From Bacteroidia bacterium (GTDB taxonomy: Bacteria; Bacteroidota; Bacteroidia; NS11-12g; UBA955), in assembly GCA_044341025.1 (NCBI GenBank), contig JBIISM010000003.1:28308-92307 (forward strand): DNA of 64,000 nt, written 5' to 3'. Of the stretch, positions 1 to 64,000 are shown piece after piece (the first letter of the stretch is position 1; each line of letters begins with the position of its first letter). The position numbers were made by a program, and so were the translations under genes. The notes beneath the pieces were generated by a model. It searched no databases. It was not told the DNA's origin and was given only the letters and a program-made list of their open reading frames with translations.

Positions 1-1
1 T

Positions 2-703
2 GGGATGGAAAGAGACTTCTCTAAACGCGCAATAGAATTATTGAAAAAATTCTTAATTGAATTTCCTGAATATCTTAAAGAATTCCAAAGTCTAATTGAA
101 CGCAACAGAATCTTTATGGATAGAACCATTAACTGCGGGCCAATATCGGCCGAAAGGGCCTTGGCTTATGGATTTACTGGTCCTAACTTGAGGGCGGCGG
201 GTGTTGACTATGATGTGCGTGTGGCCAATCCATACAGCCGTTATCAAGATTTTAATTTCAGCATTCCTATTGGAACGAATGGAGACACCTACGACCGTTT
301 TATGGTGCGCATTCAAGAGATGTGGGAAAGTATAAGCATTATCAATCAAGCGTTTGATGGATTGCCAGAAGGACCGATACATGCTGATGTGCCAAATTTC
401 TACCTGCCAGATAAACAAGAAGTTTACAGCAAAATGGAAGCCCTAATTTACCATTTCAAAATTGTAATGGGTGAAACCGCAATCCCTAAAGGCGAAGTAT
501 ACCATTCAGTAGAAGGCGGAAACGGTGAATTGGGCTATTATCTTATCAGCGATGGAGGCAGAACGCCTTACAGATTGCATTTTAGAAGGCCATGTTTTAT
601 ATACTACCAGGCATACCCTGAAATGATAACCAATGGACTCCTAAGCGATGCTATTTTAACCATGAGTAGCATGAATGTGATAGCAGGAGAATTAGACGCA
701 TAA
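2..703 (+). CDS. nuoD: NADH-quinone oxidoreductase subunit D (5'-partial, starts before window)
   Basis: GFTGPNLRAAGVDYDVR, GELGYYLISDG, C-terminal GELDA; first gene of nuo run; frame open to window edge. Confidence 0.95.
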   Translation, partial: GMERDFSKRAIELLKKFLIEFPEYLKEFQSLIERNRIFMDRTINCGPISAERALAYGFTGPNLRAAGVDYDVRVANPYSRYQDFNFSIPIGTNGDTYDRFMVRIQEMWESISIINQAFDGLPEGPIHADVPNFYLPDKQEVYSKMEALIYHFKIVMGETAIPKGEVYHSVEGGNGELGYYLISDGGRTPYRLHFRRPCFIYYQAYPEMITNGLLSDAILTMSSMNVIAGELDA

Positions 704-748
704 AAAAGAAAAAAATTAAGTACCACTTAAAAGAATATTAAAGAACTC

Positions 749-1270
749 ATGGCACAAACCACAGACATAAGTTTTAAAGAAGAAAGCCTAGAACTTATTC
801 AGAAAATTACCAAAAGGTATCCTGATGGCAAACATAAATCAGCCCTTATTCCTGTTTTGCACATTGCACAGGCAGAGTTCGGTGGATGGTTAAGTCCTCA
901 GACTATGGACCTAGTTGCTGAGGTTTTAAGACTTAAACCGATTGAAGTATACGAAGTAGCTTCATTTTATAGCATGTTTAATTTGCAGCCCGTTGGTAAA
1001 TGTTTAATTGAAGTTTGCCGAACCAGCAGCTGTTGGTTATGCGGCGCTGAAGACATCATCAACCACCTTGAACAGAAATTAAACATAAAAGTTGGGGAAA
1101 CAAGTTCGGATGGCATGTTTACTTTAAAAGCAGTTGAATGCTTGGGTAGCTGTGGAACTGCTCCAATGATGCAAGTGGGTGCCGACTACCATGAAAACTT
1201 AAGTATTGAAAAAGTAGACAAGTTGGTTGACGGATTCAAACAAGAAAACAAACAAAGCCGTTACTGTTAA
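749..1270 (+). CDS. nuoE: NADH-quinone oxidoreductase subunit E (2Fe-2S)
   Basis: EVASFYSMF, CRTSSC and ECLGSC cluster motifs. Confidence 0.96.
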   Translation: MAQTTDISFKEESLELIQKITKRYPDGKHKSALIPVLHIAQAEFGGWLSPQTMDLVAEVLRLKPIEVYEVASFYSMFNLQPVGKCLIEVCRTSSCWLCGAEDIINHLEQKLNIKVGETSSDGMFTLKAVECLGSCGTAPMMQVGADYHENLSIEKVDKLVDGFKQENKQSRYC

Positions 1271-1272
1271 TT

Positions 1273-2610
1273 ATGAGCAGAAAGTTATTACTTAAAAACG
1301 ATCATATACCGGGTATTGCTGGCCTTAAAACCTATAAAGAAAATGGTGGATACACTGCCATGGAAAAGGCTTTAAAAACCATGAGTCCAGAAGCACTTTT
1401 AGAAGAAGTAAAAACTTCAGGACTAAGAGGCCGCGGTGGCGCAGGTTTTCCTACAGGAATGAAATGGAGCTTTTTGGCCAAGCCTGAAGGTGTTCCAAGA
1501 TACTTGGTGGTAAATGCCGACGAAAGCGAACCGGGTACTTTTAAAGACCGTTACTTAATGGAGCGCATTCCCCATTTGCTTATTGAGGGTATGATCATAT
1601 CTAGTTTTTCACTTGGAGCTAATAGTGCCTACATCTATGTTAGAGGTGAGTATTTTTATGTTTCACGAATTCTAGAGCAAGCCATCGAAGAAGCATACGC
1701 TTCAGGTTTATTGGGAAAAAATATTTTAGGTACCGGTTACGATTTGGACATCTATGTTCAAATAGGTGCTGGTGCATACATCTGTGGTGAAGAAACTGCC
1801 TTATTAGAAAGCTTAGAAGGCAAACGTGGCAATCCACGCATTAAACCTCCATTCCCGGCAATTGCTGGTTTATATGGTTGCCCTACAGTGGTAAACAATG
1901 TGGAGACCATCGCTGCAATAGTGCCTATAATTGAAATGGGTGGTGCTGAATATGCTAAAATTGGAATTGGAAGAAGCACTGGAACCAAATTAATTTCTGC
2001 CTCAGGCCATATCAACAAACCTGGTGTTTATGAAATCGAAATGGGATTGCCTGTTGAAGAATTTATTTATTCTGAAGAATATTGCGGTGGTATTAAAGGT
2101 GGAAGAAAGATGAAAGCCGTTGTGGCTGGAGGTTCTTCTGTTCCGATTTTACCAACTGATTTAATTTTAAAAACAGCCGCTGGAGAACCGCGTTTAATGA
2201 GCTATGAAAGCCTAGGAGAAGGTGGATTCATTACTGGAACTATGCTCGGCTCAGGCGGATTCATTGTTATGGATGAAGACACCAGCATTGTAAAAAATTT
2301 ATATACTTTCTCTCGTTTCTACCACCATGAAAGCTGCGGACAATGCAGTCCTTGCCGCGAAGGAACAGGATGGATGGAGAAAATACTTCATAAAATTTTG
2401 GACGGCAAAGGCACTTTAAAGGACATTGATTTACTTTGGGATATTCAAAGTAAAATTGAAGGTAAAACCATTTGTCCTCTTGGAGAAGCTGCGGCATGGC
2501 CTGTGGCCGCTGCCATCAGGCATTTCAGACCAGAATTTGAAGCGTATGTTACAAATCCTGAAAGCATAAAAGACGTTAAACATTATTACAGACTCAACCC
2601 AACCGTATAA
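1273..2610 (+). CDS. nuoF: NADH-quinone oxidoreductase subunit F
   Basis: GLRGRGGAGFPTGMKW, GAGAYICGEETAL, ESCGQCSPCREG. Confidence 0.97.
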   Translation: MSRKLLLKNDHIPGIAGLKTYKENGGYTAMEKALKTMSPEALLEEVKTSGLRGRGGAGFPTGMKWSFLAKPEGVPRYLVVNADESEPGTFKDRYLMERIPHLLIEGMIISSFSLGANSAYIYVRGEYFYVSRILEQAIEEAYASGLLGKNILGTGYDLDIYVQIGAGAYICGEETALLESLEGKRGNPRIKPPFPAIAGLYGCPTVVNNVETIAAIVPIIEMGGAEYAKIGIGRSTGTKLISASGHINKPGVYEIEMGLPVEEFIYSEEYCGGIKGGRKMKAVVAGGSSVPILPTDLILKTAAGEPRLMSYESLGEGGFITGTMLGSGGFIVMDEDTSIVKNLYTFSRFYHHESCGQCSPCREGTGWMEKILHKILDGKGTLKDIDLLWDIQSKIEGKTICPLGEAAAWPVAAAIRHFRPEFEAYVTNPESIKDVKHYYRLNPTV

Positions 2611-2633
2611 TCCCATTCACCAAAATTTAAGCA

Positions 2634-3677
2634 ATGGTAAAATTAACAATTGACGATATTCCAGTAGAAGTTCCGAAAGGAACAACCATACTGCAAGCTG
2701 CGCGCCTTATTGGTGGAGATGTAACTCCGCCAGCAATGTGTTATTACAGCAAATTAAAAACCAGCGGTGGGTATTGCAGAACCTGCATCGTAAAAGTAGA
2801 GCAAGGTTCTGAAAAAGATCCACGTCCTATTCCAAAACCAGTTGCCAGCTGCCGAACCGAGGTAGCGGAAGGCATGGTGGTGCGCAATATTACTTCGCCG
2901 GAAAATTTGGAAGCAAGAGCAGGTGTTGTTGAATTGCTATTGGTAAACCATCCATTGGATTGTCCAGTATGCGACCAAGCAGGCGAATGCCACTTGCAAG
3001 ATTTGGCTTACGAAAATGGAAAAGAAGAAACGCGTTACGAATTTGAACGCAGAGAATTTGAACCAATTGACATTGGAGACAAAATTAAATTACACATGAA
3101 CCGTTGCATTATGTGTTTCCGTTGCGTAAAAGTAGCCGATCAAATTACAGATGGCCGTTGTCATGGCGTAATCAACCGTGGTGATGCTGCTGAAATTTCA
3201 ACCTATATTGAAAAAGCAATCGATAACGATTTTTCAGGAAATGTTATTGACGTTTGCCCAGTTGGTGCATTAACCGATAGAACCTTCCGATTTAAAAGCC
3301 GTGTTTGGTACACCAAACCAGTTGATGCGCATAGAGATTGTAGCAAATGTTGCGGTAAAGTAAGACTTTGGAACCAAGGTGAAGAAGTGTTGCGCGTAAC
3401 AGCTAGAAAAGACCAATGGGGTGAAGTAATGGACAATGAAGATGGCAGCACTGCATGGATTTGCAATGATTGCCGTTTTGATAAAAAACACATCAACGAT
3501 TGGACCATAGAAGGCCCATCAGAAATAAACAGACATTCTGTGATATCTGCAAACCATTACGACACATTGAGAAACATCAAAGCGGACACTTTGCGCATGC
3601 TGGGCGGAAAACCACATGGCGAAAAAGTAGACCTAGGCATTGGTGCGCTTGACCCTAACAACCAACATAAACAATAG
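2634..3677 (+). CDS. nuoG: NADH-quinone oxidoreductase subunit G (short form, Fe-S domain only)
   Basis: NHPLDCPVCDQAGEC, RCIMCFRC, DVCPVGALT; lacks the long C-terminal molybdopterin-like domain. Confidence 0.93.
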   Translation: MVKLTIDDIPVEVPKGTTILQAARLIGGDVTPPAMCYYSKLKTSGGYCRTCIVKVEQGSEKDPRPIPKPVASCRTEVAEGMVVRNITSPENLEARAGVVELLLVNHPLDCPVCDQAGECHLQDLAYENGKEETRYEFERREFEPIDIGDKIKLHMNRCIMCFRCVKVADQITDGRCHGVINRGDAAEISTYIEKAIDNDFSGNVIDVCPVGALTDRTFRFKSRVWYTKPVDAHRDCSKCCGKVRLWNQGEEVLRVTARKDQWGEVMDNEDGSTAWICNDCRFDKKHINDWTIEGPSEINRHSVISANHYDTLRNIKADTLRMLGGKPHGEKVDLGIGALDPNNQHKQ

Positions 3678-3689
3678 AATAAAAAAGAA

Positions 3690-4715
3690 ATGGATCCATT
3701 GTTATTTAAAGCAATCTTGGTAATTGCAGTGTTTGGAATAACACTGATAGTTGCCTTATATTCTACATTTGGTGAGCGCAAAATCGCAGCTGTAATGCAA
3801 GACCGCGTTGGTCCAAACAGAGCAGGGCCTTTTGGTTTGTTGCAACCACTTGCTGATGGCATTAAAATGTTCATGAAGCAAGAGTTAATTCCTTCGGTTT
3901 CGAACAAGTGGTTATTTATTATTGGTCCTTGTATCGCTATGTTAACAGCCTGCATGACAGGTGTGGTTATTCCTTGGGGGGGCAGCTTGACCTTTGGTGA
4001 TCAAGTTTTTGAATTGCAAATCGCCGATTTAAACATCGGAATTTTATATTTATTTGGCGTTGTTTCATTAGGTGTATACGGCATCATGATTGGTGGCTGG
4101 GCATCTAACAACAAATTCTCACTAATTGGAGCCATCCGTGCATCTTCACAAATGATCAGTTACGAGATAGCAATGGGTATGGCCATCATCGCTTTGGTAA
4201 TGAGCACAGGTACTTTAAGTTTAAAAGAAATTGTGATGCAACAAGATGCTGGTTTGGCAAATATTGTTTACCAACCTTTGGGCTTCTTAATCTTCTTGGT
4301 TTGTGCATTTGCCGAGACCAACAGAGCACCTTTCGATTTGCCTGAATGTGAAACAGAATTAATTGGCGGATACCACACTGAATATTCATCATTGAAATTG
4401 GGCTTTTATTTATTTGCCGAATACATCAATATGTTTATTTCATCTGCGGTAATTGTATCGTTTTACTTTGGCGGTTACAACTTTCCTTTCCAACATGAGT
4501 TGGGCTTGGATGGCAACTTATTAACCATCGTGCAAACTTTAGTATTCTTTGGAAAAATATTCTTCTTCGTATTCTTCTTTATGTGGGTGCGTTGGACAAT
4601 ACCTAGGTTCCGTTACGACCAATTGATGCACCTTGGTTGGAAAGTATTATTGCCATTAGCCTTGTTCAATATTTTTGCAACAGGCCTAGTAATGTGGGGG
4701 ATGGGAAAATTATAA
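3690..4715 (+). CDS. nuoH: NADH-quinone oxidoreductase subunit H
   Basis: QDRVGPNRAGPFGLLQPLADG, ETNRAPFDLPE, PRFRYDQLM. Confidence 0.97.
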   Translation: MDPLLFKAILVIAVFGITLIVALYSTFGERKIAAVMQDRVGPNRAGPFGLLQPLADGIKMFMKQELIPSVSNKWLFIIGPCIAMLTACMTGVVIPWGGSLTFGDQVFELQIADLNIGILYLFGVVSLGVYGIMIGGWASNNKFSLIGAIRASSQMISYEIAMGMAIIALVMSTGTLSLKEIVMQQDAGLANIVYQPLGFLIFLVCAFAETNRAPFDLPECETELIGGYHTEYSSLKLGFYLFAEYINMFISSAVIVSFYFGGYNFPFQHELGLDGNLLTIVQTLVFFGKIFFFVFFFMWVRWTIPRFRYDQLMHLGWKVLLPLALFNIFATGLVMWGMGKL

Positions 4716-4782
4716 TTTAAAAAACACGGACAATTATTGTTAAAAACAATTCTTAACTGAAGAAAAAAATACCAATTGAAAA

Positions 4783-5385
4783 ATGCTGACAAATAGAAGT
4801 AAACAAGTGGTCAAAAAAGAGATGACAATCATGGAGAAGGCATATTTACCTGCTATCTTCAGTGGAATGCTCATTACTTTCAAACACATATTCATGAAAA
4901 AGGCGACCATTCGTTACCCTGAACAGGTTAGAGAGTTTGCCCCAGTTTACCGCGGACAACACGTCTTAAAATTAGATGAAGCTGGAGCAGAACGATGCAC
5001 TGCATGTGGTTTGTGCGCTGTCGCTTGCCCTGCTGAAGCCATTACCATGGTGGCAGAGGAAAGAAAGAAAGGCGAAGAACATTTATACCGCGAAGAGAAA
5101 TATGCATCTACATACGAAATCAATATGTTAAGGTGTATTTTTTGTGGTTTGTGTGAAGAGGCTTGTCCAAAAGAAGCAATATTCTTAACCGACAGAATTG
5201 TGCCTAGCACTTTCGAACGCGATGAATTCATTTATGGAAAAGATAAATTGGTTGAAACAATCGACCAAAAAGTAGACGTTACCAAAAGACAAACACCTGA
5301 AGTTTTAGAATTCAAAAAAGACAAGAACCACAAACACAATAGAACCTTTCTTGACAGGGTATTAAAACCAAGTAGCAAACACTAA
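4783..5385 (+). CDS. nuoI: NADH-quinone oxidoreductase subunit I
   Basis: CTACGLCAVACP and CIFCGLCEEACP ferredoxin motifs. Confidence 0.96.
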   Translation: MLTNRSKQVVKKEMTIMEKAYLPAIFSGMLITFKHIFMKKATIRYPEQVREFAPVYRGQHVLKLDEAGAERCTACGLCAVACPAEAITMVAEERKKGEEHLYREEKYASTYEINMLRCIFCGLCEEACPKEAIFLTDRIVPSTFERDEFIYGKDKLVETIDQKVDVTKRQTPEVLEFKKDKNHKHNRTFLDRVLKPSSKH

Positions 5386-5445
5386 TTTAGTGGATAAAAG
5401 TCAAATTAAAACCACTCCAATTCAACGTAATTCGCAAACAATTAA

Positions 5446-5949
5446 ATGAGCCTTACCCAATATATCTTCTGGTTTTTATCATTCCTAGCATTGATGAGCA
5501 GCTTGATGGTCGTATTTACTAAAAACGCTGTTTACAGCGTGCTTTGTCTAATCATCACCTTCTTTGCCATTGCTGGACATTACCTTTTGCTAAATGCACA
5601 ATTTTTAGCAGCTGTTCATATCATTGTATACGCAGGTGCCATTATGGTGCTTTTCTTATACGTGATTATGATGCTTAACCAAAACAAAGACACTGAGCCC
5701 AAAAAGCATCCATACTTAATGGTTATTTCTGTAATTGCCTCTGGATTATTGATGTTAACCATGGTTGGAACCGTTAAAAGTGCTGAACTACCTGGAAGCA
5801 CGATAGCAGATGCACAAGTAGGAACAATTGAAAAGCTTGGACAAGTATTGTTCACTGACTTTCTATTGCCATTTGAAGTATCTTCAATTTTATTCTTAGC
5901 AGCAATGGTAGGTGCTGTGTATTTATCTAAAAACAAACTTCAATCGTAA
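5446..5949 (+). CDS. nuoJ: NADH-quinone oxidoreductase subunit J
   Basis: IIVYAGAIMVLFL, LLPFEVSS; operon position. Confidence 0.95.
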   Translation: MSLTQYIFWFLSFLALMSSLMVVFTKNAVYSVLCLIITFFAIAGHYLLLNAQFLAAVHIIVYAGAIMVLFLYVIMMLNQNKDTEPKKHPYLMVISVIASGLLMLTMVGTVKSAELPGSTIADAQVGTIEKLGQVLFTDFLLPFEVSSILFLAAMVGAVYLSKNKLQS

Positions 5950-6266
5950 TGCAGAATTTACACGGAATTCCGATCGACTATTACGTAATATTAAGTACCG
6001 CATTATTTTGTGTAGGTGCCTTAGGTGTAATGCTTAGACGCAATGCCATCATTATTTTTATGTGTGTGGAGCTTATGCTTAATGCCGTAAATTTATTGCT
6101 TGTGGCTTTTTCATCATACTTTGGAGACAGTCAAGCCCAAGTATTTGTATTTTTTATTATGGCAGTAGCCGCAGCTGAAGTAGCAGTAGGACTGGCAATC
6201 TTAATCATGATATACCGAAATGCTGGTACCAGTGATACAGATGTATTGACTAAATTAAAATGGTAA
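5949..6266 (+). CDS. nuoK: NADH-quinone oxidoreductase subunit K
   Basis: RRN..ELMLNAVNL, AAAEVAVGLA. Confidence 0.96.
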   Translation: MQNLHGIPIDYYVILSTALFCVGALGVMLRRNAIIIFMCVELMLNAVNLLLVAFSSYFGDSQAQVFVFFIMAVAAAEVAVGLAILIMIYRNAGTSDTDVLTKLKW

Positions 6267-6296
6267 GCACAATCGATATAAAGGCATACAAATAGA

Positions 6297-8195
6297 ATGG
6301 AACAACTCGTTAAATTAATTCCCTTATTTCCACTAATCAGTTTCGCTATCATCGCATTGATGAACAGACGACTGAGCAAACCCCAAGCAGCAATTATTGC
6401 TTGCGTTGGTGTGTTATTAAGTTTTATCGATTCGGCAGTGATTTTTCAATCACAATTACAATCGTTTCACCCGTTAGAGGTTAAAGTATTTGATTGGATT
6501 ATTGCTGGCAACTTTAATGCTTCATTCTCATTTTTAGTGGATCCACTGTCTTCAATTTTCTTAATGGTTATAACAGGTGTTGGATTTTTAATCCACCTAT
6601 TCTCTGTTGGGTACATGAAAGATGACGATGGCATGAGAAGATTCTTCGCTTACCTAAATTTATTTATATTCTTCATGCTGGTATTGGTGCTAGGAAATAA
6701 TTTTTTAGTGATGTTTATCGGCTGGGAGGGTGTAGGATTTTGCTCATTTATGTTGATTGGTTTTTGGTATAAAGACAACAAAAACAACGACGCAGCTAAA
6801 AAGGCATTTGTTATGAATAGAATTGGCGACCTTGGTTTTTTAATCGCCATGTGTCTTATATTCTTTAATTTCGGTACTCTTAATTACAGCACATTATTCA
6901 GCCCTGGATTCTTAGCTGACTCATCTGTAAGCACAGAAACTTTGACACTTATTACTTTTTGCCTATTTGTAGGTGCAATGGGTAAGAGTGCTCAAATACC
7001 TTTATATACTTGGTTGCCTGATGCGATGGCGGGCCCTACCCCAGTTTCTGCATTAATACACGCAGCAACCATGGTGACTGCTGGTATATACATGGTAGCA
7101 AGAACCAATATCATGTTCTCTTTAACGCCAGACACTATGACCTTGGTGATCATCATTGGCATCGCTACAGCTTTATTGGGTGCGGTTATCGGTTTGTTTC
7201 AAAACGACATTAAAAAAGTATTGGCTTACTCAACGGTCAGTCAATTGGGTTTAATGTTTGTTGCTCTTGGTGTTGGTGCTTATACAGCAGCAGTATTCCA
7301 CGTCGTAACACATGCTTTCTTTAAAGCCTTATTGTTCTTAGGCTCAGGTAGTGTTATTCACGCTATGAGCGGCGAGCAAGACATTCGCCATATGGGTGGT
7401 TTGAAAAAGAAGTTACCAATTACCTATTTAACTTTCTTAATTGGTACTTTAGCTATATCAGGAATTCCGCCTTTGGCTGGTTTCTTTAGCAAAGACCAAA
7501 TTCTAAGTGAAGCATTCGCCCACAACAAAATATTATTTGCCTTAGGCTTATTGGTCTCATTAATGACCGCTTTCTATATGTTCCGTTTGTTTTTCTTGAC
7601 CTTCCATGGTTCATTTAGAGGAACCCACGACCAAGAGCACCATTTACACGAATCTCCTTTAAATATGACTTTGCCATTAATTGTATTGGCCATTTGTGCA
7701 GTGTTTGCAGGTTTTGTAGGCGTTCCGCATGTCATTGGCGAAGGTTTAGGTGTTCACAACCTATTCGAATCGTATTTAGCCCCTGTTTTAGGCAGCAGTA
7801 GCAGCCACATTGAAGCAAGTATAGAATGGATGTTAATGGGATTAACTACCGCTCTTATAGTTGCAGTAATATTGTATGCTAGACATTTATTCGTTTCTAA
7901 AAATTCTGTTCCTGAATCTGATTTGCAAATGCAAGCTGGATTTAAGAAAATAGCCTATAACAAATTCTTTGTAGATGAATTCTACAATAAAGTATTTACT
8001 CAACCCTTAGACAAACTCTCTTTATTCCTTGAAAAAGGTGTAGACGTTCCATTAATTGATGGCTTGGTAAGAGGCATCGGAAAATTAACACAAAGTTTAG
8101 CTTCTATAACCCGTAAAATCCAAACAGGTAATACTGGTTATTATGCCATTGTATTTGTATTCGCAATTTTATTATTGTTCATCTTTTTTATATAG
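6297..8195 (+). CDS. nuoL: NADH-quinone oxidoreductase subunit L
   Basis: WEGVG, KSAQIPLYTWLPDAMAGPTPVSALIHAATMV, HAFFKALLF. Confidence 0.97.
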   Translation: MEQLVKLIPLFPLISFAIIALMNRRLSKPQAAIIACVGVLLSFIDSAVIFQSQLQSFHPLEVKVFDWIIAGNFNASFSFLVDPLSSIFLMVITGVGFLIHLFSVGYMKDDDGMRRFFAYLNLFIFFMLVLVLGNNFLVMFIGWEGVGFCSFMLIGFWYKDNKNNDAAKKAFVMNRIGDLGFLIAMCLIFFNFGTLNYSTLFSPGFLADSSVSTETLTLITFCLFVGAMGKSAQIPLYTWLPDAMAGPTPVSALIHAATMVTAGIYMVARTNIMFSLTPDTMTLVIIIGIATALLGAVIGLFQNDIKKVLAYSTVSQLGLMFVALGVGAYTAAVFHVVTHAFFKALLFLGSGSVIHAMSGEQDIRHMGGLKKKLPITYLTFLIGTLAISGIPPLAGFFSKDQILSEAFAHNKILFALGLLVSLMTAFYMFRLFFLTFHGSFRGTHDQEHHLHESPLNMTLPLIVLAICAVFAGFVGVPHVIGEGLGVHNLFESYLAPVLGSSSSHIEASIEWMLMGLTTALIVAVILYARHLFVSKNSVPESDLQMQAGFKKIAYNKFFVDEFYNKVFTQPLDKLSLFLEKGVDVPLIDGLVRGIGKLTQSLASITRKIQTGNTGYYAIVFVFAILLLFIFFI

Positions 8196-8201
8196 ACCAA
8201 C

Positions 8202-9650
8202 ATGTTGACATTATTACTCATATTGATTCCTTTAATAAGTGGTTTTATTTTGCTTTTCACAGGAAGTAAAAACGCAAGGCAAATTGCACTTGTCTTATCA
8301 CTTATAGAATTTGGTCTTGCACTATTTGCTTTAAATATTTTAAAGTCGGGTACTACCGAATCGCTATCATATAGCATTCCATGGATTCCAAGCATGGGCA
8401 TATCATTCCATTTAGGAATGGATGGTATTTCCATGTTAATGGTGTTGTTAAGCACCTTGCTTATGCCATTAATTATCTATTCTTCTTTTAACAAAACTTA
8501 CAGTAATTCGCATAACCTTTATGCTTTGATGTTTATCATGCAAAGTGCCATGGTGGGTTCATTTGCTGCAATGGATGGATTCTTGTTTTATATTTTTTGG
8601 GAGGTATCATTAATTCCTATTTTCTTTATCATCTTGATGTGGGGTGGCGAAAACCGTCAGAAAACAACCTTTAAATTTTTCATCTATACTTTGTTTGGTA
8701 GCTTGTTCATGCTATTGGCATTAATCTATTTGTATTTGCATACAAGCACACACAGTTTTGATATCCAAGCTTTGTATGCCGCTGGTCGATCTTTGTCTTT
8801 GACAGAACAAGGTTTAATAATGGGTGCATTTTTCTTAGCCTTTGCGATTAAAATGCCAATCTTCCCTTTCCATACTTGGCAGCCAAGCACCTATGTCGCA
8901 GCGCCAACACCAGGCGTAATGTTATTGGGTGGTGTAATGTCTAAAATGGCAACCTATGGTTTAATTCGTTGGGTATTGCCCATGGTTCCAGATGGTGTGC
9001 AAGAATATGGCTATTTAATCATCAGTCTATCGGTTGTAAGTATAATCTATGCTTCATGTATAGCCATTATCCAAAAAGACTTTAAATATTTAATTGCTTA
9101 CGCTTCTATTGCCCACATGGGATTGATATCAGCTGGTATTTTCGCAGCAAACATGCAAAGTTTGCAAGGTTCAATGGTGGAGATGTTAAGCCATGGTATC
9201 AATACCGTTGGATTGTTCTTCGTTTACGATATAATATACAAGAGAATGCATACTTCTGAAATGTCAAAACTAGGCGGAATTAGAGGGGTAGAATCTCGAT
9301 TTGCCTTTATGTTTTTCATTATCGTATTGAGCAACGTTGCACTGCCATTTACCAATGGTTTTATTGGCGAATTTTTATTGATTTTAGGTGTGTTCCAAAC
9401 CAATATGTTGGCAGCTTCATTTGCAGGTTTGAGTATTATATTAGGCGCTGTATACATGCTAAGAGCGTATCAAAAAATGATGCTAGGTGAAACCAATTCA
9501 CTAACTTCACATTTCCCTAAACTTGAAAAGCAAGAACTAATCACTTTGTCTATAATCGTTATTTTAATTGTTGTTATGGGCGTGTACCCAAAACCTATTC
9601 TTGACATTACAGAATCATCAATTCAAACTTTACTGAAAGGCATCCAATGA
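8202..9650 (+). CDS. nuoM: NADH-quinone oxidoreductase subunit M
   Basis: FYIFWE, AFAIKMPIFPFHTW, GFIGEF. Confidence 0.95.
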   Translation: MLTLLLILIPLISGFILLFTGSKNARQIALVLSLIEFGLALFALNILKSGTTESLSYSIPWIPSMGISFHLGMDGISMLMVLLSTLLMPLIIYSSFNKTYSNSHNLYALMFIMQSAMVGSFAAMDGFLFYIFWEVSLIPIFFIILMWGGENRQKTTFKFFIYTLFGSLFMLLALIYLYLHTSTHSFDIQALYAAGRSLSLTEQGLIMGAFFLAFAIKMPIFPFHTWQPSTYVAAPTPGVMLLGGVMSKMATYGLIRWVLPMVPDGVQEYGYLIISLSVVSIIYASCIAIIQKDFKYLIAYASIAHMGLISAGIFAANMQSLQGSMVEMLSHGINTVGLFFVYDIIYKRMHTSEMSKLGGIRGVESRFAFMFFIIVLSNVALPFTNGFIGEFLLILGVFQTNMLAASFAGLSIILGAVYMLRAYQKMMLGETNSLTSHFPKLEKQELITLSIIVILIVVMGVYPKPILDITESSIQTLLKGIQ

Positions 9651-11014
9651 AAGAACTAATTATATTATCAGCTTTAGGCGTATTATCACTTATTGCAGGT
9701 CTTTTGAGAATCAAGCGACCCTTTATGGTGGTAGTTATTGCAGGACTTCTATTAAACATTGGCTTCTGTATAATGGATTGGAACCACAATGAAAATCTTT
9801 TCAATATGATGACTCTAGACAATTTTGCGCTAGCGTTCACCATTTTGAGTTCTAGTTTGGCCACACTTTGGTTCATTGTTGCCCATGCTTATTTCCAAAA
9901 CAGCAATACATTTTCAGACCATTATGCTCTGGTTTTGTTTTCAATGACCGGCGGTTTGCTTATGGTTTCATTCACCAATATGGTGATGCTGTTCTTAGGT
10001 ATTGAAGTACTTTCTATACCTCTGTTTGTATTGGCAGGTAGCCACAAAACCAGCATGCGATCCAATGAGGCTGCTTTTAAATACTTTTTGTTAGGTGCTT
10101 TTGCTTCAGCATTCTTATTGTTTGGCATTGCCTTACTTTACGGATCGACAGGTCATTTTGACAATGCAGGAATCTCTGCTTTTCTAGGCGCTAACAAATT
10201 AAGTGGCATGGCGTTGGCAGGCATTATTTTGATGCTAGGCGCTATGACTTTTAAAGTATCTGCTGCACCTTTTCACTTTTGGGCACCCGATGTTTACCAA
10301 GGTTCTCCAACTATGATAACGACCTTCATGGCAACTTTTGTAAAAACTGTTGCATTTGCAGGTTACTTTAGATTGTTCTTTTTAAGCTTTATGGCGGTTA
10401 GAAGCGAGTATGCGATGGTGTTTGCAGTAATTGCTGCGCTTACCATCTTGGTGTCAAATTTAATTGCCAGTGCACAAAGCAATGTAAAACGTTTGTTGGC
10501 TTATTCAAGCATTTCACATGCTGGTTTTATGGTCATAACTTTACTTTGCATGAACAACAGCAGTGCTGGCGTTTTATTATACTATACTTTGGTGTACAGC
10601 ATTTCAAGTATTATTGCATTCTCTATATTTAAATGGGTTAAAACACATTCATCCGAAAATGAAGAAATCAGTGCTTTTAATGGTCTTTTACGCCGAAGCC
10701 CGCTATTGGCAGTGGTAATGACTTTAGCGCTACTGTCTATGTCAGGTATCCCGCCATTGTCTGGTTTTATGGCAAAATACATGGTCTTTACTGCCGCAAT
10801 TACCAATGGTTACATGTGGGTTGCAATCTGCGGTATAGCAGGATCATTAATGGCGGTTTACTATTATTTCAAAATAATAATGGCGATGTTTGCCGATGCC
10901 CCTGAAACAAGCGAAATAAAAGTACCGGGTAATTTGAAATTTGTACTCATCGTTTGCAGTATGGCATTAATCGCTTTAATGCTATTCCCATCACAGATTT
11001 CAAGTCTGATTTAA
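9647..11014 (+). CDS. nuoN: NADH-quinone oxidoreductase subunit N
   Basis: EAAFKYF, FKVSAAPFHFWAPDVYQG, KRLLAYSSISHAG; ATGA overlap with nuoM. Confidence 0.96.
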   Translation: MKELIILSALGVLSLIAGLLRIKRPFMVVVIAGLLLNIGFCIMDWNHNENLFNMMTLDNFALAFTILSSSLATLWFIVAHAYFQNSNTFSDHYALVLFSMTGGLLMVSFTNMVMLFLGIEVLSIPLFVLAGSHKTSMRSNEAAFKYFLLGAFASAFLLFGIALLYGSTGHFDNAGISAFLGANKLSGMALAGIILMLGAMTFKVSAAPFHFWAPDVYQGSPTMITTFMATFVKTVAFAGYFRLFFLSFMAVRSEYAMVFAVIAALTILVSNLIASAQSNVKRLLAYSSISHAGFMVITLLCMNNSSAGVLLYYTLVYSISSIIAFSIFKWVKTHSSENEEISAFNGLLRRSPLLAVVMTLALLSMSGIPPLSGFMAKYMVFTAAITNGYMWVAICGIAGSLMAVYYYFKIIMAMFADAPETSEIKVPGNLKFVLIVCSMALIALMLFPSQISSLI

Positions 11015-11016
11015 TT

Positions 11017-11895
11017 TTACATCCACAGGAAATTTACAATTCCTGCCACCAATAAAACTTTATAAACAGCATTAGCTGATTTGTATTTATTGTATTTTGT
11101 TAGCGTCAAAACAGAGACCAAACAAAACAACGTAAAGAGTATAAAATAATTACGCAACATTAACCCGTCGTGTAAGAGTATGCCCAAACCACCCGCTACT
11201 GACAATACAATTACAAAGTTTAAAAATGACTTGGCTTTATCTACGCCCAAAGAAACTGGCAATGACTGGATATTTAAAACCTTGTCGCCAGTGAAGTTGA
11301 TAAACTGCTTAACCAATTCTCTCCCGTAAACCAAACTGATATAAAATGCACCATAAATAAAAATGTATGGGTAAAACTTAGAATAATGCAATAAGACGGC
11401 AAAAAAACAAGTGATACTTAAGGCAGAAGCTGCTAGCTCTTTGATAAATGAAAGTCTTTGTAATTTATGCGAATACACCCACAAAGCAGAAATAAATCCG
11501 ATAAAAAACAAACCAATTTTTAGGGACGCAAAACACGCAATTAGAACTGCAATAACATTAAAAGCTATATAAAAATTAAGCGTTGTTTTCTTGCTAATCG
11601 ATTTGTTAAACAAGGTAGAATCAGGTCTGTTGATTAAGTCTTTTTCATAATCATAGAAATTATTGATAATAAAACCGCCTGCTATACTAAAAATTGATGA
11701 CACCACAATGGCATGGAGTTTCCAATCACCCAATACGAGTGAAAATGTATTTGAATCTGCGCGCATTAGCACATAAGCAGACAAATATTCAGCGAAAACA
11801 GTAAGTAAAATATTGTACCATCTAACAATAGACAACAAAGCAATAATTTTAATGGCTATTGGCTGCTTATCTTTAGAATGAGTCGCGCCAGACAT
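11017..11895 (-). CDS. UbiA-family prenyltransferase (geranylgeranylglyceryl-phosphate geranylgeranyltransferase-like)
   Basis: Polytopic; INNFYDYEKDLINRP Asp-rich motif I and RELVKQF..GD motif II; last gene of mevalonate operon. Confidence 0.8.
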   Translation of the reverse strand: MSGATHSKDKQPIAIKIIALLSIVRWYNILLTVFAEYLSAYVLMRADSNTFSLVLGDWKLHAIVVSSIFSIAGGFIINNFYDYEKDLINRPDSTLFNKSISKKTTLNFYIAFNVIAVLIACFASLKIGLFFIGFISALWVYSHKLQRLSFIKELAASALSITCFFAVLLHYSKFYPYIFIYGAFYISLVYGRELVKQFINFTGDKVLNIQSLPVSLGVDKAKSFLNFVIVLSVAGGLGILLHDGLMLRNYFILFTLFCLVSVLTLTKYNKYKSANAVYKVLLVAGIVNFLWM

Positions 11896-11901
11896 TTAAA
11901 T

Positions 11902-12846
11902 TTAGAATTTATAGATAACTTGTAATTGCTGATTTTTCAACTTCTTCGCTGCCTTTTCGAAGTCTTCTGTAAAACCTAAAATATAACCTCCACCGCCGCT
12001 GCCACATAATTTCAAATAGTATGAATTGCTGTCAATGCCTTCTTTCCATACCTTCTTATAATTTTCGGGGATCATTGGGCTGAAATTGTCATATACCAAT
12101 TGTGACAATTGTTTCAATGAATGAAACAAAGGCTTGAAATCCTTTTTCAAAAAGGCTTCAATGCACTCGTCGTTGTATTTTTTAAATTGGTTTTTAATCA
12201 AATGTCTAAAACCGTCTTGCTTACACTTCTCCAAAAATATAGAAACCATGTTTTGGGTTTGGCCAGGCAAGCCGCTGTCCATTAAGAATATAGCCCCTTT
12301 ACCAAACTCATTAGGACTAGGCAAACCAACTGTATCTAGCTGTGTTGCAGAATGTATTAGAACCGGTAAATTAAGGTAACATATTAAAGGATCTAATCCA
12401 GAGCTTTTGCCATGGAAAAAAGATTCTAACTTGCTAAAAGTTTGTTTAAGCAACAATATTTCATCGCCTTTTTGATTGGCTTCAATGCTAATTTTATCGG
12501 TGCAATAAGCATCGTACAAAGAAGCCACCAAAGCACCGCTGCTGCCTACTCCAAATCCTTGGGGAATGCTGCTGTCAAAATACAAGCCATTTTCGATGTC
12601 TGATTGTAAACGCTCAAAATTGAAATGACAACCCAATGTACCGGCTTGTTCTAAGTCTTTTAGATAGACATAAAACAACTGAATGTCTTTATTGGATTGA
12701 ACGGCAAAATCACCACCCTCTTTCGAAAGTTTTAAGACCCCGTTAAACTTATTAAATGGAATAGATAACCCTTTTGAATCTTCTATAATTCCATACTCTC
12801 CGAAAAGAAGTATTTTGGCATAGTATAAGGATTCTTTTAATTTCAT
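11902..12846 (-). CDS. mvk: Mevalonate kinase (GHMP family)
   Basis: AKILLFGEY, IPQGFGVGSSGAL, HGKSSGLD, KLCGSGGGG; start moved to the ATG at 12846, just after the mvaD stop. Confidence 0.85.
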   Translation of the reverse strand: MKLKESLYYAKILLFGEYGIIEDSKGLSIPFNKFNGVLKLSKEGGDFAVQSNKDIQLFYVYLKDLEQAGTLGCHFNFERLQSDIENGLYFDSSIPQGFGVGSSGALVASLYDAYCTDKISIEANQKGDEILLLKQTFSKLESFFHGKSSGLDPLICYLNLPVLIHSATQLDTVGLPSPNEFGKGAIFLMDSGLPGQTQNMVSIFLEKCKQDGFRHLIKNQFKKYNDECIEAFLKKDFKPLFHSLKQLSQLVYDNFSPMIPENYKKVWKEGIDSNSYYLKLCGSGGGGYILGFTEDFEKAAKKLKNQQLQVIYKF

Positions 12847-12848
12847 GT

Positions 12849-13895
12849 TTATTTTAATTCGGGACCTTTTCCAATGTGGTTGCAAAAGTAAGTCTGATTT
12901 TGACAAAATCCTATTAATTCATTCTTAACAAATTCTTGGATTTTAGCATCTTCTGACTTAGGGTTTAATAAATGAACATTGGCCCCGGCATCCAAGGTGA
13001 ACAACAAATGTAATCCCGTTTGGGTTCTGAAATCTTTTATTTTTTCTAAAACCGCTAAGGTATTGGGCTTCATAAGGATGAATGGTGTTGGAGAAGTCAT
13101 CATTAATGCATGCAACATCAATGCCTCTGCTTCAACCAGATGAATAAATCCATCTAAATCTCCTGACTTCAAAATATTCAATAATTTTCCGGTATTCTCT
13201 GCGGCCAAATGGTAACGGGTTCCGGCGAATGGATGCTGTTTTAGCAATGCATGTCCCGTAGTAGAAGAAACTGCCTTTTTGCCTTTTTCAATAATTAAAA
13301 TGGTGTCACTAAAATCTTTGAAATTGTGATGCACCAAATGGTCAATATTCACTGCAACTTCATCGCTGCTTCCTTCTAAAAATGGCGTTGAACCCCATAA
13401 ATTATAGCCGCCATAAACGCTTCTACTAGCGCTGCCTGAACCGATTCGGGCCCAATAAGATGCGGTACTGAAGAAATCTTCAAGCTTTTGGCCAGTTATT
13501 TTCTCATGTAAACTGCAAAGGCATAAAGCCATAGCACTGTATGCTGAGGCGGATGAAGCAATTCCACTGCTGTGTGGGAAAGTGTTAGAAGAACTAATTT
13601 CGATATGCAAATCATTCAACCATGCAAAATCGCGACTTGCCTTTTCCAAAAACGGTTTCAACTTTTCCTCAAAAACTTGATTCTTCTGGTTCTCAAATAA
13701 AAAATCAAGACTAATTCCATTGCTTTCAGATTTAGGACCTACTTTAAAATGGGTTTCAGTCGTTGCCTGATCGAGGGTAAAGCTGATAGATGGATTGGCG
13801 GGTAATTGCTCGCCGCGTTTACCCCAATATTTTACCAAAGCGATGTTTGAAGGGCTTTTCCAACAAACCGAGGCAGTTTCTTCTTGTATTGACAT
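12849..13895 (-). CDS. mvaD: Diphosphomevalonate decarboxylase family protein
   Basis: SPSNIALVKYWGK, GIASSAS, ARIGSGSASRS, FTLDAGANVH. Confidence 0.9.
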   Translation of the reverse strand: MSIQEETASVCWKSPSNIALVKYWGKRGEQLPANPSISFTLDQATTETHFKVGPKSESNGISLDFLFENQKNQVFEEKLKPFLEKASRDFAWLNDLHIEISSSNTFPHSSGIASSASAYSAMALCLCSLHEKITGQKLEDFFSTASYWARIGSGSASRSVYGGYNLWGSTPFLEGSSDEVAVNIDHLVHHNFKDFSDTILIIEKGKKAVSSTTGHALLKQHPFAGTRYHLAAENTGKLLNILKSGDLDGFIHLVEAEALMLHALMMTSPTPFILMKPNTLAVLEKIKDFRTQTGLHLLFTLDAGANVHLLNPKSEDAKIQEFVKNELIGFCQNQTYFCNHIGKGPELK

Positions 13896-14806
13896 TATAA
13901 TATTAAGTCGTTAAATGGAATAATTCTATGGTATCCTTTGTTTTTAAAGTAAGCCATTGTGTCTTCGCCAGTGGCCAAAACATAATCGCCACCCCAGGCA
14001 CCCAAACTTTTAACGGTGCCATTAAAGTCCTCAAATAGTTCTTGTTTTATGCTGGGCACTCCGAGCACTTGACTCATTTCGTTTTCTGCCAATTCAAGCA
14101 ACAGACAAAATTCAAAATAATCGTCGTTGATGCTGATTAATTTACTAATCCGCGTTATTTGCGCAACTTGAGGAGGTAGCATATTGTGCCTGTAATTGGC
14201 AATTTGCTGGCGGCTGTTTTGTTTTTTATTCAAATGAACAAAATACAATTTATCTCTAAACGGTTTGTTCCATTCCAATGTTTCTATAATGGGATCAGAG
14301 CCGTTCATGGTGTACAACAATGGTTTGCCTTCTTGAGCCACTGCAACATCAAAGCCACTGCCTTTAAATGCATTAAAATGCAAAGAAAATGGATTGATCT
14401 TCGCCCACTGTGCAATGTTGTTGGTGAGGGTTGAGCTGCTGCCCAGACCTTCGTCGTTGTCGAATTCTAAATTTGTTATTACCCGTACATCCTTGCCCTC
14501 ACTTAGAAAGTTTGGATTTAAAGCCTTGGCATTTATAAGAAACCTCAACAATTGAATCGATATGTCTTGATCGGTGTATTCTAAAACAATAAAATAAGGA
14601 AGTGCAATTTTGGCTTGAAACCATACATCGCCATTTTTGTTGATTGCTTTCCAAGATAAGACCGGTGAATCAGATAGACTTCCAACTTCAACGTGCAATG
14701 ATTGACCTGATTTTGTAGGCAGCGCAAAGGCACTCGCTCCATTTAACACGGCATATTCGCCGCATACCATTAATTTTCCGTGGCTATAAAACGTCTGCGA
14801 ACTCAA
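13895..14806 (-). CDS. GYDIA-family GHMP kinase (candidate phosphomevalonate kinase)
   Basis: GKLMVCGEYAVL, GLGSSSTL, GSGFDVA (variant of GSGYDIA), KSLGAWGGD. Confidence 0.8.
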   Translation of the reverse strand: MSSQTFYSHGKLMVCGEYAVLNGASAFALPTKSGQSLHVEVGSLSDSPVLSWKAINKNGDVWFQAKIALPYFIVLEYTDQDISIQLLRFLINAKALNPNFLSEGKDVRVITNLEFDNDEGLGSSSTLTNNIAQWAKINPFSLHFNAFKGSGFDVAVAQEGKPLLYTMNGSDPIIETLEWNKPFRDKLYFVHLNKKQNSRQQIANYRHNMLPPQVAQITRISKLISINDDYFEFCLLLELAENEMSQVLGVPSIKQELFEDFNGTVKSLGAWGGDYVLATGEDTMAYFKNKGYHRIIPFNDLIL

Positions 14807-16164
14807 TGTCCCTCTTTGTTTTTAATTCCTGATACCGCTGGAACCTCTATGCCTCTTATTTTACAAAATATTTCGACGGTTGAACTGTAGCTTACAATCT
14901 TGTCTTTGAAATACTCAACAATTTGAACCTTTTCTGAATCAGTTGCTTCAAGCTGGTTCAATATATTTAACAAATGCATTTTCATATGGCCCTTTTGAAT
15001 GCCAGAAGTAACCAATGAACGTAAAGCAGAAAAGTTTTGCGCCAAACCAACCACAGCGGCCACTTTCATCAATTCGTTTGCATTCGGATTTCCCAATAAT
15101 TTTAAAGCAAATTTAACCATAGGGTGCAAGCCTGTTAAGCCCCCTACTGTCCCCAAAGCCAAAGGAATATCCAATCTAAAAATAAACTCCCCGTCTTTAA
15201 TTTCAGCATGGGTTAAACTTCTATATTGTCCACTGCGTGAAGCGTAAGTATGTGCACTGGCTTCAACGGCTCTGAAATCATTTCCAGTTGCAATCACCAC
15301 ACTGTCTACTCCATTCATAATACCTTTGTTGTGCGTGGTTGCTCTGTATGGCTCAATTTCAGCGATACGCACCGCACGGCAAAATTTCTCAGCGAATTCC
15401 AAGCCACTCATTTCATTGCCATCCGCCAAACTTTCCAAAGGCGCTCTCACTTCAGCACGCACCAAACAATTCGGTGTGTAGTTGCTTAAAATGCACATCA
15501 CCACTTGGATTTGCTTTTCCTCTTCAGTTAGTAAATCTGTATTTTCAATTTCAGATTTTAAAATTTTAGCAAACTCTTCAAGTACTGAATTGATAAAGTT
15601 CGCACCCATGCTATCGCAAGTGTCAAAGGTTGCATGTATCTGGTAATAACCAGGCTCAAGAGAGGTTTTATCCACCAACTGAATATCCAAAATTCCACCA
15701 CCGCGCAGTTGCATGTTTTTGGTGATGTGTTCGGTATGGCTGTAGAATTTGTCCTTTATAGAATTAAAAAAGGTAAATAATTTTTCGGAAGACTTGCCTT
15801 CCCAAATAAAGTGCACGTGACCAACCTTTTGAACATCGATGATCTGGGTATGGAAGCCACCGCGTTCCAACCAAAAGTTGGCAGACTTAGCAGCTGCTGC
15901 AACCACCGAGCTTTCTTCAATAGCCATTGGTATGCAGTACATTTTACCATCAATTAAAAAGTTAGGCGCTATACCAAAGGGTAAATAAAAATTGCTGATG
16001 GTATTTTCGATAAACTCATCGTGCAGTTTTTGAACATTGCTGTCGTTGTTCCAATAACTTTTTAGAAAGTCTATCGATTCTGCATCATCGCCGATATAAT
16101 TGGCAACTATCCATTCAATTTTAGCTTCTTTACTAAGCTTAGAAAACCCTTTAATACTTGACAT
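14803..16164 (-). CDS. mvaA: Class II hydroxymethylglutaryl-CoA reductase
   Basis: IENTI, MAIEESSVVAA, DSMGANF, ATTHNKGIMNG, GIQKGHMKMH. Confidence 0.92.
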   Translation of the reverse strand: MSSIKGFSKLSKEAKIEWIVANYIGDDAESIDFLKSYWNNDSNVQKLHDEFIENTISNFYLPFGIAPNFLIDGKMYCIPMAIEESSVVAAAAKSANFWLERGGFHTQIIDVQKVGHVHFIWEGKSSEKLFTFFNSIKDKFYSHTEHITKNMQLRGGGILDIQLVDKTSLEPGYYQIHATFDTCDSMGANFINSVLEEFAKILKSEIENTDLLTEEEKQIQVVMCILSNYTPNCLVRAEVRAPLESLADGNEMSGLEFAEKFCRAVRIAEIEPYRATTHNKGIMNGVDSVVIATGNDFRAVEASAHTYASRSGQYRSLTHAEIKDGEFIFRLDIPLALGTVGGLTGLHPMVKFALKLLGNPNANELMKVAAVVGLAQNFSALRSLVTSGIQKGHMKMHLLNILNQLEATDSEKVQIVEYFKDKIVSYSSTVEIFCKIRGIEVPAVSGIKNKEGH

Positions 16165-16205
16165 TTCTTTTACTTGATCTTTATGTTTGGCCCTATCGCT
16201 AGAGA

Positions 16206-17228
16206 TTAATCCTTAATTTGTAAATACTGGTAGCAGGTTTGTAAACCCTTGCGTTGTAATTCGCAGTATGCTTGCAATTCTGCATATTCGCCCGTAGCAT
16301 GTTTCAAAAACGCTGACGCTTGCGCATATATGGCATTGGTTTTGGCTTTTTTCAAAAGATAATATCCATCCAAATACGTTTGAATTCCACCACTGATTAT
16401 GATGTTCTTACATAAGGCTTGTGAACCCAATTCGTCAATTGCTTTGTTTGCAAAATTGAGCATTTCTGAAGCAGCGTGGCCGATATGTGTTAAAGGATCC
16501 AATTGTTTTTTGGTTTCTTCCTCTTGTCTATACAATTCCAATGTTGCAAAATTAGTCCCTCCGTGTGCGGCAAACTCTATGGCTTCGATTGGCAGTTTAA
16601 ATAATTCTACAAACGAACGCGGACCAAAGCCTTGTCCAACTTCCTTAACGATGATTTTACAATCCAAAACATCCAACAAACGCTTGATGGTGTCTATTGG
16701 GGCAAAGCGGATATGATCGCCTTCGGGTTGCAGCCATTCTTGCAGTGGATTAACGTGCACGATTAAACCGTCGGCTTGTAAACTATTCACCAATTCCTTT
16801 ATGGCAGGCACTTGTCCAGCCTCTAACATTTCTTCAATTTGAGCGATGCCTAAATTGGCAAACAAGGGTTGATTGCCCATAAATGGACGCACATTGAAAT
16901 CGTTGAAATACGACTTGTCTTTTAATATGATGCGGCAACTTCCCAGGCCTAAACCCATGCCAAATTCAGCACAAGCCATGGCCAAATTTTTATTGATTTT
17001 ACCAGCCAATTCAGTTCCCCCAGTCATGCTGCTGATCCACAATGGCAGTGCAAGTGACTTATTTGCAAAATTGGTTTTTGGTATGCTATCTTGCTTGGGA
17101 TGCGGCGCTAAAAATGGTTCGTAGTAAAACCGCTCATCCCTTTCTAGGGTTTGAGAAAGAAAGGCCAAATCGATGTGGTCTTTTTTGCGTTTAGATGTTT
17201 GATGGGTGTCCAAAGCTGATTGATGCAC
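16206..17228 (-). CDS. fni: Type 2 (FMN-dependent) isopentenyl-diphosphate delta-isomerase
   Basis: RKKDHI, SSMTGG, HVNPLQE..QPEGD, VKEVGQG, GGTNF; GTG start. Confidence 0.9.
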   Translation of the reverse strand: MHQSALDTHQTSKRKKDHIDLAFLSQTLERDERFYYEPFLAPHPKQDSIPKTNFANKSLALPLWISSMTGGTELAGKINKNLAMACAEFGMGLGLGSCRIILKDKSYFNDFNVRPFMGNQPLFANLGIAQIEEMLEAGQVPAIKELVNSLQADGLIVHVNPLQEWLQPEGDHIRFAPIDTIKRLLDVLDCKIIVKEVGQGFGPRSFVELFKLPIEAIEFAAHGGTNFATLELYRQEEETKKQLDPLTHIGHAASEMLNFANKAIDELGSQALCKNIIISGGIQTYLDGYYLLKKAKTNAIYAQASAFLKHATGEYAELQAYCELQRKGLQTCYQYLQIKD

Positions 17229-17366
17229 CTTAAGGTAACCACAAAGATACGATTTTGTTTTAAAATTCGCCTTTTTTGCTTGGATAACAGTGAATTAAGA
17301 CATTATTATTCGGTCAAATTAGCTGAATTAAACAATAATAAATACCCTTTTGCAGCGCAAAATAAT

Positions 17367-19808
17367 TTAGTCTTTCAGACCCATGGTCTTTAAAACCGCT
17401 TGTTGCTCTTCACTCAACTTGCTGATTTCAGTTTGAAGGATTTTATTTTCAGGTTCACCTTTTTTCAATTCTTTCAAGACATCGGCACAAGGACCAGCCA
17501 ATCTGCTGTTGTAGGTCACACAAGCATCCAACAAGTTTCTTGCTATTTGCTCATCCAAGAAGCCCAAACGTTTTAAAGCATTGGCTGCATTGACACGGGT
17601 TCTAAACTCATAGTTAGCACCGCACAACATCACCAAATCATTTTTATAAAGTTCGTTTAATCCTGGATCGTAAATATTCATAACTGCATACTCCAACCAT
17701 TTGCAGCGGATGTTGTTGTTTTGTCCATCCAAAAACTCCGTTAATTTCAAGTATTTTACTTTCTCTTTTTGATCAATGTCTTTGCATTTCATCAATTTAT
17801 CCAAAGCATTTTCTGCCACAACATTGCTGCTGTCTTTTAACAACAATTCAAAAATTGCTTTTTGTTCCATCACGGTAGTATCGGCAGCAATAAATGAATT
17901 TTTCACTTCAGCTTTGCTGTCTTTTACCACCATTATGTACCATTTGTTAAGCGACTTCTGATTGGCCAATTGCTTGGCAATTTCAGCGCGAATGGCAGGG
18001 TGTTTTTCAGCGACAAAACGGGCTTGCAATAAAGCCAATTTTTCTTTTAAAGGAATGTCTTTCATGCCTACAACGGCATCGTAACGGTCTATCATATGCT
18101 TGGCTTTTACCGCTTGTGTAAATAGCTCAGCATTTGATTTTTTGAAATCCATTTTCTTCATCACTTTATTTTCTTCATCAAACAAAGTGAATTCAACTTC
18201 AGCACCACTGGTGTTAGGAATGGCAATGGTTTGGCTTGCACTGTCTATTACCCAAATGGTTTTGCGTTCTACACTTCCATTTTTGTAATAAATAGCAAAA
18301 TCAACTGGCATTTTGAAGTAACGCACATGGCCATCAACTTTATGGGTTTGTTGGATATTAAATGTAATTGTTTTGTTGTTAAAAGTAGAACTTACTTTGT
18401 AATGAGGCTCTCCACCGCGGTGTATCCATTGGTCGAAAAACCAATCGTAGTTTAAACCCAATTTGTCTTTCAAAGCTTTTTGAAAATCCCATGACTCCAC
18501 ATTTTTAAATCCGTTAACGGCTAAGTAATGTTGAATAAAACGCGTGAAATTTTCTTCACCCAATTGGTAGCGCAACATGCCCAAAACGGCTGAGCCTTTA
18601 GGGTATAAACGGGTGGTTCCACCTTTGGTGTGTCTTACAGGGTAATTGTCTTTTTCACTTTGCGCCAAAGCAGAATTGTATTCTCCGCGCATAGCCCATT
18701 GGTAGGCGTCTTCGCCTTCCAAACTTCTGAAGAACAATTTAGGAAAAAATGTAGCGAAGCTTTCTTGCAACCACACATCACTTCCACCACGGGCAGTAAT
18801 CAAGTCACCAAACCATTGGTGGGTCAATTCGTGGCAATTTACGCCCATGTAATTGCGGTCTTTAAAACCACGGGCATCGGTGGTAAAGAAATCGCCGAAT
18901 ATGGTTGCTGAAGTATTTTCCATTGCACCATATAAGAAGTTTTGTACCATGATTTGAGAATAGGTTCCCCAAGCATAAGGTGTACCAGTGGCATCTTCTA
19001 ACAATTCGATCATGCGCTCGGTGTGCATGCTGGTGTATTCAACACGGTCTTTAAATTCTGGGTAATACCAAAATTGAACCGGCGTTCCGCGTTTGGTCTT
19101 CGTTTCTTTAATATCGTATACACCTATGCCTAGCATCAATAAATAGCCAGCATGTGGTTTTTCCATTACATAATGCCAAGTGCTGCTGCCATTGCCATTG
19201 TCGGTTTGCGCAATCTTTTTTCCATTAGACAAACACTTGTATTTGTTTTCGATACTCACCACTGTTTCGGTGGTAAACTTATCGTTCATGCAATCGTACA
19301 TCGGAATCCAATGGCGGTTGTCTATGCCTTGACCTTGGGTCCAAATTTGTTTGCGTATATAATTGATATCCGGTGTGCCTGTATTTTCAGCTTGGTTCCA
19401 ACCAATAAAATAAATTCCTTTTTTAGGCAATGCTGTGTATTCGAAAACCACCGAATGGTATTCATCCCAATTCAGTTTTTTTGCAAAACGCAAAACCACC
19501 CCTTCTGGGTTGATGCTGAATGGCACTGGATTTCCGTCCATGCTGGCACTTTTTATTTGAATGCCTGGGGCATCAAAAAACAAAGTATCAATGTTGTTTT
19601 GCAGGGTTGTGAAACTATGGGTTACTTTACCAATGACTTTACCGGCACTAGGCTCAAAACTTACTTCCACTTTCATGTGGGCAATGTCGACACTGTGCTG
19701 ACGCTCGGCGGCATCAGGATCGGCCAAATAATGAATATGTGGCAATTCGGTTTGAGCGCTTATGCTGAATAGACAAGCTGAAAAAAGGAAAGTAAATAAT
19801 CTTTTCAT
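17367..19808 (-). CDS. M1 family aminopeptidase with signal peptide and C-terminal HEAT-like repeats
   Basis: GAMEN and HELTHQWFGD...E zinc motifs; start moved to MKRLFTF (19808) because a TATTTTTG -7 box lies just upstream. Confidence 0.88.
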   Translation of the reverse strand: MKRLFTFLFSACLFSISAQTELPHIHYLADPDAAERQHSVDIAHMKVEVSFEPSAGKVIGKVTHSFTTLQNNIDTLFFDAPGIQIKSASMDGNPVPFSINPEGVVLRFAKKLNWDEYHSVVFEYTALPKKGIYFIGWNQAENTGTPDINYIRKQIWTQGQGIDNRHWIPMYDCMNDKFTTETVVSIENKYKCLSNGKKIAQTDNGNGSSTWHYVMEKPHAGYLLMLGIGVYDIKETKTKRGTPVQFWYYPEFKDRVEYTSMHTERMIELLEDATGTPYAWGTYSQIMVQNFLYGAMENTSATIFGDFFTTDARGFKDRNYMGVNCHELTHQWFGDLITARGGSDVWLQESFATFFPKLFFRSLEGEDAYQWAMRGEYNSALAQSEKDNYPVRHTKGGTTRLYPKGSAVLGMLRYQLGEENFTRFIQHYLAVNGFKNVESWDFQKALKDKLGLNYDWFFDQWIHRGGEPHYKVSSTFNNKTITFNIQQTHKVDGHVRYFKMPVDFAIYYKNGSVERKTIWVIDSASQTIAIPNTSGAEVEFTLFDEENKVMKKMDFKKSNAELFTQAVKAKHMIDRYDAVVGMKDIPLKEKLALLQARFVAEKHPAIRAEIAKQLANQKSLNKWYIMVVKDSKAEVKNSFIAADTTVMEQKAIFELLLKDSSNVVAENALDKLMKCKDIDQKEKVKYLKLTEFLDGQNNNIRCKWLEYAVMNIYDPGLNELYKNDLVMLCGANYEFRTRVNAANALKRLGFLDEQIARNLLDACVTYNSRLAGPCADVLKELKKGEPENKILQTEISKLSEEQQAVLKTMGLKD

Positions 19809-19974
19809 GTGCTGAATTAAAAAAAGCAAAAATAGGGGAAAAAGTAAGACCGACAAAATGAGAGTGAATGATAGCCAATGCGAAATGCCAAGCATGTAAG
19901 TCACTGCATTCAAAAGATGTATAATTTCAATTTATAAACAAGGGCATGCATCTGCAACAAATTTATAAAATCAA

Positions 19975-20901
19975 TTATCGGTAAATCCCGAAGCTCTTTA
20001 CCCCATCAATATTGATGGAGGCACGGTACATACCTTCGCTGTTAAATGGCATTTCAATATTGCCTTTGGCGTCGATGGCCACCAAGCCACCTTCACCACC
20101 AATTTTTACCAATTTGTCCATTACCACAATGTTACAAGCCTTTTTTAGCGTAAGGCCTTTGTATTCCATTAAACAGCTGATGTCATAAGCCACCACAGCG
20201 CGTAAAAACAATTCGCCGTGACCGGTACAACTTATTGCGCAGGTATGGTTGTTGGCATACGTACCAGAACCAATAACAGGTGAGTCGCCTATTCGTCCGA
20301 ATTGTTTGTTGGTCATGCCCCCGGTGCTGGTTGCTGCTGCAATGTTTCCAAAACTATCCAATGCCACGGCACCAACGGTGCCCATTTTGTTGCCAGGATT
20401 GGCACTGTGATCGAGTTGATAATTGCTACTGTCTTTCAAGTCTAGCCACTGTTTGTAACGTTGTTCGGTGTAAAAATAATCATCATTGGCAAACTCGATT
20501 CCTACAGATTTTGCAAAGGCGGCTGCTCCATCTCCTGCCATCATCACATGGGCCGATTGGGTCATTACTGCTTGCGCAAGAAGTATAGGATTCTTAATGT
20601 TTTTTACCCCTGCAACAGTTCCCGCCATTAGGTCTACACCCTGCATGATGGCTGCATCCATTTCATGTTTACCAATATGGTTAAACACGGCACCCTTTCC
20701 GGCATTAAATAAGGAATAATTTTCCAATTCCACAACCGCTGCAGCCACAGCCTCGGTGGCTGAACCATTGGCTAAAAGAACTTTATTTCCGGCAGAAAGG
20801 GCCAAATCAAGGCCTTGTAAATACGCTTTCTCCAATTCAGGGGTCAACAAATCAGGGGCAATGGTTCCCGCTCCTCCGTGCAGTGCAATGGCGTGTGGCA
20901 T
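19975..20901 (-). CDS. iaaA: Isoaspartyl peptidase / plant-type L-asparaginase
   Basis: IALHGGAG, FNAGKG, GTVGAVA autoproteolysis site, STGGMTNK..GRIGDSP. Confidence 0.93.
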   Translation of the reverse strand: MPHAIALHGGAGTIAPDLLTPELEKAYLQGLDLALSAGNKVLLANGSATEAVAAAVVELENYSLFNAGKGAVFNHIGKHEMDAAIMQGVDLMAGTVAGVKNIKNPILLAQAVMTQSAHVMMAGDGAAAFAKSVGIEFANDDYFYTEQRYKQWLDLKDSSNYQLDHSANPGNKMGTVGAVALDSFGNIAAATSTGGMTNKQFGRIGDSPVIGSGTYANNHTCAISCTGHGELFLRAVVAYDISCLMEYKGLTLKKACNIVVMDKLVKIGGEGGLVAIDAKGNIEMPFNSEGMYRASINIDGVKSFGIYR

Positions 20902-20908
20902 AGGGGAG

Positions 20909-20916
20909 CAAAGGTA
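20909..20916 (-). promoter_or_regulatory. Bacteroidota sigma-A -7 box (TACCTTTG) for iaaA
   Basis: Matches TAnnTTTG, 7 nt upstream of the ATG. Confidence 0.6.
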
Positions 20917-20937
20917 AGGATTTTAAGGATTAAGAGA

Positions 20938-21402
20938 TAGGGGTTAGGGGATAGGGTTTAGTATTGGTGATGCTTCGTTATTTCCATTATTAAATAAATT
21001 GTGGTTTATTTTAGGGATTAGGGTCTAGGGTTTAGGGTTTAGTATGTGTGCGTATTGCTTCGTTTTTCCGCTGTTTACATTATTCAGCACCTACAGAGCT
21101 AACTATAAAATATCTATGAGAGTGAAAAGTTATGAAGCTTCCGAAATTCTCACTATACCCTAAACCCTACTTTGCCCACTGGAGTGAAACGTAAGTGGGT
21201 CCCCTAGCCCCTGATAGGAAACGCAATGATTTCAATTAATGAGATAACTAAGCGTATTCGACCCCAAGCCCCTGTTAGGAAACGCAATGATTTGAATTAA
21301 TGAGATAACTAAGCGTATTCGACCACTAAACCCTATCCCCTAGATTTATCCCGTAGCGTGACGGAACGAAGTGCAGTCTCTGCTAAAGGGACCCTTGCCC
21401 CT
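20938..21402. repeat. Heptamer-repeat lattice (TAGGGTT/TAGGGGA, then inverted CCCCTAG/ACCCTAA) interrupted by REP-like hairpin modules
   Basis: G-rich heptamers at 20938-20961 and 21011-21042; C-rich heptamers from 21157 to 21402 flank 30-55 bp modules that recur at 24267-24576. Confidence 0.8.
21201..21322. repeat. 61-bp tandem duplication (2 copies, 58/61 identical)
   Basis: cccc(t/a)agcccctg(a/t)taggaaacgcaatgattt(c/g)aattaatgagataactaagcgtattcga at 21201 and 21262. Confidence 0.92.
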
Positions 21403-21440
21403 CATGTATTCCTTTTCTTGTTCTTTTGATTCTTTATTCT

Positions 21441-21448
21441 TAAGTTTG
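21441..21448 (+). promoter_or_regulatory. Bacteroidota -7 box (TAAGTTTG) for pdhC
   Basis: TAnnTTTG with TTG about 20 nt upstream. Confidence 0.6.
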
Positions 21449-21470
21449 CATCTGAAATATTAATGTAAAT

Positions 21471-22703
21471 ATGGCTGTAGCAATCAAAATGCCCAAAATG
21501 AGTGATACCATGACCGAAGGTGTGGTTAGAAAGTGGAACTTCAAATTGGGCGATACCGTTAAAAGCGGTGATATACTTGCAGAAGTGGAAACCGATAAGG
21601 CGACCATGGATCTTGAAAATTATGAAAAAGGCACTATTCTTCATTTTGCAATCAACGAAGGTGATGCCGCTCCTGTGGATGGCATTATTGCTATTGTTGG
21701 TAAGGCAGGTGAAGATTTTTCAGCTTTGCTAAGTGGCGCTGCACCTACTCCACAAGCAAGCGAAAGTAAAACCGACGCTACAGTTGCTTCAAAAGTTGAA
21801 TCGGTCGCTGCAGCAGTTGCTGTGCCTGTTAACAACAGCAGCATCGATGGTCGCATCATTGCTTCTCCATTGGCTAAGAAATTGGCTACTGAAAAAGGCA
21901 TTGACATCGGCTCTGTTGCTGGCTCTGGCGAAAATGGCCGCGTAGTTAAAAGTGATATTGAAAACTTCAAAACATCGACTTCATCGGCTGCTGCATCTAA
22001 CAATTCTTATGTTGCAGGTGTAGAAAGTTTTGAAGAAATAAACGTTTCTCAAATGCGTAAAGTAATTGCTGGCCGTTTGGCTGAAAGCAAATTTACTGCA
22101 CCACATTTCTATTTAACCATGGAAATAAACATGGACAAAGCACTTGCTGCTCGTGTGGCTATGAATGCTTCAGGCGAAGTGAAAGTATCTGTAAACGATA
22201 TGATTGTTAAAGCTTCGGCTCTAGCATTGCGCAAACACCCTTGGGTAAATGCAAGTTGGTTGGGTACTAAAATCCGATTTAACCACCATATACACATTGG
22301 AGTGGCTATGGCTGTTGAAGATGGACTATTGGTTCCAGTAGTGCGTTTCGCAGATCAAAAATCATTGTCAAACATTAGCTCTGAGGTTAAAGTATTCAAC
22401 TCAAAAGCAAAAGACAAGAAATTACAACCTGCAGATTGGGCTGGTAACACATTTACCATTTCTAATTTGGGTATGTTCGGAATAGAAGAATTCACTGCCA
22501 TTATTAACCCGCCAGATGCTTGCATCTTAGCTGTAGGAGGCGTTAAAGAAACCGTAGGTATTGTAAATGGCGAAATCGCTAAAACCAATGTTATGAAAGT
22601 TACTTTGAGCTGCGACCACCGTGTGGTTGATGGTGTGGTAGGTTCTAAATTCCTAAACACTCTAAAAGAATTGCTTGAAGAACCCGTTAAGATGTTGGTT
22701 TAA
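21471..22703 (+). CDS. pdhC: Pyruvate dehydrogenase E2, dihydrolipoamide acetyltransferase (single lipoyl domain)
   Basis: EVETDKAT lipoyl-Lys, ASPLAKKLA E3-binding domain, CDHRVVDG catalytic motif. Confidence 0.93.
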   Translation: MAVAIKMPKMSDTMTEGVVRKWNFKLGDTVKSGDILAEVETDKATMDLENYEKGTILHFAINEGDAAPVDGIIAIVGKAGEDFSALLSGAAPTPQASESKTDATVASKVESVAAAVAVPVNNSSIDGRIIASPLAKKLATEKGIDIGSVAGSGENGRVVKSDIENFKTSTSSAAASNNSYVAGVESFEEINVSQMRKVIAGRLAESKFTAPHFYLTMEINMDKALAARVAMNASGEVKVSVNDMIVKASALALRKHPWVNASWLGTKIRFNHHIHIGVAMAVEDGLLVPVVRFADQKSLSNISSEVKVFNSKAKDKKLQPADWAGNTFTISNLGMFGIEEFTAIINPPDACILAVGGVKETVGIVNGEIAKTNVMKVTLSCDHRVVDGVVGSKFLNTLKELLEEPVKMLV

Positions 22704-22720
22704 ATAAAACCTTATTAAAT

Positions 22721-22756
22721 AAAAAATCCCGCTTAATTAGTAAGCGGGATTTTTTT
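22721..22756. terminator. Bidirectional intrinsic terminator
   Basis: aaaaaatcccgctta-attag-taagcgggatttttt between convergent genes. Confidence 0.9.
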
Positions 22757-22765
22757 ATGCCTTAA

Positions 22766-22987
22766 TTAATTGACCGGAGCTACCCCTTCGTTTTCTGCAC
22801 CAGAATTTGTATTTGATTGCTGCGCTTCTTGAGCCTTCATTATTGAATCAACATAAAGTTGATCTTTAGATATTTGAACATTGTCTGCGCTATCGCGTTC
22901 AATTTTTTCTTGCTCTTCAGTCTTTGCATTGTTGTTGCATGCTGCAGCTGAAATAGCTACACAGGTAAAAAGGATTAATTTTTTCAT
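22766..22987 (-). CDS. Small lipoprotein, unknown function
   Basis: MKKLILFTCVAISAAAC lipobox followed by a charged tail. Confidence 0.75.
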   Translation of the reverse strand: MKKLILFTCVAISAAACNNNAKTEEQEKIERDSADNVQISKDQLYVDSIMKAQEAQQSNTNSGAENEGVAPVN

Positions 22988-23037
22988 AACTTATACCCTG
23001 CGAAAATGTAAAATATCTGAGAGAAAAACAAATCTTC

Positions 23038-23424
23038 TTATTCAAAGCTGTGCAAACCCAAATTATCAGGCCAAAAAGCATCTTCAAAATGTTCAATCTC
23101 CGCCTCTTCGCCTTTTAAAATAATAGAGATAACATCGTAGCGAATTTCAAAACCCATATTAGGGTACAAATGCAAATAAGCTTCCACAGCATTCGCTATA
23201 TTTTGCTGTTGTTTTCTGCTCACAAAAGATTCGGGCAAGCCAAACGCATCGGTGTTTCTTGTTTTGACTTCTACAAACACCAGATACTTATTAATCTGCG
23301 CAATAATGTCAACTTCTAATTTGTGGTAACGCCAATTGCAAGCCCAGATTTTGTATGATTTTTTTTCTAAAAAAGCTTTGGCTATCGCCTCTCCTTTTTT
23401 TCCTATTTCATTGTGTTCAGCCAT
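23038..23424 (-). CDS. yraN: YraN (UPF0102) family putative endonuclease
   Basis: GKKGE..A, EVDIIA, LVFVEVKTR, RYDVISI. Confidence 0.9.
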   Translation of the reverse strand: MAEHNEIGKKGEAIAKAFLEKKSYKIWACNWRYHKLEVDIIAQINKYLVFVEVKTRNTDAFGLPESFVSRKQQQNIANAVEAYLHLYPNMGFEIRYDVISIILKGEEAEIEHFEDAFWPDNLGLHSFE

Positions 23425-23568
23425 ACAATAAAGTTACTTTAAATTGCATGTAAATCCAAGCACAATCTAGAGCAAGTTTCTGCATTAAGAATTGCTTATA
23501 AAAATTAAAAAAAATTATATACTTTTGACTCATAATAGTTTACTATTTAACGCAATAGAAACAGACGG

Positions 23569-24222
23569 ATGAACGAAGAAGAATTAAAAGAAATAGCCTC
23601 TCAACTAAGCAATCCGCAAGGCAGCTTAGGACTCCGTGTTGCAGAAGTGATGCACAAGACCAACATCAGCATGAGCTTGGGTGCTATCAATGCTTTGAAT
23701 TTACAAGACCATGAATCGATATTGGAAATTGGACATGGAAATTGCGGCCATTTAAAGGATGTTTTAGACAAAGCCAAAGGGCTCAAATACCAAGGTCTAG
23801 AAATATCGGAACTGATGCATGAAGAAGCCAAAAAGCACAGTGCAGAATCTGGTTTCGATAACGAAATTGGATTTAGTTTGTTTGATGGAAAACGCATTCC
23901 CTTTGAAGATGAAAGTTTTGATAAAATCATGACCGTTAACACCATCTATTTTTGGAAACGCCCACTAAATTTTCTAATTGAAATTTACAGGGTACTTAAG
24001 CCAAATGGTGTTTGCGTTATTTGCTATGGCGAAGAAGCCTACATGGCCGAATTGCCATTTACCGTATATGGTTTCAATTTATACAACCAAGAAAAAATCA
24101 AATCGCTTATTGCTCTTTCACCCTTTAGTGTCGACCATACAGAAACTAAATCTGAAATGGTGGAGAGCAAAATTGGCGGTATGGCAAAACGCGACTATAC
24201 CACCATTACCTTGCATAAATAA
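23569..24222 (+). CDS. Class I SAM-dependent methyltransferase
   Basis: ILEIGHGNCG motif I, PFEDESFDKI, NTIYFW, RVLKPNG. Confidence 0.88.
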   Translation: MNEEELKEIASQLSNPQGSLGLRVAEVMHKTNISMSLGAINALNLQDHESILEIGHGNCGHLKDVLDKAKGLKYQGLEISELMHEEAKKHSAESGFDNEIGFSLFDGKRIPFEDESFDKIMTVNTIYFWKRPLNFLIEIYRVLKPNGVCVICYGEEAYMAELPFTVYGFNLYNQEKIKSLIALSPFSVDHTETKSEMVESKIGGMAKRDYTTITLHK

Positions 24223-24266
24223 TGGTTGCCTAAACAAAAAATAACGACCTTTTTATGGTTCAATCA

Positions 24267-24576
24267 AGGGTTTAGGGTTTAGGTTACCCACCTATGTTTC
24301 ACTTCTGTGGGCAAAGTAGTTTTTAGTTTAAAAAAGGCTACCATTCCCAAGCTTACACTTTAGCCAGCTGCGTAATAACTTATCTATACTTAGTTGCAAT
24401 TAATTTAAAAAATGAAATAACGAAGCATTATCAAACACTAAACCCTAGATTTATCCCGTAGCGTGACGAAACGACCTGCCCTGTGGCGTATTCGCGGCTT
24501 TTCTCAATCACCATAGCTTTAGCGAAGGTGATAGCGAATTCTGCCATGGGGAGTGTAGTCTCTGCTACTGGGACCC
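24267..24576. repeat. Second heptamer/REP mosaic sharing three modules with 20938-21402, one carrying a nested insertion
   Basis: 24286-24319 = reverse complement of 21167-21200 (30/34); 24412-24447 ~ reverse complement of 20952-20987; 24443-24474 plus 24552-24576 = split copy of 21338-21394. Confidence 0.85.
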
Positions 24577-25398
24577 CAACTGAAAGCGGTAACCCAATAC
24601 CACCAGTGTTTCTAGAAAAGTAAAATGCTGTTTGGCTCTGTCTTGTTTAAGTCCAGTAACAACAATATTGGGCATATTGATATATCCTCCTTTTGCAGTG
24701 GTTTGCAAATAAAAATGCTTCCCAAGTGTCAAATTAATTCCGGCATTTAATGAGGTGCCGTAACCAGATACATGCCACTGGTCATTGATACTTCTGCTCA
24801 GTAAAACTGCTCGGGTTCTTGGGTACATAAAACCCAATGAAAAACCACTGACAAAATTCAATTGAAGATGCTTATTTATTTTAACTATGCCATCGGTTCG
24901 ACTTAGCTCTGCATTCAAATAATTCAAACCATCGGTGTGCTCGAATTCCAAAAAATCACCTTTTAATTCAACCGCTCTTTGGTTGTATTGCCCATCGTAT
25001 AAGGTTCCTGAATTATTAATATACCCATCAGCAAAAACAGTTTGATTTTGATTCACCACATATTTCATGTGGTCGAATCCGATCGACAAACTGTACTTAT
25101 CATTGAAGCAATAGCCCAAACGGTAATCGTATTGAGGAATGGTTAACTGGTCTATATGTAAGTATGGATCAGCCCCTAATTTAGACTGTCTGTCTTTGGC
25201 CTTAACATCATAAAGTGTAAAGTTGTAGTCGGCACCCTTAAAGTTGATGTCAGAGCGGCTGTAAAAGCCTCGGTTATAACCCCAATAAAAAAAGAATTGC
25301 CCTTTTTTAAATCCAGTACCCATTCTATCGCCAGCTTGCACCAGCCAGACTTGTAAAACAAGAATCAGCAATAAGCTGATACGTTGAAAAGAAAACAT
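24565..25398 (-). CDS. Putative outer-membrane beta-barrel protein
   Basis: Signal peptide, YWGYNR, TIPQYDYRLGY, FEHTDGLNY, terminal LGYRF beta-signal-like strand. Confidence 0.75.
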   Translation of the reverse strand: MFSFQRISLLLILVLQVWLVQAGDRMGTGFKKGQFFFYWGYNRGFYSRSDINFKGADYNFTLYDVKAKDRQSKLGADPYLHIDQLTIPQYDYRLGYCFNDKYSLSIGFDHMKYVVNQNQTVFADGYINNSGTLYDGQYNQRAVELKGDFLEFEHTDGLNYLNAELSRTDGIVKINKHLQLNFVSGFSLGFMYPRTRAVLLSRSINDQWHVSGYGTSLNAGINLTLGKHFYLQTTAKGGYINMPNIVVTGLKQDRAKQHFTFLETLVVLGYRFQLGSQ

Positions 25399-25407
25399 TA
25401 AAGGAGA

Positions 25408-26739
25408 TTAATCGACGTTATCGTGTAGGTATTTATTGCCGTTGTCTTTAAAACGCAGTGTTTTGTTGTCTTTATCTTCTTCTAAAGAAATTTTTGAAAT
25501 TTCAACACCCGCTTGCGGCTCCTCTAGAACAATGTTTTGTCTCAAATAGGCTGGCGTATCCAAATCATTTAAATTCCTTGACCTTTGCACTTCTTGCTGT
25601 GCAGGAGGAATTGATCTATCATCGTTAGACAAACCAAACAAGTCCTCGGCAATTGGCGCAGTGTGTGCAACAATCTTTTCGTCTACAATAAAGTTGACTG
25701 TTTCAAGCTCATTAAAATCGATTTCAATATTGCCTTCATCTTCGGCATCATCCACTAAAGTTATGTTGGTACTATTGTTGTCAAAACCAGTGGCAACAAG
25801 TGTTATGGCAATCTCATTATCTAGGACATCATTTTTAGTTAGGCCGTATTTAAGGTTGGCATTCTGACCAGCCTGTTGTTGGAAGAATGCGATGATGACA
25901 TCAATTTCTGAGGCATAAGGCTCGTCGTTACCAAAACTGATATTGATTAAAATATGTTTAGACCCTTCAATGCTATTTTCATCCAATAATGGAGAATCAA
26001 GCGCCAATTGAGAAGCATTCATTGCACGGTCATCGCCAATGGCAACACCAGTACCCATTATTGCTCTTCCGCTATTTTCTAAGGCCGTTTTAACATCTCT
26101 AAAGTCTACATTTAACAAACCTTCTACGGTAATAATTTCAGCAATACCCTTGGCTGCGGTAAACAAAACATCGTCTGCTTTACCCAAGGCTTCTGTAATT
26201 CTAAGATTAGAATACATTTCTAGTATTCTTTGGTTGCTAATCACCAACAATGCATCAACATGTGGTTTTAAATCTTCTATACCTTGGTCGGCTTTGCGGG
26301 CTTTTTCAGGACCTTCATTTTTAAACGGACGGGTTACAATGCCTACCGTAAGTATGCCCATTTGTTTTGCTTTTTGAGCAATAACTGGCGCTGCACCTGT
26401 ACCAGTTCCACCACCCATTCCTGCGGTTATAAACAACATTTTGGTGTTGTGTTTAAGGGCATCTTCTATCTGATTGATGCTTTCTAAGGCGCATTTTTTA
26501 CCAAAAGCTGGATCACCCCCAGCTCCAAGTCCTTCGGTTAAGGTACTACCTAACTGAATTTTATTTTGTACTGGGCTTTTTTCTAAATGCTGTGCATCGG
26601 TATTGCATAGGTAGAAATCTACCCCCTTAATGCCTTTGTCGTACATATAACTTACAGCATTGCTTCCGCCACCACCAACACCAATCACTTTTATGATTGA
26701 TGACTGCTCTCTTGGTAGTTCTACTTTGAAATAATTCAT
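25408..26739 (-). CDS. ftsZ: Cell division protein FtsZ
   Basis: VIGVGGGGSNAV, AGMGGGTGTGAAP, NVDFRDV, PAYLR and LHDNVD C-terminus. Confidence 0.97.
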   Translation of the reverse strand: MNYFKVELPREQSSIIKVIGVGGGGSNAVSYMYDKGIKGVDFYLCNTDAQHLEKSPVQNKIQLGSTLTEGLGAGGDPAFGKKCALESINQIEDALKHNTKMLFITAGMGGGTGTGAAPVIAQKAKQMGILTVGIVTRPFKNEGPEKARKADQGIEDLKPHVDALLVISNQRILEMYSNLRITEALGKADDVLFTAAKGIAEIITVEGLLNVDFRDVKTALENSGRAIMGTGVAIGDDRAMNASQLALDSPLLDENSIEGSKHILINISFGNDEPYASEIDVIIAFFQQQAGQNANLKYGLTKNDVLDNEIAITLVATGFDNNSTNITLVDDAEDEGNIEIDFNELETVNFIVDEKIVAHTAPIAEDLFGLSNDDRSIPPAQQEVQRSRNLNDLDTPAYLRQNIVLEEPQAGVEISKISLEEDKDNKTLRFKDNGNKYLHDNVD

Positions 26740-26810
26740 GTTAAAGATTTAATAAATACAGTTGTGAGATATGTTGATTTTTAGCGTCGTTAATTTTTAT
26801 TCGGATAATT

Positions 26811-28112
26811 TTATTGCTCTTTATAATCATCCATTCCATTTTCGTCTTTCAACCAGCTTTTAAAGCTGCCGAATAGATTTCCAAAAACACTTCCTCCACC
26901 TTCTGCGGTAGCTTTGCTTTTGCTTTTTACTTTGTGGGTGTTTTCGCCCTCAGTTGGCTCCATGTCTTCAAATCCTTTTAGCACCAAACCAATGCAGGTA
27001 GCATACATAGGGCTTCTAACTTCCTCTACCAATCCTTTTCCAAGATGTGGATCAGGCAGGCCTACTTTAGCCTCGCAGCCCAATATGAATTCCACCAAGT
27101 TGCTTAAATCTTTCAACTGTGCGCCACCGCCAGTTAAAACAACTCCAAGGTTTAATTTTTCTTTGTAACCTGACATTTTAATTTCGTCATTCACCATGCT
27201 CAAAATTTCTTTTACACGGGCGTTGATTACGTGGGCAAGATTTTTCTCCATGATTTGTTTTGATTTCCGTTCTCCAATACCAGGAACTGTAATAATAACA
27301 TTGCTTCGCGTACCTTCTGGTATTGCATGACCATATTTTACTTTAATCAATTCCGCTTGTTTTGGCATTATTCCAAAAGCATCAACGATGTCGTCGGTTA
27401 TAATTTCGCCACCAAATGGAATTACGGCGGTGTGCCTAATTTTACCCCCGTGAAATATCGCCAAGTCTGTGGTACCACCACCAATATCGATAATAGCAAT
27501 ACCTGTCTCTAATTCTTCTTCACTCAAAACAGCATAGGCCGATGCTATTGGTTCAACAATCACATCTGTTGCGGTTAAACCAGCATTTTCAACACATTTT
27601 ACAATCGTTTTAGCCGCACTCAAGCGACCAGTCACCACGTGGTATTTGCATTCCAATTTTGTTCCTGGCATACCTTCTGGTTCTTTGGTGGTAAACCGCG
27701 AGTCGATGATATATTCTTGCGGAAATGCATGCAGTATTTTTGAACCAGGCTCTACCGCAATGTGGTATTGCTCCTTATTCATTTCAATTAATTCTTCCTT
27801 GCTTATTTCTGTTTCTGAATTTTTTCGGATACGCACTCCACTTTGCTGAAAACTTTTAATGTGTTCTCCTGCTATACCAACATGTACATGCGCTATTTCT
27901 ACATTCGATAATTTAGATGCCAATTCAACAGCTCCCTTAATAGCATCAACTGTTTTGGCAATATTGGTTACCTCACCGCGCATCACCCCACCCAGTGATG
28001 GTTTTGATCCAACACCTAAAATATTGATTTTACCATTTTCATTCATTTGCCCAACTATGGCGCATACTTTAGTGGTTCCAATATCCAATCCTACAATTAA
28101 TTTATTTGACAT
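26811..28112 (-). CDS. ftsA: Cell division protein FtsA
   Basis: VGLDIGTTKV, IDIGGGTTD, VLTGGGAQL. Confidence 0.96.
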   Translation of the reverse strand: MSNKLIVGLDIGTTKVCAIVGQMNENGKINILGVGSKPSLGGVMRGEVTNIAKTVDAIKGAVELASKLSNVEIAHVHVGIAGEHIKSFQQSGVRIRKNSETEISKEELIEMNKEQYHIAVEPGSKILHAFPQEYIIDSRFTTKEPEGMPGTKLECKYHVVTGRLSAAKTIVKCVENAGLTATDVIVEPIASAYAVLSEEELETGIAIIDIGGGTTDLAIFHGGKIRHTAVIPFGGEIITDDIVDAFGIMPKQAELIKVKYGHAIPEGTRSNVIITVPGIGERKSKQIMEKNLAHVINARVKEILSMVNDEIKMSGYKEKLNLGVVLTGGGAQLKDLSNLVEFILGCEAKVGLPDPHLGKGLVEEVRSPMYATCIGLVLKGFEDMEPTEGENTHKVKSKSKATAEGGGSVFGNLFGSFKSWLKDENGMDDYKEQ

Positions 28113-28128
28113 ATGTTTCTGAATTTAT

Positions 28129-28953
28129 TTATGGTTGTGTGGTTTGTGAATTTATCAAGTTATCATTTTTCTCAGCAACGATTTGTCCTTCGTATTTGAG
28201 GTTTATTTTTTTATATTGTTCCCATCCTACTGCGTTCAAACCTTTGATGTAAAAGGTTTTTAGTTTTTCGAATTTATTTTCAATTTGGTCTGCAGAACCA
28301 AATACAATAGTATGATTTCCTACCTTAGGAATCAATATTATGTCCATATAATTATCTACATAGAGCTGTTCAATTTGTGCCTGCCAAAATTCATCGCTGT
28401 AACACCAGTCGGCAATTTTTAATAAATCGCGTGTTATCTGAGTGCGTAAGAACGTTGAATCAGCAAGGGTTTCAGCTATGTTTCCATTGGCAATAATTAC
28501 CCTCGGCGCAAAGCCTTCATGCAGGGGCATTTTATATCCATTTTTTGCTACATAGTAACTTTGTCCCTTATTGCTTATTATTCTAAGCAATGGCTGTCTT
28601 TGAATAATTTTAACAATAAGTCTTCCCGACAAATCGAGCGAAATATCCGCTTGGTCTATAAACGCATAGGCTTCTAATGCCGCTTCCATTTTGTCAAGCT
28701 TCAAACTTTTTTGCTGACTTCCCATGATATTTTGAGAGGAATCTGCACCCTTCATTATAGATAAAACGGTTAGGCTATCTATAAAAGCCAACTCTTCTTT
28801 TGGCTCAATTTTAACTTCAATTTCATTGACGGTTAATTGGTCTTCTTTGCCTTGAATATTTAAAAAAACAAACACCAAGAAACAGACTATTGCTATCCAC
28901 AATATCATGTTCCAACGTTTGTTGTTTTTTATAAAATCAATTAGCTTTCTCAT
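28129..28953 (-). CDS. ftsQ: Cell division protein FtsQ
   Basis: Single N-terminal TM, QRQPLLRI, YKKINLKYEGQIV; position between murC and ftsA. Confidence 0.88.
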   Translation of the reverse strand: MRKLIDFIKNNKRWNMILWIAIVCFLVFVFLNIQGKEDQLTVNEIEVKIEPKEELAFIDSLTVLSIMKGADSSQNIMGSQQKSLKLDKMEAALEAYAFIDQADISLDLSGRLIVKIIQRQPLLRIISNKGQSYYVAKNGYKMPLHEGFAPRVIIANGNIAETLADSTFLRTQITRDLLKIADWCYSDEFWQAQIEQLYVDNYMDIILIPKVGNHTIVFGSADQIENKFEKLKTFYIKGLNAVGWEQYKKINLKYEGQIVAEKNDNLINSQTTQP

Positions 28954-30316
28954 ACAATTCCTTAATCGGTTTTAGCAGTTGATCTATATCTCCGGCCCCA
29001 AGAATTAGAAGCAATTCTGGCTTCTCAATTTGCAAATTTTTTAATACACTTTCCTTGGCCATTAAAACAGGATTCTTTTCCATTTTTAAGGCTAAAAATT
29101 CTGAATTAATACCTTCAATTGGCAACTCTCTTGCAGGATAAATATCCAATAACCAGCAAGCATCTAATAGATCGAGCGCTTGGGCAAAATCATCTGCAAA
29201 ATCACGTGTTCTTGAAAACAAATGGGCTTGAAAAATTCCTGTCAATTTTTTATTAGGATACAGTTCCTTAACCGATTTAATACAAACCCTTAATTCTGTT
29301 GGATGGTGGGCATAATCGTCTATTACCGTATACTGTTCGTTGCTGAATATGGTTTCAAATCTGCGTTTTACACCCTTGAAATTTGCTGCTGCTTCTAGCA
29401 AGGGCTTAAGTGGCAATTTCAAGCACAAACAAGCCGTTATGGCTGCACATGCATTTTCTATGTTGTGAAATCCTGGCAATGCATTTAAAACGCGTGCTGA
29501 GTTGTTTTTAAAGCTATAATCAAAACAAAAATGGTGGTCTTCAATTTTAATAGCAGAATAATTGGCAGCTGAATCAGCTTCTAGGCCATAGCGAATGCAA
29601 TTACCTTCATACTTTAAATCAAGTTGATCGTTTAAAATAGCAATGCCATTGTACTGCAATTTATGCACAAATTCGACAAATGATTTTTTAACTTCTTCGG
29701 CTTCTCCGTATATGTCTAAATGATCCGCATCCGTGGAAGTAACAATGGCAATGTCAGGAGATAATTGCAAAAAAGAACGGTCAAATTCATCAGCTTCTAC
29801 AACCATTATATTTTGAGTAAACAGAGAAACGCCGTCATCTTTGTGGAAATAATTGCTTTCAAAATTGCTGCTAATTCCACCTAGAAAAGCAGTAAAATTA
29901 ACTCCACTTTCATTCAACATATGCGCAATCATGCAGCTGGTGGTTGTTTTGCCATGCGTTCCACCAACAGCAATGGTATAGGAATTTTTAGAAATCATTC
30001 CCAATACCTCCGCACGCTTGAACATTGGTATTTTTTTTGATGAAAAATACTTGAATTCTTTATGGTCTTTTGGGATAGCAGGCGTGTATATAACTATTGA
30101 ATCTTCACCAGAAATCACATTTGCAGGAATGGATTCTATGTCTTCAGAGTAATGAATAACAAAACCTTCACTTTCTAATTGTTTTGAAAATTCATTTCTT
30201 GTTTTATCATAGCCGTGAACATCCAACCCTATGGCTTTAAAATAGCGCGCAATGGCGCTCATGCCTATGCCGCCGATACCTAGAAAATAAGCTGTTTTTA
30301 ATTCGCTGATATTCAT
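28937..30316 (-). CDS. murC: UDP-N-acetylmuramate--L-alanine ligase
   Basis: FLGIGGIGMS, GTHGKTTT, VEADEFDRSF, DDYAHHPTE. Confidence 0.96.
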   Translation of the reverse strand: MNISELKTAYFLGIGGIGMSAIARYFKAIGLDVHGYDKTRNEFSKQLESEGFVIHYSEDIESIPANVISGEDSIVIYTPAIPKDHKEFKYFSSKKIPMFKRAEVLGMISKNSYTIAVGGTHGKTTTSCMIAHMLNESGVNFTAFLGGISSNFESNYFHKDDGVSLFTQNIMVVEADEFDRSFLQLSPDIAIVTSTDADHLDIYGEAEEVKKSFVEFVHKLQYNGIAILNDQLDLKYEGNCIRYGLEADSAANYSAIKIEDHHFCFDYSFKNNSARVLNALPGFHNIENACAAITACLCLKLPLKPLLEAAANFKGVKRRFETIFSNEQYTVIDDYAHHPTELRVCIKSVKELYPNKKLTGIFQAHLFSRTRDFADDFAQALDLLDACWLLDIYPARELPIEGINSEFLALKMEKNPVLMAKESVLKNLQIEKPELLLILGAGDIDQLLKPIKELYEKAN

Positions 30317-31395
30317 ACTAAAAGTTTTTCTATTTCATTTACTATGTCAGAAAGTGCATTTGGTTTTGCAAAGGCTGTTAAATTGTTCTTGAGGTCAGCT
30401 TGCTTTGCCGCATCATTCAAAAGTGTGTGAATTGTTTCAAACAGCTTGTCATTGGCTTCGGCATCTGGCAACAATACAGCAGCATGTTTGCTCGATAGGG
30501 CCCTTGCATTTTTGGTTTGATGGTCTTCTGCCACATTAGGCGAAGGAATCAAAATACTGGCCTTATTTAACAAACTTAACTCACTTACCGAAATTGCACC
30601 AGCTCGCGAAACCACTATATCAGCTGCCGCATAAGATGTTGCCATGTCTTGTATAAAAACTGAAGCTTTTATGCCTTCTAAACCATGCGTATCGGCTGTA
30701 TAATTTTTACCAGTCTGCCACAAAATTTGTATTTTATTCTCTGATAATTTTGCAATAATTTCCTGAACAGCCAAATTGATGGTTCTCGCACCTAAGCTGC
30801 CTCCAATAAACAAAACCAAAGCCTCTTCTTCACTAAACCCTAAGCTTTTTTTTGTGGCGCGCCTGTCCATGCTTAAAGCTGCATAAATTTCAGAACGCAC
30901 TGGATTTCCTGTCTCAACAATTTTATTTCTTGGAAAATATTTTTCCATGTTTGGATAGGCCACACAAATTTTTGAAGCTTTGCTAGAAAGCCATTTGTTG
31001 GTTAAACCAGCATATGAATTTTGCTCTTGAATTAAAATTGGAACTTTATAAGTTGATGCGGCATAAATTAATGCGGCACTTGCATATCCGCCTACTCCAA
31101 TAGCAATATCTGGTTTAAAATCTCTAATGATTTTGCGGGCCATTAAAATGCTTTTTAACAATTTGAAAGGCAGTGTAAAATTGGATAAGGTAAGTTTGCG
31201 CTGCAGTCCAGCGATTGGTAAACCAATAATTTTATACCCAGCCAAAGGCACCTTTTCCATTTCCATGCGCCCCAATGCGCCTACAAATAAAATTTCAGCA
31301 TCTGCATGCCTGCTTTTTATCTCGTTTGCAATGGCGATAGCCGGGAAAATATGCCCTCCAGTTCCACCACCTGAAATTAGCACTCTAATTGACAT
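30313..31395 (-). CDS. murG: Undecaprenyl-PP-MurNAc-pentapeptide GlcNAc transferase
   Basis: GGGTGGHIFPA, GGSLGA, SRAGA, DHQTKNA; start moved to MSIRVLI. Confidence 0.95.
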   Translation of the reverse strand: MSIRVLISGGGTGGHIFPAIAIANEIKSRHADAEILFVGALGRMEMEKVPLAGYKIIGLPIAGLQRKLTLSNFTLPFKLLKSILMARKIIRDFKPDIAIGVGGYASAALIYAASTYKVPILIQEQNSYAGLTNKWLSSKASKICVAYPNMEKYFPRNKIVETGNPVRSEIYAALSMDRRATKKSLGFSEEEALVLFIGGSLGARTINLAVQEIIAKLSENKIQILWQTGKNYTADTHGLEGIKASVFIQDMATSYAAADIVVSRAGAISVSELSLLNKASILIPSPNVAEDHQTKNARALSSKHAAVLLPDAEANDKLFETIHTLLNDAAKQADLKNNLTAFAKPNALSDIVNEIEKLLV

Positions 31396-32548
31396 CTTGA
31401 ACTCCTTTCTCATCTTCTGGTTTCTGTTCCTCAACCGAACGGCTCACACTCAACAAAACACCAAAAGCAGCACTGGTAAAAATAATACTTGTACCACCCA
31501 TGCTAATTAAGGGGAGCGTCAAACCTGTAACAGGAAATAAACTACTGGCAACTGCCATATGAATAAAGGCTTGTAAGACCATACTAAAGGCCAAACCAAC
31601 TGCCAATAAAGCCCCAAATGCACGTGGACTTTTTAACACGATTCGAATAGACCGATACAGAATTAATAAATACAATAAAATGACACTTATACCACCAAAT
31701 ACCAAACCATACTCTTCGATAATTACTGCGAAAATAAAATCTGAATAGGGATGCGGCAGATAGGCGCTTTGTTCGCCTTTGCCAGGCCCCTTGCCAAACA
31801 AACCTCCGCCTACGATTGCTATTTTTGCTTGTGTGGTTTGAAAACTCTCAGCGGAATCAGAACCTCTGAAATTTTCTATTCTTGCCTTCCAAGTAGCTGC
31901 CCTACCTGGCAGAATACTATCGGGTGCTTTGAGCAATATACCAGCCCCAATAAAGGCCACTAGCGAAAATATCCCACCCAATAAAGCCAAATGTCGAAGC
32001 CTAGCATTTCCAATAAAGAGTAAAATAGAACAGGTCAAAAACAAAACCACAGACGTACTTAGATTCTCTGGCATAATCAATAAACAAATTAAAGTTATGT
32101 AGGCAATTATGACAATAAACCCTTTCAAAGAACTAAGCTCTTCTTGATTTTTAGAAAGGTAACGTGCAATAAACATAATGAGCGCAAACTTGGCGAAGTC
32201 ACTGCTCTGAAAACTAACACCAAATACAGTAATGGTCCTTTTGGCATCGTTGATATCGTTACCAAAAACAAGCGTTAAAATCAACAAGACTATTGCTCCC
32301 CAGACGGCCATTTGAGATATCCGTGAAAAATATTTGTAATCCAACAAATGGAAAAAGTACATGAGAAAAAAACCTCCAAACAGGAACATCACATGTCGAA
32401 TAACAAAATATTCTGTATTCCCCCCTTGTTTCTTAAATGCCAAGGAACCAGTTGCACTATAAACAGCAAGCAAGCCTATCAGCGATAACATAAACACTGC
32501 AAACCAGATGTACTGGTCACCCCTAAACTTTAACCTTCCTATCTGCAT
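31385..32548 (-). CDS. ftsW: SEDS family protein FtsW
   Basis: FQSSDFAK, SDFIFAVIIEEYG, PVTGLTLPLISMGG. Confidence 0.94.
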   Translation of the reverse strand: MQIGRLKFRGDQYIWFAVFMLSLIGLLAVYSATGSLAFKKQGGNTEYFVIRHVMFLFGGFFLMYFFHLLDYKYFSRISQMAVWGAIVLLILTLVFGNDINDAKRTITVFGVSFQSSDFAKFALIMFIARYLSKNQEELSSLKGFIVIIAYITLICLLIMPENLSTSVVLFLTCSILLFIGNARLRHLALLGGIFSLVAFIGAGILLKAPDSILPGRAATWKARIENFRGSDSAESFQTTQAKIAIVGGGLFGKGPGKGEQSAYLPHPYSDFIFAVIIEEYGLVFGGISVILLYLLILYRSIRIVLKSPRAFGALLAVGLAFSMVLQAFIHMAVASSLFPVTGLTLPLISMGGTSIIFTSAAFGVLLSVSRSVEEQKPEDEKGVQDVN

Positions 32549-32616
32549 TGCGTATTGATTTATTGCTCTTTTAAAATATAGTCAATTTGGTTTACCAAAT
32601 AGTCGAAAAAGAATTC

Positions 32617-33969
32617 TTATAAATTCTTTACAGCGGCTTTAAACTGCCAGCCTCTATCCTCATAATTTGCGAACAAATCAAAACTCGCACAAGCAGGAGA
32701 CAAAAGCACCACATCGCCCTTAGCGGCAAAACGTTTAGCAACATGCACAGCTTCCTCAGCAGAACTGGTGTTTAACATTAAGTCAACGTCTTTACCAAAA
32801 GCTTCGTGAATTTTATTGTTGTCAGTTCCTAAGCAAACGATAACTTTTACCTTGTCTTTTACCAAAGGCAATAAGGCTGTGTAGTCGTTTCCTTTATCGA
32901 CACCACCTACGATCCATACCACTGGCTTGTCCATACTTTCCAAGGCATACCAAGTAGAATTAACATTGGTTGCTTTGCTGTCATTAATGAATTCTACGCC
33001 ACCAACGGAGGCAACATATTCTAATCTGTGTTCTACGTTTTGAAAGTCGATTAAGCTCTCTCTAATAACATCTTTTCTGATGTTTAGAACGTTGGCCGCA
33101 ATAGCAGCAGCCATGCTGTTGTAACTGTTGTGAATGCCTTTTAGGGCGAAATCATTAATAAACATAGTAAGTATATTGTTTGGGGTTGTTGATTGGTTTT
33201 CTAATAAATGAAACTCTTTGTTTACGACATAAGCACCGCTGTTCAATACTTTTCCGAATGAAAAAGGCAATTTTTGAGCGTCAATTTTATGGGTAGAAAG
33301 ATTGGAAACTGTTACCTCATCGTCGGTGCAATAAATAAAGTAATCGTCTTTGGTTTGGTTCATCGCGATTCTAAATTTAGAATCGATGTAGTTTTGGAAT
33401 TCGTAATTATAACGGTCCAAATGGTCGGGGGTTATATTGCACAGTATGGCAATATCAGGCCTAAATGTATAGGTGTTGTCGAGCTGAAAGCTACTCAACT
33501 CTAGCACAAAATAATCGTAATTTTCTTCGGCTACTTGGCGTGCATAGCTTTTTCCAATATTACCACCCAAACCCACATTGAATCCTGCCTTCTGCAAAAT
33601 GTGGTAACACATCATAGTGGTGGTGGTTTTACCATTGGTGCCTGTTATGGCCAAATGCTTTGCCTTGGTGTATCGGCTGGCAAATTCTATTTCAGAGATA
33701 ATTGGAATATTTAGGGCTTTAGCCTTCTTAATTATCTCAGCCTTATCAGGTATGCCAGGGCTTTTAATAATTTCGTCTGCATTGAGAATTAATTCTTCAG
33801 AGTGCTTGCCTTGCTCATATGTCACATTCGCTTCATCAAGCTCTTTGCTGTATATTTCCTTTAGCATACCGCTGTCAGAAACAAAAACATCAAAGCCTTG
33901 CTTAAGTGCTAAGATTCCGCATCCAGCACCGCTTTCACCCCCTCCCAATATAACAATTCTCTTTGCCAC
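32617..33969 (-). CDS. murD: UDP-MurNAc-L-Ala--D-glutamate ligase
   Basis: ITGTNGKTTT, ELSSFQL, NDSKATN, LLSPACASFD. Confidence 0.96.
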   Translation of the reverse strand: MAKRIVILGGGESGAGCGILALKQGFDVFVSDSGMLKEIYSKELDEANVTYEQGKHSEELILNADEIIKSPGIPDKAEIIKKAKALNIPIISEIEFASRYTKAKHLAITGTNGKTTTTMMCYHILQKAGFNVGLGGNIGKSYARQVAEENYDYFVLELSSFQLDNTYTFRPDIAILCNITPDHLDRYNYEFQNYIDSKFRIAMNQTKDDYFIYCTDDEVTVSNLSTHKIDAQKLPFSFGKVLNSGAYVVNKEFHLLENQSTTPNNILTMFINDFALKGIHNSYNSMAAAIAANVLNIRKDVIRESLIDFQNVEHRLEYVASVGGVEFINDSKATNVNSTWYALESMDKPVVWIVGGVDKGNDYTALLPLVKDKVKVIVCLGTDNNKIHEAFGKDVDLMLNTSSAEEAVHVAKRFAAKGDVVLLSPACASFDLFANYEDRGWQFKAAVKNL

Positions 33970-33972
33970 TAA

Positions 33973-35226
33973 TTATCTTAACTTTAATGTTATTATGCTC
34001 AAAACCGCGAGTAATATGCCAATAATCCAAAAGCGTGTTACAATCTTCGCTTCATGAAATCCTTTTTTCTGAAAATGGTGGTGAATAGGTGCCATTAAAA
34101 ACACACGTCTACCTTCTCCATATTTATTCTTTGTGTACTTAAAATAACTTACCTGTATCATTACACTTAGATTCTCTACCAAGAAAATCCCACAAAGTAT
34201 TGGAATCAATAATTCTTTGCGCACAATAATGGCTAGAGCTGCTATAACACCTCCCAACATCAGGCTACCAGTATCGCCCATAAAAACTTGAGCTGGGTAA
34301 CTGTTGTACCACAAAAATCCAATACAAGCACCTACAAAGGCCCCTGCAAATACAAATAATTCGCCAAGGAAAGGTATGTACATAATGTTTAAGTAATCGG
34401 CCAATAATATGTTACCAGAAATGAAGGCAAACAAACCCAAGGTGGTTCCAATAATTGCAGATGTTCCTGCCGCCAAGCCATCGATTCCATCGGTTATATT
34501 CGCTCCATTCGAAACCGCAGTGATGATAAAAATCACCACCAAAACATATACGATCCAAGCATACTTTGAACCCATGCCAAAGAAGTCGGAAATTTTGTGG
34601 TAATCAAATTCTGAAAACTTAAAAAACGGTATGGTTGTTTTTAATGTTTTTTTATTTTGGTAGTATATCTTTTCTCCTTGAATAATTCGGGTCGACAAAT
34701 GGGTGGTATCAATATTTAATTCAGCAATTTCCTTGGCCTTATAGTGCTCAGTGACCACAACGGCAGGGTTAAAATACAGCGTTAATCCAACCAATAATCC
34801 AACAATAATTTGCCCTAATATTTTAAAACGACCAGACAATCCTTCTTTGTCTTTTTTAAACACTTTAATGTAGTCGTCAATAAATCCAATTAAACCCGTT
34901 AATATGGTTACGGCTATCATCAGCAACACATAAACATTGTTTAAGCGGGCCAACAACAAGGTAGGAATTAATATTGCCCCAAGCATAATTAAACCGCCCA
35001 TGGTTGGGGTGCCTTTTTTGGCTTCTTCACCTTGTAAACCTAAATCGCGAATGGTTTCAGAAACCTGCAATTTGTGCAAAGCATTTATAAGTCTTTTGCC
35101 AAATACAGCCGAAATGGTAAGCGATAAAATCATCGCCAATCCCATCCTAAAAGTCAGGTACTTCCAAACACCCAATCCCCAGATATCGGTGTGCTTGTCG
35201 AGGTATGTAAAAAAATGGTATAGCAT
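33973..35226 (-). CDS. mraY: Phospho-N-acetylmuramoyl-pentapeptide transferase
   Basis: [38 protein letters not shown]. Confidence 0.96.
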
Positions 35227-35230
35227 CTGT

Positions 35231-36691
35231 TTAATTCTCTTTAAAAATATCGATTAATATTTGCCTGTCGTCAAATGGGTGTTTGATGCCGTTAATGTCT
35301 TGATAGGTTTCGTGTCCTTTGCCAGCCAATAAAATAATGTCTTTGGATTTGCTCAACATCACCGCCGTTTTAATGGCTTCTTTACGGTCTGTAATTTTTA
35401 AAACCTTTTTATAATCCAACGGATCAACACCGCTCTGCATGTCTTCAATTATGGCACTTGGGTCTTCATTCCTAGGATTGTCGCTGGTAAATATCACCTT
35501 ATCACTCATGCGCGCGGCGACTTTACCCATAACTGGTCTTTTTTCTTTGTCTCTATTGCCACCGCATCCTGCAATGCTCAAAAGCTGCTCATTACCGGTT
35601 CTTATATGTTGAATTGTGCTCAATACATTATCCAATGCATCAGGGGTATGCGCATAGTCAACAATGCCAATAATACCTTTAGGACTTCTATACACCTCAA
35701 ATCTTCCATTTACCCGGCCTTGCTTAGACAAGTGGGTAAGTATCTCAAAACGGTCTATTCCCAGCAAGAATGCAGTGGCATAAACTGCCAATAAATTATA
35801 AGCATTGAATTTCCCAATTAGGGCAAACCAAGTTTCTTCAGATTCTATTTTTAATAATAGCCCATCAAAATCGCTCTCCAGTATTTTACAGGTAAAATCT
35901 GCTGCCGATTGCAAAGCATAGGTATACCTTGCTGCAGGAGAATTTTGCAACATAATTTGTCCGTTTCGGTCGTCTTTATTTGTTAAAGCAAATGCATCTA
36001 CAGGCAGTTGATCAAAAAACTTTTTCTTTGCTTTGATGTAGTTGTCAAACGTTCCGTGGTAATCCAGGTGGTCGTGGGTTATGTTGGTGAACGCAGCACC
36101 AGCAAAATGCAATCCGTTAATTCTTCCTTGCACCACCGCGTGGGAACTCACTTCCATAAAACAATAAGCGCAACCTGCTTGCACCATTTCATCCATCAAC
36201 GCATTTAAGCGAATTGGATCGGGCGTGGTGTGGGTGCTGGTATAGGTTGTTTTTCCAATAATATATTCTACCGTACTTACAAGTCCGCAGGTATAGCCCA
36301 AAGAGGTAAACAAATTGTACAACATGGTACAAGTGCTGGTCTTTCCATTGGTGCCTGTTACACCCACTAAAGTCAATTTATTTGATGGCAATTCATAAAA
36401 TGCAGAGGCAAAATAGCCCACTGATTGTTGCACATCATCAACCAAAACATAGGTTACATTTACTTGTACATCCTTTGGCAATTCGCTACAGACTATTACG
36501 CTAGCACCATCTGCAATCGCCTTAGGAATAAATTGATGGGCATCAATAGTTGTTCCCTTCACAGCAAAAAACATCGCATCTTCGCTTACTTGACGCGAAT
36601 CCAAAACCAAGTTCTTTACCAAAACATTGGCTGAGCCAAGTATTTCTTTAATACCTGAATATTGGGCGATATCGTTTAGGTACTTACTCAT
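35231..36691 (-). CDS. murE: UDP-MurNAc-dipeptide--meso-diaminopimelate ligase
   Basis: [27 protein letters not shown] (mDAP specificity motif), AGKGHE. Confidence 0.96.
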
Positions 36692-38793
36692 GGATTTAAT
36701 CTCAAATAAATAATATTACCCTTACTTGTGCGTGTACCCGCTGGGATGGATTGAAAACAAATACTTCCATATCCTTCAACGATTACTTTTACGCCGCGGT
36801 TTTCCAATAAATAGACAGCATCTTTTAGGCCCATGCCGACCACATCAGGAATCAAATTCACATCGGTGGTAATTTCTTTCAAATTCAAAGACTGCACACT
36901 TGGCGAACTTCTAACATACTCCGATTCAGCAGAACCAATAATTTGATGGCTGCTGATTCCAATATGGTTCAACACATATTTTATATCGCTTCTATTGCCA
37001 TTTTTTACTTTAGGCATTGAAGGCGCTGCCAATCGCACAATTGGTTTGTGTAAAGAAATATTGGTACTAAATACCTTATCGGCTATTTCTCTAAATACAG
37101 GACCGGCTACAGTACCTCCATAATAATCGCCTGCTCTGGGATCGTTTATAACCACTATGCAACTGTACTTCGGATTGTCTGCAGGAAAGTATCCTACAAA
37201 TGAAGCCTTGTGCGCACTCTTATCATATCCATTGCTTGAAGCCTTTTGTGCAGTGCCTGTTTTACCGGCAACTTTATAGGCCAAACCTTTTAGTCTATTT
37301 CCGGTGCCATTTTCTACAACGCCTTCCAATAATTTCTTAAGCAGTTTAATGGTCTCTTCGCTACAGATTTTTTCATTTAAAATACTGGTCTCGTTCTTTT
37401 GAATGATTTTTCCAAATTCTTTTACTTCCCTAACAATGAATGGCTTTACCATCGTTCCATTATTGGCTATTGTATTGTAAACCGATAATATTTGAAGTGC
37501 ACTCAATTCCATTTCATAACCAATACTCATAAATGGTAAAGATGTGGTAGAACTCCATGTTTTATCTTTGGTGTTTTTAAGTAAAGGTTTTCTAGTCGAT
37601 TTGATGTCAAAAGTCAAAGGTTTGTTTAAGCCCAGATTGAAGGCATATTGTAAAAATGCTTCCGGTCTGTTTTTAAAATATTTTTGAACCGACTTAGCAA
37701 TCCCAACATTGCTAGAATTTTCGAAAGCGTATTGGAAATTTATTTTTTTATATGGAGAACGATGCGAATCCTCCATTTTCAAATCACCAAATGTGGTTGC
37801 CCCCCATTCAATATCTATGGTGTCTTCTAATTTTATACTTTTACTTTCTAATAGCGCTAAAGCACTTACTAATTTGAAGGTACTTCCTGGATCACTAAAT
37901 TCATTAACCGCATAATTCTCCGCTTCACTGCAAGTATTGTCTGCATTTCGTTTTAAATTGGCAATGGCTTTAACAGCACCCGTTTTAACTTCCATTAAAA
38001 TGGCACATCCATGTGAAGCTTGGTTGGCCAACAAACACTGCTGAAGTGCATTTTCTGCTACGTCTTGTATATTAATATCAATGGTGGTATATACATCAAA
38101 ACCATTACGAGGCTCCATTTCTGAACTGTTGTCTACTGGTTTCCAAACGCCACCATATATTCTTTGCTCTAAACGTTTGCCTACGGTTCCCGACAGCATT
38201 GAATCGTAAGAACCTTCTAATCCAATTTTAATGCCCGATTGGTTGGTGTAACCTATGCTTCTCATCGCCAAGTAACCAAAAGGTATTTCGCGTTTAAACT
38301 TTTCAATTTTAATTAGACCACCAATTTTATCTTTATCAACTTTGAAAATTGGCCACTCCGCTAGGTCTTTAACCGTCATGTAATCTACATCCCGTTTAAT
38401 TAGAAGATACCTTTCACCCTTGTTTCTGGCAGCAAGTAAATAATTGCGCCATTCTAAATTTGTTCGGTCTGTAAATTTCAAAGCCAAATTATTGGCTAAT
38501 ATGTCGACATTGGCATTGAAGTACTCATTGGTAATGGTCTCAACTTTGGTATCCAATCGCAATTCATATTTAGGGATGCTGGTGGCCAACAAACTTCCAT
38601 CTTCTGCATAAATATTTCCCCTTGATGCTTGAATCTCTCTCCATTTGGTGCTTTGAGCCAAACTGATGGCAGTGTATTTTCCCTTTTGAGTGAATTGCAA
38701 ATTTACTATCTGCCATATTACAGCACATGCCAAAAGGATTACCATCAAAAAGGCAATCCATGATCTGAGCAATATGGCTTTCTTTAAATTCAC
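36688..38793 (-). CDS. ftsI: Class B penicillin-binding protein with PASTA domain
   Basis: PGSTFK, SSN and KTGT transpeptidase motifs; PDVVGMGLKDA PASTA. Confidence 0.93.
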   Translation of the reverse strand: MNLKKAILLRSWIAFLMVILLACAVIWQIVNLQFTQKGKYTAISLAQSTKWREIQASRGNIYAEDGSLLATSIPKYELRLDTKVETITNEYFNANVDILANNLALKFTDRTNLEWRNYLLAARNKGERYLLIKRDVDYMTVKDLAEWPIFKVDKDKIGGLIKIEKFKREIPFGYLAMRSIGYTNQSGIKIGLEGSYDSMLSGTVGKRLEQRIYGGVWKPVDNSSEMEPRNGFDVYTTIDINIQDVAENALQQCLLANQASHGCAILMEVKTGAVKAIANLKRNADNTCSEAENYAVNEFSDPGSTFKLVSALALLESKSIKLEDTIDIEWGATTFGDLKMEDSHRSPYKKINFQYAFENSSNVGIAKSVQKYFKNRPEAFLQYAFNLGLNKPLTFDIKSTRKPLLKNTKDKTWSSTTSLPFMSIGYEMELSALQILSVYNTIANNGTMVKPFIVREVKEFGKIIQKNETSILNEKICSEETIKLLKKLLEGVVENGTGNRLKGLAYKVAGKTGTAQKASSNGYDKSAHKASFVGYFPADNPKYSCIVVINDPRAGDYYGGTVAGPVFREIADKVFSTNISLHKPIVRLAAPSMPKVKNGNRSDIKYVLNHIGISSHQIIGSAESEYVRSSPSVQSLNLKEITTDVNLIPDVVGMGLKDAVYLLENRGVKVIVEGYGSICFQSIPAGTRTSKGNIIYLRLNP

Positions 38794-39176
38794 TTTTTAA
38801 CGTCTTTCTCTATAATCAATGGCGGGGTGCGCAATTCTTTAATTTCATCGGTACTGAGGCGCTTGGCTACACTGCTTTGATTGCTTTGTTTCATCAAACT
38901 ACTTTTTACACTGATGTACTCAGAACGCAATTCAGTTAATTCGTTTTTTAATTCTTCTTTCTCTCTTAAACTCTTTACATGAAAATGAGAAAGTGCTATA
39001 TAAACCACAATAATTCCAACCGCCATAAATATGGGTGGCATCAATTTACTCAAATTATCTTTATCGATAAAAAAGGTGAAATCACTGGCTTTTTTAAGCA
39101 TTTCATCAGCCTGCTCGTTCGCAGGACTTGCTTGGCCTTTTTCAGGATTGATGGTATTGGGCTTAAACTGGTTCAA
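38790..39176 (-). CDS. ftsL: FtsL-like cell division protein
   Basis: Single TM followed by coiled coil (ELTELRSEYI); between rsmH and ftsI. Confidence 0.8.
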   Translation of the reverse strand: MNQFKPNTINPEKGQASPANEQADEMLKKASDFTFFIDKDNLSKLMPPIFMAVGIIVVYIALSHFHVKSLREKEELKNELTELRSEYISVKSSLMKQSNQSSVAKRLSTDEIKELRTPPLIIEKDVKK

Positions 39177-40081
39177 ATCTTTTCTGCTATTCTTAATTTT
39201 GCACTTCTCGACCTTCTATTTCTATCTATTTCTTCACCGCTAGGAATGATTGGCTTTTTAGTAAGAGATTTGAATAATTCTGTTTTATTTCCGAAAAAAT
39301 CCTTCTCAACCTCCCCTGCTACATTTCCAGAATTGATAAAGTTTTTTACCATTCTGTCTTCCAATGAATGGTAACTCATTACCACCAAACGCCCACCTTT
39401 TTCTAAGACAGCAGCTGAATTTTCTAATAAGCTTTCTAAAGCTTTCATCTCTTCATTAACTTCTATGCGCAATGCCTGAAAAACCTGCGATAAGTATTTA
39501 CTTTCTTCCTTGCCAGGTATGCAATTGCGTATTGCATCTTTAAATTCATCGATGGTGGTGACTGGGTTAATTTTGCGCTTTGCGATGATCAACAAAACCA
39601 ATTTATACGCATTCCTTACCTCGCCATAAGTATTAAATACCCTTAGCAATTCTTTTTCAGAGTAAGTGTTCACTACATCGCTGGCTTTAAGTCCAGATTT
39701 ACGGTCCATACGCATGTCCAAGTCACCCCCTAATCGGTGCGCAAAACCTTTATCCGCCTCGTTTATCTGATGAGATGAAATACCCAAATCAGCCAATATA
39801 CCGTCAACTGGAACCGCTTTTAAATACTGTAAAAATTGTTTGATGTATTTAAAGTTGTGGTTTATAAACACCAAGCGTTCGTCGTCGGGCAAATTCCCAA
39901 GCGCATCCAAATCCTGATCAAATGCATACAACTTTCCTTTGGGGCCAAGATGCTTTAAAATTTCTTTTGAATGACCACCACCACCAAAGGTTACATCCAC
40001 GTAAAGACCGTCTTCTTTTATTTTAAGACCCTGAATGCACTCATTCAACATCACTGGCAAATGGTAGACTTCAGTTGTCAT
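39173..40081 (-). CDS. rsmH: 16S rRNA m4C1402 methyltransferase
   Basis: HLPVML, DVTFGGGGHS, FQALRIEVN, SYHSLEDR, RSRSAKLR. Confidence 0.96.
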   Translation of the reverse strand: MTTEVYHLPVMLNECIQGLKIKEDGLYVDVTFGGGGHSKEILKHLGPKGKLYAFDQDLDALGNLPDDERLVFINHNFKYIKQFLQYLKAVPVDGILADLGISSHQINEADKGFAHRLGGDLDMRMDRKSGLKASDVVNTYSEKELLRVFNTYGEVRNAYKLVLLIIAKRKINPVTTIDEFKDAIRNCIPGKEESKYLSQVFQALRIEVNEEMKALESLLENSAAVLEKGGRLVVMSYHSLEDRMVKNFINSGNVAGEVEKDFFGNKTELFKSLTKKPIIPSGEEIDRNRRSRSAKLRIAEKI

Positions 40082-40559
40082 TGTTGTCGTTTTTTAAAGG
40101 GTTTTGCACAGGTGGATTATCCCCCATTAACTCTTCAGCCATCCTTGAGAATTCTTGGTCGTCGAACTTCAATTCTTCTTCGTAATGTTTCTTATCCCAT
40201 ATCTCTATTTTGTGGTTGTAACACGATACAATCACATCGCCTTTCAAAGAAGCATATTCAATCAAATTGTTTGGAATGTTAATCCTGCTACTGGTATCTA
40301 TGGGAACGATGTTGGCACCATTGTTAAACTGGCGGATAAACTTTCTGGCGGTTCGGTTAAAATCATTTAGAACCTGCAACTTTTCTGTTTCCATCGACCA
40401 ATCGGCAGACGTGTATAAAACCAAACACTTTTCAAAACCTCGGTTGATCACCATTGCTTTGGCTTCTTTGTCTGGAATTTGCAAACGCAGCTTCGCCGGC
40501 AAGATAATTCTACCCTTGCTGTCAATTTTGCATTCAAACTCTCCGATAAACCGTGCCAT
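40071..40559 (-). CDS. mraZ: Division/cell wall cluster transcriptional repressor MraZ
   Basis: GEFECKIDSKGRIILP, second DTSSRI repeat, IEIW. Confidence 0.94.
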   Translation of the reverse strand: MARFIGEFECKIDSKGRIILPAKLRLQIPDKEAKAMVINRGFEKCLVLYTSADWSMETEKLQVLNDFNRTARKFIRQFNNGANIVPIDTSSRINIPNNLIEYASLKGDVIVSCYNHKIEIWDKKHYEEELKFDDQEFSRMAEELMGDNPPVQNPLKNDNNDN

Positions 40560-40599
40560 TTAGATTCTGTAAATAATTTTGTAAAATAAAATCAAAAAA

Positions 40600-40627
40600 T
40601 CCACTTTTCTCCACTTTTCTCCACTTT
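40600..40627 (-). promoter_or_regulatory. Putative MraZ operator: three GTGGA boxes at 10-bp period
   Basis: Minus strand AAAGTGGAGAAAAGTGGAGAAAAGTGGA about 40 bp upstream of mraZ, matching the GTGG-repeat MraZ site architecture. Confidence 0.8.
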
Positions 40628-40961
40628 GTTGATAATTATTTTTTAATTGATATGCAAATACTTGTAATTCAGTTGATTGAATCCAATTTTTTTGGACCTC
40701 ATTTTTGGCTCGTTTTATTTCCGTAGGGCTAAAAAACCGCCCTTTCTGGCTGTATTTTTGTGGAATGAAAAAAATTCTGTATGTTATTCTAGTACTGTCT
40801 TTTATTGAAAAATTACCAGCGCAAGGTTGCATCGATGCAGGAAACCTGAACTAAAGGATAGATTATCCTCTTATAAGATAATTAAAAGCCATTTGTGACA
40901 AAAATATGACTTGATACTTTGAGGAATATTTGATTAAATTTGTTGGCCTTTCGCCACACCC

Positions 40962-41261
40962 ATGAAACCAATATATGATTACTACGGACTAATCATCAGT
41001 TTTAAAAAAGAAGACAGCTTACCTATTCTGCTTATGGCTAATAGAGGCAACTTCTGTAGCACTTTCAGCATTGGGTTTTCAGATGGTTTAATGGATGCGC
41101 CAAAACACATAAAAGGCGAAAATGAACTTGATACCGCAGACTTCAAGACGTTTACAACATTAATCGAAAACAACAGCAGCGAAATCATCAAACTTTGGCT
41201 CGACATCTTCCTTTACGGCAAAGACCATGAAGTGGAGCTGATTAAGACAAAATTGGTTTAA
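40962..41261 (+). CDS. Hypothetical protein resembling DUF4160 family, lacking the His motif
   Basis: MKPIYDYYGLII N-terminus and IIKLWLDIF C-terminus recall DUF4160; TAAATTTG -7 box at 40935. Confidence 0.55.
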   Translation: MKPIYDYYGLIISFKKEDSLPILLMANRGNFCSTFSIGFSDGLMDAPKHIKGENELDTADFKTFTTLIENNSSEIIKLWLDIFLYGKDHEVELIKTKLV

Positions 41262-41331
41262 TATTTGAATTAAATAGCCTAAACTTGAATTTAAATTGAG
41301 CTTAAAAATACCTCTAAAATAAAATCTAACA

Positions 41332-41541
41332 ATGAAAGTGATTATTGATATCCCAGATAACGAAGCAGGCTTCGGATTGAAAGTATTAAAAAGCCTTTCT
41401 TTTGTTAAAAAAGCCAAACCAATGAGCCTTTCAGGGGAAGAACTATTAAAGGACCTAAAAGATGCAGCGAAAGATGTGCGCTTGCATAAACAAGGCAAGT
41501 TAAAATTAAAAACCGCGCAAGAATTACTGAATGAGTTATAG
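41332..41541 (+). CDS. Putative type II antitoxin
   Basis: 69 aa ending GKLKLKTAQELLNEL; stop overlaps the ATG of a RelE-like reading frame. Confidence 0.7.
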   Translation: MKVIIDIPDNEAGFGLKVLKSLSFVKKAKPMSLSGEELLKDLKDAAKDVRLHKQGKLKLKTAQELLNEL

Positions 41542-41641
41542 GATAATTCCAACTCATAGGTTTGAGAAAGAAATCAAAAGGTTAAACATGTTGTTGGAGT
41601 GCTCGCAAGTTCTAGAGAACACTACACTTCGTTTCGCTTAG
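41531..41641 (+). pseudogene. Truncated RelE/ParE-like toxin
   Basis: MSYRIIPTHRFEKEIKRL is a typical RelE N-terminus; frame runs into the repeat element at 41587 and stops at codon 37. Confidence 0.7.
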
Positions 41642-42185
41642 CTCTTACTCCTCCTGTTTACGATTTCTTTGAAACGAAAAGAAACTCCCCACTACGACGA
41701 TGCATGTTGTTGGTATTACTCCCGTTGGTCATGAAACCGCTTCGCTCAGGTCCTGCCAACAACGCCATATACAAAACGACCTGGCACATCTTTACGATTT
41801 CTTTGAAACTCTTTAATTTTCATGATTAATTTGTATCAAGTAATAACCGTTTAATTCTCTACTACACGAAACGGCCCCAAGCAGAAACGGCAGCCCAGAT
41901 GCGTTTATGGGATAAAGTTTAAAATATGAATGCATGGCGAGCGGCAGTAAGCCCATGTATAATTTAAAAAGAATTAATATGCTAAGACGCAACTGGCTAT
42001 AATGGATGCTTGGTCAAGGCAGACTTTTTATTATCGTAAACGTATACCAGATTATCGCACTGAAGGCGTTGTTGGCGGGGACTCCAACAACATGTATATC
42101 GAAGCGGTTTCACAAACTTTTCTCAAGAACTTAACGGAACGAAGTGGAGTGTTCTATTGACTGAAAGGAATACTCCAACAACATG
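41587..42185. mobile_element. Non-autonomous REP/REPIN- or MITE-like element with nested inverted arms
   Basis: Ends catgttgttggagt / actccaacaacatg; inner inverted pairs agaacact.cacttcgtt.cg, tgaaaccgcttcg and gccaacaacgcc around a ~300-bp core with no intact ORF. Confidence 0.65.
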
Positions 42186-42200
42186 GTACAAATTTTATCC

Positions 42201-42232
42201 AAAAAAAAGCTTCCCTTTCGAGAAGCTTTTTT
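42201..42232 (-). terminator. Intrinsic terminator of the acyl-CoA dehydrogenase transcript
   Basis: Minus strand aagcttctc-GAAA-gggaagc followed by T8. Confidence 0.85.
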
Positions 42233-42254
42233 GAAAATCTATAAAAGTAGTTAA

Positions 42255-42474
42255 CTACTTCAAAATATCCCTCGCAATATGGAGGAAAATTTCAAGAGCT
42301 ACTTAAAATAGCCAAAGCCCTATTTTAAGATATCCCTCGCAATATGGTGGAAAATTTCAAGAGCTACTTAAAATAGCCAAAGCCCTATTTTAAGATATCC
42401 CTCGCAATATGGTGGAAAATTTCAAGCGCTACTTAAAATAGCCAAAGCCCTATTTTAAGATATCCCTCGCAATA
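42255..42474. repeat. 65-bp tandem array (3 units plus the gene's own end) duplicating the 3' end of the acyl-CoA dehydrogenase
   Basis: Units start at 42255, 42320, 42385 and 42450; each holds the gene's last 25 nt plus a 40-bp near-identical spacer. Confidence 0.95.
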
Positions 42475-43589
42475 ACAACACGTTGTATTTCACTGGTGCC
42501 TTCGTAGATTTGGGTAATCTTCGCATCACGCATTAAACGCTCTACGTGGTACTCTTTTACGTAGCCATATCCACCGTGAACTTGAACCGCTTCGATGGTT
42601 GTTTTCATTGCCACTTCACTGGCAAACAACTTAGCCATGCTACCAGCTCTGTTGTAATCCATGTGTTGGTCTTTTAACCAAGCAGCTTTTAAACACAACA
42701 TTCTTGCAGCTTCAATTTCTGTAGCCATGTCAGCCAATTTAAATTGAATGGCTTGGTGGTTCATAATTTCTGTACCAAATGCTTTTCTTTCTTTAGAATA
42801 TTTAATAGCCAATTCGTAGGCACCGCTTGCAATGCCTAAAGCTTGAGCAGCAATACCAATACGTCCACCAGTTAAGGTTTTCATGGCAAATTTAAATCCA
42901 AATCCATCTTCACCTATTCTGTTTGCTTTCGGAACTTTTACATCCGTAAACATTAATGAATGTGTATCACTTCCGCGAATACCCATTTTATCTTCTTTTT
43001 TTCCAACTACAAAACCTTCCAGGCCACCCTCAACAATAAATGCATTGATGCCTTTATGACCAGCCTCAACATTCGTTTGTGCAATTACCAAGTAAATAGA
43101 AGCAGTTTTACCATTGGTAATCCAATTCTTAGTACCGTTTAATAAGTAATAATCGCCCATGTCGATAGCAGTGGTTCTTTGTGAAGTAGCATCGCTACCA
43201 GCTTCTGGCTCACTTAAACAAAATGCACCATGCACTTCGCCTTTCGCCAATGGAACCAAATACTTCATTTTTTGTTCTTCCGAACCAAAGGTTTCTAAGC
43301 CCCAGCAAACCAATGAATTGTTTACAGACACTACCACAGAGGCAGACGCATCTATCTTGCTCAGCTCTTCCATAGCCAATACATAACTTACCGTATCCAT
43401 GCCGCTTCCACCGTATTTAGGATCTACCATCATACCCAAAAAGCCCAATTCGCCTAACTTTTTAATTTGTTCAGCTGGAAATTCTTGGTTGTTGTCGCGC
43501 TCAATTACACCCGGCAATAACTCGGTTTGTGCAAAGTCCCTAGCAGCTTGTTGTACCGCTAATTGTTCTTCTGTTAGTTCAAAATTCAT
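42450..43589 (-). CDS. Short-chain (butyryl-CoA-type) acyl-CoA dehydrogenase
   Basis: FCLSEPEAGSDA, GTKNWITN, GRIGIAAQALG, QVHGGYGY, IYEGTSEIQR. Confidence 0.94.
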   Translation of the reverse strand: MNFELTEEQLAVQQAARDFAQTELLPGVIERDNNQEFPAEQIKKLGELGFLGMMVDPKYGGSGMDTVSYVLAMEELSKIDASASVVVSVNNSLVCWGLETFGSEEQKMKYLVPLAKGEVHGAFCLSEPEAGSDATSQRTTAIDMGDYYLLNGTKNWITNGKTASIYLVIAQTNVEAGHKGINAFIVEGGLEGFVVGKKEDKMGIRGSDTHSLMFTDVKVPKANRIGEDGFGFKFAMKTLTGGRIGIAAQALGIASGAYELAIKYSKERKAFGTEIMNHQAIQFKLADMATEIEAARMLCLKAAWLKDQHMDYNRAGSMAKLFASEVAMKTTIEAVQVHGGYGYVKEYHVERLMRDAKITQIYEGTSEIQRVVIARDILK

Positions 43590-43597
43590 GACGGGCG

Positions 43598-43708
43598 CAA
43601 AAATACATTGTTTCTAATTACTATAAAAATTGTAAGCGCCTGATTTTAATAAAAAATACATATTTACATCAGTTTGACTTAAGGTTTCCACCCAAACGTG
43701 TATTTTTG
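43598..43708. promoter_or_regulatory. Divergent -7 boxes (TATTTTTG) for acyl-CoA dehydrogenase (43598-43605, -) and lplA (43701-43708, +)
   Basis: Exact TAnnTTTG matches 8 and 5 nt from the respective ATGs. Confidence 0.6.
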
Positions 43709-43713
43709 CAGCG

Positions 43714-44706
43714 ATGCTCATCATTCAAAACCCAAACAACGACCCATACTTTAACCTTGCTGCCGAAGAGTATTTACTTAAAGAATTTAACGAAAATATT
43801 TTTACCCTTTGGCGCAACGAAAACGCCATCATTGTAGGTAAGCACCAAAATACTTTGGCGGAAATTAACACCGATTATGTTCAAGCCAACGGTGTTAAAG
43901 TTGTTCGTCGCCTCTCAGGTGGTGGAGCCGTGTTCCACGATATGGGAAACCTTAATTTTACCTTTATCACCAACGCCCAAACCGCAGAAGATATCAAAAT
44001 TGATTTTAAACAGTACTGCATTCCCATTATTGAAGTGCTAAAAACCTTGGGCGTGAATGCTGAATTCTCTGGGCGCAACGACCTATTAATTGATGGAATG
44101 AAATTCAGTGGAAATGCTGAACACATTTACCACCAAAAGAAAAGAATCTTGCACCACGGAACACTTTTATTTACCAGCCAAATTGCCGACTTATCTGCTG
44201 CCCTAAAGGTTAATCCTTTAAAGTTTCAAGACAAGGCCGTTAAATCGGTGCGCAGCCGCGTTACCAATATCAGCAGCCACTTGAAAACCGAATTGAGTGT
44301 TGATGCGTTTTACAAACTTATAATCGACCACATGGCCGCTCAGTATTCTGATGTGCAGTTTTACACCTATACCGAAAAAGACATTGCTGCCATCGAACAA
44401 TTGGCCAACGATAAATACCGCACCTGGGCATGGAATTTTGGTTACTCCCCAAAATACACCTTTGAAAAAATGCTAAAATCTGAAGGTGGCAATATCGAGG
44501 TGTATTTATATGTAGAAAAAGGCATTATTGAAGAAGCACGCTTTCATGGCGATTTCTTTAACATCAACGACAAAGAAGAAATTGAACAAGCGCTAAAAGG
44601 ATGCAAACATTTTAAAGACGACATTGAAACTGTGTTTTCTAATTTTGATATCCCTAAATACTTCAACAAAACCAGCACCGAAGAACTTTTGGCCGGCATG
44701 TTCTAA
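43714..44706 (+). CDS. lplA: Lipoate--protein ligase
   Basis: PYFNLAAEE, RRLSGGGAVFHD, KFSGNA, HHGTLL, WNFG. Confidence 0.93.
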   Translation: MLIIQNPNNDPYFNLAAEEYLLKEFNENIFTLWRNENAIIVGKHQNTLAEINTDYVQANGVKVVRRLSGGGAVFHDMGNLNFTFITNAQTAEDIKIDFKQYCIPIIEVLKTLGVNAEFSGRNDLLIDGMKFSGNAEHIYHQKKRILHHGTLLFTSQIADLSAALKVNPLKFQDKAVKSVRSRVTNISSHLKTELSVDAFYKLIIDHMAAQYSDVQFYTYTEKDIAAIEQLANDKYRTWAWNFGYSPKYTFEKMLKSEGGNIEVYLYVEKGIIEEARFHGDFFNINDKEEIEQALKGCKHFKDDIETVFSNFDIPKYFNKTSTEELLAGMF

Positions 44707-44707
44707 A

Positions 44708-45628
44708 CTATTTTTTTCTTAACCTACCCTGCGAACGCGGATGGTACATCGCTATGGTTTCTTTTAAGAAACTCTTATCCAAATGCGTGTATATTTCAGT
44801 GGTGGTAATGCTCTCGTGACCCAACATCTGCTGCACCGCACGCAAGTCGGCTCCACCTTCTACCAAACAAGTGGCAAACGAATGTCTGAATGTATGCGGA
44901 CTGATGCTTTTGCGTATGCCAGCCCTTTGCGCCAATACCTTGGTCAATTTAAAAATAGACACCCTGCTAAGGGAAGATCCCAAATGGTTTAAAAACAATG
45001 TGTCGCTGTTTTTCTTTTGCATTTTCATGTGCACACGTACTTCTTCTAAATAAATACGTATAGCCTTCAAGGCGGCATCACCTATAGGCACCAATCGTTC
45101 TTTATTGCCCTTGCCTGTCACTTTAATAAATTCGTCGTTGAAATAAATTTCAGAAATATTTAACCCCACCAATTCACTTACCCTTAACCCGCAACTAAAC
45201 AAGGTTTCTAGTATGGCTTTGTCTCTATGCCCCATGGGTTTGCTCATATCAATGCAAGAAATCATTTCATTAATTTCTTCTAAGCTCAATACTTCGGGTA
45301 ATTTGCGGGCCAATTTTGGCAGTTCTAAAAATTGGGTTGGGTCTTTTTGTAAAAGCTCCTCCATCAATAAATATTTGTAGAATGCGCGCAAACCGCTGAT
45401 CATGCGTGCTTGACTGATGGCCGCCACACCAGCATGGCTTAGAGAACTGACAAAATTCAATAAATGCTCGTATTCCACCTGCAAAGGTGTTATACCCAAG
45501 TTTTCGTTTTTTAAGAAATTTTCGAAATATTTTACATCGTGCAAATACGCAGAAATGCTGTTCTTAGAAAGTGATTTTTCCAACAACAAATACTGCTTAA
45601 AGCCTTTACCGGCACTATGCCAGTCCAT
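44708..45628 (-). CDS. xerD: Site-specific tyrosine recombinase XerD
   Basis: GLRVSEL, GKGNKERLVP, SPHTFRHSFAT, LGHESITTTEIYTH. Confidence 0.9.
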   Translation of the reverse strand: MDWHSAGKGFKQYLLLEKSLSKNSISAYLHDVKYFENFLKNENLGITPLQVEYEHLLNFVSSLSHAGVAAISQARMISGLRAFYKYLLMEELLQKDPTQFLELPKLARKLPEVLSLEEINEMISCIDMSKPMGHRDKAILETLFSCGLRVSELVGLNISEIYFNDEFIKVTGKGNKERLVPIGDAALKAIRIYLEEVRVHMKMQKKNSDTLFLNHLGSSLSRVSIFKLTKVLAQRAGIRKSISPHTFRHSFATCLVEGGADLRAVQQMLGHESITTTEIYTHLDKSFLKETIAMYHPRSQGRLRKK

Positions 45629-45634
45629 AAAAAA

Positions 45635-46486
45635 TTATAAATCTATTTGTCTAACGTTTAACACCTCTTCTGTATTGGCATCGCTCACCACACAAACAAC
45701 ATGGCATTTGGCCAAATTAAAACCAGAAGGCACTTCAAAATCCAACAGTTTTTCGAAGGTTCTACCAGCTACCAAAGTTGAATTTAATGCATTACCAACA
45801 GCGTTTCCAAAAGCATAACGCAACACATGGTTGTGTACATAATTGTCGTCGTATGAAGTTAAAGTGGTTTGCTTACTCACTATTCCAGATTCGGTAATAA
45901 ATAAACTGTATTTGTGGTTGTCGCTAACGGCAGTGTTGTATACCAATTTCATTTTAACTGTTAGGTTGCGGCCACTTAAAGTTTTTTCTAAGTTAATATT
46001 TACTGGGGTTGTTGAACGCAAACGTTGGTTTACCAAATTTGGCCAATTGGAATACGCATTGAATCGGATGGTTTGAACGCCAAATTTAGATCGGTCTACG
46101 TAACCGCTCGGCAAGGAATTTGGAATACCCAATTGGTTAATTACTTGACTACTGTATACCGAATTCACATCGGTAAATCCTGGCCATGGAGCAGTGAAGA
46201 ATACATTATAGTCAGCCGAATACAACGCCATAACCACCACGCTGTCTTCCGATTTTTGAGCAAGGATATCCAAGGCCTTTTGAGCCGCATTAGGACAATT
46301 GTTGCAACGCACACCTGTTATATCTTCAATTAATACCGCCTTGTGTTGCGCAGCAGGAATAACACTGGCGACATAAGTGGTGTCTTTACTTACTGTTGGT
46401 TTGGTAAAATCTATATATGGTGGAATTTCTTCACAAGCGCTAAAGGCTAAGGCTAAAAAACTGCCAATAAAAACAAGACGTTTCAT
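45635..46486 (-). CDS. Omp28-related outer-membrane lipoprotein (CxxC thioredoxin-like)
   Basis: Lipobox LAFSAC, VLIEDITGVRCNNCP, YVHNHVLR; start moved to MKRLVF. Confidence 0.8.
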   Translation of the reverse strand: MKRLVFIGSFLALAFSACEEIPPYIDFTKPTVSKDTTYVASVIPAAQHKAVLIEDITGVRCNNCPNAAQKALDILAQKSEDSVVVMALYSADYNVFFTAPWPGFTDVNSVYSSQVINQLGIPNSLPSGYVDRSKFGVQTIRFNAYSNWPNLVNQRLRSTTPVNINLEKTLSGRNLTVKMKLVYNTAVSDNHKYSLFITESGIVSKQTTLTSYDDNYVHNHVLRYAFGNAVGNALNSTLVAGRTFEKLLDFEVPSGFNLAKCHVVCVVSDANTEEVLNVRQIDL

Positions 46487-46547
46487 CACACAAAAATAAT
46501 AAATTTTGTTTAGAATTAGCGAAACAATATTAATTTTGAACCTCAAG

Positions 46548-46901
46548 ATGTCCAAAAACCCAATTCTACAGTCCTTTAAATTTGCCTTCCAAGGCCTTGC
46601 CTTCGCTTGGAAAGAACGCAATTTTAAATTGCACATAGCCTCAACTCTTGCAGTACTTACTATGGGGTTTTATTACCAAGTTACCAGCTTGGAATGGATT
46701 ATTTTATTGCTTTGTATTGCTGGGGTTTTAAGTCTTGAGTTGCTCAATACAGCCCTAGAGAAATTCGTCGACCTAGTTTCGCCCAATAAACACCCCTTGG
46801 CTGGCATGGCCAAAGACCTCAGTGCCGCTGCCGTTTTGGTCTTCTCCATTGCAAGCGCCATCGTCGGTCTGATCATTTTCTACCCTTACTTTTTTAATTA
46901 A
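46548..46901 (+). CDS. dgkA: Diacylglycerol/undecaprenol kinase (DgkA family)
   Basis: SFKFAFQG, ERNFKLH, ELLNTALEKFVD, AKDLSAAAVL; start at MSKNP. Confidence 0.88.
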   Translation: MSKNPILQSFKFAFQGLAFAWKERNFKLHIASTLAVLTMGFYYQVTSLEWIILLLCIAGVLSLELLNTALEKFVDLVSPNKHPLAGMAKDLSAAAVLVFSIASAIVGLIIFYPYFFN

Positions 46902-46935
46902 ATAGAAGGCTGTATTTTTGCCTCTCTGTTTTCAG

Positions 46936-47019
46936 GCCCACGTGGTGAAATTGGTAGACATGCCACCTTGAGGGGGTGGTGACCGCAAGGTTGTGCAAGT
47001 TCGAATCTTGTCGTGGGCA
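46936..47019 (+). tRNA. tRNA-Leu(GAG)
   Basis: Acceptor GCCCACG/CGTGGGC, anticodon arm CCACC-TTGAGGG-GGTGG, long variable arm, TTCGAAT T-loop; CCA not encoded. Confidence 0.95.
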
Positions 47020-47024
47020 CCCTG

Positions 47025-47064
47025 TATTAGTTAATTGTTATTAGTTATTAGTTATTAGTTATTA
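47025..47064. repeat. Heptamer tandem repeat (TATTAGT, about 5.7 copies)
   Basis: tattagt taattgt tattagt tattagt tattagt tatta directly after the tRNA. Confidence 0.85.
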
Positions 47065-47074
47065 AAAACAAGAA

Positions 47075-47102
47075 ACCATGTTGTTGGAGTACTCCTTTCA
47101 GT
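47075..47102. repeat. Solo copy of the GTTGTTGGAGT REP-like arm
   Basis: accatgttgttggagtactcctttcagt matches the reverse complement of 42160-42187 with one mismatch. Confidence 0.75.
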
Positions 47103-47133
47103 ACTATTTGTCACCGAAATCTTGAAGCAATTC

Positions 47134-48669
47134 CTATTGCCTCGCTCCGCCCTCTTGCTCTTGCTTCACCCCCAATATTTCCTCCAAAATCTCCCTATTA
47201 TTGCTCAACCTTGGCACCTTGTTTTGACCACCCAATTTGCCTTTAAACTTCAACCAATTGTAAAAAGTATTGCTTGGCATTGATTGAATTCGTGGCATTT
47301 TTAAGGCAATATCTTTGTGACGCTTGGCCTCATAGTCGCTGTTAATTTCTTTTAATTTGCTGTCTAAGGCCGAGGCAAAATCATGTAAATCATTAGGTTC
47401 GGTTTCAAATTCTATCAACCACTCATGACCGGCATGGTCTTCCTTATCTAAGTATATAGGCCCAGCAGTGTACTCGCGTACCTTGCTGTCTGTTACCTGA
47501 CAAGCATGTGCTATGGCCTTTTCTGCGTTTTCTATCACCACCTCTTCGCCAAAGGCATTGATGAACAATTTGGTGCGCCCGGTGATGTGAAATTTATATG
47601 GATTAACATTTGCGAATGTAATGGTATCGCCCAATTGGTAGCGCCACAATCCACTGTTGTTGCTTATTACAACGGCATAATTAACGCCTGCCTCTACCTC
47701 CCCCAATAAATAAGTTTCAGGGTGCTCTTGGGTCAAATCACTTGCCTTTATAAATTCATAAAAAATGCCATAATCTGGCATCAATTGCATTGCCGTATCG
47801 TTTAAGTCGCTTTGTATTCCAAAAAATCCCTCGCTGGCATTGTAGGTCTCCAAATACTTCATATTCGAATTGGAAATCATGCGCTTAAATAAGTCTCTAT
47901 AAGGCGTAAAACTTACTCCTCCATGAATGTACAATTGCAAGTTAGGCCACACATCAGAAATATTATTGGTGCCTTTCATGGCCATAAGTTTTTCCATTAA
48001 TACAATGGTCCATGTAGGCACACCAGAAATACTGGTTACATTTTCTTGAATCACTTGTGTGGCCATTTTTTCAAGCTTCAATTCCCAATCGTCCAGCAAA
48101 GCTATCGATTTATCGGGGGTCTTTAGCAAGTTGGCCCAAGTGGGCATATTGTTCATTAAGACCGCACTCAGATCGCCGTAAAATGAATTTTCATTAAAGG
48201 AATTGATTTTGTGTGATCCTCCAATAAGCAAACTCTTGCCATCAAACACCTCGGTATCTGGGGCATTCATACAGTAGTATGTCAAAACGTCTTTACCGCC
48301 TTGAAAATGGCATTCCTCAAGGGTTTCGTAACTAACGGGAATAAACTTGCTTTTGTCGTTGGTGGTTCCGCTGCTTTTGGCAAACCAAACAATTTCACCT
48401 GGCCATAAAACATTGGCCGCACCTTCCATTACACGTTCTATAAAAGGCTTAAGTGTTTCGTAGTCTTGTATAGGAAAACGGTTCTTAAAATCTTGGTAAT
48501 TATCTATAGATTTAAAATCGTAGGTCTTACCCCACTCAGTGTCCTTGGCATCATTCACCAAACGTTTTAAAACATCCAATTGCACTTCGGCAGCGTTTTT
48601 TACGGCAGCATCTAAAAACGCTACGCGCTTCCTAAAATACCATCCCATCATTGTGCTCAAAACCGCCAT
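47134..48669 (-). CDS. GH3 (acyl-adenylate/amido synthetase) family protein
   Basis: AKSSGTT, YNASEGFF, GLWRYQLGD, GRTKLFINAFGEE, GGQNKVPRL. Confidence 0.9.
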   Translation of the reverse strand: MAVLSTMMGWYFRKRVAFLDAAVKNAAEVQLDVLKRLVNDAKDTEWGKTYDFKSIDNYQDFKNRFPIQDYETLKPFIERVMEGAANVLWPGEIVWFAKSSGTTNDKSKFIPVSYETLEECHFQGGKDVLTYYCMNAPDTEVFDGKSLLIGGSHKINSFNENSFYGDLSAVLMNNMPTWANLLKTPDKSIALLDDWELKLEKMATQVIQENVTSISGVPTWTIVLMEKLMAMKGTNNISDVWPNLQLYIHGGVSFTPYRDLFKRMISNSNMKYLETYNASEGFFGIQSDLNDTAMQLMPDYGIFYEFIKASDLTQEHPETYLLGEVEAGVNYAVVISNNSGLWRYQLGDTITFANVNPYKFHITGRTKLFINAFGEEVVIENAEKAIAHACQVTDSKVREYTAGPIYLDKEDHAGHEWLIEFETEPNDLHDFASALDSKLKEINSDYEAKRHKDIALKMPRIQSMPSNTFYNWLKFKGKLGGQNKVPRLSNNREILEEILGVKQEQEGGARQ

Positions 48670-48932
48670 AGCTTCTGTGTTTTAACGTTTAGAATTCTCA
48701 GCAAAAATATAAATAAAATTTCAACTTTTTTGCCCTTATTCAAGATAAGTTTTGAATCTTCTTAACTGCTTTTTTTGCTTTTGCAAAACTTTTCTAACCA
48801 GCATTTGAGCAGAAGCCATCGCTTATCGATAAGGCTTTGAAAACGAAAGCATTAAAAATAATTTGTTTTATTCAATTCCTTTTGATACCTTTGCAGCCCT
48901 GAATTTAAAGGGGTTTAGTCGCTTTAAATAAT

Positions 48933-49014
48933 GCGGATGTGGCGTAATTGGTAGCCGTGCCAGACTTAGGATCTGGTGCCGAAAGGCGTGGGGGTTCGAG
49001 TCCCTTCATCCGCA
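48933..49014 (+). tRNA. tRNA-Leu(TAG)
   Basis: Acceptor GCGGATG/CATCCGC, anticodon arm CCAGA-CTTAGGA-TCTGG, long variable arm, GTTCGAGT; TACCTTTG -7 box upstream. Confidence 0.95.
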
Positions 49015-49121
49015 CTTATTTTGGTTGAACAGTTTTCATTAACTGCTTTAACTGTTCCCTAAAGACAATTGAGCCTTTTTAGGTTCTTAAGTACCCATAA
49101 TTATATAAACACTTCATTTGG

Positions 49122-50501
49122 ATGGAATTAAATTTCAATAAAATCGACAATCTAAACGCTACCTTAGTTGTAACTTTAGAACAAGCGGATTACGCACCCT
49201 CAGTAGAAAAAGAACTTAAAAAACAGCAAAAACAAGCCGTTATAAAAGGTTTCAGACCAGGTGCTGCACCCATGGGCATGATTAAAAGCATGTATGCCAA
49301 AAGTATTTTAGCCGAGGAAATTAACCGTTTGGCAAGCAATGGCCTTTACGATTATTTGAAAGAACAAAGCATCGACATCATCGCCCAACCACTTCCTAGC
49401 GAAACCATTGAATCAGATATAGACATCGAAAAAGGGGAAACTTTTGTTTTTGCTTTTGATCTAGGCCTTGCTCCAATATTCGATTTTAACATCAGCAATA
49501 AAGATTCTTTAGATAAATACGTCATTGCAGTTGACGATGCTGAAGTTGATAAAGAAATTGAAAACTTAGGCAAACGTTATGGCAAATTAGAAACAGTTGA
49601 AGTTTCTGAAGAAAAAGACGTTATTTATGCTACCGCTACTGAACTAAACGAAAGCAACACGTCTTTCGAAGGTGGTGTGAACGATAAAGAAATTTCTTTT
49701 ACTGCCGATTTAATTACCGACGAAGCGGTTAAAAAACAATTAAGCGGTGTTCAAGCTGGTACTGTTTTGAATTTAAACATATACAGTTTATTCAACGAAA
49801 ACCATACAGTAATTGCTAGCACTTTAGGCATTGCAAAAGAAGCGGTTGCAGATTTGAATCCAACGTTCAAAATCAGCATCACTGAAATTAAAAGACAAAT
49901 CCCTGCTGAATTAAACCAAGAGTTATTCGACCAAGTAATGGGTGAAGGTGTCGTTACAGAAATCGAAGCATTCAGAGCTAAAATCAAAGAAAATCTAGAA
50001 ACTTACTATAAAAACGAAAGCGACCAACAAGTAGAGCATATGATATCTCACCTTTTAGAGGAGAAACACGAAGTGCCGCTTCCTAACGAATTCTTGAAAA
50101 GATGGTTGTTGAATACCAAAGAAGAGCAATATTCTGCTGAGAATATCGACGAGCGCTACGAAAACGAATCGAAAGTTTTGAAAGAAATTTTAATCCGTGA
50201 AAAAGCAGCTACACAATATGAATTAAAAGTTGAACAAAAAGACATTGAAGATGCTTCTTTAGGTTACACCCTGTCGTTGTTCCGCAACTATGGCATGCAA
50301 AATCCTGATTTCGAATTTGTGAAAAAATTCAGTGATGACAGTTTGAAAAAACGCGATTACATTGAACAAATGAACGACATCGCCATCAGACGTAAAGTGT
50401 ACAACCAGGTTAAAGAAATTATTTCTTACAACGAAAAACCTGTGAGCATTGAGGAATTCTATAAACTTATAGAAACCCATAACCACCAGCACCAGCACTA
50501 A
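49122..50501 (+). CDS. tig: Trigger factor
   Basis: IKGFRPGAAP ribosome-binding signature, LPNEFLKRWL; precedes clpP-clpX. Confidence 0.92.
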   Translation: MELNFNKIDNLNATLVVTLEQADYAPSVEKELKKQQKQAVIKGFRPGAAPMGMIKSMYAKSILAEEINRLASNGLYDYLKEQSIDIIAQPLPSETIESDIDIEKGETFVFAFDLGLAPIFDFNISNKDSLDKYVIAVDDAEVDKEIENLGKRYGKLETVEVSEEKDVIYATATELNESNTSFEGGVNDKEISFTADLITDEAVKKQLSGVQAGTVLNLNIYSLFNENHTVIASTLGIAKEAVADLNPTFKISITEIKRQIPAELNQELFDQVMGEGVVTEIEAFRAKIKENLETYYKNESDQQVEHMISHLLEEKHEVPLPNEFLKRWLLNTKEEQYSAENIDERYENESKVLKEILIREKAATQYELKVEQKDIEDASLGYTLSLFRNYGMQNPDFEFVKKFSDDSLKKRDYIEQMNDIAIRRKVYNQVKEIISYNEKPVSIEEFYKLIETHNHQHQH

Positions 50502-50654
50502 GTAAACGCATTTTGCTTGTAACAAACTATTATTTGAACCGTTTGTTATATTAGACGAGCTTGTTTAAAATAATATCGAAAAGGCCAAAACTAAATTTGC
50601 GCCTTTTTGTCATTAAAGCTAAATTTGTACTATTATTGTTTATCATCAAATACC

Positions 50655-51350
50655 ATGAACCAAGGAAACGAATTTAAAAAATATGCTACCAAACATTTAG
50701 GATTAAATAGTTTGATGGTAGACCGCTACATAAATAGCACCACGCCTTCTGGAATTACCAATCTTACCCCAAATATCATTGAAGAGCGTCCATTAAACAT
50801 CGCTGCTATGGACATTTTCTCAAGATTGATGATGGACAGAATTATTTTCTTAGGTGTGCCAATTAACGATGAGGTTGCCAATATTGTAATGGGTCAACTT
50901 CTATTTTTAGAAAGCTCTAATCCAAACAGAGACATCCAAATATACATCAACAGCCCAGGTGGAAGCGTTTATGCAGGTTTAGGCATATACGACACGATGC
51001 AGTTTATTCCAAGTGATGTAAGCACCATTTGCACCGGTATGGCTGCAAGTATGGCTGCAGTATTAATGTGCGCTGGAGAGAAAGGTAAACGAACCGCTTT
51101 AAAACATAGCCGTGTAATGATACACCAGCCGCTGGGTGGTGTGCAAGGTCAAGCAACCGAAATTGAAATTACCTACAAAGAAATTTCAAAACTAAAAAAA
51201 GAACTATACGATATCATTTCTATACACTCTGGTCAACCTTTCGAAAAAGTTGAACACGACAGCGATAGAGACTTTTGGATGACCTCTGAAGAAGCCAAAG
51301 CCTATGGCATGGTTGATGAAGTGTTAACCAGAAGCAATGACAAAAAATAA
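50655..51350 (+). CDS. clpP: ATP-dependent Clp protease proteolytic subunit
   Basis: DIFSRLMMDRIIFL, YINSPGG, GMAASMA, RVMIHQP; start moved to MNQGNEF. Confidence 0.96.
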   Translation: MNQGNEFKKYATKHLGLNSLMVDRYINSTTPSGITNLTPNIIEERPLNIAAMDIFSRLMMDRIIFLGVPINDEVANIVMGQLLFLESSNPNRDIQIYINSPGGSVYAGLGIYDTMQFIPSDVSTICTGMAASMAAVLMCAGEKGKRTALKHSRVMIHQPLGGVQGQATEIEITYKEISKLKKELYDIISIHSGQPFEKVEHDSDRDFWMTSEEAKAYGMVDEVLTRSNDKK

Positions 51351-52585
51351 TGGCAAGTAAAAAAACAGGGTCTTTCTGCTCCTTTTGTGGCAAACCAAAA
51401 GATGAAGCTACTATGCTGATTTCTGGCATAGAGGCTAATATCTGCGATGCATGTGTAGAACAAGCATCTAAAATTGTTGAGGTTGAATTTGGAAATACCG
51501 CTAAAAGCAAAAAACAGTCTGGTGATTTACGCCTTAATTTGCTTAAACCACAAGAAATTAAAAAGCATCTGGATGAATATGTCATTGGACAAGACCAAGC
51601 TAAAAAAGTTTTAGCTGTTTCGATATATAACCACTATAAGCGCATCCTAAATGCAGGCGATAAAGATGAGGTTGAGATCGAAAAATCAAACGTGCTTTTA
51701 GTTGGTGAAACCGGAACCGGTAAAACACTTTTAGTGCGCACCCTTGCGAAAATTTTAAAAGTGCCTTTTTGCATTGCAGATGCCACTGTTCTAACAGAAG
51801 CTGGTTATGTTGGTGAAGACGTTGAAAGCGTTATATCGCGTTTATACCAAGCAAGCGACTACGACGCAGATGCGACCCAAAAAGGCATTGTGTACATAGA
51901 TGAAATTGACAAAATTGCCCGCAAAGGCGACAACCCTTCCATCAGCCGTGATGTTAGTGGTGAAGGTGTTCAACAAGGTTTGTTAAAATTACTTGAAGGT
52001 ACAATCGCGAACATTGCACCAGAAGGTGGCAGAAAACACCCTGATCAAAAGTTTGTCAAAATTGATACCCGCAATATTTTATTCATATGCGGAGGTGCTT
52101 TCAATGGCATAGAAAAACTAATTGCAAAACGACTCAATAATTCCTCTATCGGATTTAACTCCACCAAAAAAGACCGCATTAAAGATTCAGATTTAATTGA
52201 GCAGATAGCCCCCTCAGATTTGAAGTCATTCGGACTTATACCCGAAATTATTGGTAGAATGCCAATGATTACATATTTGCAACCATTGGACCGCGAAGCA
52301 CTTCAAAACATTTTGGTTAAACCAAAAAATGCCCTGCTTAAACAATACGTCAAACTGATGGATTTGGAAGGCATTAAATTAAGTTTTGACAAAAAAGCCA
52401 TAGACCTAATTGTCAGCAAAGCTGTTGAATTTAAGCTTGGTGCCCGCGGACTTAGAACCATTTGCGAAAAGCTAATGCTCGATGTCATGTACGATGCACC
52501 TTCTATGAAGGAAAAAGAAATTACCATTACTTCCGATATGGTGGTGAGCAAATTGGCCGATTTGGACGCCACTAAAGCTGCTTAA
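51350..52585 (+). CDS. clpX: ATP-dependent Clp protease ATP-binding subunit ClpX
   Basis: CSFCGK..ICDAC zinc finger, [28 protein letters not shown]. Confidence 0.96.
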
Positions 52586-52588
52586 ACC

Positions 52589-53212
52589 ATGGACGCCCTT
52601 AAAGCTGCATTTCCAAATTTTGAAGCAGGTTTAGTTGAAGGCATTGAAACACATGCTGTACATAAACATTTAAAAGCCGGCGAAGTCATTATACGCACGG
52701 GGCAATACATTCAAAGCACCTTGCTGGTTTTAAGTGGAAAAATTAAAATATTCCGCGAAGACCAAGAGGGCAATGAGTTTTTAATGTATTACCTCTTGCC
52801 TGGTCAAGCCTGCGCTGTATCAATGATATGCGCCACCAAAATGGAAACCAGCCAAATAATGGCAAAGGTTCTTGAAGATGCAGAAGTCCTTATGATTCCT
52901 CTGCAACAAATGGAATCGTGGATGGCCAATTACAAATCGTGGTATGAATTTGTCATCAATACCTACCGCAACCGTTTTGACGAATTGTTAACGGTAATAG
53001 ACCAAGTGGCTTTTAGAGGTATGGACGAGCGTTTAGAATTTTATCTTAAACGCCAAGCCGAAAACCTAGGTCAAAAAAACATCAACATCTCCCACCAAGA
53101 AGTGGCCAACGAACTCAACTCAAGCCGAGAAGTTATCTCACGCCTACTCAAAAAAATGGAACAAAGGGGCTTGGTCAAATTACACCGCAACCACATTGAG
53201 TTGCTGGATTAA
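52589..53212 (+). CDS. Crp/Fnr family transcriptional regulator
   Basis: cNMP-like N-domain (YYLLPGQACAVS) and HTH SHQEVANELNSSREVISRLLK. Confidence 0.9.
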   Translation: MDALKAAFPNFEAGLVEGIETHAVHKHLKAGEVIIRTGQYIQSTLLVLSGKIKIFREDQEGNEFLMYYLLPGQACAVSMICATKMETSQIMAKVLEDAEVLMIPLQQMESWMANYKSWYEFVINTYRNRFDELLTVIDQVAFRGMDERLEFYLKRQAENLGQKNINISHQEVANELNSSREVISRLLKKMEQRGLVKLHRNHIELLD

Positions 53213-53281
53213 TAGGCCCTGAAAATTGCTAAAATTTTGTGCAAATGAACTCTACAAATTGTAGTAATTTGCCCTTCGGTT

Positions 53282-55192
53282 ATGATGTCTCCTGAATCCA
53301 TATTAGAACAATATTTTGGCCACTCTTCGTTTAGGCCATTGCAGAAAGATATTGTAGAAAATGTGCTCAATGGAAATGACACCATAGCCCTATTGCCAAC
53401 AGGTGGCGGCAAGTCGGTTTGTTTTCAAGTGCCCGCCATGATCCTGGATGGTTTGTGCATAGTAGTTACGCCTCTGATTGCCCTAATGAAGGATCAGGTT
53501 GAAAATTTGAAACACAAAAATATTCAAGCCATTGCGCTTTATAGTGGCATGAGCCATAGAGAAATTGAGTTTGAACTTGAAAATTGTGTCAATGGAAAAT
53601 ACAAGTTTTTGTATGTGTCGCCTGAGCGTTTAATGAGCCAACATTTTTTGAGCTTTGCCATACACATGCCCCTCAATTTTTTGGCCATAGACGAGGCGCA
53701 TTGTATTTCTCAATGGGGCTATGATTTTAGGCCTTCTTATTTAAAAATTGCGGACTTCAAACTGAAATTTCAAAACCTCAAGTGCATTGCTCTAACCGCA
53801 TCGGCAACACCTGAAGTTTTAAAGGATATAGAAGCCAAACTTGAACTCAAAAACACAGGTATTTTTAGCAAGAGTTTTAGCCGGTCCAATCTCTCTTATG
53901 TGGTGCAAGAGGAAGAGAATAAATTGGAAAAAATAAAATTAATTTGCAAGAAGATTCAGGGCACTGGTTTGGTGTATGTAAAAAGCCGAAAAAAGACTTT
54001 GGAAATTGCGCATTTTTTAAGTCAGAACGACATCTCTGCCGACCATTACCACGCGGGTCTTGATGTTGAATTGCGCACCCAAAAACAAGACAATTGGAAA
54101 AACAATAAAACCCGTGTCATGGTGTGCACCAATGCGTTTGGCATGGGTATAGACAAGCCGGAAGTGCGCTTTGTTATTCACCATCAAAAACCTGATACCC
54201 TTGAAGCCTATTACCAAGAAGCTGGAAGGGCCGGTCGGGATGGTCAAAAATCGTATTGTATTTTGCTGAGTCACCCAGTTGACTTTATAGAAGATGAAAA
54301 AAATATAGCCAACAAATACCCCAGTCCAAAAGACATCGCAAGGGTGTATGAGTTGATTTGCAATTATATAAAAGTAGCTGTAGGTTCGGGACAGGGTCAA
54401 AGTTTTGACTTTGATATCAATGGGCTTGCCACTTACTTTAATATTCCGGCCAATTTGGTGTACAATGCTTTAAGAATACTGGAGTCTGATGGCTATTTTC
54501 AAGCCAGCGAATCGGTGCACTTGCCCTCGCGCATGCGTATTCGCTGCTCTTACAATGAGTTGTACGAATGGCAATTGCAGAACGAAGGTGTGGATGCCTT
54601 GTTTAAGGTCTTGCTGCGCTCATATGGTGGCTTGTTCGATTTCTACACCAACATTTACGAATATGAAATTGCCCGCCGTTTGCAAAAACCAGAACGCTGG
54701 GTGAAAGAACAACTGTCTAAGCTCAAGAAGATTGAGATTATAGACTATATCCCTCAAAACAATAAACCGCAATTGTATTTGTTGGAAAACCGTTTGTCTT
54801 CCATACACATTTCAGAAGACAGAATTGCTTTCTTGCGCAGCAGGTATGGAGAAAAGCTCGAATATATGAACAAGTATGTGCGCAACAAAACCGAATGTCG
54901 TTCGGTAAATTTGGTGGACTATTTTGGCGAAAAAAACGGGCAAGCCTGTGGAATTTGTGATGTGTGCTTGGCCAAGAAAAAAAACTTAAGTCCAGCTGAA
55001 AGGTTTGATTTCTATTTCCCTAAAATTCAACCTTTAATTGATGCTGGTGGATTCAAATTGGAGCAATTAAAATTGAAGGTAAAATCGTCTGAAACACTTG
55101 AATATTTAAGTATATTGCGCTGGTTAAAAGACAATAATTATTTAGAGGAAAACACAGAAGGCATTTGGACATGGACGCAAAAAAAACATTGA
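53282..55192 (+). CDS. recQ: RecQ family ATP-dependent DNA helicase
   Basis: LPTGGGKS, DEAHCISQWGYDFRP, AFGMGIDK, QEAGRAGRDG, CR..CGICDVC zinc domain. Confidence 0.92.
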   Translation: MMSPESILEQYFGHSSFRPLQKDIVENVLNGNDTIALLPTGGGKSVCFQVPAMILDGLCIVVTPLIALMKDQVENLKHKNIQAIALYSGMSHREIEFELENCVNGKYKFLYVSPERLMSQHFLSFAIHMPLNFLAIDEAHCISQWGYDFRPSYLKIADFKLKFQNLKCIALTASATPEVLKDIEAKLELKNTGIFSKSFSRSNLSYVVQEEENKLEKIKLICKKIQGTGLVYVKSRKKTLEIAHFLSQNDISADHYHAGLDVELRTQKQDNWKNNKTRVMVCTNAFGMGIDKPEVRFVIHHQKPDTLEAYYQEAGRAGRDGQKSYCILLSHPVDFIEDEKNIANKYPSPKDIARVYELICNYIKVAVGSGQGQSFDFDINGLATYFNIPANLVYNALRILESDGYFQASESVHLPSRMRIRCSYNELYEWQLQNEGVDALFKVLLRSYGGLFDFYTNIYEYEIARRLQKPERWVKEQLSKLKKIEIIDYIPQNNKPQLYLLENRLSSIHISEDRIAFLRSRYGEKLEYMNKYVRNKTECRSVNLVDYFGEKNGQACGICDVCLAKKKNLSPAERFDFYFPKIQPLIDAGGFKLEQLKLKVKSSETLEYLSILRWLKDNNYLEENTEGIWTWTQKKH

Positions 55193-56271
55193 TTATTGGC
55201 CTGAGTGGTAATTTTCTTTCTGATCAAAGGATGCAGAGAATAGCCTCCGCTATTACTGAAACCTCTTGGGAACCCATTGTCTATTTCCGCGATTTCTACA
55301 AATACAAAAATGGAAAGGCTTTAAAAGTCCAGAATTTTAAGTACCAAATCCAGCCTGTGCGCTCAGTGTTTAAGTCGGGTGTTTTGTTTTATCTGTGGTT
55401 TAATCTCTTATTGTTTTTTAAGTTGCTGTTTAAAAAAACTGAGGCTTATTATGCCGTCGACAGCGACACCCTTTTGGCCTTTACCCTTTTGAGTAAATTG
55501 CACGCCAAACCCTTGGTATACGATGCCCACGAATATTTTGCTGAAGTACCTGAACTCAATGGAAAAACCTGGAAAAAGAAGCTTTGGCATTGGCTGACAC
55601 AATGGGGTGTTAAACAAGCAAAGGTTTGCATAACTGTGGGTGCAGAATTGGCCATTGAATTAGAACGGGTTTATGGCAAACCCTTTACCTGCGTGCGCAA
55701 TGTAACAGATGCAAAGCCGCAAGAAACCGTGCAGGCCTTTGAGGAAAAAACCATTATTTACCAAGGCGCTCTCAATGAAGGACGAGAATTGGAATTGCTC
55801 ATAGATGCCATGAAAGAATTACCCGATTACCATTGCTTATTGGTGGGTGAAGGCGATTTAAGTACAGCACTCAGAAAACGTGCAGAAGGCTTTGGCAACA
55901 TAGAATTTCTTGGTTTGTTAAGTCCCGAGGAATTGAAAAAAATAACCCCGAAATGTTTTTCCGGTTACAACCTTTTAGATGCCAGTGGGAGCTTAAGTTA
56001 TTACTATTCTTTGAGCAACAAATACTTCGATTACATACACGCCTCCCTACCTTCAATTTCTTCTGAATTGCCCGAATACCTTAACTTAAATGCCCAATGG
56101 AAATGTGGTGTTTGCCTTCCAAACAGCAAAGAAGCCTTGGTGAATCTATTAAACTTTTGGAAAAATAACCCTTCAGAATATGCCAAATTAAAAGAAAATA
56201 CTAAGTTTGCTGCCCAAGAGAACAACTGGACTCTTGAAAAAGAAACACTTAAAAATCTTTTCACATTCTGA
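55171..56271 (+). CDS. GT4-type glycosyltransferase
   Basis: DQRMQRI, LVYDAHEYF, IYQGALNEGR, SLSNKYFDYI. Confidence 0.85.
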   Translation: MDAKKTLIIGLSGNFLSDQRMQRIASAITETSWEPIVYFRDFYKYKNGKALKVQNFKYQIQPVRSVFKSGVLFYLWFNLLLFFKLLFKKTEAYYAVDSDTLLAFTLLSKLHAKPLVYDAHEYFAEVPELNGKTWKKKLWHWLTQWGVKQAKVCITVGAELAIELERVYGKPFTCVRNVTDAKPQETVQAFEEKTIIYQGALNEGRELELLIDAMKELPDYHCLLVGEGDLSTALRKRAEGFGNIEFLGLLSPEELKKITPKCFSGYNLLDASGSLSYYYSLSNKYFDYIHASLPSISSELPEYLNLNAQWKCGVCLPNSKEALVNLLNFWKNNPSEYAKLKENTKFAAQENNWTLEKETLKNLFTF

Positions 56272-57389
56272 AAAAGCACTTACATATCGTTGCCTTTGAT
56301 GTACCATTCCCTGCCGATTATGGAGGTGTTATAGATATTTACTATAAGATTAAAAGCCTTAAAGCATTAGGTGTTCAAATAACCTTGCACTGTTTTCAAT
56401 ACGGACGTGAAGAAGCGCCAGAATTGGAAAAACTTTGCAAAAAAGTAATTTACTACAAGCGCAGCAAGTACCGAAATCCTTTCATAGGCAATGTGCCTTA
56501 TATTGTCTTAACCCGAAGCAATGAAGCGCTTTTAGAGAATCTGTGCAAAGACCAAGCACCCATTCTTTTTGAAGGCATGCACACCACGTTCTTTTTAAAC
56601 CATAGCCGTTTAAAAGACCGAATCAAATTGGTGAGAAACCACAACATTGAGCACGATTACTACAAGAACCTTGAGTTGGTGGAGTCCAATTACTTTAAAA
56701 AGTATTTCTTTCGCAACGAATCAGACAACCTAAAACACTACGAAAAGATATTAAAACACGCCAGCAAGGTATTGGCCATTTCGCCTTCAGATAACCAGTA
56801 CTTAAACAAGAAATACCACAATTCAATGCTTGTGCCTGCATTTCATGCACAAGACGGTGTTAGCAGCAGCAAAGGCACAGGTAAGTTTATTCTCTACCAT
56901 GGAAACTTGGGTGTAGGTGAAAATAATTTTGCTGCCTTGTACTTGGTCAACGACGTGTTTTCAAAACTCGATATTCCTTGTATTATTGCAGGCAGTAACC
57001 CAAGTGATGAATTGAAAAAAGCGCTTGTAAAATACACACACATCAAGTTGGTAGACAATTGGAACAACGAACAAATAATGGATGCGGTGGCCAAAGCACA
57101 AATCAATGTTTTGCCAACCTTTCAAGGCACTGGCATAAAACTTAAACTCTTAAATGCCTTATACGCTGGACGCTATTGTTTGGTAAATACTCTAATGGTT
57201 AAAAACACCACCCTTGAGGTAGCCTGCATTATTTCTGAGAACGCCGAAGGCATGGTGCTCGACATTAAAAAATATTGGAAAACTCCATTTGGCGAGCGTG
57301 AAATTGAAGAGCGAAAAACAGTATTAGACAAGAGCATATTTAGCAATGTTAAAAACGCTCAATTGATTGTGGAAATGCTCGGTTTTTAA
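56268..57389 (+). CDS. Glycosyltransferase (GT-B), probable CTG start
   Basis: In-frame extension KKHLHIVAFDVPFPADYGGVIDIYYKIK upstream of the called TTG; HNIEHDYY, QGTGIKLKLL. Confidence 0.8.
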   Translation: MKKHLHIVAFDVPFPADYGGVIDIYYKIKSLKALGVQITLHCFQYGREEAPELEKLCKKVIYYKRSKYRNPFIGNVPYIVLTRSNEALLENLCKDQAPILFEGMHTTFFLNHSRLKDRIKLVRNHNIEHDYYKNLELVESNYFKKYFFRNESDNLKHYEKILKHASKVLAISPSDNQYLNKKYHNSMLVPAFHAQDGVSSSKGTGKFILYHGNLGVGENNFAALYLVNDVFSKLDIPCIIAGSNPSDELKKALVKYTHIKLVDNWNNEQIMDAVAKAQINVLPTFQGTGIKLKLLNALYAGRYCLVNTLMVKNTTLEVACIISENAEGMVLDIKKYWKTPFGEREIEERKTVLDKSIFSNVKNAQLIVEMLGF

Positions 57390-57493
57390 ATCGGATAAAT
57401 TGTGTGTAGTATTCGATTGAAGGCTTGGTAAACCATTCAAAAAATAATTACTTTTGTATGCGTGCCTCTCTCAGCACAAACAAACCTCATTAA

Positions 57494-59311
57494 ATGGATT
57501 GCATCAAACTCTTACCAGATAACATAGCCAATCAGATTGCAGCTGGTGAAGTGGTGCAAAGACCCGCTTCGGTAGTTAAAGAACTTTTGGAAAACGCTTT
57601 GGATGCCGGTGCCACAGACATTAAACTTATTGTCAAAGAAGCTGGCATTTTACTGATACAAACCTTAGATAATGGAGGCGGAATGAGTGTAACCGATTCC
57701 CGCATGTGTTGGGAAAGACATGCCACTTCAAAGATTAGTGTTGCCGACGATTTGTTTCGTTTGAGAAGTTTTGGTTTTAGAGGTGAAGCCTTGGCATCAA
57801 TTGCCGCTATTGCGCATGTTGAGATGAAAACCAAACGCAGGGAGGATGAGCTTGGCACCTTGGTTAAAATTGAAGGCAGCAAAGTAACGGAGCAAAGTCC
57901 TGTAGCTTGCCACAACGGCACGCAATTCTCCATTAAAAATTTATTTTACAATGTGCCCGCAAGGCGCAATTTTTTAAAAAGCATACCGGTAGAGCTGCGC
58001 CATATTATCGATGAATTTACCCGCGTTGCCATGCCCCATCCGCAGATTGCGTTTAGCATGACCCACAACGACAAAGAGGTATTCGATTTAAAACCAGGCT
58101 CTGCCTCTCAACGCATCGCAGAACTCCTGAGCCGCAAAAACGATAAAGACTTCTTGTCTGTTGACGAAAGCCACGACCTACTTGTGGTTAAAGGTTTTGT
58201 GGGCAAACCAGAAACCGCCAAAAAAACCAGAGGCGAACAGTTTTTATTCGTCAACAACCGTTTCATCAAAGACCATTATTTGAACCATGCCATTGTAAAT
58301 GCATACGATCAAATGATTGGCAAGGACCAATTTCCTTTGTATGTTTTGTTTTTAGAGATAGAACCAAGGCGCATTGATGTGAACATTCACCCCACCAAAA
58401 CTGAAATAAAATTCGACGACGAGCGCGCCATTTATTCACTGGTGAAATCTGCTGTGCGCAAGGCCTTAGGCCAATACACAGCCATGCCTGAAATTGAGTT
58501 TAACGACCCTAATGTATTTAACCCCGTTGGATTTATAAAACCTCAACACGCAGGCATGAACCTTTCTCAAAGTCCTGAGGTAAAGGTCGACCGCTCATAC
58601 AATCCTTTTAGTGGCAACAGCATGAACATTCGCAATGTTCAAAGCAAGCAGTGGGCCACAATGTTTGGCAACCCTTACCTTGATGAGCAGGCACCACAAA
58701 CCTTGCAAACTTCTGATAAATTTATTCCCTTCGTGCAAAAGAAGAACAGAATAGATGAAGCCTTTCAATTGCCAGATGGATTTATAGTGGCTAAAAAAGA
58801 TCACCAATTAATACTGGTCGATCAGCGTGCTGCCCACGAACGCATCTTGTTTGAAAAGTACGTCCAAAACATCAACAACAGAAAAGCGCCGATACAACAA
58901 TTGCTGTTTCCGCGCACCATTGAACTGTCTAAGCACGACTATGCCCTAGCACACGAAATAATGGAAGAGATGCGTGATATTGGCTTTGACGTGGCCGACT
59001 TTGGCACCAATTGCTTAATTATAAACGGTGTGCCCGCAGAAACGGCCAAGGGCAGTGAAAAAGAACTCCTGGAAGGCTTATTGGAATATTTTAAACACCA
59101 TGCCAATGAATTTGCCGGCGACAAGCGCAAAGCCCTGGCTTTGGCCTTGGCTCAAAATGAAGCCATACTTAGAAGCAAAACCATGGGACAAGAAGAATTA
59201 ATAGGCTTGCTCGAGCGTTTGTTTGCTTGTGAAACACCTGGCAGCAGGCCAAATGGAAAACCTGTATACATAGAACTAAACCAAGAAAAAATTGCAGATC
59301 TTTTTAGGTAA
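57494..59311 (+). CDS. mutL: DNA mismatch repair endonuclease MutL
   Basis: IAAGEVVQRPASVVKELLEN, FGFRGEALASI, DVNIHPTK, DQRAAHERI. Confidence 0.96.
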   Translation: MDCIKLLPDNIANQIAAGEVVQRPASVVKELLENALDAGATDIKLIVKEAGILLIQTLDNGGGMSVTDSRMCWERHATSKISVADDLFRLRSFGFRGEALASIAAIAHVEMKTKRREDELGTLVKIEGSKVTEQSPVACHNGTQFSIKNLFYNVPARRNFLKSIPVELRHIIDEFTRVAMPHPQIAFSMTHNDKEVFDLKPGSASQRIAELLSRKNDKDFLSVDESHDLLVVKGFVGKPETAKKTRGEQFLFVNNRFIKDHYLNHAIVNAYDQMIGKDQFPLYVLFLEIEPRRIDVNIHPTKTEIKFDDERAIYSLVKSAVRKALGQYTAMPEIEFNDPNVFNPVGFIKPQHAGMNLSQSPEVKVDRSYNPFSGNSMNIRNVQSKQWATMFGNPYLDEQAPQTLQTSDKFIPFVQKKNRIDEAFQLPDGFIVAKKDHQLILVDQRAAHERILFEKYVQNINNRKAPIQQLLFPRTIELSKHDYALAHEIMEEMRDIGFDVADFGTNCLIINGVPAETAKGSEKELLEGLLEYFKHHANEFAGDKRKALALALAQNEAILRSKTMGQEELIGLLERLFACETPGSRPNGKPVYIELNQEKIADLFR

Positions 59312-59316
59312 TACAC

Positions 59317-60057
59317 ATGAATAGAATTGAAATAACCCCAGTCATTAAACAAATACTCATCGCTTGCGTGGTTTTGTTTTTGGGCACCTATCTTTTAGAA
59401 TCAAGAAATGCATACGATTTGAATGGCTTATTGGCCATGCACTTCCCAAACTCACCTTTATTTAAGCCATGGCAAATTATCACCCACATGTTTATGCATG
59501 GTGGCATTGCCCATTTGGCGTTTAACATGTTTGCTTTGGTGTCCATGGGTGTGATTATTGAAAAAGTAATGGGTGGTCAGCGTTTTGTCAAATTGTACTT
59601 TTATTCTGGTTTGGGTGCCATTGCCTTACACCTTGGCATACAGGTTTGGCAAGTGCACAGCATAACAGGCTTGTGGTTTCCCAGCATGTCTGATATGGGC
59701 TTAAAAATTGATGGCGAACAAATATTTTCAAACGGTTCGGTTATTACCAGCAAAGAAGACTTAAACAAATTGGGCGGTATATATTTCCAAACTTTATTGG
59801 GTGCCAGTGGTGCCATTTATGGCGTGGTGGTGGCCTTTGCCTTTTTGTTTCCCAATACCGAATTGATGTTGATGTTTATTCCCTATCCCATCAAAGCAAA
59901 GTATCTTGTACCAGGCTTAATTGCTGTCGATTTAGTTTTTGGTATCAGCAATTTCAGCGGCGATTCAATTGCCCACTTTGCCCATATTGGTGGTGCCATT
60001 ACTGGTTTAATCTTGGTATACTTCTGGCGCAAGAAGGACAGAAGTCATTTTTGGTAA
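59317..60057 (+). CDS. Rhomboid family intramembrane serine protease
   Basis: HMFMHG, HLAFNM, GASGA catalytic Ser, AHFAHIGGA. Confidence 0.92.
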   Translation: MNRIEITPVIKQILIACVVLFLGTYLLESRNAYDLNGLLAMHFPNSPLFKPWQIITHMFMHGGIAHLAFNMFALVSMGVIIEKVMGGQRFVKLYFYSGLGAIALHLGIQVWQVHSITGLWFPSMSDMGLKIDGEQIFSNGSVITSKEDLNKLGGIYFQTLLGASGAIYGVVVAFAFLFPNTELMLMFIPYPIKAKYLVPGLIAVDLVFGISNFSGDSIAHFAHIGGAITGLILVYFWRKKDRSHFW

Positions 60058-60079
60058 TACAAAAATGAATTTATAATGT

Positions 60080-60520
60080 TTAACAATCAACCTTACCCAC
60101 CCTGTTTTGGTGTCTTCCACCTTCAAACTCGGCGTTTAGGTAGGCATCTACTATTTCTTTAGCGGTTTGTTCAGAAATAAAACGTGCTGGCAAACATAAA
60201 ATATTGGCATTGTTGTGTTGACGGGCCAAAGCACCCAGCTCAGGCAACCAGCACAAGGCTGCACGGATACCTTGGTGTTTGTTGGCAGTTAAGCAAACCC
60301 CATTGCCACTGCCACAAATCAAAACACCCAAAGAATTGGCATCGTTAAGCACTGCATTGGCCACTGGATGCGCAACATCTGGATAGTCCATAGAATCGGT
60401 GTTGTGGGTACCAAAATCTTGTACTGAATAACCGAGTGTTTCAAGGTAAGATTTGATGCTGGCTTTAAGTTCTACGCCCGCGTGGTCAGAACCAATTTGA
60501 ATATTGATAGATTTATGCAT
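60080..60520 (-). CDS. rpiB: Ribose-5-phosphate isomerase B
   Basis: GSDHAG, DYPD, CGSGNG, ARQHNNAN, FEGGRH. Confidence 0.95.
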   Translation of the reverse strand: MHKSINIQIGSDHAGVELKASIKSYLETLGYSVQDFGTHNTDSMDYPDVAHPVANAVLNDANSLGVLICGSGNGVCLTANKHQGIRAALCWLPELGALARQHNNANILCLPARFISEQTAKEIVDAYLNAEFEGGRHQNRVGKVDC

Positions 60521-61346
60521 TTTCGCTTTCTTTTTGTTTTTCTACGCGCTTTACAATAACGATACCCAATTCAAACAATGAATACAAGGGAACGGTTAAA
60601 GTAATTTGACTCACCACATCTGGTGGTGTGGCAATAGCAGCTACTATAAGGATTACCACGAAGGAATGTTTGCGGTATTTCTTTAAAAATTCGGATGATA
60701 TAATGCCAATTCTTGCCAAGAAATACATCACTATTGGCAATTCGAATATGAGGCCTGTGCCCAATACAATTAAACTTAAAAATGATACGATGCTCGAAAC
60801 CGTGTACTTGTTTTCGATCATGGAACTCAAGGTGTAATTGCTCAAGAAGTTAATTGAAATTGGACACAATACAAAATAACCAAAGCAAACACCGGTGAGG
60901 AATAGAAAGGTTGTATAAAAGGTAAATCCCCTTGTTTTAGAGCGCTCTTTCAACGTGAGAGCTGGTCTTAAAAACTTCCACAATTGCCACACCAAATAAG
61001 GCATTGACAGTATAATACCCGTAAGAAAAGCCAAGCGAAATGAAATCATAAACTGACCTGACATTTCCAAATTCAGCAAGACAATGTTTAAGTTTTTGAT
61101 ACAAAATTGGTCGTTGCCATATAGGTAATGTGACAAATCACATAAAAGTCGGTAAGAGATAAAATCATTTTTAAGTGGCCCTAAAATAACTTGATCAAAA
61201 ATATACTCAATGTAAACAAAACCAACAATGGTAAAAAGAGCTACAGATACCGCACTGCGAAACAAATGCTTTCGCAAGGTTTCGAGGTGGTCAAAAAATG
61301 ACATTTCCTTATCTTCCGAATGATCCTGCTCCTGGTCTAATGCCAT
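60513..61346 (-). CDS. tatC: Twin-arginine translocase subunit TatC
   Basis: EMSFFDHLETLR, WKFLRPAL..KE, FELP, TPPD; start moved to MALDQE. Confidence 0.93.
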   Translation of the reverse strand: MALDQEQDHSEDKEMSFFDHLETLRKHLFRSAVSVALFTIVGFVYIEYIFDQVILGPLKNDFISYRLLCDLSHYLYGNDQFCIKNLNIVLLNLEMSGQFMISFRLAFLTGIILSMPYLVWQLWKFLRPALTLKERSKTRGFTFYTTFLFLTGVCFGYFVLCPISINFLSNYTLSSMIENKYTVSSIVSFLSLIVLGTGLIFELPIVMYFLARIGIISSEFLKKYRKHSFVVILIVAAIATPPDVVSQITLTVPLYSLFELGIVIVKRVEKQKESENA

Positions 61347-61381
61347 TGATGCGTATATTTTTTTAATTAAAATGTAAAGAC

Positions 61382-62125
61382 TTAAACCACCATACCACCG
61401 CAAACGTTTATGGTTTGACCGGTAATGTAGGTACTCATATCCGAAGCTAAAAACAAACAAGCGTTTGCAACATCATCGGTAGAACCACCGCGTTTTAATG
61501 GAATGGTGTCTATCCATTGCTTTTTAACTTCAGCATCTAAACTTGCGGTCATTTCGGTTTCAATAAAACCGGGAGCAATGGCATTGCAACGCACATTTCT
61601 ACTGCCCAATTCTTTGGCCATCGATTTGGTAAAACCTATCATACCAGCTTTCGAAGCTGCATAGTTAGATTGTCCGGCATTACCTGTTAATCCAACAATT
61701 GAAGACATATTGATGATACTTCCAGCTCTGTTTTTCAAGAAGGTCTTTAAACACGCTTTTGTTAAGTTGAAGGTTGATTTCAAATTGGTGTTCATTACAT
61801 CGTCCCATTGCTCTTCAGACATACGCATTAAGAGTGTGTCGCGGGTAATCCCCGCATTGTTAATCAAAACATCAATGCTGCCAAAATCAGCAACAACTTG
61901 ATCAGCAAGCGCCATAGCCGCATTGTAGTCAGCCGCATCGCTTTGATAGCCTTTTACCTTTACGCCGTATTTAGCAGATAATTCTTCTTCGAAAGCTTTT
62001 GCTTTTTCAACAGAACTGGCAAAAGTAAAGGCTATGTTTGAACCATTTTTAGCAAATACTTCAGCAATTCCTTTGCCGATTCCTCTGCTTGCTCCTGTAA
62101 TCAGTGATGTTTTTCCTTTTAACAT
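61382..62125 (-). CDS. fabG: 3-oxoacyl-ACP reductase
   Basis: TGASRGIG, NNAGITRD, GQSNYAASK, APGFIETEMT. Confidence 0.94.
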   Translation of the reverse strand: MLKGKTSLITGASRGIGKGIAEVFAKNGSNIAFTFASSVEKAKAFEEELSAKYGVKVKGYQSDAADYNAAMALADQVVADFGSIDVLINNAGITRDTLLMRMSEEQWDDVMNTNLKSTFNLTKACLKTFLKNRAGSIINMSSIVGLTGNAGQSNYAASKAGMIGFTKSMAKELGSRNVRCNAIAPGFIETEMTASLDAEVKKQWIDTIPLKRGGSTDDVANACLFLASDMSTYITGQTINVCGGMVV

Positions 62126-62201
62126 ATACAATTTGATGTAGGGGCGAAATTAAATAAAATTATTGGGTATTTGAAGGCAAAGTAACAGAGAATTACTTTT
62201 C

Positions 62202-62624
62202 TTATAAGACCAATTTCATGGCGAAATGTCTAATACCTGCCTCGTCAAATTCTGGCCCATAGGCCACAAATCCATATTTTTCGTAAAATGGAATGGCATG
62301 CATTTGGGCATGCATCATCACTTTTTCAGCGTAAGGCAAATCGGCCAATACTGCTTTCACCAAGGCCGCTCCTACCCCAGTTTTCCTGTATTTGGCATCA
62401 ACTGCAAAACGCTCCAACTTAATAATTCCTTGCTCTTTGAAACGCCAACGGGCTGTTCCACAGGATTCCCCGTCTACAGTGGCTAAAAAATGAGTGCACA
62501 TATGGTCATCGTCGTCATACTCCTCACCCGCATCGACTACTTGCTCTATTACAAAGACACGACGTCTTACCTCAAATGCTTTTTCTAGATCTTCTTTATT
62601 TTTTATTTTATTTACACTAAGCAT
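62202..62624 (-). CDS. GNAT family N-acetyltransferase (ElaA/YjcF-like)
   Basis: RRRVFVIEQ, KLERFAV, YRKTGVG, HAQ..AIPFYEKYGF, FDEAGIRH. Confidence 0.88.
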   Translation of the reverse strand: MLSVNKIKNKEDLEKAFEVRRRVFVIEQVVDAGEEYDDDDHMCTHFLATVDGESCGTARWRFKEQGIIKLERFAVDAKYRKTGVGAALVKAVLADLPYAEKVMMHAQMHAIPFYEKYGFVAYGPEFDEAGIRHFAMKLVL

Positions 62625-62988
62625 GTTTCTTGATTTTAAGTTTAAAGTATTTCCAACTGGAAAAATAGGGTCTATTTTTTAAATAGTCCATATTCCTTTC
62701 CTGCTCGTAGGCTTCCATTTCAAAACTGATGTTTCGGTAAGCTATTTCATGTTTGAATTTACAACCAAACATACCAATCCAATATTCAATAAAATACCAA
62801 ATATAAAATGGAAGTATCAGCAACTCCACTTGCTGTCTGTGGTGAATCTTTTCGTGGTTTTGAATCACAGTATTCTCGCTGGTCTTTTTGTTTCTGTATA
62901 TTACAAAAGGCCAGAGGGCCATAGCCAATACATTTTTATTGTTAAAGGTAAGAATCGAAAGCAGTAAAGAACTAACAATTTGCATCAA
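62617..62988 (-). CDS. Conserved hypothetical membrane protein with HExxH motif
   Basis: ALWPFV, NHEKIHHRQQ, AYRNISFEMEAY. Confidence 0.7.
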   Translation of the reverse strand: MMQIVSSLLLSILTFNNKNVLAMALWPFVIYRNKKTSENTVIQNHEKIHHRQQVELLILPFYIWYFIEYWIGMFGCKFKHEIAYRNISFEMEAYEQERNMDYLKNRPYFSSWKYFKLKIKKHA

Positions 62989-63998
62989 CCATTGCCATTA
63001 TTTTGTTCTGCCTCCTTGCGCTTGCGCTCTTCTTCCTCTCTGCGCTTGCGGCGCTCTTCGCGCTCTTTCTCTATCATCATTTGAAGCTTCTCGTCTTCAG
63101 TCAGTTCTTTTTCAGGTAAGCCATTTTTAACGTTTAGCTCCATTTGTTTTTTCTGAATGGAATCTTTCAAAATTGAAATCTGTTTTTTTAAACTGTCAAT
63201 TTTACTTTGGTGAGCTACTTGATTGGCTTTTAGCGTTGTTATTTCATTTGTTGCACGGTCTAAGGCTTTTGTTAAATCCTTAATCTCCATAAACAAACTG
63301 TTGTTCTCTTCATTTAAGACTTTATTTGCCTTTTCTAAAGCATCCAAACTTGCTTTTTGATTGCTCACCATGTTGGTTAAGTTGATCACAATATCGCCGT
63401 CATTTCCTTTTTCAACCCCTGTTTTAAAATCATTCAGAACTTTAATCTCCTCCTCCATTCCCATTACTTTTATTTGAAGGTCGTTGTTTTCTTCTTCCAA
63501 AACGGCCACCTTAGCCAACAAACGGTTTCTTAAATTATTGGCGGCAGTATCGCTGCCTGCTTTTCCAAAACCACCCGATTCGCAAAGTTTCAGTTTGGTT
63601 TTGTAATCGTCAATATCTTTATCCCTTTTATTGATTTGCTCTTTCAATTTTAAAATGATTTGGGTAAAAGCTTGCTCCTCACCTTTTGCATCTTTAATTT
63701 CAAAGTTCAACAATTCGGTTTTGTCTTCTCCTAAAACTTTTAGAAAATCAAACTTAACCTTACTATCTGGTCCTACATAAATTCCGATCTTACCCTTGTT
63801 CAACTCAATATCGGTAAAGGTTTGAACAAATACACCATTGATGTATAGGTCGTATACTTTGTCGTAGGTCTTTATCGTAATTTGATTTTCTGTTTTGGTA
63901 ATGGCCGCAGTGGCTTTTTGCCATCCATCTCCGTTTGAATTTAAAGGAACTTGTTTGTCCTTATAAACGCGAACAATTCGGTATTGTTTCTTCTGGTT
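62985..63998 (-). CDS. Hypothetical protein, beta-rich domain plus long coiled coil (5'-partial)
   Basis: Frame of ORF 62985..63803 stays open to the window end (NQKKQYRIVRVY...DLYINGVFVQTF); heptad-rich, highly charged C-terminus. Confidence 0.7.
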   Translation of the reverse strand, partial: NQKKQYRIVRVYKDKQVPLNSNGDGWQKATAAITKTENQITIKTYDKVYDLYINGVFVQTFTDIELNKGKIGIYVGPDSKVKFDFLKVLGEDKTELLNFEIKDAKGEEQAFTQIILKLKEQINKRDKDIDDYKTKLKLCESGGFGKAGSDTAANNLRNRLLAKVAVLEEENNDLQIKVMGMEEEIKVLNDFKTGVEKGNDGDIVINLTNMVSNQKASLDALEKANKVLNEENNSLFMEIKDLTKALDRATNEITTLKANQVAHQSKIDSLKKQISILKDSIQKKQMELNVKNGLPEKELTEDEKLQMMIEKEREERRKRREEEERKRKEAEQNNGNG

Positions 63999-64000
63999 AA

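Follow-up and report, generated by a model that had tools for sequence, protein, structure and literature searches.

A single-locus 65-bp array at the end of an acyl-CoA dehydrogenase gene of a freshwater bacterium, probably a palindromic minisatellite derived from the gene's own end

Introduction

Tandem inversion duplications were described by Kugelberg et al. in 2010 and have been set beside the ODIRA, FoSTeS and MMBIR models; in that account, fold-back at short interrupted inverted repeats generates copies in the order direct, inverted, direct (PMC4689423). The MIRUs of mycobacteria are presented as units inserted at start codons, with a coupled small ORF (PMC12548453). In Escherichia coli, icd and icdC flank e14, and recombination between the two ends is described as restoring a working chimeric gene (PMC13626634). 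For REPs located at most 15 nt from a stop codon, both ribosome stalling and mRNA stabilisation have been reported (PMC12306157).

Here we describe a 65-bp tandem array in which the 3′ end of an acyl-CoA dehydrogenase gene is repeated. The first-pass annotation had read the unit as a minimal integrative element that replaces a gene end, a reasonable idea given the resemblance of the layout to e14 in icd, where the icdC fragment is displaced. The reading that we prefer, with a probability of roughly 55%, is that of a palindromic minisatellite, confined to one locus and built from the end of the gene itself: a fold-back type of error would have created it, unequal crossover would have amplified it, and exchange with working ends would have kept its tails coding-competent.

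Architecture of the locus

The window, that is, the whole stretch of 64,000 nt that was analysed (C21:28308-92307), belongs to a genome of 2.57 Mb in 22 contigs. At least half of the sampled words are present in each of 14 lake-water DNA runs. The gene is an ORF of 379 aa at 42450..43589 on the minus strand, with the C-terminal end ...RVVIARDILK* and the Pfam domains Acyl-CoA_dh_N, Acyl-CoA_dh_M and Acyl-CoA_dh_1; all NCBIfam equivalogs scored below their cut-offs for this ORF, and it is therefore named a generic acyl-CoA dehydrogenase. A Bacteroidetes-type FtsL is encoded beside the array locus; together with the lake-water runs, it suggests a freshwater member of the Bacteroidota. Tandem Repeats Finder reported a single array at 42265..42474 (period 65, 3.2 copies, 98% matches, score 406), an arrangement of head-to-tail units within the 10–100-bp range of minisatellites (VNTRs). 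The parts of the locus are as follows.

42474..42450, minus strand: direct copy 1, the working gene end, TATTGCGAGGGATATCTTAAAATAG = T ATT GCG AGG GAT ATC TTA AAA TAG
42410..42449, minus strand: spacer 1, the loop GGCTTTGG (8 nt, 42449..42442) and then the inverted gene end (42441..42410), with the private variant GCGC
42409..42385, minus strand: direct copy 2, same as copy 1, untranslated
42345..42384, minus strand: spacer 2, loop and inverted gene-end arm; its reverse complement is TGGTGGAAAATTTCAAGAGCTACTTAAAATAG + CCAAAGCC
42344..42320, minus strand: direct copy 3, same as copy 1
42280..42319, minus strand: spacer 3, with the variant CCTCC; its counterpart is the distal spacer of the metagenome contig L041 (2 of 40 sites differ)
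42279..42255, minus strand: direct copy 4, the native gene end, TATTGCGAGGGATATTTTGAAGTAG = T ATT GCG AGG GAT ATT TTG AAG TAG
42245..42260, no strand assigned: perfect 16-nt palindrome AAGTAGTTAACTACTT spanning the distal stop codon, a hairpin in the RNA fold
42201..42232, minus strand: intrinsic terminator, consisting of an A-run, GCTTCTC GAAA GGGAAGC and T8, with a 13-bp hairpin in the RNA fold

On this layout the first-pass annotation was exact: the final 25 nt of the gene recur on the minus strand at 42450, 42385, 42320 and 42255, 65 bp apart; the distal copy carries three synonymous substitutions relative to copy 1, all at codon position 3 (ATC>ATT, TTA>TTG and AAA>AAG); and 22 nt lie between its TAG and the A-run of the GAAA-loop terminator. 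The 40-bp spacers, which it had described as differing by single bases, differ pairwise at one or two positions. All four copies translate as IARDILK*. The 5′ arm of the first hairpin is formed by the final 10 nt of direct copy 1, and the right half of the palindrome at 42245..42260 runs on into CTACTTTTATAGATTTT. The terminator, which was missed by a simple terminator scan, is common to the array-less relatives G014, G017 and G019 and to L041.

Gene ends in related genomes

An orthologue of the dehydrogenase is encoded in all 41 related genomes. We read the 3′ ends at 30 loci and at 8 further loci of the genus, two being cut by contig ends. The spacer was absent from all 35 relatives whose downstream sequence is available. 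Among the 26 relatives with at least 150 nt downstream, no gene end was repeated there in either direct or inverted form, and the 8 further genus loci had no array. In the nucleotide tree, the window groups with L041 and G014 (support 92/94), and this group is nested with G017, G019 and G020 in a clade with support 100/99. The nearest array-less genome is G014, whose dehydrogenase gene shares 96.1% nucleotide identity with that of the window. The G020 contig (L009) stops inside the gene end and the end motif occurs nowhere else in G020, a state that is compatible with an unassembled repeat and is not evidence of one. The gene ends of the three array-less clade members read as follows.

G014: ATT GCA CGT GAT ATT TTG AAG TAG TTA...
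G017: ...GCG AGG GAT ATC TTG AAG TAG
G019: ...GCG AGA GAT ATC TTG AAA TAG

Each of these genomes has a single gene end and the same terminator, with a stop-to-terminator stretch that is unlike in each. Together with the 3 nt past its stop, the distal copy of the window is identical to the working end of G014 over 18 nt (GATATTTTGAAGTAGTTA), and CTACTTTTATAGATTTT, which precedes the terminator in the window, recurs as CTACTCAATATAGATTTT in G017 and L041 (it is also listed for L007). Accordingly, the distal copy and its flank are the native 'empty' configuration. This agrees with the earlier proposal that the distal copy is the original gene end, as G014 ends in ATT TTG AAG TAG TTA. The ending ATC TTA AAA TAG, which had been associated with a distal copy that had simply decayed, is absent among the array-less clade members (ATT TTG AAG TAG in G014, ATC TTG AAG TAG in G017 and ATC TTG AAA TAG in G019). 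The locus shares with integrative elements a displaced native end with synonymous differences and an empty site in relatives.

Composition of the spacer

A minus-strand match obtained with blastn-short in the gene end of another species prompted a comparison of the spacer with gene ends. After the loop GGCTTTGG, the spacer reads CTATTTTAAG TAG CTCTTGAAATTTTCCACCA, and the reverse complement of this arm, ATGGTGGAAAATTTCAAGAGCTA-CTTAAAATAG, runs colinear with the gene's final 33 nt in G004, AGAGTGGTAATTTCAAGAGATATCTTAAAATAA, the alignment of the two being AATTTCAAGAG.TA-CTTAAAATA. In local alignment, the 33-nt arm scored 36 with G004 (L018) and 21 with the window's own gene end. The arm was scored against the last 33 nt of 28 orthologues, the window's own included, and with the best value over all 28 taken, a score of 36 was reached by none of 2000 shuffles (shuffle maximum 30). 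When the perfect 10-bp stem was left out, the outer 23 nt of the arm scored 23 with gene ends of the S type (ATT TCA AGA, as in G004, G012 and G022) and 6 with the ATT GCG AGG of the window; the score of 23 was reached by 9 of 5000 shuffles.

On these alignments, the spacer consists of an 8-nt loop and, after it, the gene's final ~31 nt in inverted and slightly decayed form. Read in the same way, the 65-bp unit is a direct copy, a loop and an inverted copy, and the array alternates direct, inverted, direct, inverted. Loop and inverted gene end account for 41 of the 50 non-core bases of the unit. The inverted origin of the spacer is a new point, and the spacer is not foreign DNA. The arrangement that defines a tandem inversion duplication, a central inverted copy between two direct copies, is found here as 25 nt, loop, ~31 nt inverted and 25 nt. 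All outgroups in the tree are of the S type, and the change from the S to the A type lies on the stem of the window's clade; the allele state kept in the inverted arm (ATT TCA AGA) is therefore either older or foreign, and the gene end from which the palindrome was made differed from the present GCG AGG.

Search for mobility

The unit might be a minimal gene-end-replacing integrative element, or the scar of a larger element that recombined at the core TATTGCGAGGGATAT and brought a replacement 3′ end with it. Several features speak in favour of such an origin: the replacement end is proximal, the native end distal and the differences synonymous, as with e14 in icd; the stem-loop has a 10-8-10 layout; and a tyrosine recombinase is encoded 2.2 kb away (44708..45628). 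Core sites of tyrosine recombinases have the same arm-spacer-arm layout of 10-8-10.

The recombinase, however, is XerD (TIGR02225, 344.9 bits against a cut-off of 329.6), and it lies at the same place in the array-less loci L006, L008 and L009, with 100% identity over the 126 residues covered. No recombinase besides XerD, and hence no dedicated integrase, was found within ±6 kb. The 40 bp between the gene-end copies hold no foreign cargo, consisting of loop and inverted gene end as set out above. Nor was the element, or an attP site, found elsewhere in the genomes and collections searched. In its own genome, the four matches to the unit are all in the array, a distribution far from the many dispersed copies of REP/BIME or MIRU-type families, and blastn-short returned chance matches of at most 16 nt only in the rest of that genome. 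The 10-8-10 palindrome occurs three times in the genome, each time in the array; three other matches each need three mismatches. The unit had no match in 185,579 species genomes, taken as one per species and searched with two patterns, in 2.9 million viral contigs, in 50,697 phage records or in 72,556 plasmid records. Among 33 genomes of the genus, matches to the unit were at chance level (22–26 nt, E 5.6e-4 to 5.5e-3), one of them being the gene end of G017. To our knowledge, a 65-bp circle is also too small for any known synapse, which we count against an integrative unit. We consider an integrative origin very unlikely. The 65-bp, cargo-free, attP-like unit of the first-pass annotation finds no support in the composition of the spacer, in the restriction to one locus or in the identity of the sole nearby recombinase, and the attP matches that the spacer might have had in genome or phages did not appear in the own genome outside the array or in the phage, plasmid and viral sets.

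Two pattern matches were set aside as chance. One, on C19 of G047, lies inside an ORF of 498 aa; the other, L040, is one of two metagenome matches and lies in an unrelated coding region, the second metagenome match being the same locus (L041).

Even less probable is a variant in which a palindromic 10-8-10 site from the gene end of another species would have been inserted at the shared 15-nt core and multiplied by a host recombinase of the Xer kind, leaving ORF, stop and hairpin intact. If true, mobile DNA would have a new kind of member, a 'selfish gene tail' that carries no cargo.

A second allele and read support

The independent metagenome contig L041, which is regarded as conspecific, is 97.1% identical to the window over 3064 nt and carries an array at the same place, consisting of two units and a terminal copy, after which a block of ~134 nt leads to the same terminator. 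Its direct copies read as follows.

L041, proximal copy: ATT GCA AGA GAT ATC TTG AAA TAG
L041, middle copy: ATT GCA AGA GAT ATC TTA AAA TAG
L041, terminal copy: ATT GCG AGG GAT ATC TTA AAA TAA

The proximal spacer of L041 differs at 7 of 40 sites from every other spacer. With two diverged units at the same place, this second allele indicates that the array predates the split between the window and L041 and that its units turn over. Unit number is variable, as had been anticipated, with three units in the window and two in L041; this difference among strains, which is typical of a minisatellite, is seen on two alleles only.

A short-read mis-assembly would be another explanation of the array, and it draws some force from the absence of a contig across the whole array in three runs, which leaves the window's unit count of three and its GCGC variant as features of the assembly. 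Three DNA runs from three studies provided Logan contigs at the locus (X1, X2 and X8). X1 and X2 cover 42066..42313 and X8 covers 42066..42294, which takes in the terminator, the distal copy and spacer 3, with 0–1 differences. Contigs of three runs also cover 42315/42318..42378, from copy 3 into spacer 2, and 42445..42850, from the end of spacer 1 into the gene, again with 0–1 differences. The contigs of X1, X2 and X8 break inside the array; the stretch 42384..42444, with the GCGC variant, is uncovered in all three and proves nothing either way. Contig depth on the shared piece 42284..42344 was 32.9, 24.7 and 43, against 15, 9.6 and 13.1 in the flank, a depth that does not give a copy number. 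A contig of 883 nt from an RNA run (X15) represents an L041-like allele and bridges the gene, the array, 134 other letters and the terminator; it may stem from DNA carry-over and is no proof of transcription. Mis-assembly is nevertheless a negligible prospect, as the diverged array of L041 could not have come from the collapse or duplication of identical reads and the junctions of distal copy with spacer 3 and of copy 3 with spacer 2 recur in contigs of three studies.

Variation among the copies

Across the seven direct copies available (four in the window and three in L041), 6 of 24 coding positions vary, and all six are third positions. If variable sites were placed at random, the chance of this outcome would be C(8,6)/C(24,6) = 28/134596 = 2e-4. 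Every one of the seven copies encodes IARDILK*. In the spacers, 8 of 40 sites vary, a comparable density, and no third-position pattern is seen. The sites that vary among the copies also vary among the working ends of array-less relatives, and from these two observations, the confinement to third positions and the recurrence of the same sites in working ends, it follows that the copies evolved as working gene ends. Simple slippage alone, as the first-pass annotation had argued, is insufficient for changes restricted to wobble positions. Either the copies were assembled from different alleles, or contraction and expansion of the array change which copy ends the ORF. Turnover and selection on spare copies are read here from seven copies and two array alleles.

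Three other accounts of the copies were rejected. Translation of the downstream copies is precluded by a period of 65, which is not a multiple of 3, and by an in-frame TAA 15 codons upstream of copy 2 with no start codon between. Extension of the protein by readthrough or frameshifting was dismissed on the same arithmetic and on the stops that follow in all frames. A CRISPR array was dropped because the spacers are near-identical.

Origin of the array

The preferred reading, a minisatellite made from the gene's own end, can be divided into three steps. From the anatomy of the unit, we infer a fold-back or template-switch error during replication, by which the gene's final ~31 nt would have been copied in reverse, past the stop and across the 8-nt loop, with its turn at ATAG / GGCTTTGG / CTAT, at the stop codon. 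Replication would then have switched back to the forward template, at a point ~25 nt ahead of the stop, giving a direct, an inverted and a direct gene end. In the second step, in part displayed by the polymorphism between the two alleles, the 25-nt direct copies would be the substrate of unequal crossover or slippage, through which units are gained, lost and turned over. Growth from a single unit to several fits such a process, and so do the close similarity among the three units of the window and the divergence of the proximal unit in L041. In the third step, the role of working end would have fallen to different copies in different lineages, or copies would have exchanged with working alleles. 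Crossover within the 25-nt copies would rebuild an intact ORF and stop, and it is for this reason, we propose, that differences among the copies are confined to synonymous third positions.

The genome as a whole holds 20 tandem-repeat loci with a period of at least 30. Two of these start at a stop codon, and only the array locus includes 22 nt of a long ORF. The flank on the 3′ side of the array (41570..42190) is a mosaic of dispersed repeats. With so many tandem-repeat loci and such a flank, this genome is prone to arrays of this kind. The fold-back model requires repeats at the junctions, and the best candidate for a trace of them is the 12-mer GGCTTTGGCTAT, composed of the loop and CTAT, which occurs 11 nt past the stop in G047. 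It hints only weakly that loop and CTAT may be older 3′-UTR sequence, since an equally good match was obtained with 12 of 1000 shuffles.

A local and recent error would predict an inverted arm that fits its own gene best, and the opposite is seen, the arm fitting the other allele type better. Either the palindrome was in the lineage before the S-to-A change and was lost later, or it came from an S-type congener by recombination. If the array is older than the S-to-A change, the tree implies that G014, G017 and G019 each lost it.

Import from a congener would avoid these losses. A donor of the S type would have carried its gene end (ATT TCA AGA GAT ATC TTA AAA TAG) as a long palindromic terminator, a piece of which would have recombined in before the native end. 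One junction would have formed by homology within the shared TATTGCGAGGGATAT region and the other by illegitimate joining, and unequal crossover would have amplified the piece afterwards. In both its inverted arm and its TTA AAA, the unit does match the S-type G004 and G045 (AGAGTGGTAATTTCAAGAGATATCTTAAAATAA) better than the window's clade (TTG); the native end is intact distally; the array is absent in G014, G017 and G019; and the synonymous-only differences would simply be differences between alleles. Against this stand the failure to find a palindromic gene end in any of the 26 relatives, at any of the 8 further genus loci or in the species genomes, and a comparison of the gene's final 180 nt with its own clade, for which clade rows only were used, that showed no foreign tract. 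Moreover, all copies are of the recipient type in their left half, and the same inverted duplication would still be needed, in the donor. Import of a foreign end is, on balance, unlikely.

RNA structure and possible function

In the RNA, each unit is predicted to fold as CGAGGG-AUAU-CUUAAAAUAG [GGCUUUGG] CUAUUUUAAG-UAG-CUCUUG, a hairpin whose stem takes in the stop codon and which lies upstream of the terminator. The fold of 42190..42500 (311 nt, terminator included) reached -85.3 kcal/mol (z -3.0), and DNA hairpins of single units were no more stable than shuffles (z -0.7 to -1.7). Perfect stems of at least 9 bp that are anchored at the stop were found in only 5 of 1806 long ORFs; control positions within genes yielded no such stem. 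In a search of 41000..43700 against Rfam 15, no family matched at its gathering score; three sub-threshold matches were chance (E 0.15–0.51).

These hairpins raise the prospect of a selected 3′-UTR RNA device, which would be compatible with the origin proposed above: hairpins might shield the mRNA from 3′ exonucleases or slow termination, in the manner of REP elements, and unit number might tune expression. The stability and repetition of the hairpins and the rarity of stop-anchored stems would suit such a device, as would the perfect 10-bp stem in four of five units, the fifth showing a change from A-U to G-U, and the A-to-G changes AGA>AGG and GCA>GCG in the gene, which keep G-U pairing with the arm. 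On the other side, the two alleles contain no compensatory double change, close relatives do without the hairpins, and the Rfam search gave no family. We regard a selected device as quite improbable. An effect of the unit hairpins on mRNA stability or termination is possible, and the array is explicable without a dedicated function.

Implications

If the fold-back reading is right, the locus would be a natural miniature of the direct-inverted-direct rearrangement known from laboratory gene amplification, found in a wild freshwater bacterium and reiterated as a minisatellite. The gene would have gained, from its own sequence, a hairpin that embeds the stop codon and spare tails that are coding-competent. 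Untranslated copies could, moreover, bear a signature of purifying selection, because recombination swaps them with the working end. For annotation, the locus carries a caution: a duplicated gene end with synonymous differences does not by itself make an integrative element. The practical consequence is modest, namely a possible length-variable 3′ UTR for one metabolic gene.

Comparison with known systems

With e14 in icd, the array has in common a duplicate 3′ end, conservative or synonymous differences and a native end on the far side (PMC13626634). The two diverge in what lies between the gene ends, e14 in one case and an inverted copy of the gene end in the other. Whereas e14 is an element of ~15 kb with a recombination system of its own, the array is without cargo, dedicated integrase or a second site.

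Mycobacterial MIRUs, as described, are likewise head-to-tail units of 40–100 bp beside genes, vary in number among strains and have stop or start codons that mesh with the neighbouring ORF (PMC12548453). They form a dispersed family, however, while the unit of the array occupies one locus, sits at a stop codon and derives from the end of that very gene. REP/BIME elements share the position near a stop codon and the character of hairpin units in 3′ untranslated sequence, often in tandem. In contrast to REP families of hundreds of dispersed copies, the palindrome of the array is confined to a single locus and holds the stop codon and coding bases in its stem.

Known tandem inversion duplications measure from kilobases up to hundreds of kilobases and come from selections for gene dosage, whereas the array has a unit of 65 bp, contains no whole gene, comes from a wild population and is reiterated head to tail. 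Both have the order direct, inverted, direct, short junctions and a hairpin turn at the end of the copied segment, and in both the direct copies allow later remodelling or amplification.

Opposite-strand reading frames within the array
Each 65-bp unit downstream of the acyl-CoA dehydrogenase gene contains a short ORF on the strand opposite to the gene:
42280-42312, + strand, 10-codon ORF
42345-42377, + strand, 10-codon ORF
42410-42442, + strand, 10-codon ORF
The ORFs read ATG GTG (or GAG) GAA AAT TTC AAG AGC TAC TTA AAA TAG, with CGC replacing AGC at 42410-42442, and they finish in Leu-Lys-stop, exactly as the gene itself does. These putative reading frames are a side effect of the gene end lying inverted in every unit.

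The same gene end in related genomes
In the distant congener G047, GGCTTTGGCTAT lies 11-22 nt after the stop codon of the orthologue, within its 3' UTR, and matches the array loop together with the opening 4 nt of the inverted arm base for base; in the control, 12 of 1000 shuffled spacers produced an equally long match somewhere in the 35 downstream regions. For the close relative G020, contig C38 of that assembly breaks off within the gene end (…GATATCTT), and no other occurrence of the gene-end motif was found in the G020 genome; the locus is unassembled there.

In two further relatives, G014 and G019, the first ~45 nt after the acyl-CoA dehydrogenase stop codon carry short TAGTTATTGGTTAA-like repeats, which contain stops in several frames. 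The motif TAACCAATAAC, complementary to them, forms small arrays in the genome to which the window belongs (C10:30481, C16:15648 and C18:284888).

Repeats elsewhere in the window and genome
The genome that contains the window has these tandem repeats:
C9:1-241, outside the window, 57-nt unit, 4.2 copies, 100% identity, its start coinciding with the stop codon of a 787-aa ORF
C9:51778-51974, outside the window, 40-nt-period array rich in TAGGG/TTTAGGG, 5.1 copies, with its start 2 nt inside the stop codon that closes a 168-aa ORF
Window 21201-21324 (C21:49508-49631), tandem repeat with a 61-bp period, 2.0 copies and 95% matches, from a genome-wide TRF run
In all, the 2.57-Mb genome has 20 minisatellite-like loci, and the last repeat listed is one of them. 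At C9:1-241, an array cut by the contig end, the unit boundary (GAAGGAAGTGATCCC) is similar to the end of the adjoining 787-aa gene (GAGGAAGATTGATCCC), and the array may represent a second instance, here out of frame, in which a repeat has taken up the end of a gene.

The ~600 bp downstream of the terminator (window 41570-42190) form a mosaic of dispersed repeats, devoid of recognisable genes, with 25 other blastn matches in the genome (on C1, C2, C5, C10, C16, C17, C18 and C21) and a 31-nt core (42065-42095) that has an identical copy on C17. An Rfam search of window 41000-43700 returned no match.

A separate block of ~120-134 nt (…CCCGTTGC…GCAACGGG…) adjoins the stop codon directly in the conspecific metagenome contig L041 (3065-3200) and in G017. 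It has five relatives in the genome that carries the window (C9, two on C10, C15 and C18) and is similar to the 55-57-nt tandem units at the contig ends C9:1-241, C11:1-169 and C17:33067-33374. The block looks like a member of a REP/MITE-like family landing at gene ends.
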